A DNA stretch of 62,574 nt, counting the filler, from Diploschistes diacapsis (taxonomy: Eukaryota): the NCBI GenBank assembly GCA_023645945.1. It is 7 parts of 7 records of this genome, joined end to end, with 100 filler letters (N's around TTAATTAATTAA, not from the genome) between each part and the next. Parts side by side here need not be neighbours in the genome. Positions count along the whole stretch, not along the records: positions 5,732 to 33,961 come from JALAIB010000151.1; 6 more parts are not named here. One strand, written 5' to 3'. Shown here in pieces: positions 1 to 62,574 of the stretch. Under the pieces are notes generated by a model. It ran no database searches and had not been told where the DNA came from. It worked only from the letters and a program-made list of their open reading frames with translations. Positions within the stretch are counted from its first letter, which is position 1. The number at the start of each line of letters is the position of its first letter. The position numbers and the translations under genes are program-made.

Positions 1-281
1 GGAGGGGGATGAGAAGGGGGAGTGGGGGTATAACGACTGACGTTGATGCGATTGCGGATGACGAAAGTGCGCTGGTTCTCCGGGAGGGATGGTTCCGAGG
101 CAGCTCTGATAGATGGAGCGAAGAGGCGGAGGCGATGGGAAGGGGGAAAGGGAGTCACGAGCTGCTGGAAAGAGGGAGGAAAGCTTAGGTGGGGAGGAAG
201 CTGCGCGTAGTAGGGGGTGCAGCCGAAGCTTTCATGTATCTCGTTATGCCTCGCCGATGGCAGAGTAAGCACGCACAGAGC

Positions 282-1334
282 TCAGCGCCTATGCAGCGTC
301 AACCCTTCTTCGGGCTCGTTGACGCTCGATGAGCTACTCATGCTGCTGCTGCCGCCGCCGCCGCCGCCGCCACCGCCCCCACTGTTACGTCCAGCCTGGA
401 GCTGTGCGTCTTTCCCTTCTCGGCCACGCTGTCTGCCCGTAACCCGGCCTAGCGGTCTTCCGCCGGTGCTACCTCGCCGTCGTGTCGCGAGCGTATCTTC
501 TCCATCCTCATGCTCATCTGCATCTGCATCTGCACCCGGAATCCTGGGTATCGATTCTTTCAGCAGAACCATACTCTTCGTCCTCGTCCCCGTCCCCGTC
601 TGCAGTGTCTCGTCTTCCAGGCAACGAGGTTCTGCCAGTGACCAGTTCATAATCGCCAAACCGATGGAGCCCGAGATAGCGCTGCGTTCGTGGCCTTTCC
701 GCTGATGGCTCGCCGATCGGCTTGTGTCCGAGGACTTTGTTTTTGTGCCGGCCATTGGATCTGGGCTGGGGAGCTCGAGGCGCGAGTTTAATTTGATCCA
801 CTGGAGGTGCGGGCTGCCTGTGCCGTGTGCGTCGTGTTCGCTACTGGGAGGCCCGGGGTCGACGGTTGTCCAGCCGCCGATGCCCTCGTAGTCTCGTAAT
901 GGCAGTGCATCGGCGCTTGGGCCGGGGGCTTCGTCGCCTGTGTTGGAAGTGCCCTGGGGGTTTGGAGAGGATATGAGGTGCGCGGACGCGGAGGCGTTGA
1001 GGCGTGCTTGGCTGAGCTCGGTGCGCCTTTTATGTGGGAAGCCGCTGGGCCTAGAATCTTTGGCCGCTGCTCTCTTTGACATTTTCTTCGTGAAATTCTG
1101 TCTTTCTCGCTCGCTTTCGTCGAGCCCGAGGTGGTGCCATGCCAACGCTCCGATCAGCTCTGCGTACAGAAGCGTAGCGCGGAAGGTCAGCGCAGAGATG
1201 GAAATGCATGTTGTTACAAGTGCGAGTGGGATGAGGAGCACGGAAGCAGAGATCAGGAGAGGGAAGAGAAGAAGAGAGACAAGGGTGGAAGCGAGTGATA
1301 AGGAGGAGGTTACTCGGATGGTGGTAGAAGCCAT
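282..1334 (-). CDS. Conserved fungal hypothetical protein with N-terminal hydrophobic/TM segment
   Basis: Single-exon ORF. Likely start is MASTTIRV (ATG 1334). Hydrophobic N-terminus (LLLFPLLISASVLLIPLALV), then motifs RDYEGIGGW and WIKLNSRLELP typical of a Pezizomycotina family of unknown function. Low-complexity Gly/Ser tail. Confidence 0.65.
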   Translation of the reverse strand: MASTTIRVTSSLSLASTLVSLLLFPLLISASVLLIPLALVTTCISISALTFRATLLYAELIGALAWHHLGLDESERERQNFTKKMSKRAAAKDSRPSGFPHKRRTELSQARLNASASAHLISSPNPQGTSNTGDEAPGPSADALPLRDYEGIGGWTTVDPGPPSSEHDAHGTGSPHLQWIKLNSRLELPSPDPMAGTKTKSSDTSRSASHQRKGHERSAISGSIGLAIMNWSLAEPRCLEDETLQTGTGTRTKSMVLLKESIPRIPGADADADEHEDGEDTLATRRRGSTGGRPLGRVTGRQRGREGKDAQLQAGRNSGGGGGGGGGGSSSMSSSSSVNEPEEGLTLHRR

Positions 1335-3459
1335 CAAGAGGGCATATAGTAGGAACAGGTAAGGAAAGTATATACAGTTGATACAGTTAAAGCTTCGTGC
1401 TATATATAATAGGCGTAGATGGGTAATGGCTATCAGAGGGACAATAAGCGGTTTACACATGCCATGCGGGTTGTTGACGTATAAAATAGCTGACAAGACA
1501 ACACCCAAGCATGGACCAGTACTGTATCTTAACAATGAGGTACAGACAGTATATTCTTTTTTACAATAGAGCTACAAAGGTAAATGATATGAAGCTGACG
1601 GTAGCAGGCAGGCTTGGAGCTTAAATACGTAGAGAAAGCAGACCTGGCGCGATCACTTATCAAATCCTTTTCACTGCTGTAACCATCAAACAGCTTATTC
1701 ACGATATTCTTCTGTCTTCACCCCCTCCCCCCATTACATGCACTGAATCTTTCTCGAAGTCTTCCAATATGGGGCACTGAAGTCTACAGATCGTTGTTTA
1801 GGCCCGAGTTGATTTGATGTCTTCTCTGCAGACCCCCAAGAAGCGCAGTGCATTTTCTGTTCCTCTTTGAATCTCTACAATGCTCATACTAATGAATATG
1901 AAAGATACACCGAGTTCAATGACCGAATGCATAGAATCGAATGGCTTCCACTCCAACTTCTAAGATCACAGGCTTGGTGATGTTTCGTTTATCTACAGCG
2001 GCGCACCCTACTGCATGACATAGTTGACTTGGATAGCTTTTAAGCCAGCACTCTAATTACCTAGCCCACGCAGATCAAAATACTACAAGCGGGCCTCGAA
2101 AGCCATGGTCATATAGTCGGACATAGAGACTCTGGCTGCATGAATCCCCTCTGGCTGGAGAGACGTCCGTTCGCACGCCGTTCATACCCTACGATGTTAC
2201 CTGTTGGTACTTGCTTTTTGCTTTTTCTAATGCCCAGTTCGCCGGTGTCTTGCTTGTGTCTATGGCATTCTGCCCAACTTGGCTGAATTTGGCAACTGCT
2301 AAGACTTGCTGGTTGCCAACTACACACGAAACACTGACGAGGCTGCATACTGCGGCCTTTGGCAGTCGTCAGTGGTTAATTCAGCGGAGCTATTCCAGTC
2401 CCAGTGCGACTGCACGGCATGCAGCGCCCTGAGCAATATGTATTTGTCACATCATCTAACTAGCTATCCTCTCATTGCCTTCAACAGCAGCAATGCACCA
2501 TTTCAAACATGGCGGAATTCAATGTCTCTAACAGCAGCCGCGAACCGTATTCCAATCATGCACCAGAAAGTACCAAGGGAAATAACTTAATATGCAGGGA
2601 ACCCGAAGTCGAAGTCGAAGTCGATTGCTGGAGTATGCCCAGTAAACCAGGACATCGTACCACTACGTGAGTAGGGTAACCTCTGGTACCTTCCGTGCGC
2701 CTGTCGCTACTTGGCACATCTTCATAATTCGCCCAGCTTGTGGAAGAAGGTCGTATTCATACCATGTGGATGAATTGCAGGCCCCTAAAACGGGGAAACA
2801 ATTCTTTCGGGATAGGGAGAGCGGCATAGGATATCAGCATACCTTCCGCTTTCACCATTTAGCGAGAGATCGGAGGCCGCTACCACCCTCTTCTCGACAG
2901 CTTTGCGTTTACGCTCTTCATTTGATCCACGAGAACCCATACTGTCTTAATACCGAGGCACCATGAACTTCTTTGGATGAAAGTCCGCCTCGAGAATGTG
3001 AGGGTGTCGTCCGAGAAGAATGAAGATTCAGTTGCACCAGATCGAAGCGGAACCGTTACATGCAGTCAGTGATCTGGATCAGAGCCTCGACTTGGTTCGA
3101 TAGGGATACTCTCTGTCCCCCGCTACTTGCAGTGTGTACAAATTGTTGCGCCTATGACTTCCATTCACCATTATTCTCTTCTGTTCTCTTGTTTTGTCAT
3201 AACATAAACTCAGTAAATATATTTCTCCAAGACCTTCCAGCCCCTGAACTCTTTCGGCTCTAGTTCTGTCTTTCAATCTATACGGCTTTCCTCTATGTCG
3301 CTATAGTTTGGGTCGAAGTTGCCCTGTAATGATCCTATCTCTGATATTGTAGATCTGTGGAAGATCATGCAAGCAAAATACTGAATGATCTGAAGAAGTC
3401 TCGATCAGATATCAAGTCCTTACCCATTGTGAACTAAAAACCTCTCTCTATCTTACGTT

Positions 3460-5135
3460 ATGGCAGCCCCCAACTTGCCTCCTCCAAGCGATGTTTTCTT
3501 GTTCACCTTCCCATATGTCTACGCGGCAGAGGCAATGGCCATCGGGATTGCTCTACCTCTGGCTTGTTTGCTGGTCGTTGCGCTGAGATTTCAAACTCGA
3601 GTACTGCAAAAAGCCTACCATGGCCTCGATGATTGGCTAATACTTGCAAGTCTGGTAAGCCTAGTCGACGCTGTACGAGGCCTTAAGCTTCGCTGACCTC
3701 TATTTCTCCTTGTAGTTCCCTCTTTGTGGAATGGGCGCATGCTTCATCTATGGTACGGTTCTTCAGTCTCATATTCAGACATTGGAAAGCTTACGTTCCA
3801 GGCGTGGCCAAGCAAATTTTTGGCTATCCAACACCTTCGCCATCACGCGCACTTTCCGAGCAGGAGATGTTCCTCTACATTGACCCTTCCAGCGCCTTAG
3901 CCTCACAGGTACGGCTCATCATAGCTGAGCCAGAACATGCTGAAAATTTTGGCTTCTAGATTCAGTTCGCCTTTCAAATCTTCATGATGATCGCTTACGG
4001 CACTATCAAGATGAGCATCGTTGCTTTCTACCGACGCCTTTTTGTCGTCCATAAAGGCAGCCCATTCGCTGTTATCACCATGACCATCTGGGTGATCATC
4101 CTTCTCTGGACCATCGTGTTCCTCTTCCTAGTTATCTTTCCCTGCGGCGAACACGTATGGGCAACTTGGTCTGCACCAATCTACCAGATCCAGTTCTGCG
4201 ACATCGCCTTTGCAAGCGAATATGGCCTGGCAATGTCCGATCTCATACTCGATATTATCGTCTTTTTGATGCCTCTTCCCCTGGTAAGTCCTTGCCAAAG
4301 TTCTCGCTATACTTACTGAGAGTAACTTAGATCTGGTCTCTGCAACTAGCCACGCAACGCAAGCTAGCAGTAACCGGCATCATGCTGCTCGGAGCCATGT
4401 AAGCTCTACCTCCCTCCATTCTCTCCTCCACACCAAACCTAAAACCCTTGCCCACCAGGGCCATCGGCGCCTCCATCGCCCGTCTGATCGTCTACTACCA
4501 AAACCTCGCCGCAACATCTTCGCCAACATTCCCGCATCGCGACGAAAACCGTAAGATCCCCGTTCCTCTACCCAGCATAAATTCCCCCCTCATACCGCCC
4601 CCAACTTCCAACTTCCAAACCCCTGACCCGTCCGAGCTAACAAAACCCCAAAACAGTCGGCATAACAACCTCGCTCTACTGGTCCTTCCTCGAATGCGGC
4701 CTCGCCCTAATCGCCGCCTGCCTGCCCACCCTCAGCTACCTGCTGACGCGTCAGTCCCGCATAGGCTCCAAGCTCAAGAGCTGGCGCAGCGCCTTCTCGC
4801 TTCGCTCATCCCCCTCTTCTTCTTCTTCTTTTCCCTCAAATTTGGACTCTGACTCTCAGGCGCGTAAGTCCCGCACTGGACACGGGACGCTATCATCCCA
4901 GAACCATTACCGCCAAGGCCGGAATGTCGGCCGCGTGGAGTCGCAGCGTGGGGCGCCGTATGCGCATCTGGATTCGGATGTGGAGTTGGATGCGGATGTG
5001 AGGGGCAGGATGGAGAGTCGGGCTCTTGGGAGAGGGCATGGGATAGAGAAGAAGACGGAGATCCACATGACGACGGAGAAGAGGGCGGAGCAGGAGGGGA
5101 GTAGTGATGGGGCCTGGTTGAATCTGGAGGGGTAG
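3460..5135 (+). CDS. PTH11-like (fungal rhodopsin-domain) integral membrane protein, no CFEM domain
   Basis: Seven exons: 3460-3654, 3716-3752, 3802-3908, 3960-4283, 4331-4398, 4459-4550, 4657-5135, with GT-AG introns. Motifs VALRF, GLDDWLIL, KMSIVAFYRRLF, DIIVFLMPLPLIWSLQL-RKLAV, YWSFLECGLALIAACLPTL. Confidence 0.88.
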
Positions 5136-5510
5136 GGATCGGGATAGGGGCATACGTGATGCGATGAGCGATCGAGTGTGGCACGAGGCCGTTCAAGGAA
5201 AGTTTAAACCAGATCCCATAGGACGATAGGCGAGACGGGGCGTTTGAATTGTACCATGATACACACAATTTCCGACTCTACCGCCCCCTTTTTTCTCTTT
5301 CCCATTTCCATTTCCATTTCCAATCCCCGCATCTCGCTCGTCTGTCAACTCGTAGACATCCCCATCCCCACAGCCACCGCAGCCACATCATCTGCCCCCG
5401 CCGCAACCAATCCCACTGCGTCCAACCGTATCCAGTTATATCCAACCCAAGAACAGAAAAAAAAACAACCGGCGACTGGCGCTCTCGGACCTCTGATACT
5501 AATACTGGGA

Positions 5511-5561
5511 TACATACATACATACATACATACATACATACATACATACATACATACATAC
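5511..5561. repeat. (TACA)n microsatellite
   Basis: About 12 TACA units read directly from the sequence. Confidence 0.95.
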
Positions 5562-5590
5562 ACATATATATATAATCTCTGGCGATGGAT

Positions 5591-5631
5591 GGCGATGGCG
5601 ATGGCGATGGCGATGGCGATGGCGATGGCGA
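5591..5631. repeat. (GGCGAT)n microsatellite running into contig end
   Basis: About 7 hexamer units ending at the N spacer. Confidence 0.95.
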
Positions 5632-5731
5632 NNNNNNNNNNNNNNNNNNNNNNNNNNNNNNNNNNNNNNNNNNNNTTAATTAATTAANNNNNNNNNNNNN
5701 NNNNNNNNNNNNNNNNNNNNNNNNNNNNNNN
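5632..5731. other. Artificial contig-joining spacer (N44-TTAATTAATTAA-N44)
   Basis: Identical 100-nt spacer occurs six times. The core gives stop codons in all six frames. Confidence 0.98.
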
Positions 5732-6573
5732 AGCCTGTATGTGTGTGTGTGTGTGATGGGGATGATGGGAGAGCGGGAGGTTAGAAGGGATGGATGGATA
5801 AGTTGAGTGTAGGTGTGTGTATGTTGGGGGGGGGGGAAGATAGTTGTGCAGGGAGGAGGAATCTTTTTCAAAGTACCGAGTCCATTGGCAAAAACGGACA
5901 AGTAGCCAGCGCGAGCAAAAAAGCTCCGCCATGTAGCCGCTCGAATGAATGACGAAGCAGATGATGCCCAAACCCTCATACCGTACTCAACGAGCATAGA
6001 CATGACGCCCGCGCTCGTCGTTGAAAACATTCCCCGTCGTAACGACCATAAAGCATGACCAACCCTGAACCCACCAGCTTTCTAGCCCCCTTTACCCTCT
6101 AGAAGCACCAACCGTCTATTTCGTCGGGGTCCGTATCGTCCTCGTATGCGCCCCCAAAGCTACCCAAGTAAAATCCCAGACGGTCTCCACCCAAACCTTC
6201 CAACCCGGTCATTTATAATCCTTCCGTAAAGAAATATCCGCCCATAGTCTCTTGTTCTATCCCTCCCCCTCCTCGAAGTCATAGCAAGAGACCGCACGGC
6301 AGCACCGGAGCTCAGTGGCGGGCCGCCGGCCGCCTGCACGGGAGCGAAGGTCGGCATGGACATGCTGCATATTCTGTTCCGTTCCACTTGTCTGAAACGG
6401 CGGGATGGTGGTCTTCCGTCTCGCCGTCCAATAGCCATCCGGGCGCCGGAGCATCCTTCGTGTTTTCTGTCTTCATGTAGTACGACACCACCATATTCCC
6501 CGCAAAGCTTCTTTATTTTAACCAAGCCGCCTGCCGGACCAAACTATTTTCGACATCGTATGGACCCCCCATC

Positions 6574-7920
6574 TTACCCGCCCGCCACCCTCATCAACTG
6601 CCTCATCGCCCGACTCGCCCCCTTGCCCGAAATATCATCCTGCAGCTCCTCGCCCCCCATTCCCGTATCGGCCGACGAAAACGACTCGCCCTCCCCCACA
6701 GCCTCGACCTCCATCCCGCTCAGCCCCAACACGCTCCGCCCGGCCGCCCGGCCGGTGCCCATCCTCGCACCCCTTTCCCACACATCCAGGAAACCCCAGC
6801 GATCACCGGCGCCGGCGCCACCGGTGCACTGATCCTCGCTGGCGGCGCTCGCGGCAGTCGGGCTCTGGCTCGCGTTTGCAGAGTTGGAATTATACGTGTC
6901 GCCGATACGGTGTCTCGAGCCCTCGCTCAAGGGCGTGGGCGCTTCGTCGACGGTCTCGAGGGCGCCGCCGCCGACGCCACCGAGGGCACGGTAGATGGCG
7001 GCGCCGCCTGTGTCGAGGACCAGTCCGTGCGGCTGCGGCCCGTGGTTGGGGCCATCCGGATCGTTGAAGTCGCCGCCCGTGGGGCGTGTTTCCCCTTCCT
7101 CGCCAATGTGGACGGCGTCCGGGCCGGCACCTACGGGCTCGCGGTGGGCTGCGTATTCGTTTGCCAGACTCAGGCGGCTTCGGCCGCAGATCTCTGCTAT
7201 GGCGTCGATGTCGCTCTGTGTGCCGGGGTCGGAGGCGAGGGAGGAGAGGATGGAGGAGAAGGAGAAGGAGGTGGGTGAGGGGGCGACGGGGAGGGAGCGA
7301 GTTTGATGTCTTGTGGAGCGGGAGGAGCTGCGGTGAGGGTGCGTGAGGGAGTGTGGAGAGAGGGGAAGGTGCATTATGCCTGTTCTCGGCGCCGTAAAGG
7401 GGGAAGAGGGGGACAGGGAAGGCGAGGGAGGGAGGCCGGGATTGACGAGGACGGGGCCTGGGGTGGGTTGCTTGAGGTTCGCTTTGGGCTTTTGGTTGAG
7501 GTTCGCTAGAGATTTCTGGGCTTTGGAACTCGAAGGCGGCGCTTGCTCTGGGTCTTGTCTAGGAGGAGAACTGGAGGATTGCTTGGATGCTTCGGAGCCT
7601 GAGGGCGGTGCTTGCTCGTGCTCTCGCTTAAGGGAAGATTTAGAGGTCTGTTTGGATGCTTTGGGCGGGGACGGTGGTTGTTGCTTTGAGAAGTGCTCCG
7701 GCGATGATTTCGGCTTCTTGGTAGAAGTTGCTGATTGAGTCGCGTCTTGAGGGATTTTGATGGCAGTAGACGGCCGGGCCAAAGAATCACTTTCCCCATC
7801 GGGCACAGAAGAAGAAGCAAAGTCGGTCGAAACACACGGAATTACCTTCTCATGGGCCTCTTGGTTCGTACGATCCACGTCAATGCCACTCGTCCCCTGA
7901 TCCACGCTCGTGGCAGACAT
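6574..7920 (-). CDS. Conserved fungal hypothetical protein, Ser/Pro-rich
   Basis: 448-aa ATG-started ORF, mostly disordered, with one conserved-looking block DIDAIAEICGRSRLSLANEYAAH. Confidence 0.7.
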   Translation of the reverse strand: MSATSVDQGTSGIDVDRTNQEAHEKVIPCVSTDFASSSVPDGESDSLARPSTAIKIPQDATQSATSTKKPKSSPEHFSKQQPPSPPKASKQTSKSSLKREHEQAPPSGSEASKQSSSSPPRQDPEQAPPSSSKAQKSLANLNQKPKANLKQPTPGPVLVNPGLPPSPSLSPSSPFTAPRTGIMHLPLSPHSLTHPHRSSSRSTRHQTRSLPVAPSPTSFSFSSILSSLASDPGTQSDIDAIAEICGRSRLSLANEYAAHREPVGAGPDAVHIGEEGETRPTGGDFNDPDGPNHGPQPHGLVLDTGGAAIYRALGGVGGGALETVDEAPTPLSEGSRHRIGDTYNSNSANASQSPTAASAASEDQCTGGAGAGDRWGFLDVWERGARMGTGRAAGRSVLGLSGMEVEAVGEGESFSSADTGMGGEELQDDISGKGASRAMRQLMRVAGG

Positions 7921-9504
7921 GAGCTGGAAGGCCTTTTCCCAAACTTCCTTTCCCTGTTCTAGCTTTGTGCAGCTGCAGGAGTGCGCTAGCGGGCGCTGCG
8001 GGCTTTGTGTGCAGAAGCAAGCGACAGCTCAGACAAGGTCTGTAGAGACCAGGGGATGTGGTCAACGAGGATTGGTAATGCGTGGGTGAGACCTTGTTCT
8101 GCCGTGTGCGCGGCTGGCGCGAACTTGTTTTTTTCCAGATGCAAGATGACGATATAAGCTAGGCACAGCAGAGTTTTTTCTCTCCTGCAGAAGGACAAGG
8201 AAAGCGAGGTAGTAACGAGTTACGCTGTAGGCAGAGCGTGGAGGATTGGCAGATGCGATGTCAGTTCGAAAATGGTGGGGCTTGCCTTTACTCTGCCGCC
8301 TCTCTACGTTGCTGCCACTGCTGGGCTGCTGGGGTTGCGATCGAGGATTCGATGAATAGAGTACTGATCCCCCTGGGAATGGGAACAGAAAAGGGATTGC
8401 CTATATTCTGCGGCAAAGTTCTTGCCAATAGCACCGAGTTCCCTTGCGCCGGCACTGCTAGCTACGACGCGCAAAAACGTGTTCAAGTCTCCCAGGTGCG
8501 TTGGATCGACAAAGATGAACCGCCGGCAGACAAGGCAAAGCGAGGGCCAAGCTGGACCTGAGGACTCGGTGCACCCAGGCTCGCAGAAGCAGGACTTCGA
8601 TGGAGTGTGAACTGGACAACTGACGGCTCTGTGCAGCAAGGGGCAAGTTGATGCGCTGGCAAGCGCTTGCAGGCTGCGTTGGCAGGGAGCCCAGAGCCCA
8701 CAGACGGCTGGTGGAAGCCGGATCGGATTGGATTGGATGGGCACCCAGCGGACGGTAAAGTCAATTGCGGATAAAGCTCAAAAGAAAAGAAAAAAAGGAA
8801 AGAAAAGAAAAGACAACAACTGGCGATCCAAACAGATCGAGCTCTGAAAACCGTTGGCAGCTTCGCAACGTATGGGTATCTAGTGGAAGCAGTTCCTTTT
8901 CGTAAAGTGCAAGTGATCTTGTGGGCTGCAGGTCTGGAGGAGGAGGGGGGGATATGCAGCATCAGAGTCAAAGCGTACACTTGTAAAACAAACCCAGGTC
9001 TTTCTACCGAGGAACAACAACGTGCACAAGAAGCAGCAGATGCATATGCGTCGTGCTAACGGCAGCCCACAGCGCTACTCGGTCATGTGATCTCGACGAG
9101 TTAGAACCTCATCCTATCATTTTTGTTATTCTCACCCCAGATGGGGCAGATTGTTAGATGTGGCGCCTCTTCAACATGGATACATCCCGGAGAAGCTCCC
9201 GCCCTGTTACGAAAGAGGCGCGGGGAAACGGTTTGCCAGATTTGTCCATATAGATAGGCTCGAGAAAATCCGAGTTTTCATTTTTCTTACATCACACAGG
9301 GACAGAGAGGAAAGCGAAAACCCCAAAGTATGTATTTCGCACTTTGTATATGAGGATACTAGCCGGACAGCAGAAAGACGAGACAGCATGAGAGCAGCCC
9401 GGGACGACCCGAGAAAGGAGTGGATGCCGTTTGATACGGTCAGCAAAGCCCATGAAGGCAGATCCTGCGCAAGAGCTGCAATAATTCACCCCGCCGTACT
9501 ACAT

Positions 9505-11150
9505 TCAGTACGTTTCCCCGAGCCTAGGCTCTCCACCTTCCCAGTCCCAGCTCTCGTAGTAGCGAAAGACGAGGTCGTACCCCTCGAGATCGTGCACAAT
9601 ACGCTCGGCCCGTCTATAGCCCTTGATGTTGTCCATGCGTGAGCCCACTGTCGCCTTTCGACGCTCTAGTATCTTGGCTTCGACAACTGCATCTGCATCT
9701 GCATCGGTCTCGTCAGTAATGGTATGCTTGGTCTCGAACAGAGTCACGGAGAAACGGCCAGGCTTGAAGATGTGGACCATTTGCTCAACGATCTCGGCAG
9801 TCTCCCTCCCGGTCTGTCGGCACGGCACGTTCGTCTCAAAGGATGCATAGCTGCAGTTGGGTTCGGGAGTGACATGAACTGTGAAGTAGTGAGTCGCGCA
9901 TTGACCGTGCGGAGCCGGAATGACGCCGTTTGCCGAGAACCCGCAAGGGGTGAACAGGTATGCGTCAATCCGGGCATCGGGATACTTCGATACGGGGTAT
10001 ACTTCGGCAAGGCCTGAATTCTCGCTCACCACGGTGCCAAGCGCGTGGCCTTCTGTAGCTAGCTCTTCCGGAAATGGCTGTTCTTCGGCAGAAGTTGCGA
10101 ATTCGCCGCTCTCAGAGCATGTGTTGCTGAAAATATCATACGCATCGGAACTATGCGCCACATCTTTGACATCCGCGAACCCTACCCCAAAGTCTGCAAG
10201 CGACCCAAGATGCTGCCGTGCTTCCTTCCTGGCCTCCCTTGCTCGCTGAAAGAATCGGCCTTCCGCGACCGCACTCGCGTGGCCAAGGTAGAACTGCTTC
10301 GCGTTTTCCTGCCCCAGATCCGTCATGAGGATTTCCAAAGTCTCATCCTGTTGAGAAACCCCATCGGATCCGCGACAGAATTTTTCAGCCTGAACGGCCG
10401 GAACGTCCAGGTATCTGGTCTGCGTCTCCGTAGGATCAGGGGTCGCTGGTGGCGTCAAGATCATGTTAGGTTCCGTCAAATATAGATACCAGTGTTCTCC
10501 ATTCATCTTGCCAATCATGTACGCGCTACCTCCTCGGAAGAGGCGATCCAGAGACTTCACCTCATCCCGCCAGCTTCGATGGGGACCCTTTTGCTGCTCG
10601 GGGAAGAGAAAGTTTTTGCGGCTGTAGAACACCCTGTACGGGGTTGCCGCTGTAGCAATTCCTGCTTTGAGATCGCCAACAACATGCGGGAATCCTGCAA
10701 CTGCCCCAGCAATCTCGAGTATTCTCGGCAGGCCGCGTAGTAGAGTCGTTGTTCCACAAGTCTTTAAGATGAGCTTATGGGGAAAGACGAACATGCTGGA
10801 CTCAGAGAGCAGGTATGCGTCGACATGCTCGGATTCCACTGTGGAAAGGACCTTGCAATTGACAAGGTCAAGCATCTCTTTCCATGTCTCTGCTGGTACG
10901 TTTTTTAAACCCGCCGGGGCCGTGCGCTCTGGAAGATTGGTCGGAGAAGGACTAAACCATACTTCAAGTAGCTTTTCAGGGCCTGCTTAGGAATCAATAT
11001 GCGGTTTAACTGCACTAGGTCTATCCTACCTTCGAATGCATTGCTCGAATCAAGATCCTGTGTTGCTTCACGATTGATCGTAAGATGCGGCGTTCCCGTG
11101 AGTGACGAAGGTGATGTTGTATAGTGCTTTGGGATATCAAAGTGAACCAT
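9505..11150 (-). CDS. SPE2: S-adenosylmethionine decarboxylase proenzyme
   Basis: Exons 11150-11030 and 10982-9505, intron 10983-11029. Motifs AFEG|PEKLLEVWF, pyruvoyl self-cleavage site YLLSE-SSMFV, LKTCGTTT, FTPCGFSANG, HVTPEPNCSYASFETN. Confidence 0.97.
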
Positions 11151-12514
11151 CTCCGTGCTGATGTCACACTAGGACTGGTTTCCCTCGAATATCAATGCAG
11201 TGTCTTCCTATGGGATTTGAAGCGTTATGTGGGGCACAACCCACGCACAAACGAACAGTGCAGTGTTCGCCTGAGATGTGAAGGCCCACAGATAGTGGGA
11301 AATTGTGGAGGCTGGCTTATGCCAGCAGCAGTGTGTTTTGCGCGGAAATGTCTCCCGAAGGGACGTTATGGGGGTCGGGCGGAGAGGAGGATGAAGAAGA
11401 CCTTTTGCCACGGAATTGTGACCGATTGATTGTCACCTCGCGCTGAAGATACCGATACCCTTATCAAGTACCGGGTCTAGCAGACGAGGTTATCTGCTTT
11501 GTTTTGGGTAGGAAGAGTGTAAAAGGAGGGTTTTGCTGCGCTTCTTGGCCTATATCTAGGTGTCAGAATCTTCTATATATATGAGAAACATCTGGGTATT
11601 TAAGAGGCAGAGACAAGTGATTATAAGGTCATAAAGGGCGTTGAAGCATATCAAATGTCTTAAGGGCATACGTACCTCAACTCTGGCGGGAGCTGCGGGA
11701 GTTCTTACAACGGGTTTGGAAAGTGATGTCGAACAAGCCAATACAGAGAGTATGACTAGTTCTGAATGCTTGGACTGTTTTTGAGATTCTGTTTTAGCCA
11801 AAGGAAGTATCTTAAATGTGGTGGCAAGAAGACCGCAAGTTAAATGGATATGGGCAGCCTGTGAGGGATTTTCCAGACTCGGTGTGGACAGACGTAATGG
11901 GTCCAACGGGTCGCGGGCACAATATAAGGCAAGAAAACAGAGCCGTTACTATATAATCGCAATAAATATTGTGGGTATGTATCAAAAGTGTTGATTGTCT
12001 ACAATTCTAGAAGTTGTTTCTTTTGACTATCACTGCTCCAAAATTTCTTTGCTGTGGCGTTCACTAATTTACGTGGATGTGCGACAGGGTTTCTGCCCTC
12101 CGTTGTGCCCCTCCAGTGTTATTTCCCCCCCTCAGGCGATATTAGTATTGAGATCGCCTCGCCTCGCCGTCTTCAAAAACTGCTTTGATGTCATAAAGAT
12201 CTATCTTCTTTTACTTCCTCCCAGTCATTGGAGAATATGATGGTATGCTGACTACAGCAAAGCATAATTACGTAAGAAAGAAGAACATCTGCATTTTAAA
12301 GCAACGTGAGCGTCTGTAGTTCTATCTAAGGAATTGAGTCCCCCCCCCTTGAAGGAATATTTGATGCTTCTTGGACGTGTAACTTGTACTATAAAGAAGA
12401 CCAGTCCGACTTCTCTAGCAATTCCATCTCTCTGCCTGTCGTTATCTAAGCCTTGAATTGATATACCAACAGCACATTCGTCACATCATTCTACTTGGCC
12501 GCCAATCCAGCACA

Positions 12515-13432
12515 ATGCCCGCGCCGGCCTCCAAGGGGCAGCAAACAAACTCCCAGTATGAGCTTCTTTACTGGCCCTCTATTCCTGGCCGTGGGGAATT
12601 TATCCGTCTCCCCCTCGAAGCCGCGGGTGTCGCGTACACGGACGTCTGCAACAAGCAAAGTGACGGAATAAACGAGCTTATGGCGCTGATCGATCCCGAA
12701 TCTACCGGCGACTCCGACGGTAATCCCCCAAACTTTGCCCCTCCCGTGCTCCGCGTTCCAGGGGCGGGGAAGGACGGCTCCGCTTTGACGATCCACCAGA
12801 CACCCGCTGTAATGGCCTACCTGGCGCCTCGGATTGGGATGGTCCCCGAAGGAGACGAGGGTGGAGCGGCGCATGTTGCGCAAATAGCCTTGACGGCGCT
12901 GGACTTGAACAACGAGGCGCACGACACGCATCATCCAGTTGCAGTCTCTGCGGTGCGTGGCTTCAGTGGACGGATTGGAGCCCTTTGACGAATGCTAATG
13001 TCATTCGTAGCACTACGAGGACCAGAAGGATGAGTCTCTCCGGAAAGCGAAAGACTTCCGTGAAGCTCGCATTCCGAAATTCTTCGGCTACTTTGAACGG
13101 GTTTTGAAAGGGAACGAGAGGAAGGGCAATGGAAGGTACCTAGTGGGCGACAAGCTCACCTATGCAGATACTTCGGTGTGGCAGGTTGTTGATGGGTACA
13201 AATTCCAATCCCTTTTTATACTGTGGATGCTAAGTTAATCGGCTGTTTTAGTTTACACTTTGCATTCCCCAAGGAAATGGCGGCTCGAAACAAGGAGTTC
13301 CCACTCATCTTTGGGAAGTTTTATCCAAGCTTCGCAGAGGAGAAGGGTATCAAGGAATATCTTGCCAGCAGTCGCAGGCTCGAATACTCACAGGGTATTT
13401 ATCGGCATTATCCGGAGCTGGACAGGCAATAA
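12515..13432 (+). CDS. Glutathione S-transferase family protein
   Basis: Exons 12515-12952, 13011-13195, 13252-13432 total 804 nt in frame. Motifs YELLYWPSIPGRGEFIRL, FAPPVL, HQTPA, EAHDTHHP, YLVGDKLTYAD, YLASSRR, YRHYPELD. Confidence 0.92.
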
Positions 13433-15756
13433 ATAGTCTCAGAGACGCTAGGGCTCTGTTCAGTGACATATAGCAAGACGAAGGACAGGAATTAGAATTA
13501 ACGAGACATAGATACATGGTGCTCGACAATCCTTGACTTTGCTTCATACTACAAAAAGCAATTATCTGGTATAACATGCATACGTGCTGTGTGCCTTCCC
13601 AATTGGTTGCACACCCATAGCCAGCACAACTTTTGGGAAGCATTAGAAGCAAAAGAAGATATCACTATGGAAAGGCAAAAGGACAGCTCTTACGCGTACA
13701 GCAGCTGCCACTGGGCAGTTCTTATATATAGTCAAGGCAAATGCCGTGTCTCTGCAAGGGGGAAAGGGAGTCTTGGGCTTAAACTGGATTGGCTGCAGCA
13801 TGGGACAGCCTCGGAGGCTAGATCCGGTCTGGTCAGCTGCCCGTCCAAGTCTCTCTCTGCTTGCTTGCTTGCTTGCTTGTGTTCATCGCTCGCAGGATAC
13901 TATATATATAGTCTATAGGTAGATTGATTCCTATGATGATATTTCTATATTGTCATGTGGCCAGATTGTGGGGCTCTTCTGGAACATACTGGTAGATAAG
14001 TTAGATAGTAGATAGGCTCCAAGCACTAGTATAATTCTATTACATGGCATCAACATCTCTTGCCTGCCTATCGCTGAACGTTGAAAGTCCACTATTACAC
14101 TATTAGAATACCAGCACGAGTAGTATATGGATCTTAGAACACGGTAGGGCCCGCGATGTGGGCGGCTGGCGGGAAATCGGTAAAAGGCAAGAGTTGGGAA
14201 TTGCCTAATCAAGCCGACACAGATAGATCTCAATTCAAGCTCAGAGTGGCGTCGAGATCCCAAGATGAGAAAAGACAATCAATAATGAAAGGGGTCCTGT
14301 AAGAACAGAAACGGCGAATCGGAAAGAAGCCCAAACGCAGAGCTAGCAGAGCAAAATAGAAGATGCACAGCCAGCACATCGTGTGGGCTAACTATGTGTT
14401 TGAGGATGCGTGCGTCGAGATCTCAACGCGCCAGCAGTCAAGCGGTAGCTGTATACTACTACACCATGGTTAGCGTCTCAGCTGATCCGGCCAAGAGGCA
14501 CTTAACGCTAGTCGCAGAGTTCTAGTAAGGATAATGCTCTTGAATCTTGATGCTGATTGCCATTAGCGGCTTGTCTGGGTGGTAGTGTTCGTAAAACCTC
14601 CATCCTTTGGAGCTCAAGACACGGGGGGAACCTCCGTCAGTTTCTGAGGGCTCGAAACCTTCTGCATAATGGGAAATACTTGAGATGTACCCAGCCATTG
14701 CATTCAATCACCTTACCTCCTTCAAGTAGTACGCGCGTCCATACGCAAGGTAGAGTATCTAGCCTTCCTCAGCCAGCATGTGGCTCATTTGTAGGCTTTG
14801 GTCGAAGGGGGCAATGTTGATTGGAAGGATTGTAGGATTGTAGGATAGTAAACGGCCCTGCGGGGGGGGCTCTAGTGCTGGTTTGGTACTGGCTGGTCGA
14901 ACTTGAATGCTAATCCGGCTACTACTAGTTAGATAGATAGATAGTCAGGAAAAGAACAGAGTCAGCGTGGGTGCGAGAAGAAGCCAGTCGGTGTTTTGAT
15001 TGGGTGGTTGACAAGTAAAGTGTTTGTTGGCCCGTCGAGTCACAGTCTTGTCGCAAGTCAGTCAGTTTGAAGAAGGTTCTGCCCCCCCACTGCTGTACGT
15101 AAGTTCTCCTACCCGTCATGTCCGCAATCCATACAGATAGGTAGATACATTCTGTGCTGGTGCTAGTACTGCTGCTTTCTCGACTAGCATAATCTTCCTC
15201 CAAATACATTTGCAGATACATGCGTGACCAAGTGCGGTAACTTTTGGCCTTTCCGCCTGGCCTGTATCGCATCCCAGCTCACCAAATATCCTGACCTCTG
15301 CGGGACATCCCTCTATCCAACCGTTACCAACCGCCAAGTACAGATACTACCTGCGATGCGCCGAGAGATATACAAACCCACCCTCACTGACTCTTAACCT
15401 TGTGCCTGCTCGTGCGAGTCAAGCGACACATTGTTTTTTTTTGGAAATCTCAAGGACCTTCTTCGCCTTTCAAACAGATGGTGTCATGTCGCGGCGAAGG
15501 CGCCATCGTTCTGAATATCCTTCCGAGAAAGTCTCGAAGATAGCTATTTCGCTCCAGGATGGAGTCGCTCCAGGCTCTTCGGGGTCGGACGAGGAGCATG
15601 TCTTGTGCGTAAACCACTCTGAGCAACTTCAGAGATCAACCGTCCCAGAAGAACTAATGAGATGCTCTTCTACTCATACCCTTCTGCTGAGATTATATTT
15701 GCTGACCACACGAAGCACTTGGGCCATTCCTATCACTCTTATATGATATCAGGCAG

Positions 15757-18700
15757 ATGAGCGCCTCAACTCCGCCGAGCATCAACGACGAAGTTAGGAT
15801 CGAATTGCCCGATGAGGCGTATATACCGCTGCCCTCATCCGTCGCAAGTTCCCAATATGGCGAAGATGATACTTTTGATGCAGAAGAGCTGGGTAGCGTA
15901 GGAGCTGAATTGAATGGAGCGATGCAAGGGAACGGTGGTGGAAGTGATCAGGAAGCTGGGATGACAATCGATTTACCCACCGCAGGAGAGCAGGAAGGAC
16001 CGATCCATGACACCCCCGAGGACTTCCCACAAGGTGACAACCTAAAGAAACCGACCGAGGAAGTACCCGTGCCGCTGGCGGAGTTACTGAAAGTCATGGA
16101 GGAGGATAAGTACCAATCTCGTCGTTTGATGACTTTGCAAGATGAGGCTTATGGGCTTTTCCATAAATGTGGATCTTATGATCGCTTTCTTACCGTACAG
16201 TTGCATCTGTACCGGCGCATGGTGGAATGTTTCCGCAGTGATAAGAAGAACGCTTTTGCGTCCATGTATGCCAAGGCAATGAGCTATCCCAGCTTTGCAG
16301 ATTTGGAGGTGCCTGCTTTTGGTTTGGATGATAGACATCCCGTCCTTGGTTCCTCGCGCAATGGAAAATCGGACGTCTCGTGGATCTCCAGGCTGCCGGC
16401 CGAGTCGCAGAGAGGTCTTGTCGAGTTCTTGGTCAACATAAGAACAAGCTCAGGCTACCTTGCAGAGCGCGTTTGTAGATTGCCTGAATCACAGCTGAAA
16501 CGATTGGCCCGTCCTCATTATCATAACGGCCCGGTGGAACCCAATGTACAGTCCACTCGAGGTTATGGAAGATATGATCCAAGGGCATTCCAGAGGTCCA
16601 TGGCCAAACCGAGCGAACAGGCGCCATCCGTGGATGAGCTGATGGGCGACCCGTTGATGCTCCTAATCAATGGTTTTTTTGATCCATCCAACCGCCCAGG
16701 ATCTCCGGAGCGAGTTCGTCAACTTCGCGTTTGGTCCTCCGTGTGCTGTGGGTTGATCGAGCATAGCAAACCTGGGTCTGATGATTTCTGTATCACTGTG
16801 CTCGATGCCTTTGCCAAAATGTCCAAATGGCCACTAGGCCCCCAGTTGGAGCTCTATCTTGCCGAGACGATCGCTTTAGGAGGACCACTTCTTGCAGGCT
16901 CAGGTGGACGGAATACCAGTTCACCTCAGCCTATCCATTCACAACATACAGACCACGGTTCATCCGTATCGAGCTTCTTTGACCATGCACTTTACTCCCT
17001 GCTTGACCTATTGATCAATGACCTCAATAATAGTGTCCCAGGTCGAGCCCTGGAGATGATACAATCCGTTCTCCACAATATCAAAAATCAAGAGAGAAGA
17101 ATTACAGCGCGCAACTTCTTCTTTCTTCGGTGGTACTGCGCATCGTTTCTTTACAATGCTGTAGTCTTTCCAGAGGTATTGTTTTCCTCATTTCGTTTCA
17201 CGACACCACGTTGACTTCGCCTATAGACTCATGGCATTATGATGGAGCAGAGTCTCAGCAATAATGATCGTCAGAGCATCCTCAGGGAACTGATTGTGCG
17301 CTTACAAAAAGTGGTCACTGATGTCCTTTCTCCATGGTAAGCTTTTCAAGAGAGGCCTTACACATCCTATTAATATTTTTTGACTAGGTCGTCCAATCCA
17401 GTTGCCCCTGCACTCGAAAGTAAGATCCGGACTCTGCTAGAGGTGTTCGAGCGGGAACGGTCAACCATTCCAGAACCTGAGTCGGATATGGAGCACCTCC
17501 GGTACCGGGATCGTTTGTTTCTGTTTCTACGGCCCGAGGATGTGCTTGCGGTGGCCAAAGTTCTCTCGCCAGAGGCTTACAGTGACTCAAGTAGCAACTC
17601 CATCTTTGAGCGGCCCTCTTCAAGGTCATCGTCAGTTTTTGGCCTCCCTTCGTTTTCTTCCGGCCCTATCCTTGGAAGCGTTGGAGATCCCCAATATCCA
17701 CAAGCATATTCAGGCAAAAATGTGATGCAAAGCAACACATGGCATGCTCAGTCCTTTGGGGGACGTCCGGGTATCGCTGACATTGGATACACTGCTTTCG
17801 AACGCAGCCATATGGCTAGGCCTGGCAGCTCCGGAGGGTTTCTTGCTGACATTGAGAAGGATAACTCATTACCATTCACTCATGATCTCTGGTTGCTGAC
17901 TGCCAATCGTGAGTACTCTGGCCCAGGACCCACTAAGAAACATGAAGCTGCGGTTTTGTTCATAAATGATGAGGAGCCATATCTGTCTTTAAACCCTTTC
18001 CGGGACCAGGATCATATATCGACTGTAGCATTGGAAAACAACCAGCATTTTCCGAAATCCGTACAAGGTATGCATTATGGAGATTCTATCCTTCTTGCGG
18101 CTGCTCTGGCCCGGATTGCAGAGAACCACCATGGATTGGTAGAACCTTTCTCACGGCCATCTGAAGGAATGACTGGCCTCCGCACTGCTTTTCGACAAAA
18201 CCTGAGGGTATCCGAGTCCGAATTTGATTTTCAGTCCAAATACTTTTGGTGGAACTGCTTGGAAACCCTTGAAGCCCTTAGTCCTGCCACCGTATCTTGT
18301 TTTTTAAGTCTGGTATTCCGACAGAGGCTAGCTAGCGTCCATTCCAAAAGGGCTCTCAGTGATCAGTATGAGGAGTGGCTGTACATTCTGCGGCAGCGTT
18401 CTACCATACAGGACCAAGTTATGCAAAGAATTTCCCTCAGCTCCAAGCGCTTGCGAAACAAAATGTGGTATGTATCTGATGTGAGGCACTCTTCTGCTTA
18501 CGAGGATGCATACAACGTTACTAGGGCGCTAAAAGCTATGATCGAACCTGCCGAGCAAAGAGCGAACGGAATGGCCGCCTGGGCAAAACAGAGGATCCGC
18601 AATTCATTCGGCCACGAGAGAGCCCTCTCGCAGACCCTAGAGCTCATGACGGCACCAAAAACTTATGGAGGGCCTAACAAATTAAGCGAGAGCCAGGTTC

Positions 18701-20508
18701 AAATAACTACAGATTGGTTGCTGACGGAGAACGTCGAGAATTTCTGCAAAGGGGAGGAACGGATTCATAGATTCTGCTACGAGATTCAAAAGTGCGTTAA
18801 GAGATTGGCTGGTGAAGCCATGCTAGATAGCCCAGTCCTATGGGCAAGCCCGCTGTACCAGAGCGAGAAAGCCGAGCATGGCATTGCTGCTCACCATGGA
18901 CAACGCCATTCCCAGGAACAACTTTCATGGAGGACTGACTTTTCCTACCCTCAAGGATGGAATCCGTCCACTCTCGCCGGATCAGGCACAACGTTTGCCT
19001 TTCCGGATGCGGAGAGCCCGTCAACCTTACATATGGGTGTCTCCAATATCAGCAGCTCTCCACAGAACGCTGGTGCATCCCCGCAATCGCAGAGTAGATC
19101 GTTCGTTCCTCGGAACTGGGCACTGCCACCAAGTCCCATTTCGCCGGGAAACGTGAAAACGTCGGGTGAGGGATCATCGCTTCGACGCCGCGCGTTTCTC
19201 CAGAATTTGCGCAGCCATCTTACAAGTCTACTTCTCAGTGACCTCGGCTCGGTATTGTGGGCTCGGGGCAGCGAGACTGATCAATGGGTGACTGGAACAG
19301 GAATAGCATCGCGCCCGAGCACGCAGTCTCGTAATTGCTTTGACGAATCCACAGGGTCAACTCTCGATCCGATGGCCTTCAGCAGTGGCTCATTCGGTGC
19401 AGTAGGCAATAGGGGTTCCGATTACTTGAACGAGGCGGGGCGACGTGATAGTTTCGATGTCCAAATGGGTCATGAGCAACCGCCCAAACCCTTCCAATTT
19501 CAAGATACCTTCAAGACTTTGCTGAAAAGGTTTCAATTGTCACCCGATCCACAGAGCAAACTTCAATATCTTTACGAACTCTTCTTACTGGCTAGCTATA
19601 ACTGCCAGGCGGACCAATACCAGAGTTCCTTGCGACGCGGCGATGCGCAAAAGAACGATGACAAGACAAAAGGCGATACCACAGCTACCGTTCTTGGGCT
19701 CGGTGTACCTAGAACGAGACTTACAAGGTTACAGGAGGTAGCCGCAAACTGCGAAGACAGAAGGCTAGGCAGTCTTGCGAACACGAGATTAGCAGCAACG
19801 GCGAGAATCTTCCAAAGTACTGCTCTGCCGGCACCGCATCTCGACGATCCTGCATTGATAGAGCTCATCCACACGTTGTTTGCTGATCCACGATTCCGTC
19901 CCTCGGCCTTCTTCCGGGATCTTCAGTTCATAGCGTCTCTAACGCCGAGCTCGACACTCGATTACACGCCACAAGGCACCGCTTTTTGGACGATTGGACT
20001 AGCGGCAATGAGCGTTAAGTCTGCTAAGTGCAAGGCCATGACAGACAATGCCATGCAGATACTAGAGTTTCACTACGGCAACGGCAATCAGAAAGAGCCT
20101 TCGAGGACGATACGAGGATCACAAGGGCCAACAGCAACGCCATCTAGTGCGCTAAGCCAGGAAGATCTTTCGGGCTCGACGCTTCAAGATGCCGCGCGCC
20201 TTCTGACAACCTCCGCGCTCGAGGGTGATCCAACGGCTGCACGGGAACTCGCACTCTTCCACCTTACCCACCCCGAGCTGGTCTCGAGGGTAACTCTACC
20301 ACTGTCCCGTCCGAGCGATGTTTTTCAGGTCAAACACGGCGGTTCGTCGGAGCGCGGGCATCGCAGCACAGGCAGCGAGGACCCGGGTGGGCTCGATCCC
20401 ATCACCTTCGCAGTTGTCTTCCACTGGATGGAGTTCGCCGCGAACGCTGGGGACGCTGACGCCATTACATTTTTCAAGGAGAACGAGGGCTTGGGCAAAG
20501 CATTATAG
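15757..20508 (+). CDS. Large conserved fungal protein with RasGAP-like, VPS9-like and Sel1-like segments (domain call is inference)
   Basis: Exons 15757-17175, 17227-17336, 17388-20508 splice in frame (~1550 aa). An upstream exon from ATG 15486 is possible. Conserved blocks RLRNKMWYVSDVRHS, ENFCKGEERIHRFC, ALEGDPTAARELA. Confidence 0.8.
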
Positions 20509-21572
20509 ACTGGACTGCGTTGCATTGTTCTTGGTGGGGGGCTCTTCTGATTCTCGATTGCATACCTCTGCTTCACATGTACATTTAGATATTCGATATG
20601 GGCAATACTGCGCTTCGGTCGGCTTTCTGTGCGTCTATTATCGTTGGAGCTTCGAGTCTGCATTCGGGAGTGCTTGGGTTAAATGGGGGCTGTTGTCATA
20701 GCAGCAGTGAAAATACCATTTGCTTTTCAGATAAGGGAACAAGGAGGAAGAGAATGGATAGATAATCAAATATTGCTAGTCTACAGGATACTTTGCTCGT
20801 AGAAGCTTGTTATCTAATCTCTACTCAATGCATTCTCACATTCTGATGTCGAAGAAGAAAGCAATTTGATGTGGGGATCCGGGCAGCAAAAGCACGGGCG
20901 GATGTAAAGAATACTGGTTTCCAGAAATATCGAGATACTGTCCAGAAGAACTCTGCAGGCGTTAAGGGGTTTGATGTTGTGTGTCAGTCACGCATGGAGT
21001 GGGTATAAATATAGAAGTTCCCATGGATATGAGTAGCTATGCACGCATCCCATGGAGACTCGACAAAACAAAAAGAGTTGGGCCTAGTTTGGCCCTAGAT
21101 GATCTACAGTAGCGTTGGATGGACCAAGGGAAAGCTGCTTGTGGATGACTTGCAGCAGCTTCACGATTAGCTCTAGGCGATGTGACTTTGTGTGGCCGTT
21201 TTGAGGAGACGAGTGAAATAATGACGCTCACCAAGAGGCAGCGAATCACACATGCTTCGAAGTGAGCCACCTGCGTAGCAACCAGCCTCCCCATAGTACG
21301 CCCACTCTCAAAACCAAACCTCCTACATCGCTTTAAAGTGGACTGCTAGCTGTTACTTACGCTGTGGAGAGCAGGGTGAACTCGGCTTGCTTCGAAGACA
21401 AAACCCGTGCATTGTTGAGCTATACCCACCACGTGCCGAAGCTATCGCTTCTGCCGTCACAATACACCAGTTCGATGCCAGTCACTGACACGTGAAGAGG
21501 GCTGTGTAGACACAATAAAAAACCACCAATAATATCCCACTTTCTTTGCTCTTGACAATCACCGAATCCAAC

Positions 21573-22610
21573 ATGGCACAAACGACTGCGAATCACCACG
21601 ACGAGCTGCCCAAACGACCGAAAGGTAAGCTGAGCTATCACGATGAATGCGAAATGCGAAATTTCGGAGAATACTGATTGTGAGTACCCAGGCATTCTCA
21701 AGAACTCCGCCTCCTACCAGAACGAATCTACATCCCCCACTTCCACCACCGCCTATCCAGAACCCAACTCCCGTGCTTCCTCTATAGTAGACGGCATTGC
21801 TCCACCTCTCGATCGGCACGTATCCGACAAGGACCTTACATTACAAAACACCATCCAGAATGCCGGCCATCGCCGCTCCTCCTTCTCTGTTGCCCGCGCT
21901 ACGTTCGCTCGACGGCGCTCCTCCCAAAGTACTGGTGTAGGAGATACTGCAGGAGCGGCAGAAGAAAACCCGCGCCTGAAATGGGACGAGGCAAACTTGT
22001 ATCTGACAGAGCAAGAGAAAACCTCGACGATGAAAATCAATGAGCCGAAGACGCCATACGCAAAGCAATACGATCCGATAGAGGACGAGGAGGAATTGCA
22101 CAAGCTGGATGCGGAGGAGCTCATGGTCGATGAGCTGGATCAAGCGAGGGAGCTGGGTCAGAGTCCCGGTCAGGGACAGAAAGACAAGAATTCGCTGGGG
22201 CGCACATCTGACATCCCCGGCCTCGAACTAGGGGAGCCGGCAGAGGAGCTACCCGATGAGGGAGGTGTAGAGATGAAAAGGAGCAACAGCGGGCGGGAGA
22301 AACAGGTGGTTGTTGACAAACCAGAAGAGGGGCACGGACACGGCGAGGACGAGGAGGTGGGTATGAGCCGGGAGGAGAAGGAAAAGCACAGGATGTTTGA
22401 GGAGAGGAGGAAGAAGCACTACGAGATGAAGGATATCAAGGGACTCCTGGGGTAAGGCTGCCCCCGAAAGCTAGCTGTGTATCGCGAGCATCCTAGGCTG
22501 ACTACTATCAATACAGACACCCCGAGGTCTTTGATGCCATGGACGAAGAAGACGATGCGCCAGAGCCTCCGCTACCTATCCGCTCCGGTAACATGGTTAA
22601 TGGCTCATAG
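21573..22610 (+). CDS. GLC8: Protein phosphatase 1 inhibitor-2 (IPP-2/Glc8 family)
   Basis: Exons 21573-21624, 21692-22451, 22517-22610. I-2 motifs [35 protein letters not shown]. Confidence 0.9.
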
Positions 22611-23027
22611 TCGCCTTCGGTTCCAATAGGAGTGGAGAGTGACTGACCGACGACTTTGACGATCAGACGATAGGAAGGGAAGGGACATTTGGGAAGCGTT
22701 GGGTTTACTTTCAATGCCTATCCTTTCAGTCTCTATTATTTCTCACCACTTTCGAAAGCTTTCCGCCAGCATACGCAGGATATAAACCGAAGGGACAATC
22801 GGCCCCGTCTCTATCTCTTCTTTCCCGACTCTTAGGGGGGATCAGAGCGAGCATGGTGCCTGCATTGGGCGCACAGTTGCAGAAGTAATGTAGTGTGTTC
22901 GACGTAGGTATAGCTCATGTGTATCGTATCCAAATATAAGCTACTCTCTCTGAAATATCACCTTGGAACACTAGCTTCTACATTCGTGAAGTTATTTAGT
23001 GAACAAGAGCCAATTCATAATGAAAAT

Positions 23028-23081
23028 TATATATCAAAACAACGCATCAAAACTCCCACAACTTGAACCTTGGCCTAACGG
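23028..23081 (+). promoter_or_regulatory. TATA-like element (23028-23034) and Pol III A-box-like TGGCCTAACGG (23071-23081)
   Basis: TATATAT lies ~30 nt upstream of the folded region. The A-box matches TRGCNNARYGG. Confidence 0.45.
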
Positions 23082-23250
23082 TCAAGTCTTGAGGGTTACA
23101 GTCCTGCCAGTATTACCAGTCTTGTGCCTTTGTGCTTAATGGCCGTTTGAAAACCCTACGAATGTCTTAACATCTAGCGATTAGTAGTCGGTCCCAAGAC
23201 ATATGGTTTGAAAACTCGTACTACAACCCTCATTCGAGTTGGATTTTTTT
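23059..23250 (+). ncRNA. Candidate structured ncRNA of unknown family, probably RNA polymerase III-transcribed
   Basis: Nested helices 23059-67/23233-41 (9 bp), 23069-75/23080-86 (7 bp), 23090-97/23225-32 (8 bp), 23157-61/23216-20, 23162-68/23196-202. G-U pairs favour the + strand. T7 immediately follows the closing helix. No ORF. Confidence 0.55.
23244..23250 (+). terminator. T7 tract, putative Pol III terminator (alternatively an Sm-site-like AUUUUUUUGG)
   Basis: Lies directly 3' of the terminal helix of the folded element. Confidence 0.45.
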
Positions 23251-23272
23251 GGAGGATGGATGGATGCACTGC

Positions 23273-23283
23273 GGTTCGAGTCC
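23273..23283 (+). promoter_or_regulatory. Pol III B-box (GGTTCGAGTCC) not in a canonical tRNA
   Basis: Perfect GGTTCGANTCC consensus, followed by T8 at 23300-23307. Confidence 0.6.
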
Positions 23284-24387
23284 GGAAGGGTTCATCCGGT
23301 TTTTTTTGATTTCATTTATCTTGTTCAATTGCTTTCTCAGTTTGAGATGATCGATAGCATGTATGTAGTAAGTCTTTTCAACCATATGCTCTATCTACAA
23401 TGAAATCACAGGAAGAGCTAACTAAAACTCTAATACAAGCTTCATCATGAGGTCAAGTTTTGCGCTAGATAGTTCATTTCTTCAGCCCTGAATGCTGTCG
23501 TTATGCCCGTGTTAACCCCATATTTTATAGCCCGCATTGGTATTAGGTATTAGGTTCGAAATCGGGCAGGGCCACAGCCGTCGACATCATACCTTCTAGT
23601 AATAACAACTCAAACCCTCAAGAAGTCCTCTCCCACCGTCCTGTCCAGTTCCCCTGGATCTTGCACGAGTAAGACTCGACTGCCAAAACCAACTCAAGAG
23701 ATCACTCGTCGATCCTTTTGAGTCATTGGTCTTATGTATGCTCCCGTGGTAGAGCACCGCCATCACCTGCAGAGAAGCATATGCCTGGAAAGCTTTCAAA
23801 GCAAGACGCTACTGCTTCAGCTCTTCTTACCATTTTCGAGTCTTTTCTTTCTTTTCGTCGAGGTCGGTTCAGATATTCTACTAGCCTTGGACGGTTCGCG
23901 TTCCGTAATACAGAAGACCGCACCCAGATCCTACCATACCCAAGGTTGGCCAGCCGGCATGCAGAGCACTTCTTTTTCTTGATTTGAATTGTGAAGTGCT
24001 GACCGGAATGCTGACGCTTTCCTCAGATAAGAGATCGTCAGCCTTGCTGGTGCCAATATCCAGAGATAGCGCTTTTCCTCTCGCTACGCTTCTGCGTTTT
24101 CGGCCTCGGCTTCCCTGCAATCGAAGTGCATCGACCAATAACCTCTATTCCAACCATCCATATGTCCGTCCAAGGCTTCTTTCCAACTGACTGACCTATT
24201 CCGAAATTGTTTCTATCCTGGGCCGAAGCCTTGTGTCCAGTGGCTTCTTGGGCCATTGATAACCAACTCTTCTCCCATACTCTGAGTTATCCCACTGGAG
24301 CCTCTGTTACACTGTCTAGCGGCCCGTGCGACTAATTTTGAGCTCACTGAGTAGTGTACACCTCTGCTTGAGTCGCACATTCTGCAA

Positions 24388-25476
24388 ATGGCGGACATCA
24401 GTCCTTACCAGGCTCCTCATCGGAAACCAGTAGGAGCTGTAGTCCAGCCATCAAACAAAATGCCATTGAACATTGCGCCTACTAGACAGTACCCAACCCC
24501 AGCGCACACCCATTCTCGAACCATATCCTCAAACATCTTTCCTGCGCCTACACATTCGCAACCTCAGAATACGTATTCTCAAGCTGTCAACCATAGCCGA
24601 AGATCAGCATCAACAGCCACAGTCTCGACGATGTCGAGCCAGGGCGGTCCGAACCGCTCCCCTTCCGCCGTATCCATTACATTGAGACGAAACACTTCGG
24701 TCCGCTCCGCTCAATCAGTCACACCCACAAGCTATGTTGCTTTGATGAGGAAACAAAAAGCGACGGTTTGGTGCGATCGAGCACAGTACGAAGACCCGAG
24801 GCTCGCTGCGGCGGCTAAGCAGGCGAAGATGAGGGCAACATTGGAGGTTGTGGGAGGCCCTCAGCCGAGAACAAGTACGAGCACGAGCGCTGGTGGTTCG
24901 ACTACGGGCATGAGAAGCAAAATCACCAACAGACATCATGGTGCAGCAAAGGCAGTCGGTTACTCTGCAAACCTGCTGGGAACTTCGGGTGTGCCCATGA
25001 GATTGAGCGCAAGTGAAGTCGGCGACGAAGAAAACAGTGGGGATGATGCACACAGCCAAGACTTCCGAGGGCAGCGGTCCGGAAGTGGACGCAGTTCGCT
25101 CAGGAATAGCGGTAGACTCAGTACGCTAAACCAGCGGCAACCAGGACGGCTAAGTACAGGAAGTACGCCTCCAAGCGGACAGGGCTCAAGTCCTGCCGAG
25201 CCCACCCAAGATACAGACACCCCTGTCGCTGGTACGTTCAAGGAAGGGGCCGTGCCGGAGGATTATTTCCAGCATCCGCCAGGGAATGGAAGCAGCGGTA
25301 GTTCTGGCGAGAGCGAGTCCAAGTTTGGCAATGTTGGAGACATGCAGGCGCCGAAAGCTTCAAACGAAGGGAAGGGAGTGGATGATCTTAGTCGAAGGGG
25401 CAGCGTGGATGAGAGAGCAACGACGATGCGACATGCCGTCCGGCTGTTTGTTGCGAATCCGGACTTGAGCGATTGA
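24388..25476 (+). CDS. Conserved fungal hypothetical protein, Ser/Gly-rich
   Basis: Single-exon 362-aa ORF with conserved-looking blocks SYVALMRKQKATVWCDRAQ, VPMRLSASEV, RRGSVDER and C-terminal LFVANPD. Confidence 0.8.
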   Translation: MADISPYQAPHRKPVGAVVQPSNKMPLNIAPTRQYPTPAHTHSRTISSNIFPAPTHSQPQNTYSQAVNHSRRSASTATVSTMSSQGGPNRSPSAVSITLRRNTSVRSAQSVTPTSYVALMRKQKATVWCDRAQYEDPRLAAAAKQAKMRATLEVVGGPQPRTSTSTSAGGSTTGMRSKITNRHHGAAKAVGYSANLLGTSGVPMRLSASEVGDEENSGDDAHSQDFRGQRSGSGRSSLRNSGRLSTLNQRQPGRLSTGSTPPSGQGSSPAEPTQDTDTPVAGTFKEGAVPEDYFQHPPGNGSSGSSGESESKFGNVGDMQAPKASNEGKGVDDLSRRGSVDERATTMRHAVRLFVANPDLSD

Positions 25477-26141
25477 GGCTGGTTCAGTCGGACAGCTCTC
25501 AATGACTTTTCAGGATCCGTGTGCGGGGAGATTGGAGAAGATATTGGGGCTATTACTATTTCGATTACCCCTCAAGAAACGAAGCTTTTGCTTTACTGAA
25601 AACGTGCGAGCCACTGGCGGCTATGGCTCACTTTAGGTCCCCTCACAGTAACAACGTATCGATAACTCAAGTGAGGCCATTGCATGTCCTGCCGTTCTCC
25701 AATGACACATTATGGTCTTGGGACTTGTACGTAATGCATACCCACCTGGATCTGCCCTGCTCAGCCATTTTGATTGTAGAAGATTGATAGCTCGTTGGAC
25801 TTCGAGGTTGCTCTTCAGCCATGCTCGACTACTGTGGTACGACGTTAGGATCTGTAAATTTAATTCCTAAGCGAAAGCGAAGGACTATATTATTTTTATT
25901 GGCTGGTATTTTAGCACCTGGTATATGAATCCATAAAATGAAGCTAGAACCTTGGCGTCGGCTTCTTCAACGTCCGCGTTGCTTTGATTCCTACCACGAT
26001 AAACGAGTTTTGTTTGACGAAATGCCTCGTAAATTCGCATGTGACATTTAAGATGGTGTTTTGAGCATCAGACTTCTCAGGAGCTACTTCTACAAGAGGT
26101 ATTCGTAGGTTCTAACGTTGGCAAACCCTCTGCCCGTAAGA

Positions 26142-28501
26142 ATGGGCGCCCAGGACGACCTCTCGGCTTCAAGCGTCCTCGTCGATCCAGCTACCGACCT
26201 CGAGCGATGGAGGTTGTTGGATGAAAGGGGTAGGCAGACGTGGCATTACCTGCAGTCAGATGAGGAGATTGAGGCCTGGCCACAGACTCTCGCTGATCGG
26301 CATCATCTTGGCCTCCCTCTTGTACAAGCCTTTCGAAATTCTGTCGTGTTCACGTGACTGATATCTGGTATCAGGATCTTCCAAAATATGCAAAACCATC
26401 AACCCCGTCGGAGGCTGCTCGGAACGCCCTTAGATTCTTCTCCAGCTTTCAGCTGCCGCCGGGTAATTGGGCCTGCGAGTATGGAGGGCCCATGTTTCTA
26501 CTCCCTGGCCTTGTCGTGACTTGGTACGTGACCGAAACCCCTATATCGGAGCCTATTCGAACGGAGATCAAGCGGTATCTATACGCGCGACAGCATCCTG
26601 AGGATGGCGGCTGGGGTCTTCATATTGAAGGAGAGAGTAGCGTCTTTGGGACAGCCATGAACTACGTTGTCATGCGGATCCTGGGAGCCAGTGAGGAGGA
26701 CCCTCGTATGGTAAAGGCAAGAGGAACCTTGCATAAACTGGGCGGTGCGCTCCAAGGACCTCATTGGGCAAAATTTTGGCTGAGTGTTCTGGGTGTGATG
26801 GATTGGAGTGTTGTCAATCCAGTTCCTCCGGATCTATGGTACACTGTTTGATAAGTTTGAGGATCTTGTGTAGTGCTCACAAATTTTTTTAGGCTTATGC
26901 CTAATTGGGTCCCTTTCCATCCATGGAGATGGTGGATCCATATGCGTCAGGTCTACCTTCCCATGTCCTATATCTGGTCGCGGAAGTTTCAATACCCTCT
27001 AACACCGCTTACGCGCTCACTCAGAAACGAACTCTTTGTAGAACCCTACTCGTCCATCAACTTCGCTTCACACCGCAACACAATCGCTTCGACTGACAAT
27101 TATCATCCAAAAACTGCAGTCCTACGTTCTCTTAATTGGCTCTTAGTCAACGTTTATAATCCGTATCTACGGTTGAACTTTCTGCAGAAACGATCCGAAG
27201 AATGGGCTTATGAGCTGATACGACGCGAAGACGAGAATACTGAGTATGCAAACTTGGGACCGGTCAATGCTCCTATGAACTTGTTGGCCTGCTATATCCA
27301 TGACGGCCCAGATGCGGAAACAGTCCAGCGCCACCGTGATCGAATGCACGATTTCCTCTGGATGAAGCACGAAGGTATGTTGATGAATGGTACCAACGGC
27401 GTCCAGACTTGGGACACTGCATTCACCATCCAAGCCGTAACTGAAGCAGGATTTGCGGAGGACGAAGAATTTAGACCTGTGTTAAGAAAGACTCTCGAGT
27501 TCCTGGATGAACAACAGATTCGGGAAGATTGCCCAGACATGGACATCTGTTACCGTCAACAAAGAAAGGGCGCCTGGGCTTTCAGTGAGAAGGACCAAGG
27601 CTACGCTGTCAGCGACACTACAGCGGAAGGGCTCAAGTCAGTGCTTCTGCTACAGGCCCTACCCGGATATCCTAAGCTACTCTCTGATGCTCGGCTACGG
27701 GATACGGTGGATACTCTTCTTACTATGCAAAACCCTTCTGGCGGTTTCGCATCCTACGAACTTCAGAGAGGGTCTGAGTATATGGAACTCTTAAACGCAG
27801 CAGAAGTCTTTGGGCGAATCATGGTAGAATATGATTATCCCGAATGCACAACATCTGTCGTAATAGGCCTCTCGCAATTCAAGAAGTACGATTCGTCATA
27901 CCGTGCTGATGACATAAACAGGACTATTGAACGTGCTCTTGGATATATCCATCACGCCCAAAGACCAGATGGCTTCTGGTACGGTGCGTGGGGCATTTGC
28001 TTCACTTATGCCACCATGTTCGCTACAGAATCACTCAAGTCCGTGGGCGAAGACTACTCTAATTCTCTGTACGCTCGGAAAGCTTGCGAGGCTCTACTTC
28101 GGAAGCAAAGGAGTGATGGTGGTTGGGGCGAAAGCTACAAGAGCTGCGAGATTTCTGAGTGGGTGGAACATCCTGATGGAAGTCAGGTTGTAAACACCTG
28201 CTGGGCGCTTCTTGCCCTCATGTACGCCGAATGTCCAGATGGTGAAGCCATCGGAAAGGGAATAAAGCTTCTGATGGAACGGCAGCAGAGCGATGGAAGC
28301 TGGCTGCAGGAGGGGATCGAGGGGGTTTTCAATAAGAGCTGGCAAGTTTGCATCTCTTTCCTCTTCTTGTGCTTCTCCTAGTTCAAAGTGATTTTACTAA
28401 TCCTTTCCAGTATGATATCCTATCCGAACTACAAGTACTATTTTCCGATTAAGACTCTCGGCATATTTGCAAAGAAGTATAGAGACCCGATGCTGGCATA
28501 G
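26142..28501 (+). CDS. ERG7: Lanosterol synthase (oxidosqualene cyclase)
   Basis: Exons 26142-26321, 26375-26838, 26893-28341, 28411-28501. The last intron is GC-AG. Motifs GRQTW, YGGPMFLLPG, DGGWGLHIEG, MNGTNGVQTWD, QGYAVSDTTAE, QW repeats, GVFNKSCMISYPNY. The T in GTNG and Q..V before the catalytic D are lanosterol-type rather than cycloartenol-type. Confidence 0.96.
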
Positions 28502-28739
28502 AAACCTTGAAACGTTTTCACTACATTTGATCAAGCTGTCTATAATGCAGAGAATTCATCCTGGACTTGCACTATTTATTATGGATATAGCGTTGTTGTT
28601 TACACTTTGCATTCCTCGCTGCAGTGCCTTTATCCCTTGATCTTCTCGTTCAGCCCTCCTTTCAAAAAACGAGGCCTATGCCCCTTGACCTTGAACTTTT
28701 TCCTTTGCGACAAACATCTTTTGAGCTGACTAGGGAACA

Positions 28740-31700
28740 ATGACTCTTGCTCTTGGTATAACGGCTGTCACTGCGATAGCCGCCGGTAGCGGAGGACTGA
28801 TTTGTCTTGCAAGCCTCATTGCCGTCCTGGTTCTTGTCCGCCAGCGACTGTATCGGAGGTCACGATCTCGACATGATGAACAGCGCTTTCACGCACCAGA
28901 AACCAGCCGTTGGCGGCTGAGCGGTGCGTTGTTCTGCAATCCTCTAGCACGGCCCCTGAGTTATCGCTGCCCGCCCCGCCCTCGTCGACCTCGCACGCTG
29001 CAAAACGACTGGGCAGTCCGTCATGGAAGCCATGTTCCGCGACCCCGGCTATTACGCAAGATTAGGGAATCAACCGGGCCTTCAAAAGATGACGGGCATC
29101 CACGGCCGTCGGGTGATGGACTGAGAAGGTTCTCCTCCGTGCATATAAAAGGGGTCAAAATATCGGAACCTGCTACTGTTATCCCGCTCGTTGCTACGCC
29201 TAACCGGATGCTCTCTACGCCAAAGAACCCGAGAAATTTAGAAGCGAACGACAGGAAGCAACATTCGGGACCATCACTAGCAAATAGGGGTGCTGGAGAA
29301 CAGGAACTGGGATTCGCGACACCCCTCAAGCCACATCCGCTGTTTCATCCTAAGCCTCGGAGTATATCGAGTTCTGCTATAGATAGCATGTCTCAAAGTC
29401 CTACATGGAGATATTCGCCCTCATTAAGGGGGTACGGAAAGATCGCGGAAGGCCATAGCCGACCAGCGCTTAAACGCAGCTGGAGCATTCAGTATAGCAG
29501 CTCCGGCAATGCGCCAAGTAATCCGGTACCCACACCGCCTCGAATGACAAATCACGCGAAGAGAAACTACATGTGCTACGAGGACAGTCCATCGAGAGCG
29601 TCGACAATGAGCCGAACGACTGTCAATAGTTCCATACTTAATGGAGAGTTTCCATCCAGTTCGCTCCAAGAGCACGCCTTTGACGGTAACCTGCCGAGTC
29701 ACTGCAGAGTTGACCAACTTCGAAAACACAGCGTCAAGGGTAAAAGCAAAGTGACGCACAACTCGTTGCGGCCTTCTCCGAGACAAACTTTACTTGCGTC
29801 TCCACTCAAGAATCCTAAACCAGGCTCTGCAATCGCCATTAGAGTTGTTGGATCACATGAGGCATTGGCGCAAGAATCTAAGAGAATGCCTGGTCGAGGC
29901 CGTGGAATTCTTTATGACAGATCTGCCAGAACATCGAGGCATGAATCTGAGCTCTGCGAACTATCGAGAGACAAGAGCTCGTCGCTCTCGATATCATTAG
30001 TCAGTACCAGCATCTCTCCGCTCAAAGCCGCCCAAGATAAGTGGGTGCAACAGGGTGATGCTAAGGCTTATAATAAGCGGATTTCTGCCCGGGAGCAAGC
30101 AGTCATAGCCCTTGACGATTCGGCGGATGATGCGTTTATCTTTGGCTATGGCGATCCGTTGACCATGCAGAACATTAACTGTCGCGTATTACAAGAAACT
30201 TCAGGTAATAGCCGACCGCCTACATGGAGCCAAGATGCTCGCGAATGGCTGGAACTCCAGTCACGATTAGAATCAACCATTGCGCCTTCGAAGAGCAGCA
30301 GGCAGGCTGCTGCCGTGTCTGAACCAAACCTTCCGTCCATCAAGCCCTCAACCTTGCCTCCAAAGCAAACGCACAAGGAACAGAGTTGTCAGCGTGTCAG
30401 TCTACTAATACCGATGCACGACAAGGGTTCGGGGAGGGCTTATGAGATGACGAGCCATGAACAGGTAGTCAAGCCTGGTGTCGAAGCCGGACCCATGAAC
30501 CATGACATGGGTGATCCACTTCCTGGACTACAGATAGCAAGGCCCAAACCGCTGCGTCCTACTCGGCCGCCGTCCACATCAGTTTTTGAACCTAATATTG
30601 TCTTCCCCGGGCTGCACCCATCAAATTTACTGAGCGAGCGCCAGCCACTAGCAATACTTACTTCTTCGTTGCCCAATCTTCGCATTTCGCTTATGGGTGA
30701 TTCCCAAGCCCCGCTTCGTTATGCAAATGCAGATCAACGAAGGAGCGCTGACGAGTATGATCCTTCAACCCCCACCATGAAACCTAGCAAGCGTCGCTCA
30801 CAGATCGATCCGAAGCGTCTATCAAATATCACGAACCCTCCAATGTATCTACAACCCACCCCAACGTCCCAGTCAAGTCCCTTTAGCTATACTGCAACCC
30901 CGACCTTTGCCTACAAATCGCGCTTGGAAGACGACGGCGCGAAAGAGAATAATACCGGACTTTTATTTCTCGCTGCTTCTCCGCCTTCAGGGGCGCAAAC
31001 TTCAAGCCCTGAGACGCAGACGCTTACTCCTCTTGACCGATACAGCCATTTGTTCGATAAGTTCCCAGCCAGACCCTCTGCGTCTTCGCCCTCTCTTCTT
31101 TCACATTCGGAGGCTCAGGTCCGGGGACGACCATCAGTGCCCAACTGGCGCCTCCCGCAGATACAAATGGCGACGCCAGCTTCACCACGGCCTACCAAGA
31201 AGCGACTTTCCGGTCTCAATGGTCCACGGCCTCACCTCGGCTCTATGAACAAACCTCTGTCTGCAGCCGCGTATGCGCTAGCGAGTGAAACCAGGACGAA
31301 AGTCAAACGGAAAAGTCGCCATCGTAGCAACTCCCCATTGAGGAACGTTGTTACGCCGTCTTTTGAGTGGCAAGCCCCCAACCACACCGACGACGTGTGG
31401 ACAACCGATCAACCGAAAATTCAATCTACGGAGTCGGAACAATCAGCCGATGGAAACAGAGGAGAAAGCTGGAGCATCAAATCCTTAGAAACAGAGGCCG
31501 AAAAGTGCGATTCCCTCCCGCCTCGTACACTCCAGCTTGTCAACCAGCTGCGGCGCATGAACTCGGAGTACGACGGGGATGGCCTGTTCCGTATGCTGCA
31601 AGCAGATGTACAGACACCTGCGGTGAGCACGGAGCTAGGTACCCAGGTTAAAAGCCACTGTTTTGCTAAAGACGAGGACGAGATTGGAGTAGCAAGAACA

Positions 31701-32870
31701 TGCGACGAACCCGCGAACAATAGCAAAATCAACATGAGTACCGCAGAAGACACAGCTGGAGGACACAGACGGCGGAATCAAATTCCAGACCGCTCATCCC
31801 AGAAAGCCAATTCCGACGACCTCTCCGACGCAGGCCGATCGCTTCAAGACCGCATCCGTCGCGAAGCACGCCCCTCCCTTGACCGTTCAACCTCCCCACC
31901 TATCAAAACTGAGCCGACCCCGTCCCAAACCTTCACGCCGCCCAAGGAACCCCTCATCAGCCAAGACGAGAGCCCAACCCTCGGCCGCGCCAACCTCTTC
32001 AACTTCTACAACCCGACAAATGGCTCAACAAGCAAAGACAGCATCCTAAACGCCCCCTTCTTCATTGCCCCAAATACCTCTCCCTCCTCCTCGCGCGCCT
32101 GCTCCCCAACCCTCCCAGGCCTACCCGCGCTAACAAACGTCCACACGCACGTCGAGCCCCGCCCCCTTTCCTCCTTTCCGACCGCCACTAGCGATAGCAG
32201 CGACGTCAGCGACGCCAAGGGCGACAAGCTCCTCGATCTTGATCCACTCGATGCAGAATTATGTGCCACCGTCTCGGTGCCCCTGCGAACGGCGTACGCG
32301 TATGCTGGCCCCAGCGTCGAGGATAGAGCCAACGCCAATGCGACGGCGACGCGTCGGTCCTGTCGTGTACAGCACGAGGGCAGGTTCGGCGCCATCGGCT
32401 CGGAGCGCGAACGCGCAGGCGCAGGTACAGGTGCAGGTGCGCACCATCGGTTTCCGTCGTGTATCTCGCCGAGTTTTTCTGCGCTTCGAGGCATCCGTGC
32501 CGTTGAAGGTCGAGGTGGAGGTGGAGGTGGAGGCGCAAACCGGGGCGGCGCGGCGGGCATTGTTGTGCAGCACGCCGAGGGTAGCGGAGATGCTGGCGAC
32601 CCGTTCTCTCCAGCGCCGGTCGTGGCTCGGGCTGCTGCTTGGCCGACAGCCTTTGCTGGGGAGGGCAATGCAGCTGCCAATCGCGCTGCAAATCCTACCG
32701 CCAACTGCAACAGCAATAGGCTGTCGGGGCATGTTACTCGACTCGGTGCGCCGGCGACGGGCACGGGCTCGGGAATTACGCCCTCGGCCTCTGGATCCAG
32801 CTTCGATCCAAGGGTTGTGGGGCTGGGGATTGGGATGTTGGGGCGGGAGCTGGAATGGAGCTTCGATTAG
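28740..32870 (+). CDS. Large single-pass membrane protein with long disordered Ser/Pro/Arg-rich tail, unknown function
   Basis: 1376-aa uninterrupted ORF. N-terminal TM (GGLICLASLIAVLVLV) followed by basic residues. LRRMNSE motif. Confidence 0.75.
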   Translation: MTLALGITAVTAIAAGSGGLICLASLIAVLVLVRQRLYRRSRSRHDEQRFHAPETSRWRLSGALFCNPLARPLSYRCPPRPRRPRTLQNDWAVRHGSHVPRPRLLRKIRESTGPSKDDGHPRPSGDGLRRFSSVHIKGVKISEPATVIPLVATPNRMLSTPKNPRNLEANDRKQHSGPSLANRGAGEQELGFATPLKPHPLFHPKPRSISSSAIDSMSQSPTWRYSPSLRGYGKIAEGHSRPALKRSWSIQYSSSGNAPSNPVPTPPRMTNHAKRNYMCYEDSPSRASTMSRTTVNSSILNGEFPSSSLQEHAFDGNLPSHCRVDQLRKHSVKGKSKVTHNSLRPSPRQTLLASPLKNPKPGSAIAIRVVGSHEALAQESKRMPGRGRGILYDRSARTSRHESELCELSRDKSSSLSISLVSTSISPLKAAQDKWVQQGDAKAYNKRISAREQAVIALDDSADDAFIFGYGDPLTMQNINCRVLQETSGNSRPPTWSQDAREWLELQSRLESTIAPSKSSRQAAAVSEPNLPSIKPSTLPPKQTHKEQSCQRVSLLIPMHDKGSGRAYEMTSHEQVVKPGVEAGPMNHDMGDPLPGLQIARPKPLRPTRPPSTSVFEPNIVFPGLHPSNLLSERQPLAILTSSLPNLRISLMGDSQAPLRYANADQRRSADEYDPSTPTMKPSKRRSQIDPKRLSNITNPPMYLQPTPTSQSSPFSYTATPTFAYKSRLEDDGAKENNTGLLFLAASPPSGAQTSSPETQTLTPLDRYSHLFDKFPARPSASSPSLLSHSEAQVRGRPSVPNWRLPQIQMATPASPRPTKKRLSGLNGPRPHLGSMNKPLSAAAYALASETRTKVKRKSRHRSNSPLRNVVTPSFEWQAPNHTDDVWTTDQPKIQSTESEQSADGNRGESWSIKSLETEAEKCDSLPPRTLQLVNQLRRMNSEYDGDGLFRMLQADVQTPAVSTELGTQVKSHCFAKDEDEIGVARTCDEPANNSKINMSTAEDTAGGHRRRNQIPDRSSQKANSDDLSDAGRSLQDRIRREARPSLDRSTSPPIKTEPTPSQTFTPPKEPLISQDESPTLGRANLFNFYNPTNGSTSKDSILNAPFFIAPNTSPSSSRACSPTLPGLPALTNVHTHVEPRPLSSFPTATSDSSDVSDAKGDKLLDLDPLDAELCATVSVPLRTAYAYAGPSVEDRANANATATRRSCRVQHEGRFGAIGSERERAGAGTGAGAHHRFPSCISPSFSALRGIRAVEGRGGGGGGGANRGGAAGIVVQHAEGSGDAGDPFSPAPVVARAAAWPTAFAGEGNAAANRAANPTANCNSNRLSGHVTRLGAPATGTGSGITPSASGSSFDPRVVGLGIGMLGRELEWSFD

Positions 32871-33961
32871 AGATGGTTGTGTTGTTTTATCTTTTGGTCC
32901 TTGGATAGGGGAAGTAAGGGGCTGTGTGTGTGTGTCTTTGTTTGTGTTGTGGGTTCCCGGCTAGGGAGGGGGAGAGAGAAGGAGAGGGATTTTACCTTTC
33001 CCTCCTGTTTCGCCACCGTAGGTAATGAGTAATAATAAGCTATGGAGCCGCAAAGTAGGAAGCAAACTACAAACAGCCTTTTCCCCCACGTCTACCCCTT
33101 TTTTAGAGTATCATTATGTATACCGCCCCGGCGCCCATGGTCTCGATAGTTCGATCAAGTACATACATACATACACCCGGGACAGGAGGCGGCTGCTGGA
33201 AAGGGGTCCACGCGTACCATACATACATACATACATACATACATACGATAGCCATGGGCTCTAAGCGAAGAAAGCACCGAGCCGATTCCTTCCTAAAAAA
33301 AAAAACCATCTTGATAGCTTTCTGGTACAGAATACCCCGGATACCGACTTACCGAGCATAGATAGTATCGAGAACGGGTTTCCCTGCTTTATATATATAT
33401 ACATACTTGATTGTAGTATGCCCATGCCACAGCACGCTGGAACGCACACACACGCGCACGCAACAGAATTACAAGTTCGAAGGATCGGAAGCCGGAGATT
33501 GGATATCAGGCGGATCAGAGGACGAGAAGGTTCCGCGGATCAGAGACTCGGGATTTCAGGGGGGTCCGGGGAATTTGGAATTCAGAGACGCAGAGACGCC
33601 GTCAGTGCCCCCGCCGCTCCACTTCTTTCTGGCTCCCTCGGATTACCGCCCCTCCACGCTCTCTACCGCTTCCATGGCCTCCCTCGGCACAACCGCCCCC
33701 CTGGTTGTTGGTGGCAGCGTCTGCCCTACCAAACCCCCACCCTCGTTCTCGTTCATACTCATGCTCGTTTCTCCTTCCCGTTCCCTTTCCCTTTCCCTTT
33801 CCCCAAGCCCTTGCGCCCCCGCTTCGATCAGCACCTGCCTCGCTCTCTCGGGGTTCGTTACAGCCCCGTTTCCACTTCCGTTCCAAGCCCCAACCCCACC
33901 ATTTCCACCCTCGCCCACCGCACCCTCCCCATGCCTCCTCCCCCGCCCCAACCTCTGACAC

Positions 33962-34061
33962 NNNNNNNNNNNNNNNNNNNNNNNNNNNNNNNNNNNNNNN
34001 NNNNNTTAATTAATTAANNNNNNNNNNNNNNNNNNNNNNNNNNNNNNNNNNNNNNNNNNNN
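33962..34061. other. Artificial contig-joining spacer
   Basis: N44-TTAATTAATTAA-N44. Confidence 0.98.
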
Positions 34062-37000
34062 CGCCCTCTCATCGCTACCGGAAAAACCTCCACGGAAATC
34101 ACCACCCCCTTGACTCCCAGCTCGTTCCTTTCGTCCACGACCGCGGTAATCTTGCTGGTCGTCTTATCGAGCACGATGTCCCGCATCCCGTAGCGGCGCC
34201 AGTCGCGCAGGATAGAGTGAATTTCCTTGAGGGCGCGGTCGCGGGGGATAGAGAGGGGCAGAACGCGCTTGGCCGGCTTGACGCCCAGGAGCCGTGAGAA
34301 GAAGTTGTGCGTTGGGCCGTGGGTGATGCTGTGAGTTTCGGGGTCGGGTTGAGGAGCGGGTAGGTTGCTGAAGCGGGCGTGGCGGGCAGCTTGAGCTGGA
34401 TCGGTTCTAGCGTTGAGGGTGCTGGTTAGGCCAGAAAGGGCGCCGTGGGCGTAAGGGGACGACTGGGAGGTTGTTTGGGAGGGGTCGGAGAAGATGGAAT
34501 CGGATTCTTCGGCTTAAGAGGAAATATTTAGCTGCGTTTCTTTGCAAAGCTTGAGGGGGTTTCCCGTGGTACTTACATGTAGTAGCGATGTGCATACGCT
34601 TGTCTCTTTTGCCGAACAACTTGAGAAACTTGCTCGTTGCGCTTTCTTTCTGTTTCTGAGGAGCTCGGAAGGGGATGTCATCACTAGGACCATTGCTTGT
34701 GCCCTGCGAGCGGCCGTCCGACAGCCTGTCGCTCTGATGAGACTGGACCGAATGACGTGCCGCCCGATCAGGAGCAGAATTGCCTCCTGAGCTGCCCACG
34801 GAGCCACCGCTTCGACGGAACCATCTAGTCCCTTTACCGTCACCAGGAGCCCTCTTTACGTTCTTCGGATCATGATTCTCTTTGTTGTCGTGTTCACCAA
34901 TTGGCTGGAGATGGGGGCCGACGGAGTCCTCTTCGGTCTGACCCTTGTTGAGTATTGGCTTTGTGGAAGCCCCGAACAGCTTGTCGAGAGCGGATGTAGA
35001 GGCATTACCCGACCTGAGCTTACCCTTGAGCCCATTGTTCTCAGTTTTGGACAGCTTGCGACTGTCTGGCGACCTCATGACTGGCTCGCTAGCCTTCTTC
35101 TTGATTGTCAATGGACGCGGCCTTAGCTCTGCATCGTCGACCGGCCTGATAGTGGACGGATATTTCCAGGCATTGACGTTTTGCAAGGCCTGTGCATAGC
35201 GACGATTGCCCTTGACTGGTTCGGAGACATGACGCGGACTTCTATCGGCGGCCCAGCGACTGGCCTCGTCTTCTTCTCGTACAGGTGATAGATTCTGGAA
35301 CTCTCGCCCTCGAGGGTCGGGCGCGGAGAATATGCGCCTGTGGTCTTGCTCGGGTGTCCTTGCTGCGGTCGTAGCTATAAGACGGTCGATTTGGTTGATA
35401 ACGCTATCGAGCTCACCCGAGCCTAACGCTTCTGCGTGCTTGACCAGGCATTCCCTTGTTTGCTTCAACTCATGGTAAGACTTCAAGGCCTTGGTTTCCT
35501 GGCTTGGAGGTTCTGGTAACGGCCTGGGGGACGCTCCTTCACTTTGGTTGCCTAGATCGACCTCGCTTGAACGGAAAGAAGGGAGGTCTAGAGACTTTCT
35601 TGCAAATTTGCGTAGCTTTTCCACCTCCGTTTCATTGTTCAGTAGAGCCGGCGGTGAGGTGCTTCCTTGGAATACTTCATCGCAAAGATTGGACAACTCT
35701 GCGCTGATTTGTCGGGTCCTTTCTTCCCATATGGCACTTGATCTATTCTTTTTCTTCGTGTCCACGTCTGGCGCCGAACCATTCGCACCCTCTTTACGAG
35801 AGCGTACGGGTGGTGGGGACACGCTGGGGCTCTTCACGGCAGGCGGCGGACTCGTAAAGGGATCTCGTTCACTCCTAGCGGCATCTTCAACAAATCTCTG
35901 CTGTAAAGTGAGTGGCGTAGGGTTTCGTGGTCGTGGCGGTGGTGTACGCTGGAGGCTCGAATTTCTTTGCCTGTGCGGGAAAGCAACACCTCTTTTGTAA
36001 CTCATTGACTTACGAAATACCATCGACCCATCCCTGGATGAGCGTGTACTAGCCCACGAGCTCGATGTGTTCTGGCGAGGGATGGTCTGCCGACGTATTT
36101 CGCGCATCTTACCGTTGACATCCCTTGAAACGATCGGTGGGGAGCTACCCATGATTGAACTATGCTCGCGCTGGAGACGAGCGACAGCCGGATGGCGGAT
36201 GGAAGGCGTATTGCTTGCATATTTTCCACCTCTCGAGTTTGTTGAGGAGCCATTGAGCAAAGTTATCTTCGCATGGTCTGCTTCGGCCGGGATCATCTGA
36301 TGGCGCGAGGGCCGGAAAGGGTCGTAGCTTGTCTCGGTGTCGGCATCGCTGGAGGCGCCACGGGATTTGGTGCTAGCATGCCTTGGGGCAGGAGGCTCGG
36401 CGATAGAGAATTGCGAGCTGCTTCGTTTCTGTCCAGGACCGAGAAGCGATGAGCGGGTAGCTGTTCTGCGTACAGGCCTCTTCGTGACATGGTGATAGTC
36501 GCTGCCGGACAGTTCTATGGAAGCTCCCTGAAAGTTTTCTTCCTGCTCACTCCTAAACTTCAAGAGGTTCTGGTAGATGATCTTCTCGTAGTTGAGCCTG
36601 CATGATGTTAGCATTCCGAAGAGCAGGCAAGCAATTCTTCGGATCGAAGAACCGAACAGGAAACGCACGTTGGGCTCATAAGCGTGGCAATCATCCTCTC
36701 CTGATTATCCGAATGCCACAACGTACACAGCCCTCGCAGCACATCAAGATCAATGTCTTCCCTCCTCTTGATCGGCTCCCCACAGTCTGCTTCACTCAGC
36801 GGCGAAGGTGGGCCCCCGATCCACGTCTGCGCGTACTCCGGATCCGTTGAATACGGCTCGTAATACACAAGCAACGGATGCCGCCATATATCGTTGAGCC
36901 TGATTCTATTACGCGGGAAGTGTTCCAACATGCGAACGATTAGGTCAACAGCATTATCGCTCACATGAGCCGGTATGTTGAATTCGCCATCCACGATTTC

Positions 37001-38077
37001 TCCGATTATGAGCGGCAGTTCGCCAGGAACCGTGTAGGCGCCTCCGAAGGGGAGCTGGCCACAGAGCATGATATAGAGGACGATTCCGCAGGACCAGACG
37101 TCCGCTTGGGCACCGCGGTACTTTTGGCCCAAAGCGATTTCTGGAGGGGCATAGTGCGGACTGCCGCACGGTGTCTGCAGCCATTCGTTGTGCTCCCGAG
37201 ATGCCATGCCGAAGTCAACAAGCTTGACGTTTCCGATCGAATCAAGAAGAATATTTTCGGGCTTGATGTCGCGATGACAGACCTTGAACTCGTGACAATA
37301 ACCGACTGCACTGATTATCTGGCGGAAGATTCGCACGGCTTCGATTTCTTCGAGCTGTCTGTTCTGAACGATGTAGTGGAACAGCTCGCCACCTTCGACG
37401 TACTCCAGAACCAAGTAGCTGCAGAGGGTTAGAGTGGGCGTGAAAAATAACCAGGAGCTTGCTTACAGCTCCCCACGGTTCTCCCATAAATCATATAGTT
37501 TGATTATGTTGGGATGCTCGATGAGTTTCATAACGACGACTTCCCTCTCGATCCCAAACGGCAATGCCCTCCTGTCAGAATGCAGCGGCTTAGCAGCCAG
37601 TCTCTGATCCATCTGAAAAACGCTCTGACTTCTCTGGTCGATGGCATTTTTCTTGCTCACCACCTTGACAGCGGCCAGTTGACCGGTGACGGCGTGTTTT
37701 GCCTTTCTCACCCTGCCGGTTGCGCCCGTGCCCAAGGTAGACCCCAGAAGCCATGGCCCGATGTGCCTCTTGCGCTGCCTCCCTCCCGATGCGTTAGTCG
37801 ACGTTGAAGAACCCTGGGAGTCCCGTTTCGAATCGCGCTGACTTTCGTTCGTTAGGGCCGATACACGCTTGTTCTCGGGTGTGTCGGGCCCGATAGCGGT
37901 TTGTAGCAGTCCGCCTGCCTTCAGAGACTGGTGATGGTGCTGCACTAATGGTGACGAAGGGGATTTGCGAGTAGCTTGCTGCCTAGGAGGCGTGGACACT
38001 CCATTATTGACCCGGCTAGTAACGTCGGCGAGAGGCTCTCGCTGCGGCTCGTGCCGATTGTTGTGTTTTGATGGCAT
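34062..38077 (-). CDS. Gin4/Hsl1/Kcc4 (Nim1-like) Ser/Thr protein kinase, 3'-truncated by contig end
   Basis: Exons 38077-37467, 37418-36669, 36597-34577, 34512-34062. Motifs IGPWLLGSTLGTGATGRVR, LPFGIEREVVVMKLIEHPN, HRDIKPEN, DFGMA, CGSPHYAPPE. C-terminal KA1-like NFFSRLLGVKP..LRDWRRYGMRDI. Confidence 0.92.
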
Positions 38078-39692
38078 GATATTGGCAGCTCACCAGCGAA
38101 GGGGCTCCTGCCAAGACTGCGGGTTGACCAGAGGATTGCCTCTTGTATTAGGGTTGAGCATGAATTTGTCCCAGTAGACCACAAGGTGCAGGGGAAGCTA
38201 GTTTACCCAAGGGAACGATTGAACATTGAGCCTAGCGGTCCCATGCTACTGTGAGCCCGTCCCAAAGACATCAACAATATTCTCAAAGTCAGATGATGGC
38301 CACTTTGTTTATTGACTTACCGAGGGGTTGCGCACGACGGCACGACAGTTCAAAGGTTTGGACTGTGTTAACGTAGTCTCAGAGCTGCAAAGCAGCACCA
38401 CCCCTTCTGCCGCCTAGCATCTAACAGCAACACCCCTAAATCGATACATGCCTTCAACTCGGATGATTATGAAGGAGATTTACAAGCACTTCGGCGCCCT
38501 AGACGGCAACCCTCAAAGCAAAACGAATGAAAAACGAGCTGGGTTGCAAGCTAGATGCTTTGGTATGCAAGCGATGGAAAGCTTGTTTACCAGCAAATCA
38601 TCAAGGAATGCGCAAGCAAGGATGGTCACGATGTTCAGCACAACATGATTTTTCCGGACTGTGTCTTTGCTTTTTCTCCCCCTTTACAGAACAAAACACT
38701 ATTCCTCCGCAAATCGGGATAGATATAAACCACCACTTACACCAGCACTCGTCTCGCGTCCAGAGAGATCTTTCAAAGTTCTGCCTACGCAGGATATTGA
38801 TTGGAGGGATATGTCATCCTCATGCAAAACGCCGTTAAGGGAAGCCCTTGTATCATCAACGTTGTCGAAAGCTCCCTATTTGCAGTCTTGATTTAATAGA
38901 CGGCCGCTTGTCGTGGACCGAAGACGATATCTCTTTCTCCATGCACAAAATCCAGTGCGGAGAACTCGACATCGTCGACACTCCAAACGGGCCCCTTCTT
39001 CCAGTCATAAGTGGATGGAGCTCTCCACGTAGCTTTAATAAAGGTCACATTCAAACCAGCTAGACTGACTATCAGTCGGTGTCTGATCCCTCGCGAAGTT
39101 CAGAGTCACGTGATTGCAGATTTGGAGTTATGTGATATTGCAAAGCGCGAGTTTAGTACCGCTGGCCACATAGCCAAAAGACCGACAATACTGATTTGTG
39201 CCAGTATTGAACTAAACTGATATATATAGCGAAACCACAGTTATAATTCAGTGAAGACATCCCATATCTCGATTCAAAGATTCAATCCAACCTCTTAGTC
39301 AGCGGCTTCTCAACCCCGGCCCCTTGCACGACCCCCCCACGGTCCGCATCTCCCCGATGCACGAACACGCACACACACACACAACCACCCAACAGCCCCT
39401 CGAGCCAACCACGACCATGAGTTCATAACACACCCCCGATCCCGAAGCAGTAACCTTCCCCCGAAAGCCCCAAAGAAACTCCCAGAGCCGAATCGAGTTC
39501 CAGAGCCCAGAGTCCAGACCTCAGCCTTCCCCTCACCTCACTAGATCAGCCCCCTCCTAGCTTCCTTTTTCCCGGTCCGTGACCCAAAAAAAAATTGGGC
39601 TGCCACGTGTGCGTGCGTGCGTGCGTTTGGAGATCTAGGTGGGGTGGGGGGAGCGCCCATTTGGGAGCTTTCAGCCCTTTACGGTATTGGGG

Positions 39693-39792
39693 NNNNNNNN
39701 NNNNNNNNNNNNNNNNNNNNNNNNNNNNNNNNNNNNTTAATTAATTAANNNNNNNNNNNNNNNNNNNNNNNNNNNNNNNNNNNNNNNNNNNN
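39693..39792. other. Artificial contig-joining spacer
   Basis: N44-TTAATTAATTAA-N44. Confidence 0.98.
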
Positions 39793-41026
39793 CCCCCAAC
39801 ATCCGCGCCGGATTCGCCGTCACCGCCCGCACCGCCACCGCCAGCCCCACGCCCGTCCAGCGCACAAGGTTGTTCAAGCACGTCGCCAGGTCCACCGCGC
39901 TGCCGGCGATCCCGCCCGTCCGCCGCAGCACGACGGCGTGGCCGCGCTTCTCGAACACCTCGCCGTTGGTCCAGGGGTAGGTGCCGTCGGCCAGGCCGAG
40001 CACCGACATGGCGTCTGTGACGAGGATGCAGCCCGTTGGATGCGCGGCGTGCGCGAGGGCCAGCATGGACGGGTGCACGTGGATGCCGTCGGCTATTATG
40101 CCGAAGTAGGGGCGGTTGTTGGCCGTGCTGCCTGCGCTGGGCGGAAGAGGTGGCGGTGGAGAAGATGGGGATGAGGAGGACGAGGAGGAGGAGGGGGAGG
40201 GGGAGGCAGAGGCAGAGGCAGGGGCAGAGGCAGAGGAAGAGGCACCGAGTAGCCCGACGATGCCCGGGTCGCGGTGGTGCGGCTGCGGCATGGCGTTGTA
40301 GAGGTGCGTGATCATTGTGGAGCCCTGGGCCAGGCTGTCGAGGGCCTGGTCGTGCGTGGCGGCCGAGTGGCCGATTGAGTGGATGATGCCCCGTTCACGC
40401 AGGGCCGGAACGACGGTGCGCGAGGCGTCGAGCTCGGGGGCGAGGGTGATGAGTTTTATGGTGGCTGGGTCGAGGTTGCGGGCGCCGTAGCAGGCTTCGA
40501 GGTCAGCGAAGGAGGTTGGACTTCGCAGGCATTCCGGCGCGTGGATCCCGCATTTCGAGGGCGATATAAAGGGGCCCTCGCAGTGGGCGCCGAGGGATTC
40601 GGCGCCCGCGTAGGGGTCCCGGGCGGGGGCGTCGGCGCGGAGGTGGGGTAGGGTGGAACGGTAGACGGGTTGGTGCTGGGAGGTGAGGGTTGGGAGAAAG
40701 GAGGTGACACCCGTTTTGAGGAGGGCCTTTTTCACGCGGCCGAGGTCCGAGGCGTAGGTGGGCGAGGGCGCGCTGAAATCGAGACCGAAGCAGCCGTTGA
40801 TCTGGACATCGATGAAGCCGGGGGTCACTATGCGGTCCTGGAGGTCGACGGTGTGGATTGGTGAGGTGTGGTGATCGTAAAAAGCCGTTTGCGGATCGAT
40901 GATAGTGCCGGTTATGGAGTCGAGGTAGAGGTCTTGTCGGACTAGGGTGGGGGCATGGGGGAGAGCAAGGCGGCAGTTAGTAAGCCGGGTGATTTGCGAG
41001 GAGGCGGAGTGAGAGCTTGTAGCCAT
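39793..41026 (-). CDS. DAC1: N-acetylglucosamine-6-phosphate deacetylase, 3'-truncated
   Basis: ATG 41026. NagA/AMDHD2 motifs PGFIDVQING, GVTSFLPT, GAHCEGPF, ITLAPE, SIGHS, THLYNAM, IIADGIHVHP, LVTDAM, IAGS, ANPARMLG. Confidence 0.96.
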
Positions 41027-41339
41027 TGCGTGCGTTATACCTTTGTCGCGCACTTGATAGCATACAATCAATACAATTTTGTCAGAGAGCCCATCGAGCA
41101 AAAACAGACTACGACTTGAAGCTTAGCAACCCCGCGGTTAGGGTCGGGGGGCTGGTTCATGGAGATCGATACGGATTCTCACGCGTGCTGCAATTGAAAT
41201 CCCAGTCTGGTGAAATTCCAATTTCATCCACACTCGGTAACGCAGAGCTGAAGCCGTTGTATCTGGGCCACGCAAAAGACTCTGGATTGCTGAACGCACG
41301 TAGACTTAGCATTGTCGCTTTTGTTTCATCGCTAACAAG

Positions 41340-42992
41340 ATGGGTACATCAAAAGAATCATTTCTCCAGGCTACACTGTCATCTTTGAAAGCTCTGCCAG
41401 CAGGTTCAACAGAGGCTCTCCATGACGCATCGACGTCTCTTCTAGATGGCTTTAAAGAGGCTATTAAGTCGTCATCGCAGTCGATGCTACCATCCTACCT
41501 TACCTCTCTTCCAAGCCCTAATATGTCTGGCACTGCAATTGCTTGTGATCTTGGTGGCTCCACATTCCGCGTTGCTGCCATTCGCTTACGCGCACATAAC
41601 GCTGCCCAAGGCGGCGATGCCGAAGACCTTGGCAAGCTTCGCAAGGTTCTAGTCAAGAACAGTTGGTCGGTAGGCGACGAAACGAAGCAGCTGAAGGCCA
41701 AAGAATTCTTCGACTGGATCGCGGAGAGGATCTATGAAACTGTCGGAGAGGCAGGTCTTGGATCTGGCGAAGGGAAGTCTGTGGGAGTTGCCTGGAGCTT
41801 TCCCGTCGTGTGAGCTGTCCCGCTGTGGTTTCTACCGGTGCTTTTCAAGGTATGAAATCAAATCTAACAAGTCTTACAGCCAGACTAGTCCGGCCAGCGG
41901 TAAGGTCAATCAAATGGGTAAGGGTTATGTCCAGTGGAAAGAAATTTCGGGAACGGACCTAAGGAGTCATTTTGAGGCCGGCTTCACTCGTAGAGTACGT
42001 CTCTGACTCAATGAAAATGTTCGCATCTCATGCTGCTTTTCCTAGGGCCTGCAGCTGCACATGAATGCCTTGATCAACGATACAGAAGGAACACTCTTGT
42101 CTCATGCTTTTGCCAATCCTGCAACTAGTATCTCCTTGATATTGGGAACTGGGTTGAATGCCGCGATCCAGCTTCCCCTATCGTCATTTTCGCAACACAA
42201 GGTGTCTGGTAGGCCAAAGCAGTGGACTAAAGCAGCAAAGACTGTTCTAGTCAATACCGAACTATCAATGTTCGGCGCTGGTGTATTTCCTATCACTGAA
42301 GCCGATAAAGAGCTGGATATAGCAAGTCCCCATCCGGGCTTTCAGCCATTGGAGCAGGTCACAAGCGGTAGGTATTTGGGTGAAATCTGTAGACTGCTCT
42401 TCGCACATGGCGTGAGAGAAGGAGCACTTTTTGATGGGGTCATGCCGGCGGGTATGAGGGTGCGATTCGGTTTCGATACGGGGAATATGGCGGTTCTGGA
42501 GACGTAAGTGCTGCGTCATTGTCAAAAGCAGAAGCTGACGCTCACTACAGGGGAACACTCGAGGCAGGAGTCTCCTTACTTTGGAAAGCCTTCCTGTTCC
42601 CCAGTCCGCCTTCTAAAGAGGACGTCAAGGTTGTACGTGCAATTTGCCGGGCCGTTTCAGAGCGTGCTGCGGTATATATAGCAGTCTCCATTTTTACACT
42701 TTGGCGATTGCAGCGCGACTCGATGCGCGCGGATCCTCAGACTGCCGAAGCTTTTCGGACTCGGCCTAGCCCTGTAGCGATAGCGTACTGTGGTGCGGTA
42801 ATGGAGAAGCATCCGACTATCCGGAAACGCTGCCAACAAGTGTTAGACGAGCTTGTTGCAAGCGAGTCAGGCGAACGTGGCAACGTTCGTCTGGTGCTCG
42901 AAGAAGCGGGTGACTCAGGGCTATTGGGCGCTGCCGTGGCTTCGGTCATGAATGAGGTCGATGCCGCAAAAATCATGAGGTCAAAGCTATAG
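41340..42992 (+). CDS. Hexokinase-family protein, probable N-acetylglucosamine kinase (Nag5/Hxk3 type)
   Basis: Exons 41340-41809, 41880-41994, 42046-42503, 42551-42992. Motifs SMLPSY, DLGGSTFRVA, WSFPVVQT, MGKG, LINDT, ILGTGLNAA, VNTELSMFG, PGFQPLEQVTSGRYLGEI, SGLLGAAVA. Divergent from DAC1. Confidence 0.9.
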
Positions 42993-44435
42993 ACCACTCG
43001 ATAATCAAGCCAGAGTCTAACAGTTTTGGAAGGCTTGAATGGTACGAGTGAGACTATTGGGAAGGTCTTCGTACGGGTCAAGGGTAATCCACGTAACCGT
43101 ATCGATTTCCTCTCGAGTGCAGGCAGGATGAAGAGGTGGCATGTGCGTAATATTTCCTGCCATCTTTCCCAATCCGACGAGCTTAAAATGATGTCGACAG
43201 TTGCAGGACTACCAGATCATGCTGATACTCTACGAAAAGGACAGATCGTCTCCAGGCAGCCAAGGTCCAGATCGAAATGGACACGACAATCCCCTATACG
43301 AATCCCTCCACTTCGCCAACGACCCACACAAAGGGACTTCGGGACGGGTCTTAGACCCTGAAGCATTGCAGGAGAGCACTAAAGAGCTGAGAAAAAATCC
43401 CCGCTATACAGATCTTGACGATCGGATGGCGCCGTTACTTCTTGGACTGAGAACATAGCTATAAACCACTGTTTCGGGCCATTGCGGTACAGTAATGCGT
43501 ACAGCCAAGCAGCCTAAAGTTGCCTCGTCTATAAATGCTCTCTAGGCAACCTGATCCATAGTTAACAAACCGAACTCTAGCCATAGGCTGTTTTGGGGCC
43601 ACGTCTCCTCCCTATAGCCTTGGGATGTCGTGGATTGTCCGAGCTATGGGACCCGATGAACAAGTGGCTACACAACCTAGTTTCCAATGCGGCTGGATAG
43701 TCAGAGAAGTTCCCGGGGTTGTCTCCACCACCTCTCGGCTGGTGCTCGCCGTCAATACGGGGAAGGGGAGGCTTCGTACCTGCGTTCAAGGTATTATAAC
43801 ATGTCAATAAGGAGTTATGGAGGCACATACCAATCATCCGATCATTACCCTAAAAAGGAATATTCTCCCCCTCTGATGAACGTAGTTCCCTTTGTCATAT
43901 CATACTCATGTAAGCACGAGTTTCGCTGGAGGGAGCCACATCCGACGGGGCGAGCATGAGAATGAAAACTGGTCCTATTGGGCACTCCGTATGAGCTATA
44001 GGCCGGTACGCTGCACTCATTTGGAGCGAAGAGCAGCGACCGGGTCATGAGGCGTCCGTGCTATACTCTTTTAAGGAAGTTCAATATTGTACAATATTCA
44101 AAGAACGGTGTTGATTGGCACAGACGATTCAGGCCTAGATGCAAGTTTGATAGAAGCCGTGAGAAATAAACGTGGGCGGTGCGTTTAAGCATCGTACAGT
44201 TAAGTCAATGGGTTGCTTCCAAGGGCAAGGCTATGAGAAGATACACGTAGCATTTTATCTAGTATGTAACAGGAAGCGTGGCTGACGGCGTTCACAAAAC
44301 CCCTAATGTAGGCAGCAGGATGGATATTGCCTTTCCACTTGTAGGCGCACCAGCAGCCTCACTGCTACTATCGACTCGATCACCTCGTGGACACACTGAC
44401 CCGCTGGCTCCGAAAGAGGCCCGAGAAAAAAGGCA

Positions 44436-44468
44436 ACTAACTAACTAACTAACTAACTAATTAACTAA
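44436..44468. repeat. (CTAA)n microsatellite
   Basis: About 8 units with one TTAA variant. Confidence 0.9.
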
Positions 44469-45421
44469 CGATGTGGACTCGCTTCACGATACAGGGTTAT
44501 CTACTACTAGTCCACGACTGCTACTGCCGCCCCAAGACGAAATGTTAGCTCACCCGCTCTGTTTAGCCGCATCAGTCCCTTCTTCCCCACGAAAACTAAC
44601 ATTTCATCCAGGCTGGCCGCTGTACTGTTTCGGACGGGCTGGTGTTTCGTGAAAAGGCGGAAGGAGTGTGTGATTGGCTCGCCTAGCTTTTGCTTTTGCT
44701 TTAGACCGAGGTAAAAAATTGTAAAAAATTGTAAAAAACCCCCCCCAATTGAGCTAAGACTGTTTGGGCGCTATGCAGATGGTTTCTACCCATTATAACA
44801 AATTATAACTGTATAAATAAACCCTCCCCCTAATCCTAATCCTACCAGATATTTCCCTTTTCTGAATTGGCGTCAAATATTATATTCCCCCAGACCACCA
44901 ACATGCTATTCTCAAGGCTGACCAAAAAGCCACCAAACCATGCCCTGGTGCCATCGATTGAATATCCCGATCCCCATACAACCTACAAGCCTTTCGGCGG
45001 CCTTTCCCCTTGAGTTGTGGCCCGCACGCAGTGAGAGGGAGTGCACAGTCACAGACTCACAGAGGTAAGTAAGATGATGGCGACTAATAATCTTATCTGC
45101 CCGTCTCGTCTTGTCATGCAAGGCTCTGCACACTCTGCACCAATTCAACCCAGACCGACACAAATTATAGAATAACATGGAACGTCTGATCAGTATCCTA
45201 ATCTCTCCTTGTATGTACGAAGCATAATTTCCACCCTGCTCCAATCGCTCCACTGAAACTCTTCCGCGCGGCATCTGCATCTCACAGTACCCTTTGGCCT
45301 CCCTTCAAGCTTTGATCCTCCTATTTCTGCGTTTGGGCGGCAGCCTGCTCAACTTCTGAGCCGAGACAGCGCCGAATACGCGCGCAGTCGACAGAGCACT
45401 GTTCGCTTGCCCTTGCAGGCG

Positions 45422-45521
45422 NNNNNNNNNNNNNNNNNNNNNNNNNNNNNNNNNNNNNNNNNNNNTTAATTAATTAANNNNNNNNNNNNNNNNNNNNNNN
45501 NNNNNNNNNNNNNNNNNNNNN
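45422..45521. other. Artificial contig-joining spacer
   Basis: N44-TTAATTAATTAA-N44. Confidence 0.98.
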
Positions 45522-46749
45522 GGGCCTTTTTTGGGAAATGAAGAGAGGAAGGGTTTAGGACAATGGGATGGGGCGTTGGATTGGACCGTGGTGGAGGAGT
45601 GATGAATTGCGAGGAAGGAGGAAGTGGTGGCTGATTGGAACTCTTGTTCCCTCTGCGAATATCTCGTTGTTAATGGGCGCTGATGTCTGCTTGCTTTGCA
45701 GCAACGAATTCCTCAACTCCAAGGTTGGCCGCGCCCAGTTCGGCGAAAATGCATAGATATCCTCACCTGGGTGTTTCGGTTCGAGAAGAGAGAAAGGGGG
45801 AGGTACATTGTTGATAGACGCTGAACAGCGAGGCAAGAGGCGTGTGAGCGAAGGAGCAAGTTGTAACCATAGACTTTCCAGTATCCGAGAAGCATCAAAT
45901 TGGAATTTTCGAGCCTTGAGTCCGTGGATCGCTATCCCGATACATGCAGTGAGGAATTCGACTACAGGCACAAATGCCTTGAATGCAATTGTATCAGAGT
46001 GCTGTGTGGTTTGTGCTGGCCTTCTCGTTAGTGACCCGTAGCAATGGACCTCGTTCTTAAGGTCACGACCAGTTCGGAATTCCTACAAGCCTACAGGGGG
46101 TTGAACTTGAACTCAATGTGTCTAGGAACTACGAGTCAGTTTTTTAGCGTCGTAGCAAACAACATCTGATCTTCACAACCCTGTTTGTAAATTCATAGAT
46201 TGTATTCTGATGGATTGGCAGTAGAAGCCAAAGCAGTAAGCTATATCAGAAAGTAGGCGTATGGAGGCTCGATGCCCTGACGACAGTGGCGCCAGTGATA
46301 CTGTAGATCAAGCCATCCGTCCAAGAAGGAGCCTCCATCTGAACCATGTCCTATCCCTGCCACGTAGAGCTACATGAGCCATCTCCAGCCTGAATAAAAA
46401 AGCAATGCAAACTGGCCTGACCAGCGCCGTCGCTGAAAAGCAATCGATAAGCAAAAGGTCAGCTAGAACGAGCGACTGTAAATTGCGTCGTCGAGACTAG
46501 TCGTGAGCAGGTAGCTGCCGAATCGATGTTGAATAACAAAATGCCACCCCGTACCATGCTATGCAATTTCCCTTCCGGTCCCTCGTATTTGCCATTTGAA
46601 GACTCATCCATCGTCTCTTACAGTCTCCTTGTTGATCAATGAAGGCTCCGCGCGTGTTCCTCCGTTTGTCGATCTCCACATTAGCTCAGAATTAGCTTGA
46701 TGCCATCCTGCTGTGCGCATTCCACGATATCGAGCGCCAGGGGTTCTCT

Positions 46750-47820
46750 TCAATCCTCCCAAATCGTCTCCAAGTCCAGATCGCCCCGCCTTTCTGCCCC
46801 ACAAACACTCCACCTCTTCCTCTTGTCCTGGCCGGAGCCAAGGTCTTTGAACATGCCGCGTCCTCTGGCGCCTTCAAAGCTGCCCCTACGGCTTCCCTCG
46901 CGCTCGATGGCAGCCTTGAGCTTAGCAATGGCATCCTTGTCCCTTTCTGCTTCCTCAATAGCTGCCTCTTCCGCATCTGGTGAGTCAGGAATTGTTTCAA
47001 GAGAGGAGATGGACGGAGAGCGCGAACGGAAAGAAGTAGGCGTGCTAGGCATGGAAGAGGTGGTGGAAAGCGACTGGGCGTAGTGCGAGGGTTTGGGGTA
47101 TGATTCGTTGTATTTGGGCGAAGAGAGCGGAGAGGCCGCCGAACGAAGGGCTGGAGTCGAAGAGCTCATCTTGAGCGTTGCACGAGACTTGAGGCTTTGC
47201 TGTAGGTTGAGTGGAGACGGAAGAAGGTGTTGTAGCGGCGATGCCTGTATCCTGCGTGTGCGAGGAAAGGTGCCACTTTGAGTGAAGGATAAACTGGGAG
47301 TTGGAGGGGTACTACCAGGCACGGGCTCGAAGGCTGGACTAGGACGAGGCTTGATGTCGAGCTCATCGTGTTCGGAGATGGTCTGATCGATGTCAAGCCC
47401 AGAAAAGGAGGATTCTTCAAGTGCATGACGAAGAGGTGAAACGCGTCGTCTGCTGGAGTAGAGGGGTGACGAGGGACGACCAAAGGGAGAAGAAGGGTAA
47501 GTAGGGTCGAAGCTGTCGGCAGCAGGAGAACTATGAGCTCGTGTCATGGCTGGCGCAGAGGTCGTAGATGCAGATGAACGAGAACGCAAGTGACGAGCAT
47601 ATGGCGAACTGTTTCTCTGACGTGGAGTGGGATCAATTGAGAGCTTAGCGAGACTCAGAGAAGATGAGCTTGGACTCGCTGGTTCAGTGACGGCTCGAGT
47701 AATTATAGGGCGCGCATCCTGGGTCGCCGCTGCGTTGATGTCGAGAGGAGGGAGACCGGGGGTAGAGGTTGGGGTGGGAAGCTCGGGAGAGGGACTGGTC
47801 TCCACGCTTTGTGTTGCCAT
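46750..47820 (-). CDS. Conserved fungal Ser/Pro-rich hypothetical protein
   Basis: ATG 47820 (MATQSVET). Conserved C-terminal blocks PSTPTSFRSRSPSISSLETIPDSPDAEEAA and KRKRWSVCGAERRGDLDLETIWED. Confidence 0.85.
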   Translation of the reverse strand: MATQSVETSPSPELPTPTSTPGLPPLDINAAATQDARPIITRAVTEPASPSSSSLSLAKLSIDPTPRQRNSSPYARHLRSRSSASTTSAPAMTRAHSSPAADSFDPTYPSSPFGRPSSPLYSSRRRVSPLRHALEESSFSGLDIDQTISEHDELDIKPRPSPAFEPVPGSTPPTPSLSFTQSGTFPRTRRIQASPLQHLLPSPLNLQQSLKSRATLKMSSSTPALRSAASPLSSPKYNESYPKPSHYAQSLSTTSSMPSTPTSFRSRSPSISSLETIPDSPDAEEAAIEEAERDKDAIAKLKAAIEREGSRRGSFEGARGRGMFKDLGSGQDKRKRWSVCGAERRGDLDLETIWED

Positions 47821-48274
47821 TGTTGTGAGTAGCAATGGATAGCACACAAGCCTCGAAGGGGCTTTAGTAATAAGACTAGAGCTGAGAGAAGCAACAGCTT
47901 TGCATTCTCCCAATCACTTCACAAAGACAAAGCAGACTATTTGAGTTGTGTATTATAAGCAAGGTTGACTTGAGGAGGGCTTGGGGAAGCAGTTGACTTT
48001 GAAGCGAGCGCGGAGGGCCTAGGTCCCTAGGTCAAAAGTGGAACGGCGGGTAGCATCAACGCATGATGATTATTGCCTGGAACACCTTCAATCATTCCAT
48101 GCATCTACGTTATAAACCAAGGCTTTTCCCATCCAACATACACAGGCAACCTATTACTCACTAATCTTTGGAATATGCATCAACTGTTCTACATGACGAG
48201 TTGAGGCTCTTAGACAGTCTCCCCACATCACAAGCACGAATTGAGGTTCCAGACCCCGTAGCTAGAGTTCTAAG

Positions 48275-48961
48275 GCCCATTCGGGTTAGCGGATGCTGAC
48301 TCAACCGTCAGCTGCTATAGAGTTCTAAAGATGGAAGGTAATCTTCGCTTACGAAATTGAAAATCACTTTTTTACACCATTTTACGCTAATTTAGCCCAT
48401 TTTACACGTTATAAACATCTTCTGCTGAAAAACTATCTTACACTAGTAGTAACTTATCGCTGACACATAAGCATCTTTCGAAGCATTTTTTCGAAACAAG
48501 CACCTCTTCGAGGCTTTTTGAATCAGCACATTCGGCATCGCATTTAGACCTTTCGACTATAATCCAGGTCTAAACCACCTACGCCAGCACCTCCAGCACC
48601 TCAGCACTCCCAGCACTCCCAGCACTCCCAGCACTCCCCAAGCCTGCTACCGACGCTGCCGCTACCGCTGCCATCACTTTCATCTACGATTTAGTAAGGA
48701 TTTTAGATTAAACCTCGAGTCGCATCCGATCGACGCGAAAATTCAAGGTTTCCACATACAATATCTTTAATATTCTGTGTATATAACAGATAAATAGCAA
48801 AGGATCTTCTTTACACTGAAAATTTTAAGTTTCATAATCGTATTTATAGGCTTTTTACGGACCCGCAACAATAGTGTTTTGATAATAAACAACTGACACG
48901 AATCCTAATCGCTAAAATAGCTGGATAGTATGGCTGTCAGCCGCTGACCCAAAGGGGCTAG
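48275..48961. mobile_element. Candidate non-autonomous DNA element relic (Helitron/Helentron-like or MITE)
   Basis: Imperfect inverted repeats 48275-48292/48941-48958 (15/18), terminal hairpins, central 9-bp tandem repeat, AT-rich interior, no ORF. Confidence 0.45.
48584..48638. repeat. Minisatellite, ~6 x CCAGCAC(C/T)(T/C)
   Basis: ccagcacct ccagcacct cagcactc ccagcactc ccagcactc ccagcactc. Confidence 0.9.
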
Positions 48962-50329
48962 TCTTAAGCTGGCGCCAGCCGGGCGCACACACGCACAACT
49001 AGCGCGCCAGGGTCATAGTCCGAGGTAGTTTGCCTAAGTACCATCGAGTTGAGTGACGGGTTAAGGGAAGAAGATCAGGGTCCAAGACCAAGATCAGCTT
49101 GATCCTATCTTATACAGCTCGAGCTCCGACATCGCATTTTCCTTTTCCTTTTCCTTTTTGCTCGCTTCCATGATCCATCTGTCACTGCTGCGTTTCAGTG
49201 CCCACAACCAACAGGCCCGACCGACTTGCCACTTTGGGAACCTCCTGTAGGAGCGGCTACTGACCGACCAGCCAAGCAGGCAGGCAGGCAAAGGGGGCAG
49301 GGCAGCTACTTCATATGGCCACCAGTAATGGTGCGCAAGCCCCGCTGCAAGCCTCCCCCCCCCCCACCAGCCCAGTCAGTCCTGGGTCCCCACGCCCCCA
49401 GCTGATCACCCACACAAAAGTTTTTTCTAGCAGTCGAGTCGATTGAATCGTGATCAGTCACACTCTCCAAAGTTCCCTCCCCTTTGCCTGGTTCCCTGTG
49501 GGATCACTTTGTAGCCATCCACACATGACACGGGGCGCGCAATACGGGTGCGAAACTCGTGATGGTGGACAAAAAAACAACTTGTGCAAAGCTGCTCCCG
49601 CCTGCCCCTCACGGCGGCTCGCTGCATGATGTGTGAATCGCATAGCCCCGAGTTTGGCACAAAACATAGCTGGTAGTAGATGGTAGATACGGGGGGGCTG
49701 CGCGCTTCTCGCTTTCCGGGGCAAAAAATACAAGGAACTTTTTTTTGCAAATGGGGGTTTCGGTGGAGGAGAGAAATGGGGGTCTGGTCGGGGGGCATTT
49801 TGGTTGGGTGATGGGATTTGGTCTAGTCACGAGGGACTCGGATCTTTTGTACGAGTCCCTGGTGGGTTTTATGCTTATGCTTCATAGCCATCCTGCTTGT
49901 TGCATTACGATCATGGAACAGGTAGACGCCTCGTCCCAAAACACTTCTTCGCAAGATGTTCTACTCGGCTAATTGAGAACTTGAAGACCCCGTCTATGGC
50001 GATGGAAGTTCCAAAACTCTAGGGATAATATTGGTGACTCGTAGGTGGACCATATACACTTGCGATATCATGATAATTTACACAGCAATTATCCCTTCCA
50101 TCGCCTTGTACATTCACGAAGAGCCCCAGGAGTGCATCAGATCAACTACAAATAAAAACCTCAGACGTCTATGGCAAGCTTCGGGTCTCTTCAGTTTATA
50201 CCGCAACTCCGGAGCTATGCACAATTCAAACCAAACGCCGTGGCTTAAAAAAAGATAGGGTATCGATAGAGAAGAGGATATTCGTCAAGAGATGGCGATG
50301 TTCTTCGGCAAGTGCTATTCTGCCTACTA

Positions 50330-51145
50330 TACACATAAATTATAAGATGAGTACTATGGTTTTATAGATACTTTTTTAATCACTTAAATTTGTTTATAGT
50401 TATAAGTACCTATAAAATCATTTTTTTCTTTAATTATATTTATTTACTTTTTACGCGATTTATATACTTTTTTTATTGTTTTTAATCTTATCTTTTTAAT
50501 TATTTTTTAAATATAATAGATGTTTTTTTATTTATTCGTCTTATATCTTTTACCGCCGATGCGGTTACGTTTAACGTAATCGCCGATATCGATAACGACG
50601 ATAAATTAGATTTTAAAGATCGTATGTTTTATAATATCTTCGTCGTTATTTTAGGCCGTAAAAATATCGTTTTTTCTTTCGCTTTTTTTTCCGTTCCTTC
50701 CATCGCCCCTACCTCGCCTACCTTTGCTACGCTCGTCGCGCTCGTCGCGTCCGTTCGTTTTCGTTCTTTTTTACCGCCGTTATTTATTACGGGAAGGTTT
50801 TATAGCTTTTTTACGGATTTTTCGACGTAAAAAGCGCGTTTTTTTACCGTCGCGGATATTTTACGGATAATCGCGGCGAATTTTAACGCGTTTTGATTAT
50901 ATATAGATAATTTTTAGACGTTTAATAAAACGTTTAAAAATATTACGTAATATCGTTATCGTTATTAACGTAACGGCGATATCGAATCGAGATTTATTAC
51001 ATATAATATCGATATATAAAAAAAATAACGCGGGATCGCGTGATTTATAATATAATTATCGCGATCCGTAAGGACGTAAACGACGTAATACTAAAATAAA
51101 TACTCTCGTTCGTCGATTATTACGTTGAATTTTTTAATATAAACG
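50330..51145. repeat. AT-rich, RIP-like degenerated repeat at contig end
   Basis: Abrupt switch to very AT-rich sequence, TpA-rich and CpA/TpG-poor. Most surviving C/G are in CpG. Confidence 0.75.
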
Positions 51146-51245
51146 NNNNNNNNNNNNNNNNNNNNNNNNNNNNNNNNNNNNNNNNNNNNTTAATTAATTA
51201 ANNNNNNNNNNNNNNNNNNNNNNNNNNNNNNNNNNNNNNNNNNNN
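51146..51245. other. Artificial contig-joining spacer
   Basis: N44-TTAATTAATTAA-N44. Confidence 0.98.
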
Positions 51246-51644
51246 GTGCAGGGGTGGGAAAAGAGGGGAGATTTGGTGTCGAGGAGGCGGCAAGGGCGTG
51301 TAGTTTGGAAGTTACGTGGCAGACGGGGATGTGGGGTGAGGTCGAGGACACGCATGATGTGGAGAAGGAGGATCTGAGGAGGCAGCTGGGGAGCGTGGTG
51401 ATGCTTGTATCCGGCATGGGCACGGGAGCGTCATGATTGTGAATTTCTCGTTTCTATTTTTTGGTGTTTATCTGCAAGCAAGCAAAGCATAATCACACTC
51501 ATGAGAAGGACCCATATCAATTTTCAGGTCCTTCCTCTGTTCCGTCCCTTGAGATCAGTCCATTTCTCCCCAGCCTGGCTCGGTCAAATAAAGGTCCTCG
51601 ACATGGTTCTTCATGGCATCTCATGACTTTTAATATTTCCCCCC

Positions 51645-54551
51645 TCACCTCCGTGAGGCCCGCACCAGATCTCCAAATGCTCCTTCCACAGCCCTTTTAA
51701 TCTCTTTGTAGCTTACTACCATGACGATCTGATCATCTCGGCTCGTAAGCACCATTTTCTCCTCTGAACCGGCATCCAGCTTGTTTAAGCATGCCAGAAC
51801 ATGTCCCATATCCAACACAGGGTTACTCTGGGCGTCCACCTGGTGGAACACAAAGTCTCTAAATAACTTGATGGGAAAACGCTCGCCAGTCTCTGCCCAT
51901 TGACGGTCATGGCTGTAGTCCGGACGCTCCGTAATGAAGTTCAATTTCATCATTAGGCGCACAATTCGCGAGTTCTCTAGCTCACGGTTCAATTCCGACA
52001 TGAGCTGGTCGCTCAGGTGCTGCTGCGCATCGAAAGCGCCCAGCGTATGCCCTTCGATGCTGGCGGTAAACGCATCGATCGTCTCGAATTTGGGGGAGTT
52101 CATCGTATTGAGAAGATTGAAAACTCGGTCTTTCAGCTGGGCGCTGTATGAACGCGAGAATTGCTCCATCGCTTTTGACAGACTGTGAGCGGTTGCCGAA
52201 GCGTTGATGCCCAGTGACACAATGAGGCGGCCGAATTGAGTCATATCTTCCCTCTGTAAGTCCTGGATGGGTCTTGGGATGTCGAATTGTACAATATCCA
52301 GAACACCACACGCATTGAGTCTGATGCGGTTTTTGCTTGTCAGCAGAACTTTCGTGGCATCAACCACGCGAGCCGCAAGGCCTGCTGCATGGATAGTTTT
52401 CAGCGCATTCGCAATCTGCACCATGTAAGTCCAGAGTATCTGCTCGGTGACGTGCGTAGCGGAATTGCGATTCGAGTATCGGGATGTCGCGAAGTGAGCC
52501 TCGGCCAAAGTTTTCGACAGTGGATGGTAGTCAGTAACAATCATAAGGGAGCTGTCTCCAAAGCTTCGATTCGTGAACGCGTCGATGACTGCCACCACGT
52601 TGCCACTGCTCACACGCTTCCAGTTCTGGATAGACCGAATAGACTTTTCATTAGTAAGACGGTAGCCTGTCAATAACTTTAGCATCGGCAATGGTCGAGG
52701 TTCACGAACCTACCTTCCAAACGACGCAGGGCATAGGTATTCCCGTCCTTGCTAGAGACCGCTTTGTAGACCCAACTCGGATAACCAAACAGCGTCGTGT
52801 TCTTCTGGTTCGTGGTGTCGAGCGGCACGAGGGAGTGGAAGTGGTCGATTTGTGGCGGCAAGGAGGAATCTAGGAACGGTGAACATGGTAATCTTGGTGA
52901 TTGAGTTTCACATACTTGGCAACGTCTGCAGAGCAGCGGCAGACTTGCGCTGCAAGTCCTCGCGCAGACTATCAGAGATGAAAAAGTCATGGGCAGCTCG
53001 TTGGTACGGAAGCAGGTTTTCTCGATGAGGCCCGAGTGGAGTGTAAAGGTGATATTGCAGGGGCTGAGAGTAGGAGTTGGCTTGAAAATATTGTGGGTTA
53101 CTACTAGCACCTGGATCTTGAGCGTAGGGATTCATCTGCGGCTGGTGCTGAGTGTGGGCTGCTGAAGGTATGGGAGAGGCCGAGCTCATGTAAGGATCGA
53201 ACAAGCCTTGCTGAAGGGTACTGTTTGTATCTGCCTGTTCATACGAGTGAGCTTGCGAACGACGTGAGCTGTTGTGAGAGTAAGCATAGGATTGGGCATT
53301 CTTCCTCCGGTTTCTGTTCTTCCTGGGTTTCCTTGGCTGAAGGATAGAAACAGGGCCTGGTAGTGCGGGATCCTCAAAGGAGGTATCATGGAACCTCGTG
53401 CGAGCGTTCGACATCCTTGAAGGTAGGGAAGCATAGCTTGTGCCGCTTCCTGAGCTCCATCGACGATCATCGTTTGGACCATTGAGGGGCTCAAAAGGCG
53501 TGGCCCTTGCGTTAAATCTTGAGTAGCCCTTGTAATTCATTGGTTTCGGTTCCATGATATCGTCAGATGAGAGTAACCCACTCTCATAGGACACAGACCG
53601 ACGAGGTAGTGGGCTTATGGAATCTCGAGAGGGGGGCGTCAAGCTCTCGTTTCGGAGGTAGCGAGCTGCATCGTCGTACATAGGCGCAGCAAAAGTAAAC
53701 GGGCTGAAAGGAAACGACCGACCTTTGGCTGACTCCATTCTCGATCGGTTGCAGAATTTCCGTCGAGAGTTGTGCATTCTTCGAGGCACCGTGGGTGGGT
53801 CGGGCTTTATTTATACAAGGAAAGAAATAGAGAATTATTACTTACCATGGGCGTCACGGCGTGTGATTGAGGCAGGAACTCAACAGCATCGGAGGAAGGA
53901 GCCATTGACCAGTCTGGAGCTGCAGGGTTGTATTGCTTTTTGCTGTATCCTCCAAAGTCGGTGCTTCCTGAAATAGCAAAGGTCAGTCATGGCAATTCTA
54001 CACTCACTTTAACATCAAAAGGATAATGTGGTCTACCTGAGCTCATGCCTTTGGGCTTGAAAGGAGCGGCACTGGCAGCTTTCGGTGACAAGCCTAATGC
54101 CTTGGTTGTTGTTCCGTTGACTGCAAGAGAAGCTCCATTCAATATGGCAGGCGTGAAGCTTGGAGAGTCTACGTTGAATTTCTTCTTCGAGCTGCAGCAA
54201 TATATAGTATGAGCAGGGTGATCCCGGAGTACAGGTCAGGCACCTCACCCGTCTGCAGTTCCATGTGCCTTGACAGGATCATGGTTGAACGCGCAACCTT
54301 CAGAAGCTTATCAGTCTTTGGCTCTTCTCTTATGCTCCAATTTCCCGATACCTTTGTTTTCATACCGGCAATGTCCATAAATTGTGACATTCCGGCACAG
54401 TGTGTCCTTTGTGGTATCTGCAAGAAGGCTCCCCGTCAGCGCCCACTCTTTGGATCCCGCTTCGTTGTCAGGATATACCACGACCCTTTGGCCTTGGGGA
54501 GACAGCTCCCCTCCTAGCATCATCTGATGCACCTCTTGCTCCAGACGCCAT
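51645..54551 (-). CDS. PAN3: PAN2-PAN3 deadenylase subunit Pan3
   Basis: Multi-exon, ATG 54551. CCCH finger CRNVTIYGHCRYENKGCAFNHD, PAM2-like KKKFNVDSPSFTP, pseudokinase (FHSLVPLD, YKAVSSKDGNTYALRRLEG), C-terminal ELENSRIVRLMMKLNFITERP, WAETGER, LNKLDAG. Long intron 53235-53845. Confidence 0.96.
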
Positions 54552-55069
54552 TGCAATCGAAAGAGCTCAAGTAACCTCCATAGCTAGGGGAAAAATCGAA
54601 ACATGTGCGGAAGTGAGCTGGAAGCCTTTGCTGAGTCTGCCGCGGATGCATACTATATATATGCACCCATTGTGCCGCTAAGAAACGGAGAGATGGGTTA
54701 CAGATGAAGCGAACGAAGCGAGAGAGGACAAGACCTAGCTATACCGTTAACGACATGAGACTCAGAGATGCACACACTGGGGCAGCAGAGCTTCCAGAGC
54801 TCAGATTTGAACAAATCAGTACAGCATGAGGGGCGCGTCAGCTTTCTTCCTACGACGCCGCAGTATCTCTGGTCAAGCCACATTATTGCGCCACCCGTCT
54901 CTATTCTATCTCATCTCAGCACGTGACGGATCTTGACACGTTCGGCAAGCCGATAAGATCCGGCATCCCGACATCCTTGCCGGCTTCAAGCCGATATCGA
55001 AAAGGGGTAATAACTTGACAGCTTGTTTAAGCTGGCTGTCCTGGTACATATGGAAGTTCTCGATTCTCC

Positions 55070-56460
55070 CCTCCATTAGGATACACGAACCGAGATCTTT
55101 GCCCTACTATATCCCATGTAAGTCCCCACGTCAACGGGGTTGCTGTTTGCTGGACACTGGTTAATCTAGATAATTGTATTCTTAGGTATGTCGCCTTGTT
55201 TTATGAGCTTCCAAATCTTATATCCTTGATCTAGGTCACATAATTGCATTTTTCAAGAATTCCAATGGCCTAATCGACAGGGGCAGGTATACCAATCGTT
55301 TTCTTTACACAGAACGTTTCGACCAACTTCAAGTTGACAGATCAAAGAGAGTACATTAGCAAATCCGGAGAGCCTTTCTTACCCGAGCTGGCAGGTGAAA
55401 AGATCGTCATCGTAACATCTGCCGAACATGTAAATGCCACATACAAGAACACAACAGACCTGAGCTTCAACACGATGTCAAAATAGTCCATCAGCAGGTT
55501 GCGCAGGTTTCGCTAGGAGGCTTTAGGCTTCTCAGGAAGACGGTGCATGAGAGCTTTGAGTCCCAGCATCCCAATCCAAAGAAGATGCCCTTGGCTTATA
55601 CAGACAATGAATTGTTTCATAAGCAAGTATTGCCTGGCGCACCCCTTGAAGACTTGACCAGACACTTCATGAGCCAGCTTGAGAGTACAACCCGTTGGGA
55701 CTCTTTCCAGAAAAGTGTGATTGCTGCAGCCAGCAGTGAATCCGAAAAAGTGGTGTCTCTCCATCAATGGAAGCTTCAGGTCCTAGCAGATGCTGCTATT
55801 CGCTCCTTCTACGGTGACGCTCTTCCAAGATTGCTTCCGGACATAAACTCGATATTCGACCAATGGGATATGAACAGCTACATGACAACATATCGATACC
55901 CTGCTTTCGTAGCTCAGATTCCACTACACCATTACGATCCTCTTCACATGTCAACATCGACCACCGCTACCTACTCGCCAAGTGCCCGCTCCTGAATTCC
56001 GTCTTCAACGAGACTCTCCGCACGACATCCACCACCTCCAACATCCGCGAAGTCACCAACGACGTCCGGATCGGCGGCAAGGTCCTCCACAAAGGATCCA
56101 AGGTCTTCGTGCCTCTCCGAGACCTCATGCTGAACGAAACAGGCTTCGGCAAGGACGCGAAGGAGATGGATCGCGAACGATTCATGCGCAATAAAGGCCT
56201 GGAGCGCCCCCCGTACTACCGGCCCTTTAGTGGTGGGATCGTGCTGTGCACCGGGAGGTACATTGCGCGACGGGAAGTGCTGGGCTTTCTGGCTATAGCG
56301 CTGTGGCGGTTCGATATGGAGGTCGTAGGCCGGGACGAGACGTTGCATGGGGATCAAGGGGAGGGGCTTCCCGGGGCTGGATCTGGGGAAGCCGAGCTTG
56401 GGGATCGCGATTCAGGTTCCTGGGGACGACATGGTTATCAGGGTTAGGCGGCGGAAATAG
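55070..56460 (+). pseudogene. Cytochrome P450 pseudogene (CYP7/CYP8-like fungal clade)
   Basis: Fragments EPRSLPYYIP, GHIIAFFKN, GEPF..LAGEKIVIVTS, ETLR (ExxR) and heme motif FSGGIVLCTG, plus tail FPGLDLGKPSLG..GDDMVI. In-frame TAG at 55484, frameshifts near 55500, 55920 and 56345, I-helix region absent. Confidence 0.8.
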
Positions 56461-56867
56461 TAAGCAGAGGGTGGATCATATGAGCGTTTGTATATGCAGA
56501 ACAAATAGATACAATAATCTGTCCAGGCGGCGAGGAACTGCGCGAGCGAGCAGTCGTCCGCTGGGACATGCGCGGGGTTTGAACGAGGGGGTCGCAAGGG
56601 TCGGGCCACCGATCGTAGAAGTTCCTGGCTGCCGATGTTGGGCGTCCAGGAAGACGATGCGCGCGACGGCGTTTGGGTGGGAGTGCCTGTTGGAGCCGGG
56701 GCGCGGTGCGCGCCCATTGAGTGGGTATTGGAGCTGGGGGCTGGTATCCGAGCCCGGAATTGGGGAAGAGCGTGGGGGAAAGAGGGCCTGCCCGCAGCTC
56801 GTGCAGGTCCCCGCGCTGCGTCGCCGGGGTCGTGTCCGTGGCCGGCTTCCTTCCCCGAGGGAGGGAG

Positions 56868-56967
56868 NNNNNNNNNNNNNNNNNNNNNNNNNNNNNNNNN
56901 NNNNNNNNNNNTTAATTAATTAANNNNNNNNNNNNNNNNNNNNNNNNNNNNNNNNNNNNNNNNNNNN
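56868..56967. other. Artificial contig-joining spacer
   Basis: N44-TTAATTAATTAA-N44. Confidence 0.98.
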
Positions 56968-59290
56968 CTCCCATCCACCCCCAGCTCCTCCCCCAACAAC
57001 TTTCTCTTAAAACCCTTAACCCAGCCGTTCCACACCTCCACCTCATCGTACGCATCCATCCCCCACCTCAACGTCGCCATCTCCTCCAGCACCCTCTCGT
57101 CCTCTCTGTCACCGAAGGCATTGCGCACACGGTCCTCGATGATAGAGCCGAGCTGGCGCCCGGCTTCAGCGATGCGGTCGTCGCCGTCACCGTGCTCGAG
57201 GACCTGTTTGAAGGAGGATATGGGGTTGGAGGGGGTGATGTGTATGGATTTGTTTTGGAGGGATTTTTTGAGGAGGCTGTCGATGTCGAGGCCGGATATT
57301 GGAGCGGGGCCTTCGGATTTGCGTTTGCGGGATTTGGTTTGGGGAGGGACTGGAAGGATGAGAAGGAAGAGGGGTGAGTAAAGGAAGATCTGATGTGCTG
57401 GTAAGATCAAGAGGGTTGTGGGCTTACCTGGCTTGACGCCTGCGACTTCTTTTAGGCGTTTGAGCTGGGCTTTGGATCTCTCGACTAGTTCGTCCGGGAT
57501 CTGAGAGTACTTGAGTAGGATGTCGTGGGGTGGTGGGACGGGACCTGTGGGATGCGCGGCGCGCCAGCGGATGGAGTTGTCGATGTGGTGGAGCATGGGG
57601 GAGAACATGTCTTCCATGCGGGCATACTCTGTCAAATTTCTATATCCTGTTAGTTTCGGTTAACATACGTCGAGTATGAGGTCGTACCCATCCTCGTCAT
57701 GCACCTCCATCAGGTCCATACTATCAACGTAGTCGTCCATTGCTTTCTGAAGTTCCTTGCTCGGTAGGTTTCGATGCTCTTTGAGTTCCTTGCCCGAGAC
57801 TGTGAAGACTTTGTCTAGCGGTGCGAATCGGTATGTCCGGACATCCTCCGCGAAGGGGAGCTGCACATCGATCAAGCACTCAAAATCCGGATCGATAGAC
57901 GGCGCTAACAGAACGAGCAGCGGCTCTTTGTTGTCTTTTACGACTAGCCGCGCTATGGCATAGGAATCGACCTCCTGAAGTGCACGAATGAATGAAGACA
58001 AGGCTATGGAAGCTTTCGTGTTGCCCTTTTGAGGTACAATCATACAGCTCTGCGACATCTCCATTTGTCTGGGAAACTGCGGTACAAAGTCAACCTAGAG
58101 TACAAGAACAAAGCGTTGTAGCACTCGCGTTATCGCTTGGAATAAAACCTATTATCTCTAGCCCAGCCTTCGTCTCGAGCTTCAGAACGCTCCAATCGGA
58201 TTCCGAGATTGGCACGGCGGTTCGCCCATACTCGTAGCCTTTGGCGAGGTCTTCGAACTCGACTTCACGTTTGCCATTCGGAGCTTCGGGATCCTCGACT
58301 GTATAGAGCCGAGTGGTCTTGATACCACTTAAGCTACTCCCATCCACACCTCGGTCTCCATCTGGATCTGCCAGCATGGTGGTAGAGGACTGAGTACTTC
58401 CCTGACCCTTGATGACGTATGAGCTTGCACTAGGCGGCTTTCGGACCATTGTCTTGGGATAACGCTCGACGTCAATCGAGAGACTTCTTTCATCGTTTGG
58501 ATCGCCAAGCGTAAGCCGTCCCTTGAAAGAGGCCACGGGCTTTGTAGACTTCAGGCGTGGCAGCTTAAGTTCTTCGATCGCCTCAGCAAGCGTTCCGAAG
58601 GTGCCTTCGCTGTCTTCCGCAAGGGACTTTAGAATCGCTTCATTCCGGGCCTATGGGATAATTAGATGGGCCAAAATCGTACGAACATCGTTTACCTTCT
58701 CCTTGTCCTTGACTTCTTCTTTGTACCCAAAATTAGGATCGTCGAAATCGACTCCACTGGATACATATTAGCAAGGTACTTTAGCAAGCCGAATATCATT
58801 ACAGAACGACAAGCTCAATATTATCTTCTTTGAGTTTTGAAGCAATCGCCTCGACCTGGTGAGTATCAAGCTCGCCACGACCGCTCGTAACAAGCACAAT
58901 CTTCCGCTTGTACTTGAGCTTCTTGCACTTCTTCTCGATCATATCGATCGCGACGACCAAAGCAGAAATAGCATCTCCTTGAGAAGTCATGCTGGGCCTG
59001 ACAAGCTCCTGCAGTCGTTTCAGATCAGGGAGTAGGACCTGACTCAGCTCCTGTAGCACCGTAATGTGATGAAAACTCTCTTCCTTCGAGAGGTCATTGG
59101 CTGTCTCGTCTGTCTTTAAGGTAACGACGGCTTGCAGAGTTGTCTTCCTATCTAGGGCCATGATGCCGGTGACCTTGTCCCATATGTAGGTCAAAGCCCA
59201 GTCGAGGTCCGACTGCTCACGGCCGCCATGTTTCCTTCCCATCGATTTGCCTACGTCGATAATGTAGACGGTTGCCTCTTTTTCCGCCAT
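56968..59290 (-). CDS. KU80: ATP-dependent DNA helicase II subunit 2 (Ku80), 3'-truncated
   Basis: ATG 59290 [14 protein letters not shown]. Motifs [47 protein letters not shown]. Introns 58757-58802, 58651-58695, 58077-58128 (GC-AG), 57640-57687, 57350-57427. Confidence 0.96.
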
Positions 59291-59793
59291 CCTGTCGGCG
59301 ATGGGCTTCAAACTCTATAAACATGCATTCTTCAACAGGGGAACAGTCAAGGGCAATTAGATTGCTTAATCGACGCTTGCAAGACGCAGAGGGTGCGGAT
59401 TGGATTCTTAAAGTGGGAGCCCGGGTGCAGGGCCTGGCCTCGTGCTTCCTGTTAAAATAGACACAGAACGAAGCCCAGCAAGACTATCTAGTCCAGTTTG
59501 ATAGTAGATAACTTCTTCAATAGATTTCAGCTTGCTGATCATGCGGTGAATAGGATCCTACTTTGATGACAGCGGTTTCATTCTTCAATGCAGGTTTGAC
59601 TAGCTACAGGTTTTACTGCTGACAATTATTAAGCAAGAAAGACTCCGCTGTACTGTCTAAATCGTATTATTTTTCCAAGGTAATTAATTGTGTTCATCGT
59701 TCAAGTATTTACAAATAAAACTATATACTATTACTCAAGGAAATCCTATACGTGTACCATCATGTATACCTTAGGCGCGACGTAAGCGTGTAA

Positions 59794-61689
59794 TCACGAG
59801 ATTTTCGTGGTCTCTCCTCCATCTGCAACCTTCCCCTTTTCTTCGCTCTCGCCTACTATTTCTTGCCTCTCGGTATGCATGCGCTCTGACTGAACCCCTT
59901 CTGCATCCTCCATTGTATTCCCCTTGCTTAGCGGTATACCTTCCCACTTTTTGATTTTCTTTCCCTCGGTGAACTGCATGATTCCTCCCGCTCCCGCAAC
60001 AATACATGCGAGGGCAACAAAAAGACCCGTGCTCCAACTGGGCCGATTATATCTGTTCAAGCCCCACATGAAACCAGAAAGAACACCTTGAAGGATTGTG
60101 TTCCACACAAAAGCCCAAATAACGAAGTCGAGCTTCCACAGCGGAGTAGGTGGTGCTCGTGCGCCTGTCAAAGGAGGTGCTGGCGTTTTCGATAACGGAA
60201 GGGGAAGAGCAGGATTGTTCTCATCTTCCCACATTTGCGATTTGCTGTAGGACTTCACTGGCAACCTATCACTGTTGGGAAGTCTGAACCAGCCATTGTG
60301 ATATCCGGCAAGTTTTCGAAGACCTTGCTCCTTTTTTGAGACTCGCCACTTGAGCAGGTAGTAGAAGTCTCGAAATCGCCAGGGAATTAGGCCGAAGCCA
60401 GTAACACAGAAAAAAGCGTTCACAATCTGAGAATCCCATTCAATCCACACACGGCGTGGAGAGTTGATATTATTGCAATCATATGTGCCATTTCCAAGCT
60501 GGCACATGACTGGGGAAGCATTGCAAAGCAGAAGAAAAAGCATGCCTCCCCAGGCAACGACTAACAGGCCGTAAAGAACGATAAAGAAGCCAAGCGGTGT
60601 GAAGGTAAAACGCATGAAAGCCTTGAAGCCAATGACAATTGCCTCCCACCAGGTTTTCTCAGCAGGGAACGAATAGCCGTTAGGATAGACACCTTGTTCG
60701 TCCGGGGCAGGCTTGACAGGTTCATCTTCAGGCTCTTCGGAATTTACAGTAGCAGGTTTTCCTGGAGTCCTCCCAAGCATTGCATCAATGTTCTTCGAGC
60801 TGCGCTTTGTCCTGGGTACAAGATCGTCAAGGTCATCATTATCCTTATCTAAGCCCGACCGAGGACCTCTTGTTCCCACTTTCTCCTTGTTCACCGAGTC
60901 AGAATCCCGATCTTCTGCCAAAGCACTCGGCCCAGCAGCCGGGGGCCGTTCTGGAGTCCTTCCAAGTATCCCATCAATGTTCTTTGAACTGCGCTTCGAT
61001 TTAGTAAAGAAGTCGTCCAACTCTTCATCATCTCCAACATTTGGGAAAGGCTCTTTCGAATCGTCTGTCTTTTGGTAATTGGCTGGTCCTTCGTTCCGCA
61101 AATATTCGAGGACGGAAGGGTCAGCAATTGGTGTCGACTGTGCATCCTCCATGACTGGGTTGTTCAGCTTCTGTTCGCTAGCAAGACTGTTTCGAAAACC
61201 GAGTTTCGGCACCCTTGTGCTTATTTGACTTGCTCTTTGGCCAGGTACAAATGACTGATCGTTCAATTCGCCTCGACCAAAGACATTCGCTGGAAAACCG
61301 TCATCATCATCTCCCGTTATTTTGTCAAGCTTAACCGAGGATCCTGTTCTCGTACGCTCCGGTCTGGTTCTTGTGAGCGATGAATGTACTTCAGGGCTTG
61401 AAGGTGACATTGAGCCGCTTCGCGAAAGAGAAGCTGTACTATCCCTCCTGCTACCATGGCTATTTCTTCTGATTTCTGTCAAAGAGGGCGCTTTTGAGAC
61501 CACAGAGCCCGTCGCCGACCACACTCCCAGAGGAACATTGAAGTCGAGTATCTTGGTGGATGCCGAACGAAGTCTGCCGGCGGCGCCAGAAGAAGCATGA
61601 TTACGAGTCGATGCATCAGAAGGAGCGGCGGACCTGTTTTTCAAAGGGCTTGAGGGTGGCGATGACTGGTGCTCTTTGTCTTGAGCCAT
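59794..61689 (-). CDS. DUF2985-family membrane protein
   Basis: ATG 61689. Disordered N-half, then YGLLVVAWGGMLFLLLCNA, SPRRVWIEWDSQIVNAFFCVTGFGLIPWRFRD, MWGLNRYNRPSW, EGKKIKKWEG. Confidence 0.85.
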   Translation of the reverse strand: MAQDKEHQSSPPSSPLKNRSAAPSDASTRNHASSGAAGRLRSASTKILDFNVPLGVWSATGSVVSKAPSLTEIRRNSHGSRRDSTASLSRSGSMSPSSPEVHSSLTRTRPERTRTGSSVKLDKITGDDDDGFPANVFGRGELNDQSFVPGQRASQISTRVPKLGFRNSLASEQKLNNPVMEDAQSTPIADPSVLEYLRNEGPANYQKTDDSKEPFPNVGDDEELDDFFTKSKRSSKNIDGILGRTPERPPAAGPSALAEDRDSDSVNKEKVGTRGPRSGLDKDNDDLDDLVPRTKRSSKNIDAMLGRTPGKPATVNSEEPEDEPVKPAPDEQGVYPNGYSFPAEKTWWEAIVIGFKAFMRFTFTPLGFFIVLYGLLVVAWGGMLFLLLCNASPVMCQLGNGTYDCNNINSPRRVWIEWDSQIVNAFFCVTGFGLIPWRFRDFYYLLKWRVSKKEQGLRKLAGYHNGWFRLPNSDRLPVKSYSKSQMWEDENNPALPLPLSKTPAPPLTGARAPPTPLWKLDFVIWAFVWNTILQGVLSGFMWGLNRYNRPSWSTGLFVALACIVAGAGGIMQFTEGKKIKKWEGIPLSKGNTMEDAEGVQSERMHTERQEIVGESEEKGKVADGGETTKIS

Positions 61690-61992
61690 GGCGTCCTTTA
61701 ATCGAAAAACGCCGTAACAATCCGGCGAACGAAGAGTAACGAAAGACAATGCTAATTCAGATTCGGATTCAACCCATATATACCAGTAATTAAACTAATG
61801 TCAACCTGAGGAGCGTCAGGGATAGATAGGCCGAATTGAATACTGTGTGACAAAAGCTTGTAAATAGAGGCGAAGGATAAGTTGACGGGAGAAAGCAGGA
61901 CTAAATTCTCACGTCCCTGAAGGCCAAGAAACGTCATTTTGTCTAGACTACCGGATCCCACCATGCACGTGGGCCGGTTACTCTGATCATCA

Positions 61993-62002
61993 GTCACGTG
62001 AC
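61993..62002. promoter_or_regulatory. Palindromic E-box GTCACGTGAC in divergent promoter
   Basis: Perfect 10-bp palindrome (Cbf1/bHLH-type RTCACGTG) between the divergent DUF2985 and HUT1 starts. A second CACGTG lies ~25 nt upstream. Confidence 0.4.
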
Positions 62003-62110
62003 ATTCAGTAGCAGTACTCCCGAAATTGGCCTAATGTCCGATATAGAAGTTTATGTGGCTTCTTGTGATGATACATTTCTTCTTCTTGTTGATCAAACTT
62101 CGTGTAGACA

Positions 62111-62574
62111 ATGGCGCGAGTCAAGCAGCGAACACCCCTTCAAAGGGAGCCATCGTCAGATGTCATTGAGAAGGCTCCCGTTCCGTACGAGCAGCGCTGG
62201 AGCGCCAGCAACGGCACCGCTCCACCCCTCGCCAACGGGCATTCCAAGAACTCCAGCCGTAGCGCCATCGCCGCCCCCGTCCCTTCCAACAACAACGATC
62301 TTATAGCCCTCATAATATGCGTCGGCGGCATCTATGCATCCTTGTACACCCCCCTTACCCCCTTTACCCTCTCCTTTCATACCTCAAATCTCTCACTAAA
62401 CCCCATGCAGCCTCTCCTGGGCCCTCCTCCAAGAACGCATAACAACCACCACCTACGGCGCCGCCTCCTCCAAATGGACCTACTCGATAGTCCTGAACAC
62501 CCTCCAATCCACTTTCGCAGGCATCACCGGCCTCCTATACCTCTACTTCTCCACGCCCGCCGCACAAAAAGTCC
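62111..62574 (+). CDS. HUT1: UDP-galactose transporter homolog (Hut1/SLC35B1), 5' part only
   Basis: Not in the ORF track. ATG 62111 MARVKQ, exon to 62343, intron 62344-62410. Reads LIICVGGIYASF|LSWALLQERITTTTY..YSIVLNTLQSTFA. Confidence 0.88.
   Translation, partial: MARVKQRTPLQREPSSDVIEKAPVPYEQRWSASNGTAPPLANGHSKNSSRSAIAAPVPSNNNDLIALIICVGGIYASLYTPLTPFTLSFHTSNLSLNPMQPLLGPPPRTHNNHHLRRRLLQMDLLDSPEHPPIHFRRHHRPPIPLLLHARRTKS

Follow-up and report, generated by a model that had tools for sequence, protein, structure and literature searches.

The intergenic DNA between GLC8 and the next gene of Diploschistes diacapsis (assembly GCA_023645945.1) raises the question of what kind of gene, if any, is located there, since a preliminary description had proposed an unassigned, structured RNA gene with a U6-style Pol III promoter at this place. 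The stretch of DNA analysed, referred to here as the window, comprises 62,574 nucleotides, and positions count along it unless another locus is named. The placement between two genes was borne out. The upstream neighbour on the + strand is a GLC8/IPP-2 gene (21634..22610), recognised by Pfam family PF04979 (E 1.2e-18), whose last exon and stop were predicted from splice signals and whose modelled 5' end is provisional. The downstream neighbour, P0001 (24388..25476, + strand), encodes an uncharacterised conserved fungal protein that matches no Pfam family and has 1436 homologs, the best named ones from lichen-forming ascomycetes. The gene after P0001, in the region 24388-28381 and named from its translation, is presumably lanosterol synthase. 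The element sits about 450 nt past the predicted GLC8/IPP-2 stop and 1.1 kb ahead of P0001, and, as had been claimed, it contains no open reading frame: none of at least 80 amino acids lies over it, and the longest stop-free frame touching it has 63 codons. The assembly comprises 29 Mb in 4361 contigs and contains two nuclear SSU rDNAs (L184 and L185, on G000:C168 and C4261) with only 83% identity to each other, as well as two U4 matches and five U1-like matches. Because of the two SSU rDNAs, more than one organism is likely to be mixed in the assembly, and some of the tRNA genes used below for training may therefore belong to another organism.

The promoter signals were evaluated with box matrices trained on 27 of the genome's own tRNA genes. 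These were selected from 50 matches to RF00005 in the genome, of which 14 on one mitochondrion-like contig and 9 that were repeat-like, degenerate or truncated had been dropped. On the + strand, the TATA element TATATAT (23028..23034) starts 43/41 nt ahead of the first T of the A-box (23071..23081), which corresponds to tRNA position 8. Among the 27 tRNA genes, a TATA element starts 35-45 nt before U8 in 20 and at 41 or 43 nt in 11. The A-box is of tRNA grade, with a score of 12.2 compared to a leave-one-out median of 12.4, and is equalled or beaten at 14 of 123,680 window positions. The B-box (23273..23283, + strand) is the sole perfect match in the window and, with a score of 17.6, the best of the 123,680 positions. 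It follows the A-box at a distance of 202 nt, with a run of seven T in between (T7, 23244..23250), the predicted main terminator, which ends 22 nt before the B-box. TATA element, A-box, T7 and B-box are thus all present as the preliminary description had reported, while a second run of eight T (T8, 23300..23307, + strand) had been overlooked. In 26 of the 27 tRNA genes, a run of at least four T begins 0-13 nt past the gene end, and seven T are an effective terminator of yeast Pol III (PMC5356446).

A strict pattern of TATA element plus A-box occurs at two sites in the window, and only at the element is it accompanied by a B-box within 250 nt. Genome-wide, the perfect B-box is found 42 times, compared to 43 times for a control word, a run of five T followed by a B-box lies at six distinct places, three of which are copies of a tRNA-like repeat, and long A-B pattern pairs amount to six matches versus three in controls. 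The perfect B-box alone is therefore not rare in the genome, and it is the combination of signals that is unusual. What is found corresponds to a Pol III type 2 gene with the layout of SNR6: a 5' A-box, a B-box about 200 bp away beyond the terminator, a TATA element some 30 nt upstream and oligo-T. The term U6-style promoter is apt as far as the SNR6-like layout is concerned, but it fits the budding-yeast gene only. The genome's own U6 gene (L002:183-340) carries its B-box-like word in a spliceosomal-type intron of about 55 nt, as in fission yeast, and the B-box-like word of its SRP gene is internal, so the layout is not common to these two genes. The promoter is more aptly classed with the tRNA-type promoters of this genome. 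A weaker B-box-like word is located at 23555-23565, 280 nt past the perfect one, and short segments similar to the P1 and P3 words described below come after it at 23600-45; the covariance model gave no match there.

From the promoter geometry, a transcript of about 190 nt is predicted (23058..23250, + strand), starting at 23049-23058 and ending at T7. The three outer helices proposed earlier hold up in the pair probabilities of the + strand. In P1, 23059..23067 pairs with 23233-23241 (mean pair probability 0.93); P2 is a hairpin of 7 bp with a 4-nt loop (23069..23086, 0.99), overlapping the A-box and a D-arm-like segment; in P3, 23090..23097 pairs with 23225-23232 (0.96). The 3' strands of P3 and P1 are contiguous (23225..23241) and form a 17-nt closing strand with pair probabilities above 0.9 that stops 2 nt short of T7. 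Both non-Watson-Crick pairs in P1-P3 are G-U on the + strand, in line with the earlier observation. The inner helices did not hold: TACGA/TCGTA has a pair probability of 0.00 and ATGTCTT/AAGACAT of 0.01-0.02, and the fold that contains them lies 8.3 kcal/mol above the minimum. Instead, the model supports an inner stem of 23115-24 with 23195-207 (0.95-0.97) as the core of a 126-nt insert (23101..23226, + strand) that is predicted to form an irregular rod, interrupted by many internal loops and with a longest unbroken helix on one side of 8-10 bp. Also overlooked had been the 10-mer GTTTGAAAAC, which occurs at 23145..23154 on the + strand and again at 23206-23215. The two copies can pair around a tandem G.A in a fold 4 kcal/mol above the minimum. 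A repeated 10-mer arises in 35 of 5000 shuffles, but also in 24 of 327 real window tiles, whereas this particular pair occurs at one place in the genome only. We consider the doubled 10-mer a candidate protein-binding site.

The predicted stability has a z-score of -2.50 on the + strand (2 of 200 shuffles as stable) and of -1.56 on the - strand (12 of 200). When 117 runs of at least six T in 170 kb of DNA from the same genome were ranked, the element came fourth by z and shared first place for long-range closing pairs. With this z-score and rank, the fold taken alone is suggestive only; it is notable among such sites, not extreme. The top of the fold ranking is held by the segment 50400-50830 of the window, which is very AT-rich, contains many T runs and resembles a mutated repeat. 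The 5' strand of P1 also has alternative partners: extended by 23068-69, it makes up an inverted B-box-like word that could form 9 bp with the B-box or 8 bp with 23287-94.

The element belongs to no known family that could be recognised, which agrees with the earlier view. Rfam 15 gave no match at gathering score in the window and none that was credible up to E 10 in the region, so that the strong Rfam hit named beforehand as a possible objection did not appear. The same is true of many dispersed copies, since one match at E 10 was obtained in the genome by a word-based DNA search that diverged copies could escape; pattern searches of the genome likewise gave a single copy, with all patterns unique, and a test for SINE, MITE or TRIM elements detected no dispersed copies in the genome. 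Genes for U6, SRP, MRP, RNase P, telomerase RNA, U3, U4 and U5, as well as the U1-like genes, whose matches score under the gathering threshold, are located on other contigs, and the U2 and 5S rRNA models have no match at the element. Several identities were considered and rejected. The genome's own telomerase RNA gene lies elsewhere, Vault RNA and Y RNA have no Rfam match at the element, a match to HPnc0260 (E 2.7, minus strand) is a chance match of the B-box word, the ies6 motif as presented in the text of PMC5640933 does not fit, and a spliceosomal or group I intron in the insert is contradicted by the absence, by eye, of YAG or a terminal G at the required place. A guide RNA of the H/ACA or C/D type was rejected because complementarity to rRNA does not rise above shuffles: pocket and antisense matches to the two rDNAs were reached by 5 of 40 and 18 of 40 shuffles. 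An ACA at 23223-25 lies 15 nt past the inner stem, yet it is internal rather than terminal. The motif scores, the spacing, the single copy and the housekeeping RNAs encoded elsewhere support a Pol III unit of SNR6-like layout that belongs to no Rfam family.

For the search for relatives, the P0001 protein was used in a metagenome scan, in which 80 of 240 loci, amounting to 806 kb and many of them near-identical, were analysed (L008-L087). At least 3 kb of upstream sequence is available in 51 of the 80. Within the DNA analysed, ERG7 adjoins P0001 in 25 of the 80 and GLC8 in none, which shows only a loss of the link to GLC8 in these fungi, whose relationship is more remote (39-55% protein identity). 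In these 80 loci, the element was found neither by nhmmer nor by a single-sequence covariance model, which gave one match with an E value of 2.7; this search says nothing about conservation elsewhere in those fungal genomes. A weak nhmmer match in L018/L023 (E 2) appeared to retain P3 but turned out to be the 3' end of ERG7 read on the opposite strand, and a match in L025 is coding sequence of ERG7. On 165 kb of DNA from the same genome, the covariance model recovered the element itself only. In prokaryotic and viral collections, the element pattern occurred 0 and 0 times and GLC8 0 times, a blank that was expected.

ARAGORN and RF00005 call no tRNA at the natural locus, but the claim that nothing there resembles one goes too far, since a split tRNA frame can be traced, albeit with a reservation given below. 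In a reading that is new in this analysis, the locus can be described as a tRNA frame that two inserts interrupt. With position 8 set at 23071, the next 18 nt form a D-arm with one mismatch. Positions 27-31 are then occupied by 23090-94, pairing with 23228-32, which places P3 in the anticodon-stem register according to sequence and ARAGORN drawing, and the 126-nt insert would be located at the canonical tRNA intron site. A T-arm-like hairpin with one mismatch (23270..23286, + strand) encloses the B-box, 202 nt from the A-box, and is followed by an acceptor-like 3' strand (23287..23294, + strand), which forms 8 bp with 23064-71, one nt off the acceptor register, and ends 5 nt before T8. An equally good pairing in this register is found for 52 of 61,928 window 10-mers and 11 of 3,534 intergenic ones, and an 8-bp helix in 14 and 19 of 5000 controls, a chance of 0.001-0.004 that is optimistic, as are the other p-values of the frame, because the frame was noticed after looking. 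In the same register, the genome's own SRP gene has 5 bp and its U6 gene 3 bp, and the five other long A-B pattern matches (four at 185-204 nt, one at 53) have 2-3 bp. Once both inserts are cut out in silico, a tRNA is called by ARAGORN up to a stringency of 107, which 52 and 46 of 5000 controls also reach; at default stringency, 135 and 119 of 1000 controls pass.

What weakens the tRNA reading is that the word containing the acceptor-like strand nearly repeats the B-box, a degree of similarity that 85 of 61,773 window words attain. The 3' strand of P1 is a weaker third B-box-like copy, and the inverted copy at the 5' end is able to base-pair with each of the three. Local duplication could explain five of the eight acceptor pairs and would be an equally good source of this part of the pairing. 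Moreover, in a read-through RNA the tRNA fold has a pair probability of 0 and is 9-19 kcal/mol less stable than P1/P2. Compared by eye with 36 of the genome's own tRNA-like matches, a set that lacks several isotypes, the stems of the frame resemble none. We place the tRNA ancestry of the locus at near even odds. With regard to tRNA genes elsewhere in the assembly, one has an intron of about 100 nt (L160, G000:C3557:33050-33222), and two tRNA-like genes, L175 and L202, which by eye resemble Leu and Pro genes, are absent from the RF00005 list, which means that the tRNA inventory is incomplete. In addition, a dispersed tRNA-like repeat family whose A- and B-boxes are intact and whose members have a tail in common, either a SINE head or a Helenus-like LTR, is present at the G000 loci L093, L094, L096, L104, L111, L119, L165, L167, L168 and L171, and further at L195-L197, L199 and L205. 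The list of fungi in the Helenus report names only basidiomycetes, as far as its accessible text goes (PMC10886601).

On this basis, a Pol III transcription unit at the locus is likely. It would probably make a structured RNA of no assigned family and, apart from its SNR6-like geometry, be a unit of the kind represented by ZOD1 or RNA170. Whether it is, more specifically, a single-copy Pol III gene with a tRNA-type promoter that was probably built on a former tRNA gene, as a ZOD1-like unit, we consider evenly balanced. In the proposed mechanism, TFIIIC would bind the A-box and the B-box 202 nt apart and place TFIIIB on the TATA element, and Pol III would start near 23049-58 and mostly stop at T7, so that the B-box would remain outside the main product. 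The RNA of about 190 nt would have its ends joined by P1, P2 as a side hairpin, an irregular rod of P3 and the inner stem, and an oligo-U tail, and its predicted shape is a three-way junction plus rod. With paired ends and an oligo-U end, such an RNA would be bound by La and resistant to exonucleases. Since a role as a guide, as a tRNA or in housekeeping is excluded or unlikely, our best guess is a protein-binding RNA that would act, if at all, through the rod and the doubled 10-mer, and neither as a tRNA nor as an antisense guide.

Several other explanations compete with such a gene. An unlikely one is a TFIIIC-bound boundary site similar to ETC sites or a decaying tRNA pseudogene, in which a transcript would be incidental and the fold a result of local duplications and inversions of the B-box word. 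The three direct and one inverted B-box-like copies do account for P1 and the acceptor pairing, the z-score is modest, no homolog was found in the 80 of 240 fungal loci, and yeast offers the ETC sites and the weakly transcribed ZOD1 as examples (PMC5356446). However, TATA element, A-box, B-box and terminator are all intact and of tRNA grade, and P3 and the inner stem, which are not B-box words, bring about a closing just ahead of T7. Mere coincidence of motifs in ordinary intergenic DNA or the 3' flank of GLC8 is quite improbable: the genome-wide counts of perfect B-boxes, no higher than the control, and of long A-B pairs, six versus three in controls, speak for it, but it demands the TATA spacing, the A-box, the window-best B-box, T7, T8 and the 17-nt closing strand all together. 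A functional tRNA gene interrupted by an intron at the canonical site and by another in the variable loop, which would be expressed by reading through T7 to T8, could place all four arms and a 5-nt trailer, and the tRNA gene at L160 demonstrates that an intron of about 100 nt occurs in this genome. Nevertheless, with T7 inside the gene and a normal Val(UAC) gene elsewhere (L158), this is very unlikely and the least probable of the explanations; a G at position 32, mismatches in the D- and T-stems, the shifted acceptor, the less stable tRNA fold and the silence of ARAGORN and RF00005 on the natural locus also speak against it.

Two explanations that keep a Pol III product but give it a different identity are both doubtful. 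The RNA could be the primary transcript of a microRNA-like RNA, cut from the rod by Dicer as for milR-1 to milR-4 of Neurospora, where the major milRNAs are described as transcribed by Pol III, with TATA-like elements and with ends in poly-T, and one has a tRNA-containing precursor (PMC3547838). Size and rod shape are compatible with this, but the many internal loops and the short helices of the rod are not what it calls for, and milR-1 has neither A- nor B-box. About equally doubtful is a diverged member of a described fungal RNA that is missing from or poorly modelled in Rfam, such as the "conserved intergenic structure 2" that Gao et al. (2021) described or one of the several Afu RNAs that are unassigned in Joechl et al. 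(2008; PMC2377427). The former is given as standalone and Pezizomycotina-wide, with 223 sequences from 207 species, a mean length of 144 nt and no H box noted (PMC8216456). Rfam 15 offers no match up to E 10, the lengths differ, and, in a comparison made by description only, a Pol III link has 0 occurrences in the main text of PMC8216456.

A Pol III gene with an orphan product would be of interest because, apart from tRNA, 5S, U6 and SRP, little has been mapped of what Pol III transcribes in filamentous ascomycetes; the literature searched, which included few subscription papers, contained neither a survey of these transcripts nor an account of a comparable gene from filamentous fungi or lichen fungi. 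A predicted stable RNA of no known family, under a full promoter, offers a tangible object of study. If the tRNA frame is ancestral, the locus would illustrate one way in which a tRNA gene can turn into a gene whose B-box lies outside it. In a more far-reaching and rather unlikely version, the element would be a conserved, undescribed Pol III RNA of lichen fungi or the wider Pezizomycotina that was born from a tRNA gene: its intron would have become the rod, a new terminator would have left the T-arm as a pure promoter, the 5' end would pair either with the terminator-proximal strand or with the downstream tRNA half, and the doubled 10-mer would form a protein-binding helix with tandem G.A. 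This would amount to a new RNP family and a snapshot of the origin of an SNR6-type promoter.

Among known systems, tRNA-derived SINE heads and Helenus LTRs resemble the element in their tRNA-like boxes, which are kept while the cloverleaf decays (PMC10886601). However, the element is single copy, its boxes are 202 nt apart, no target-site duplication is visible by eye, and it is unrelated to the genome's own tRNA-like repeat family. The precursors of milR-1 to milR-4 share with it Pol III, a TATA-like element, an end at a T-run, a stem-loop and, for milR-4, a link to a tRNA (PMC3547838), where for the element these features are read from the sequence; it differs by its complete A/B promoter and less regular rod. 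With SNR6, it has in common the upstream TATA element, the internal A-box and the B-box past the terminator, at an A-B spacing of about 200 bp in SNR6 (PMC5855946) and of 202 nt here, whereas it contains no U6 sequence and its B-box is just 22 nt beyond the terminator. The S. cerevisiae ZOD1 and YGR033C loci are old tRNA genes (tRNA-Ile and tRNA-Arg) that are still bound by Pol III, and together with RNA170 they resemble the element as single-copy Pol III units with tRNA-type boxes, no tRNA product and traces of a tRNA gene (PMC5356446), where for the element the Pol III unit is predicted and the traces are putative. In contrast to them, the element has a frame stretched by two inserts, a terminator before the B-box and a stable predicted three-way junction plus rod; the comparison with ZOD1 is one of copy number, boxes and putative tRNA-gene traces.
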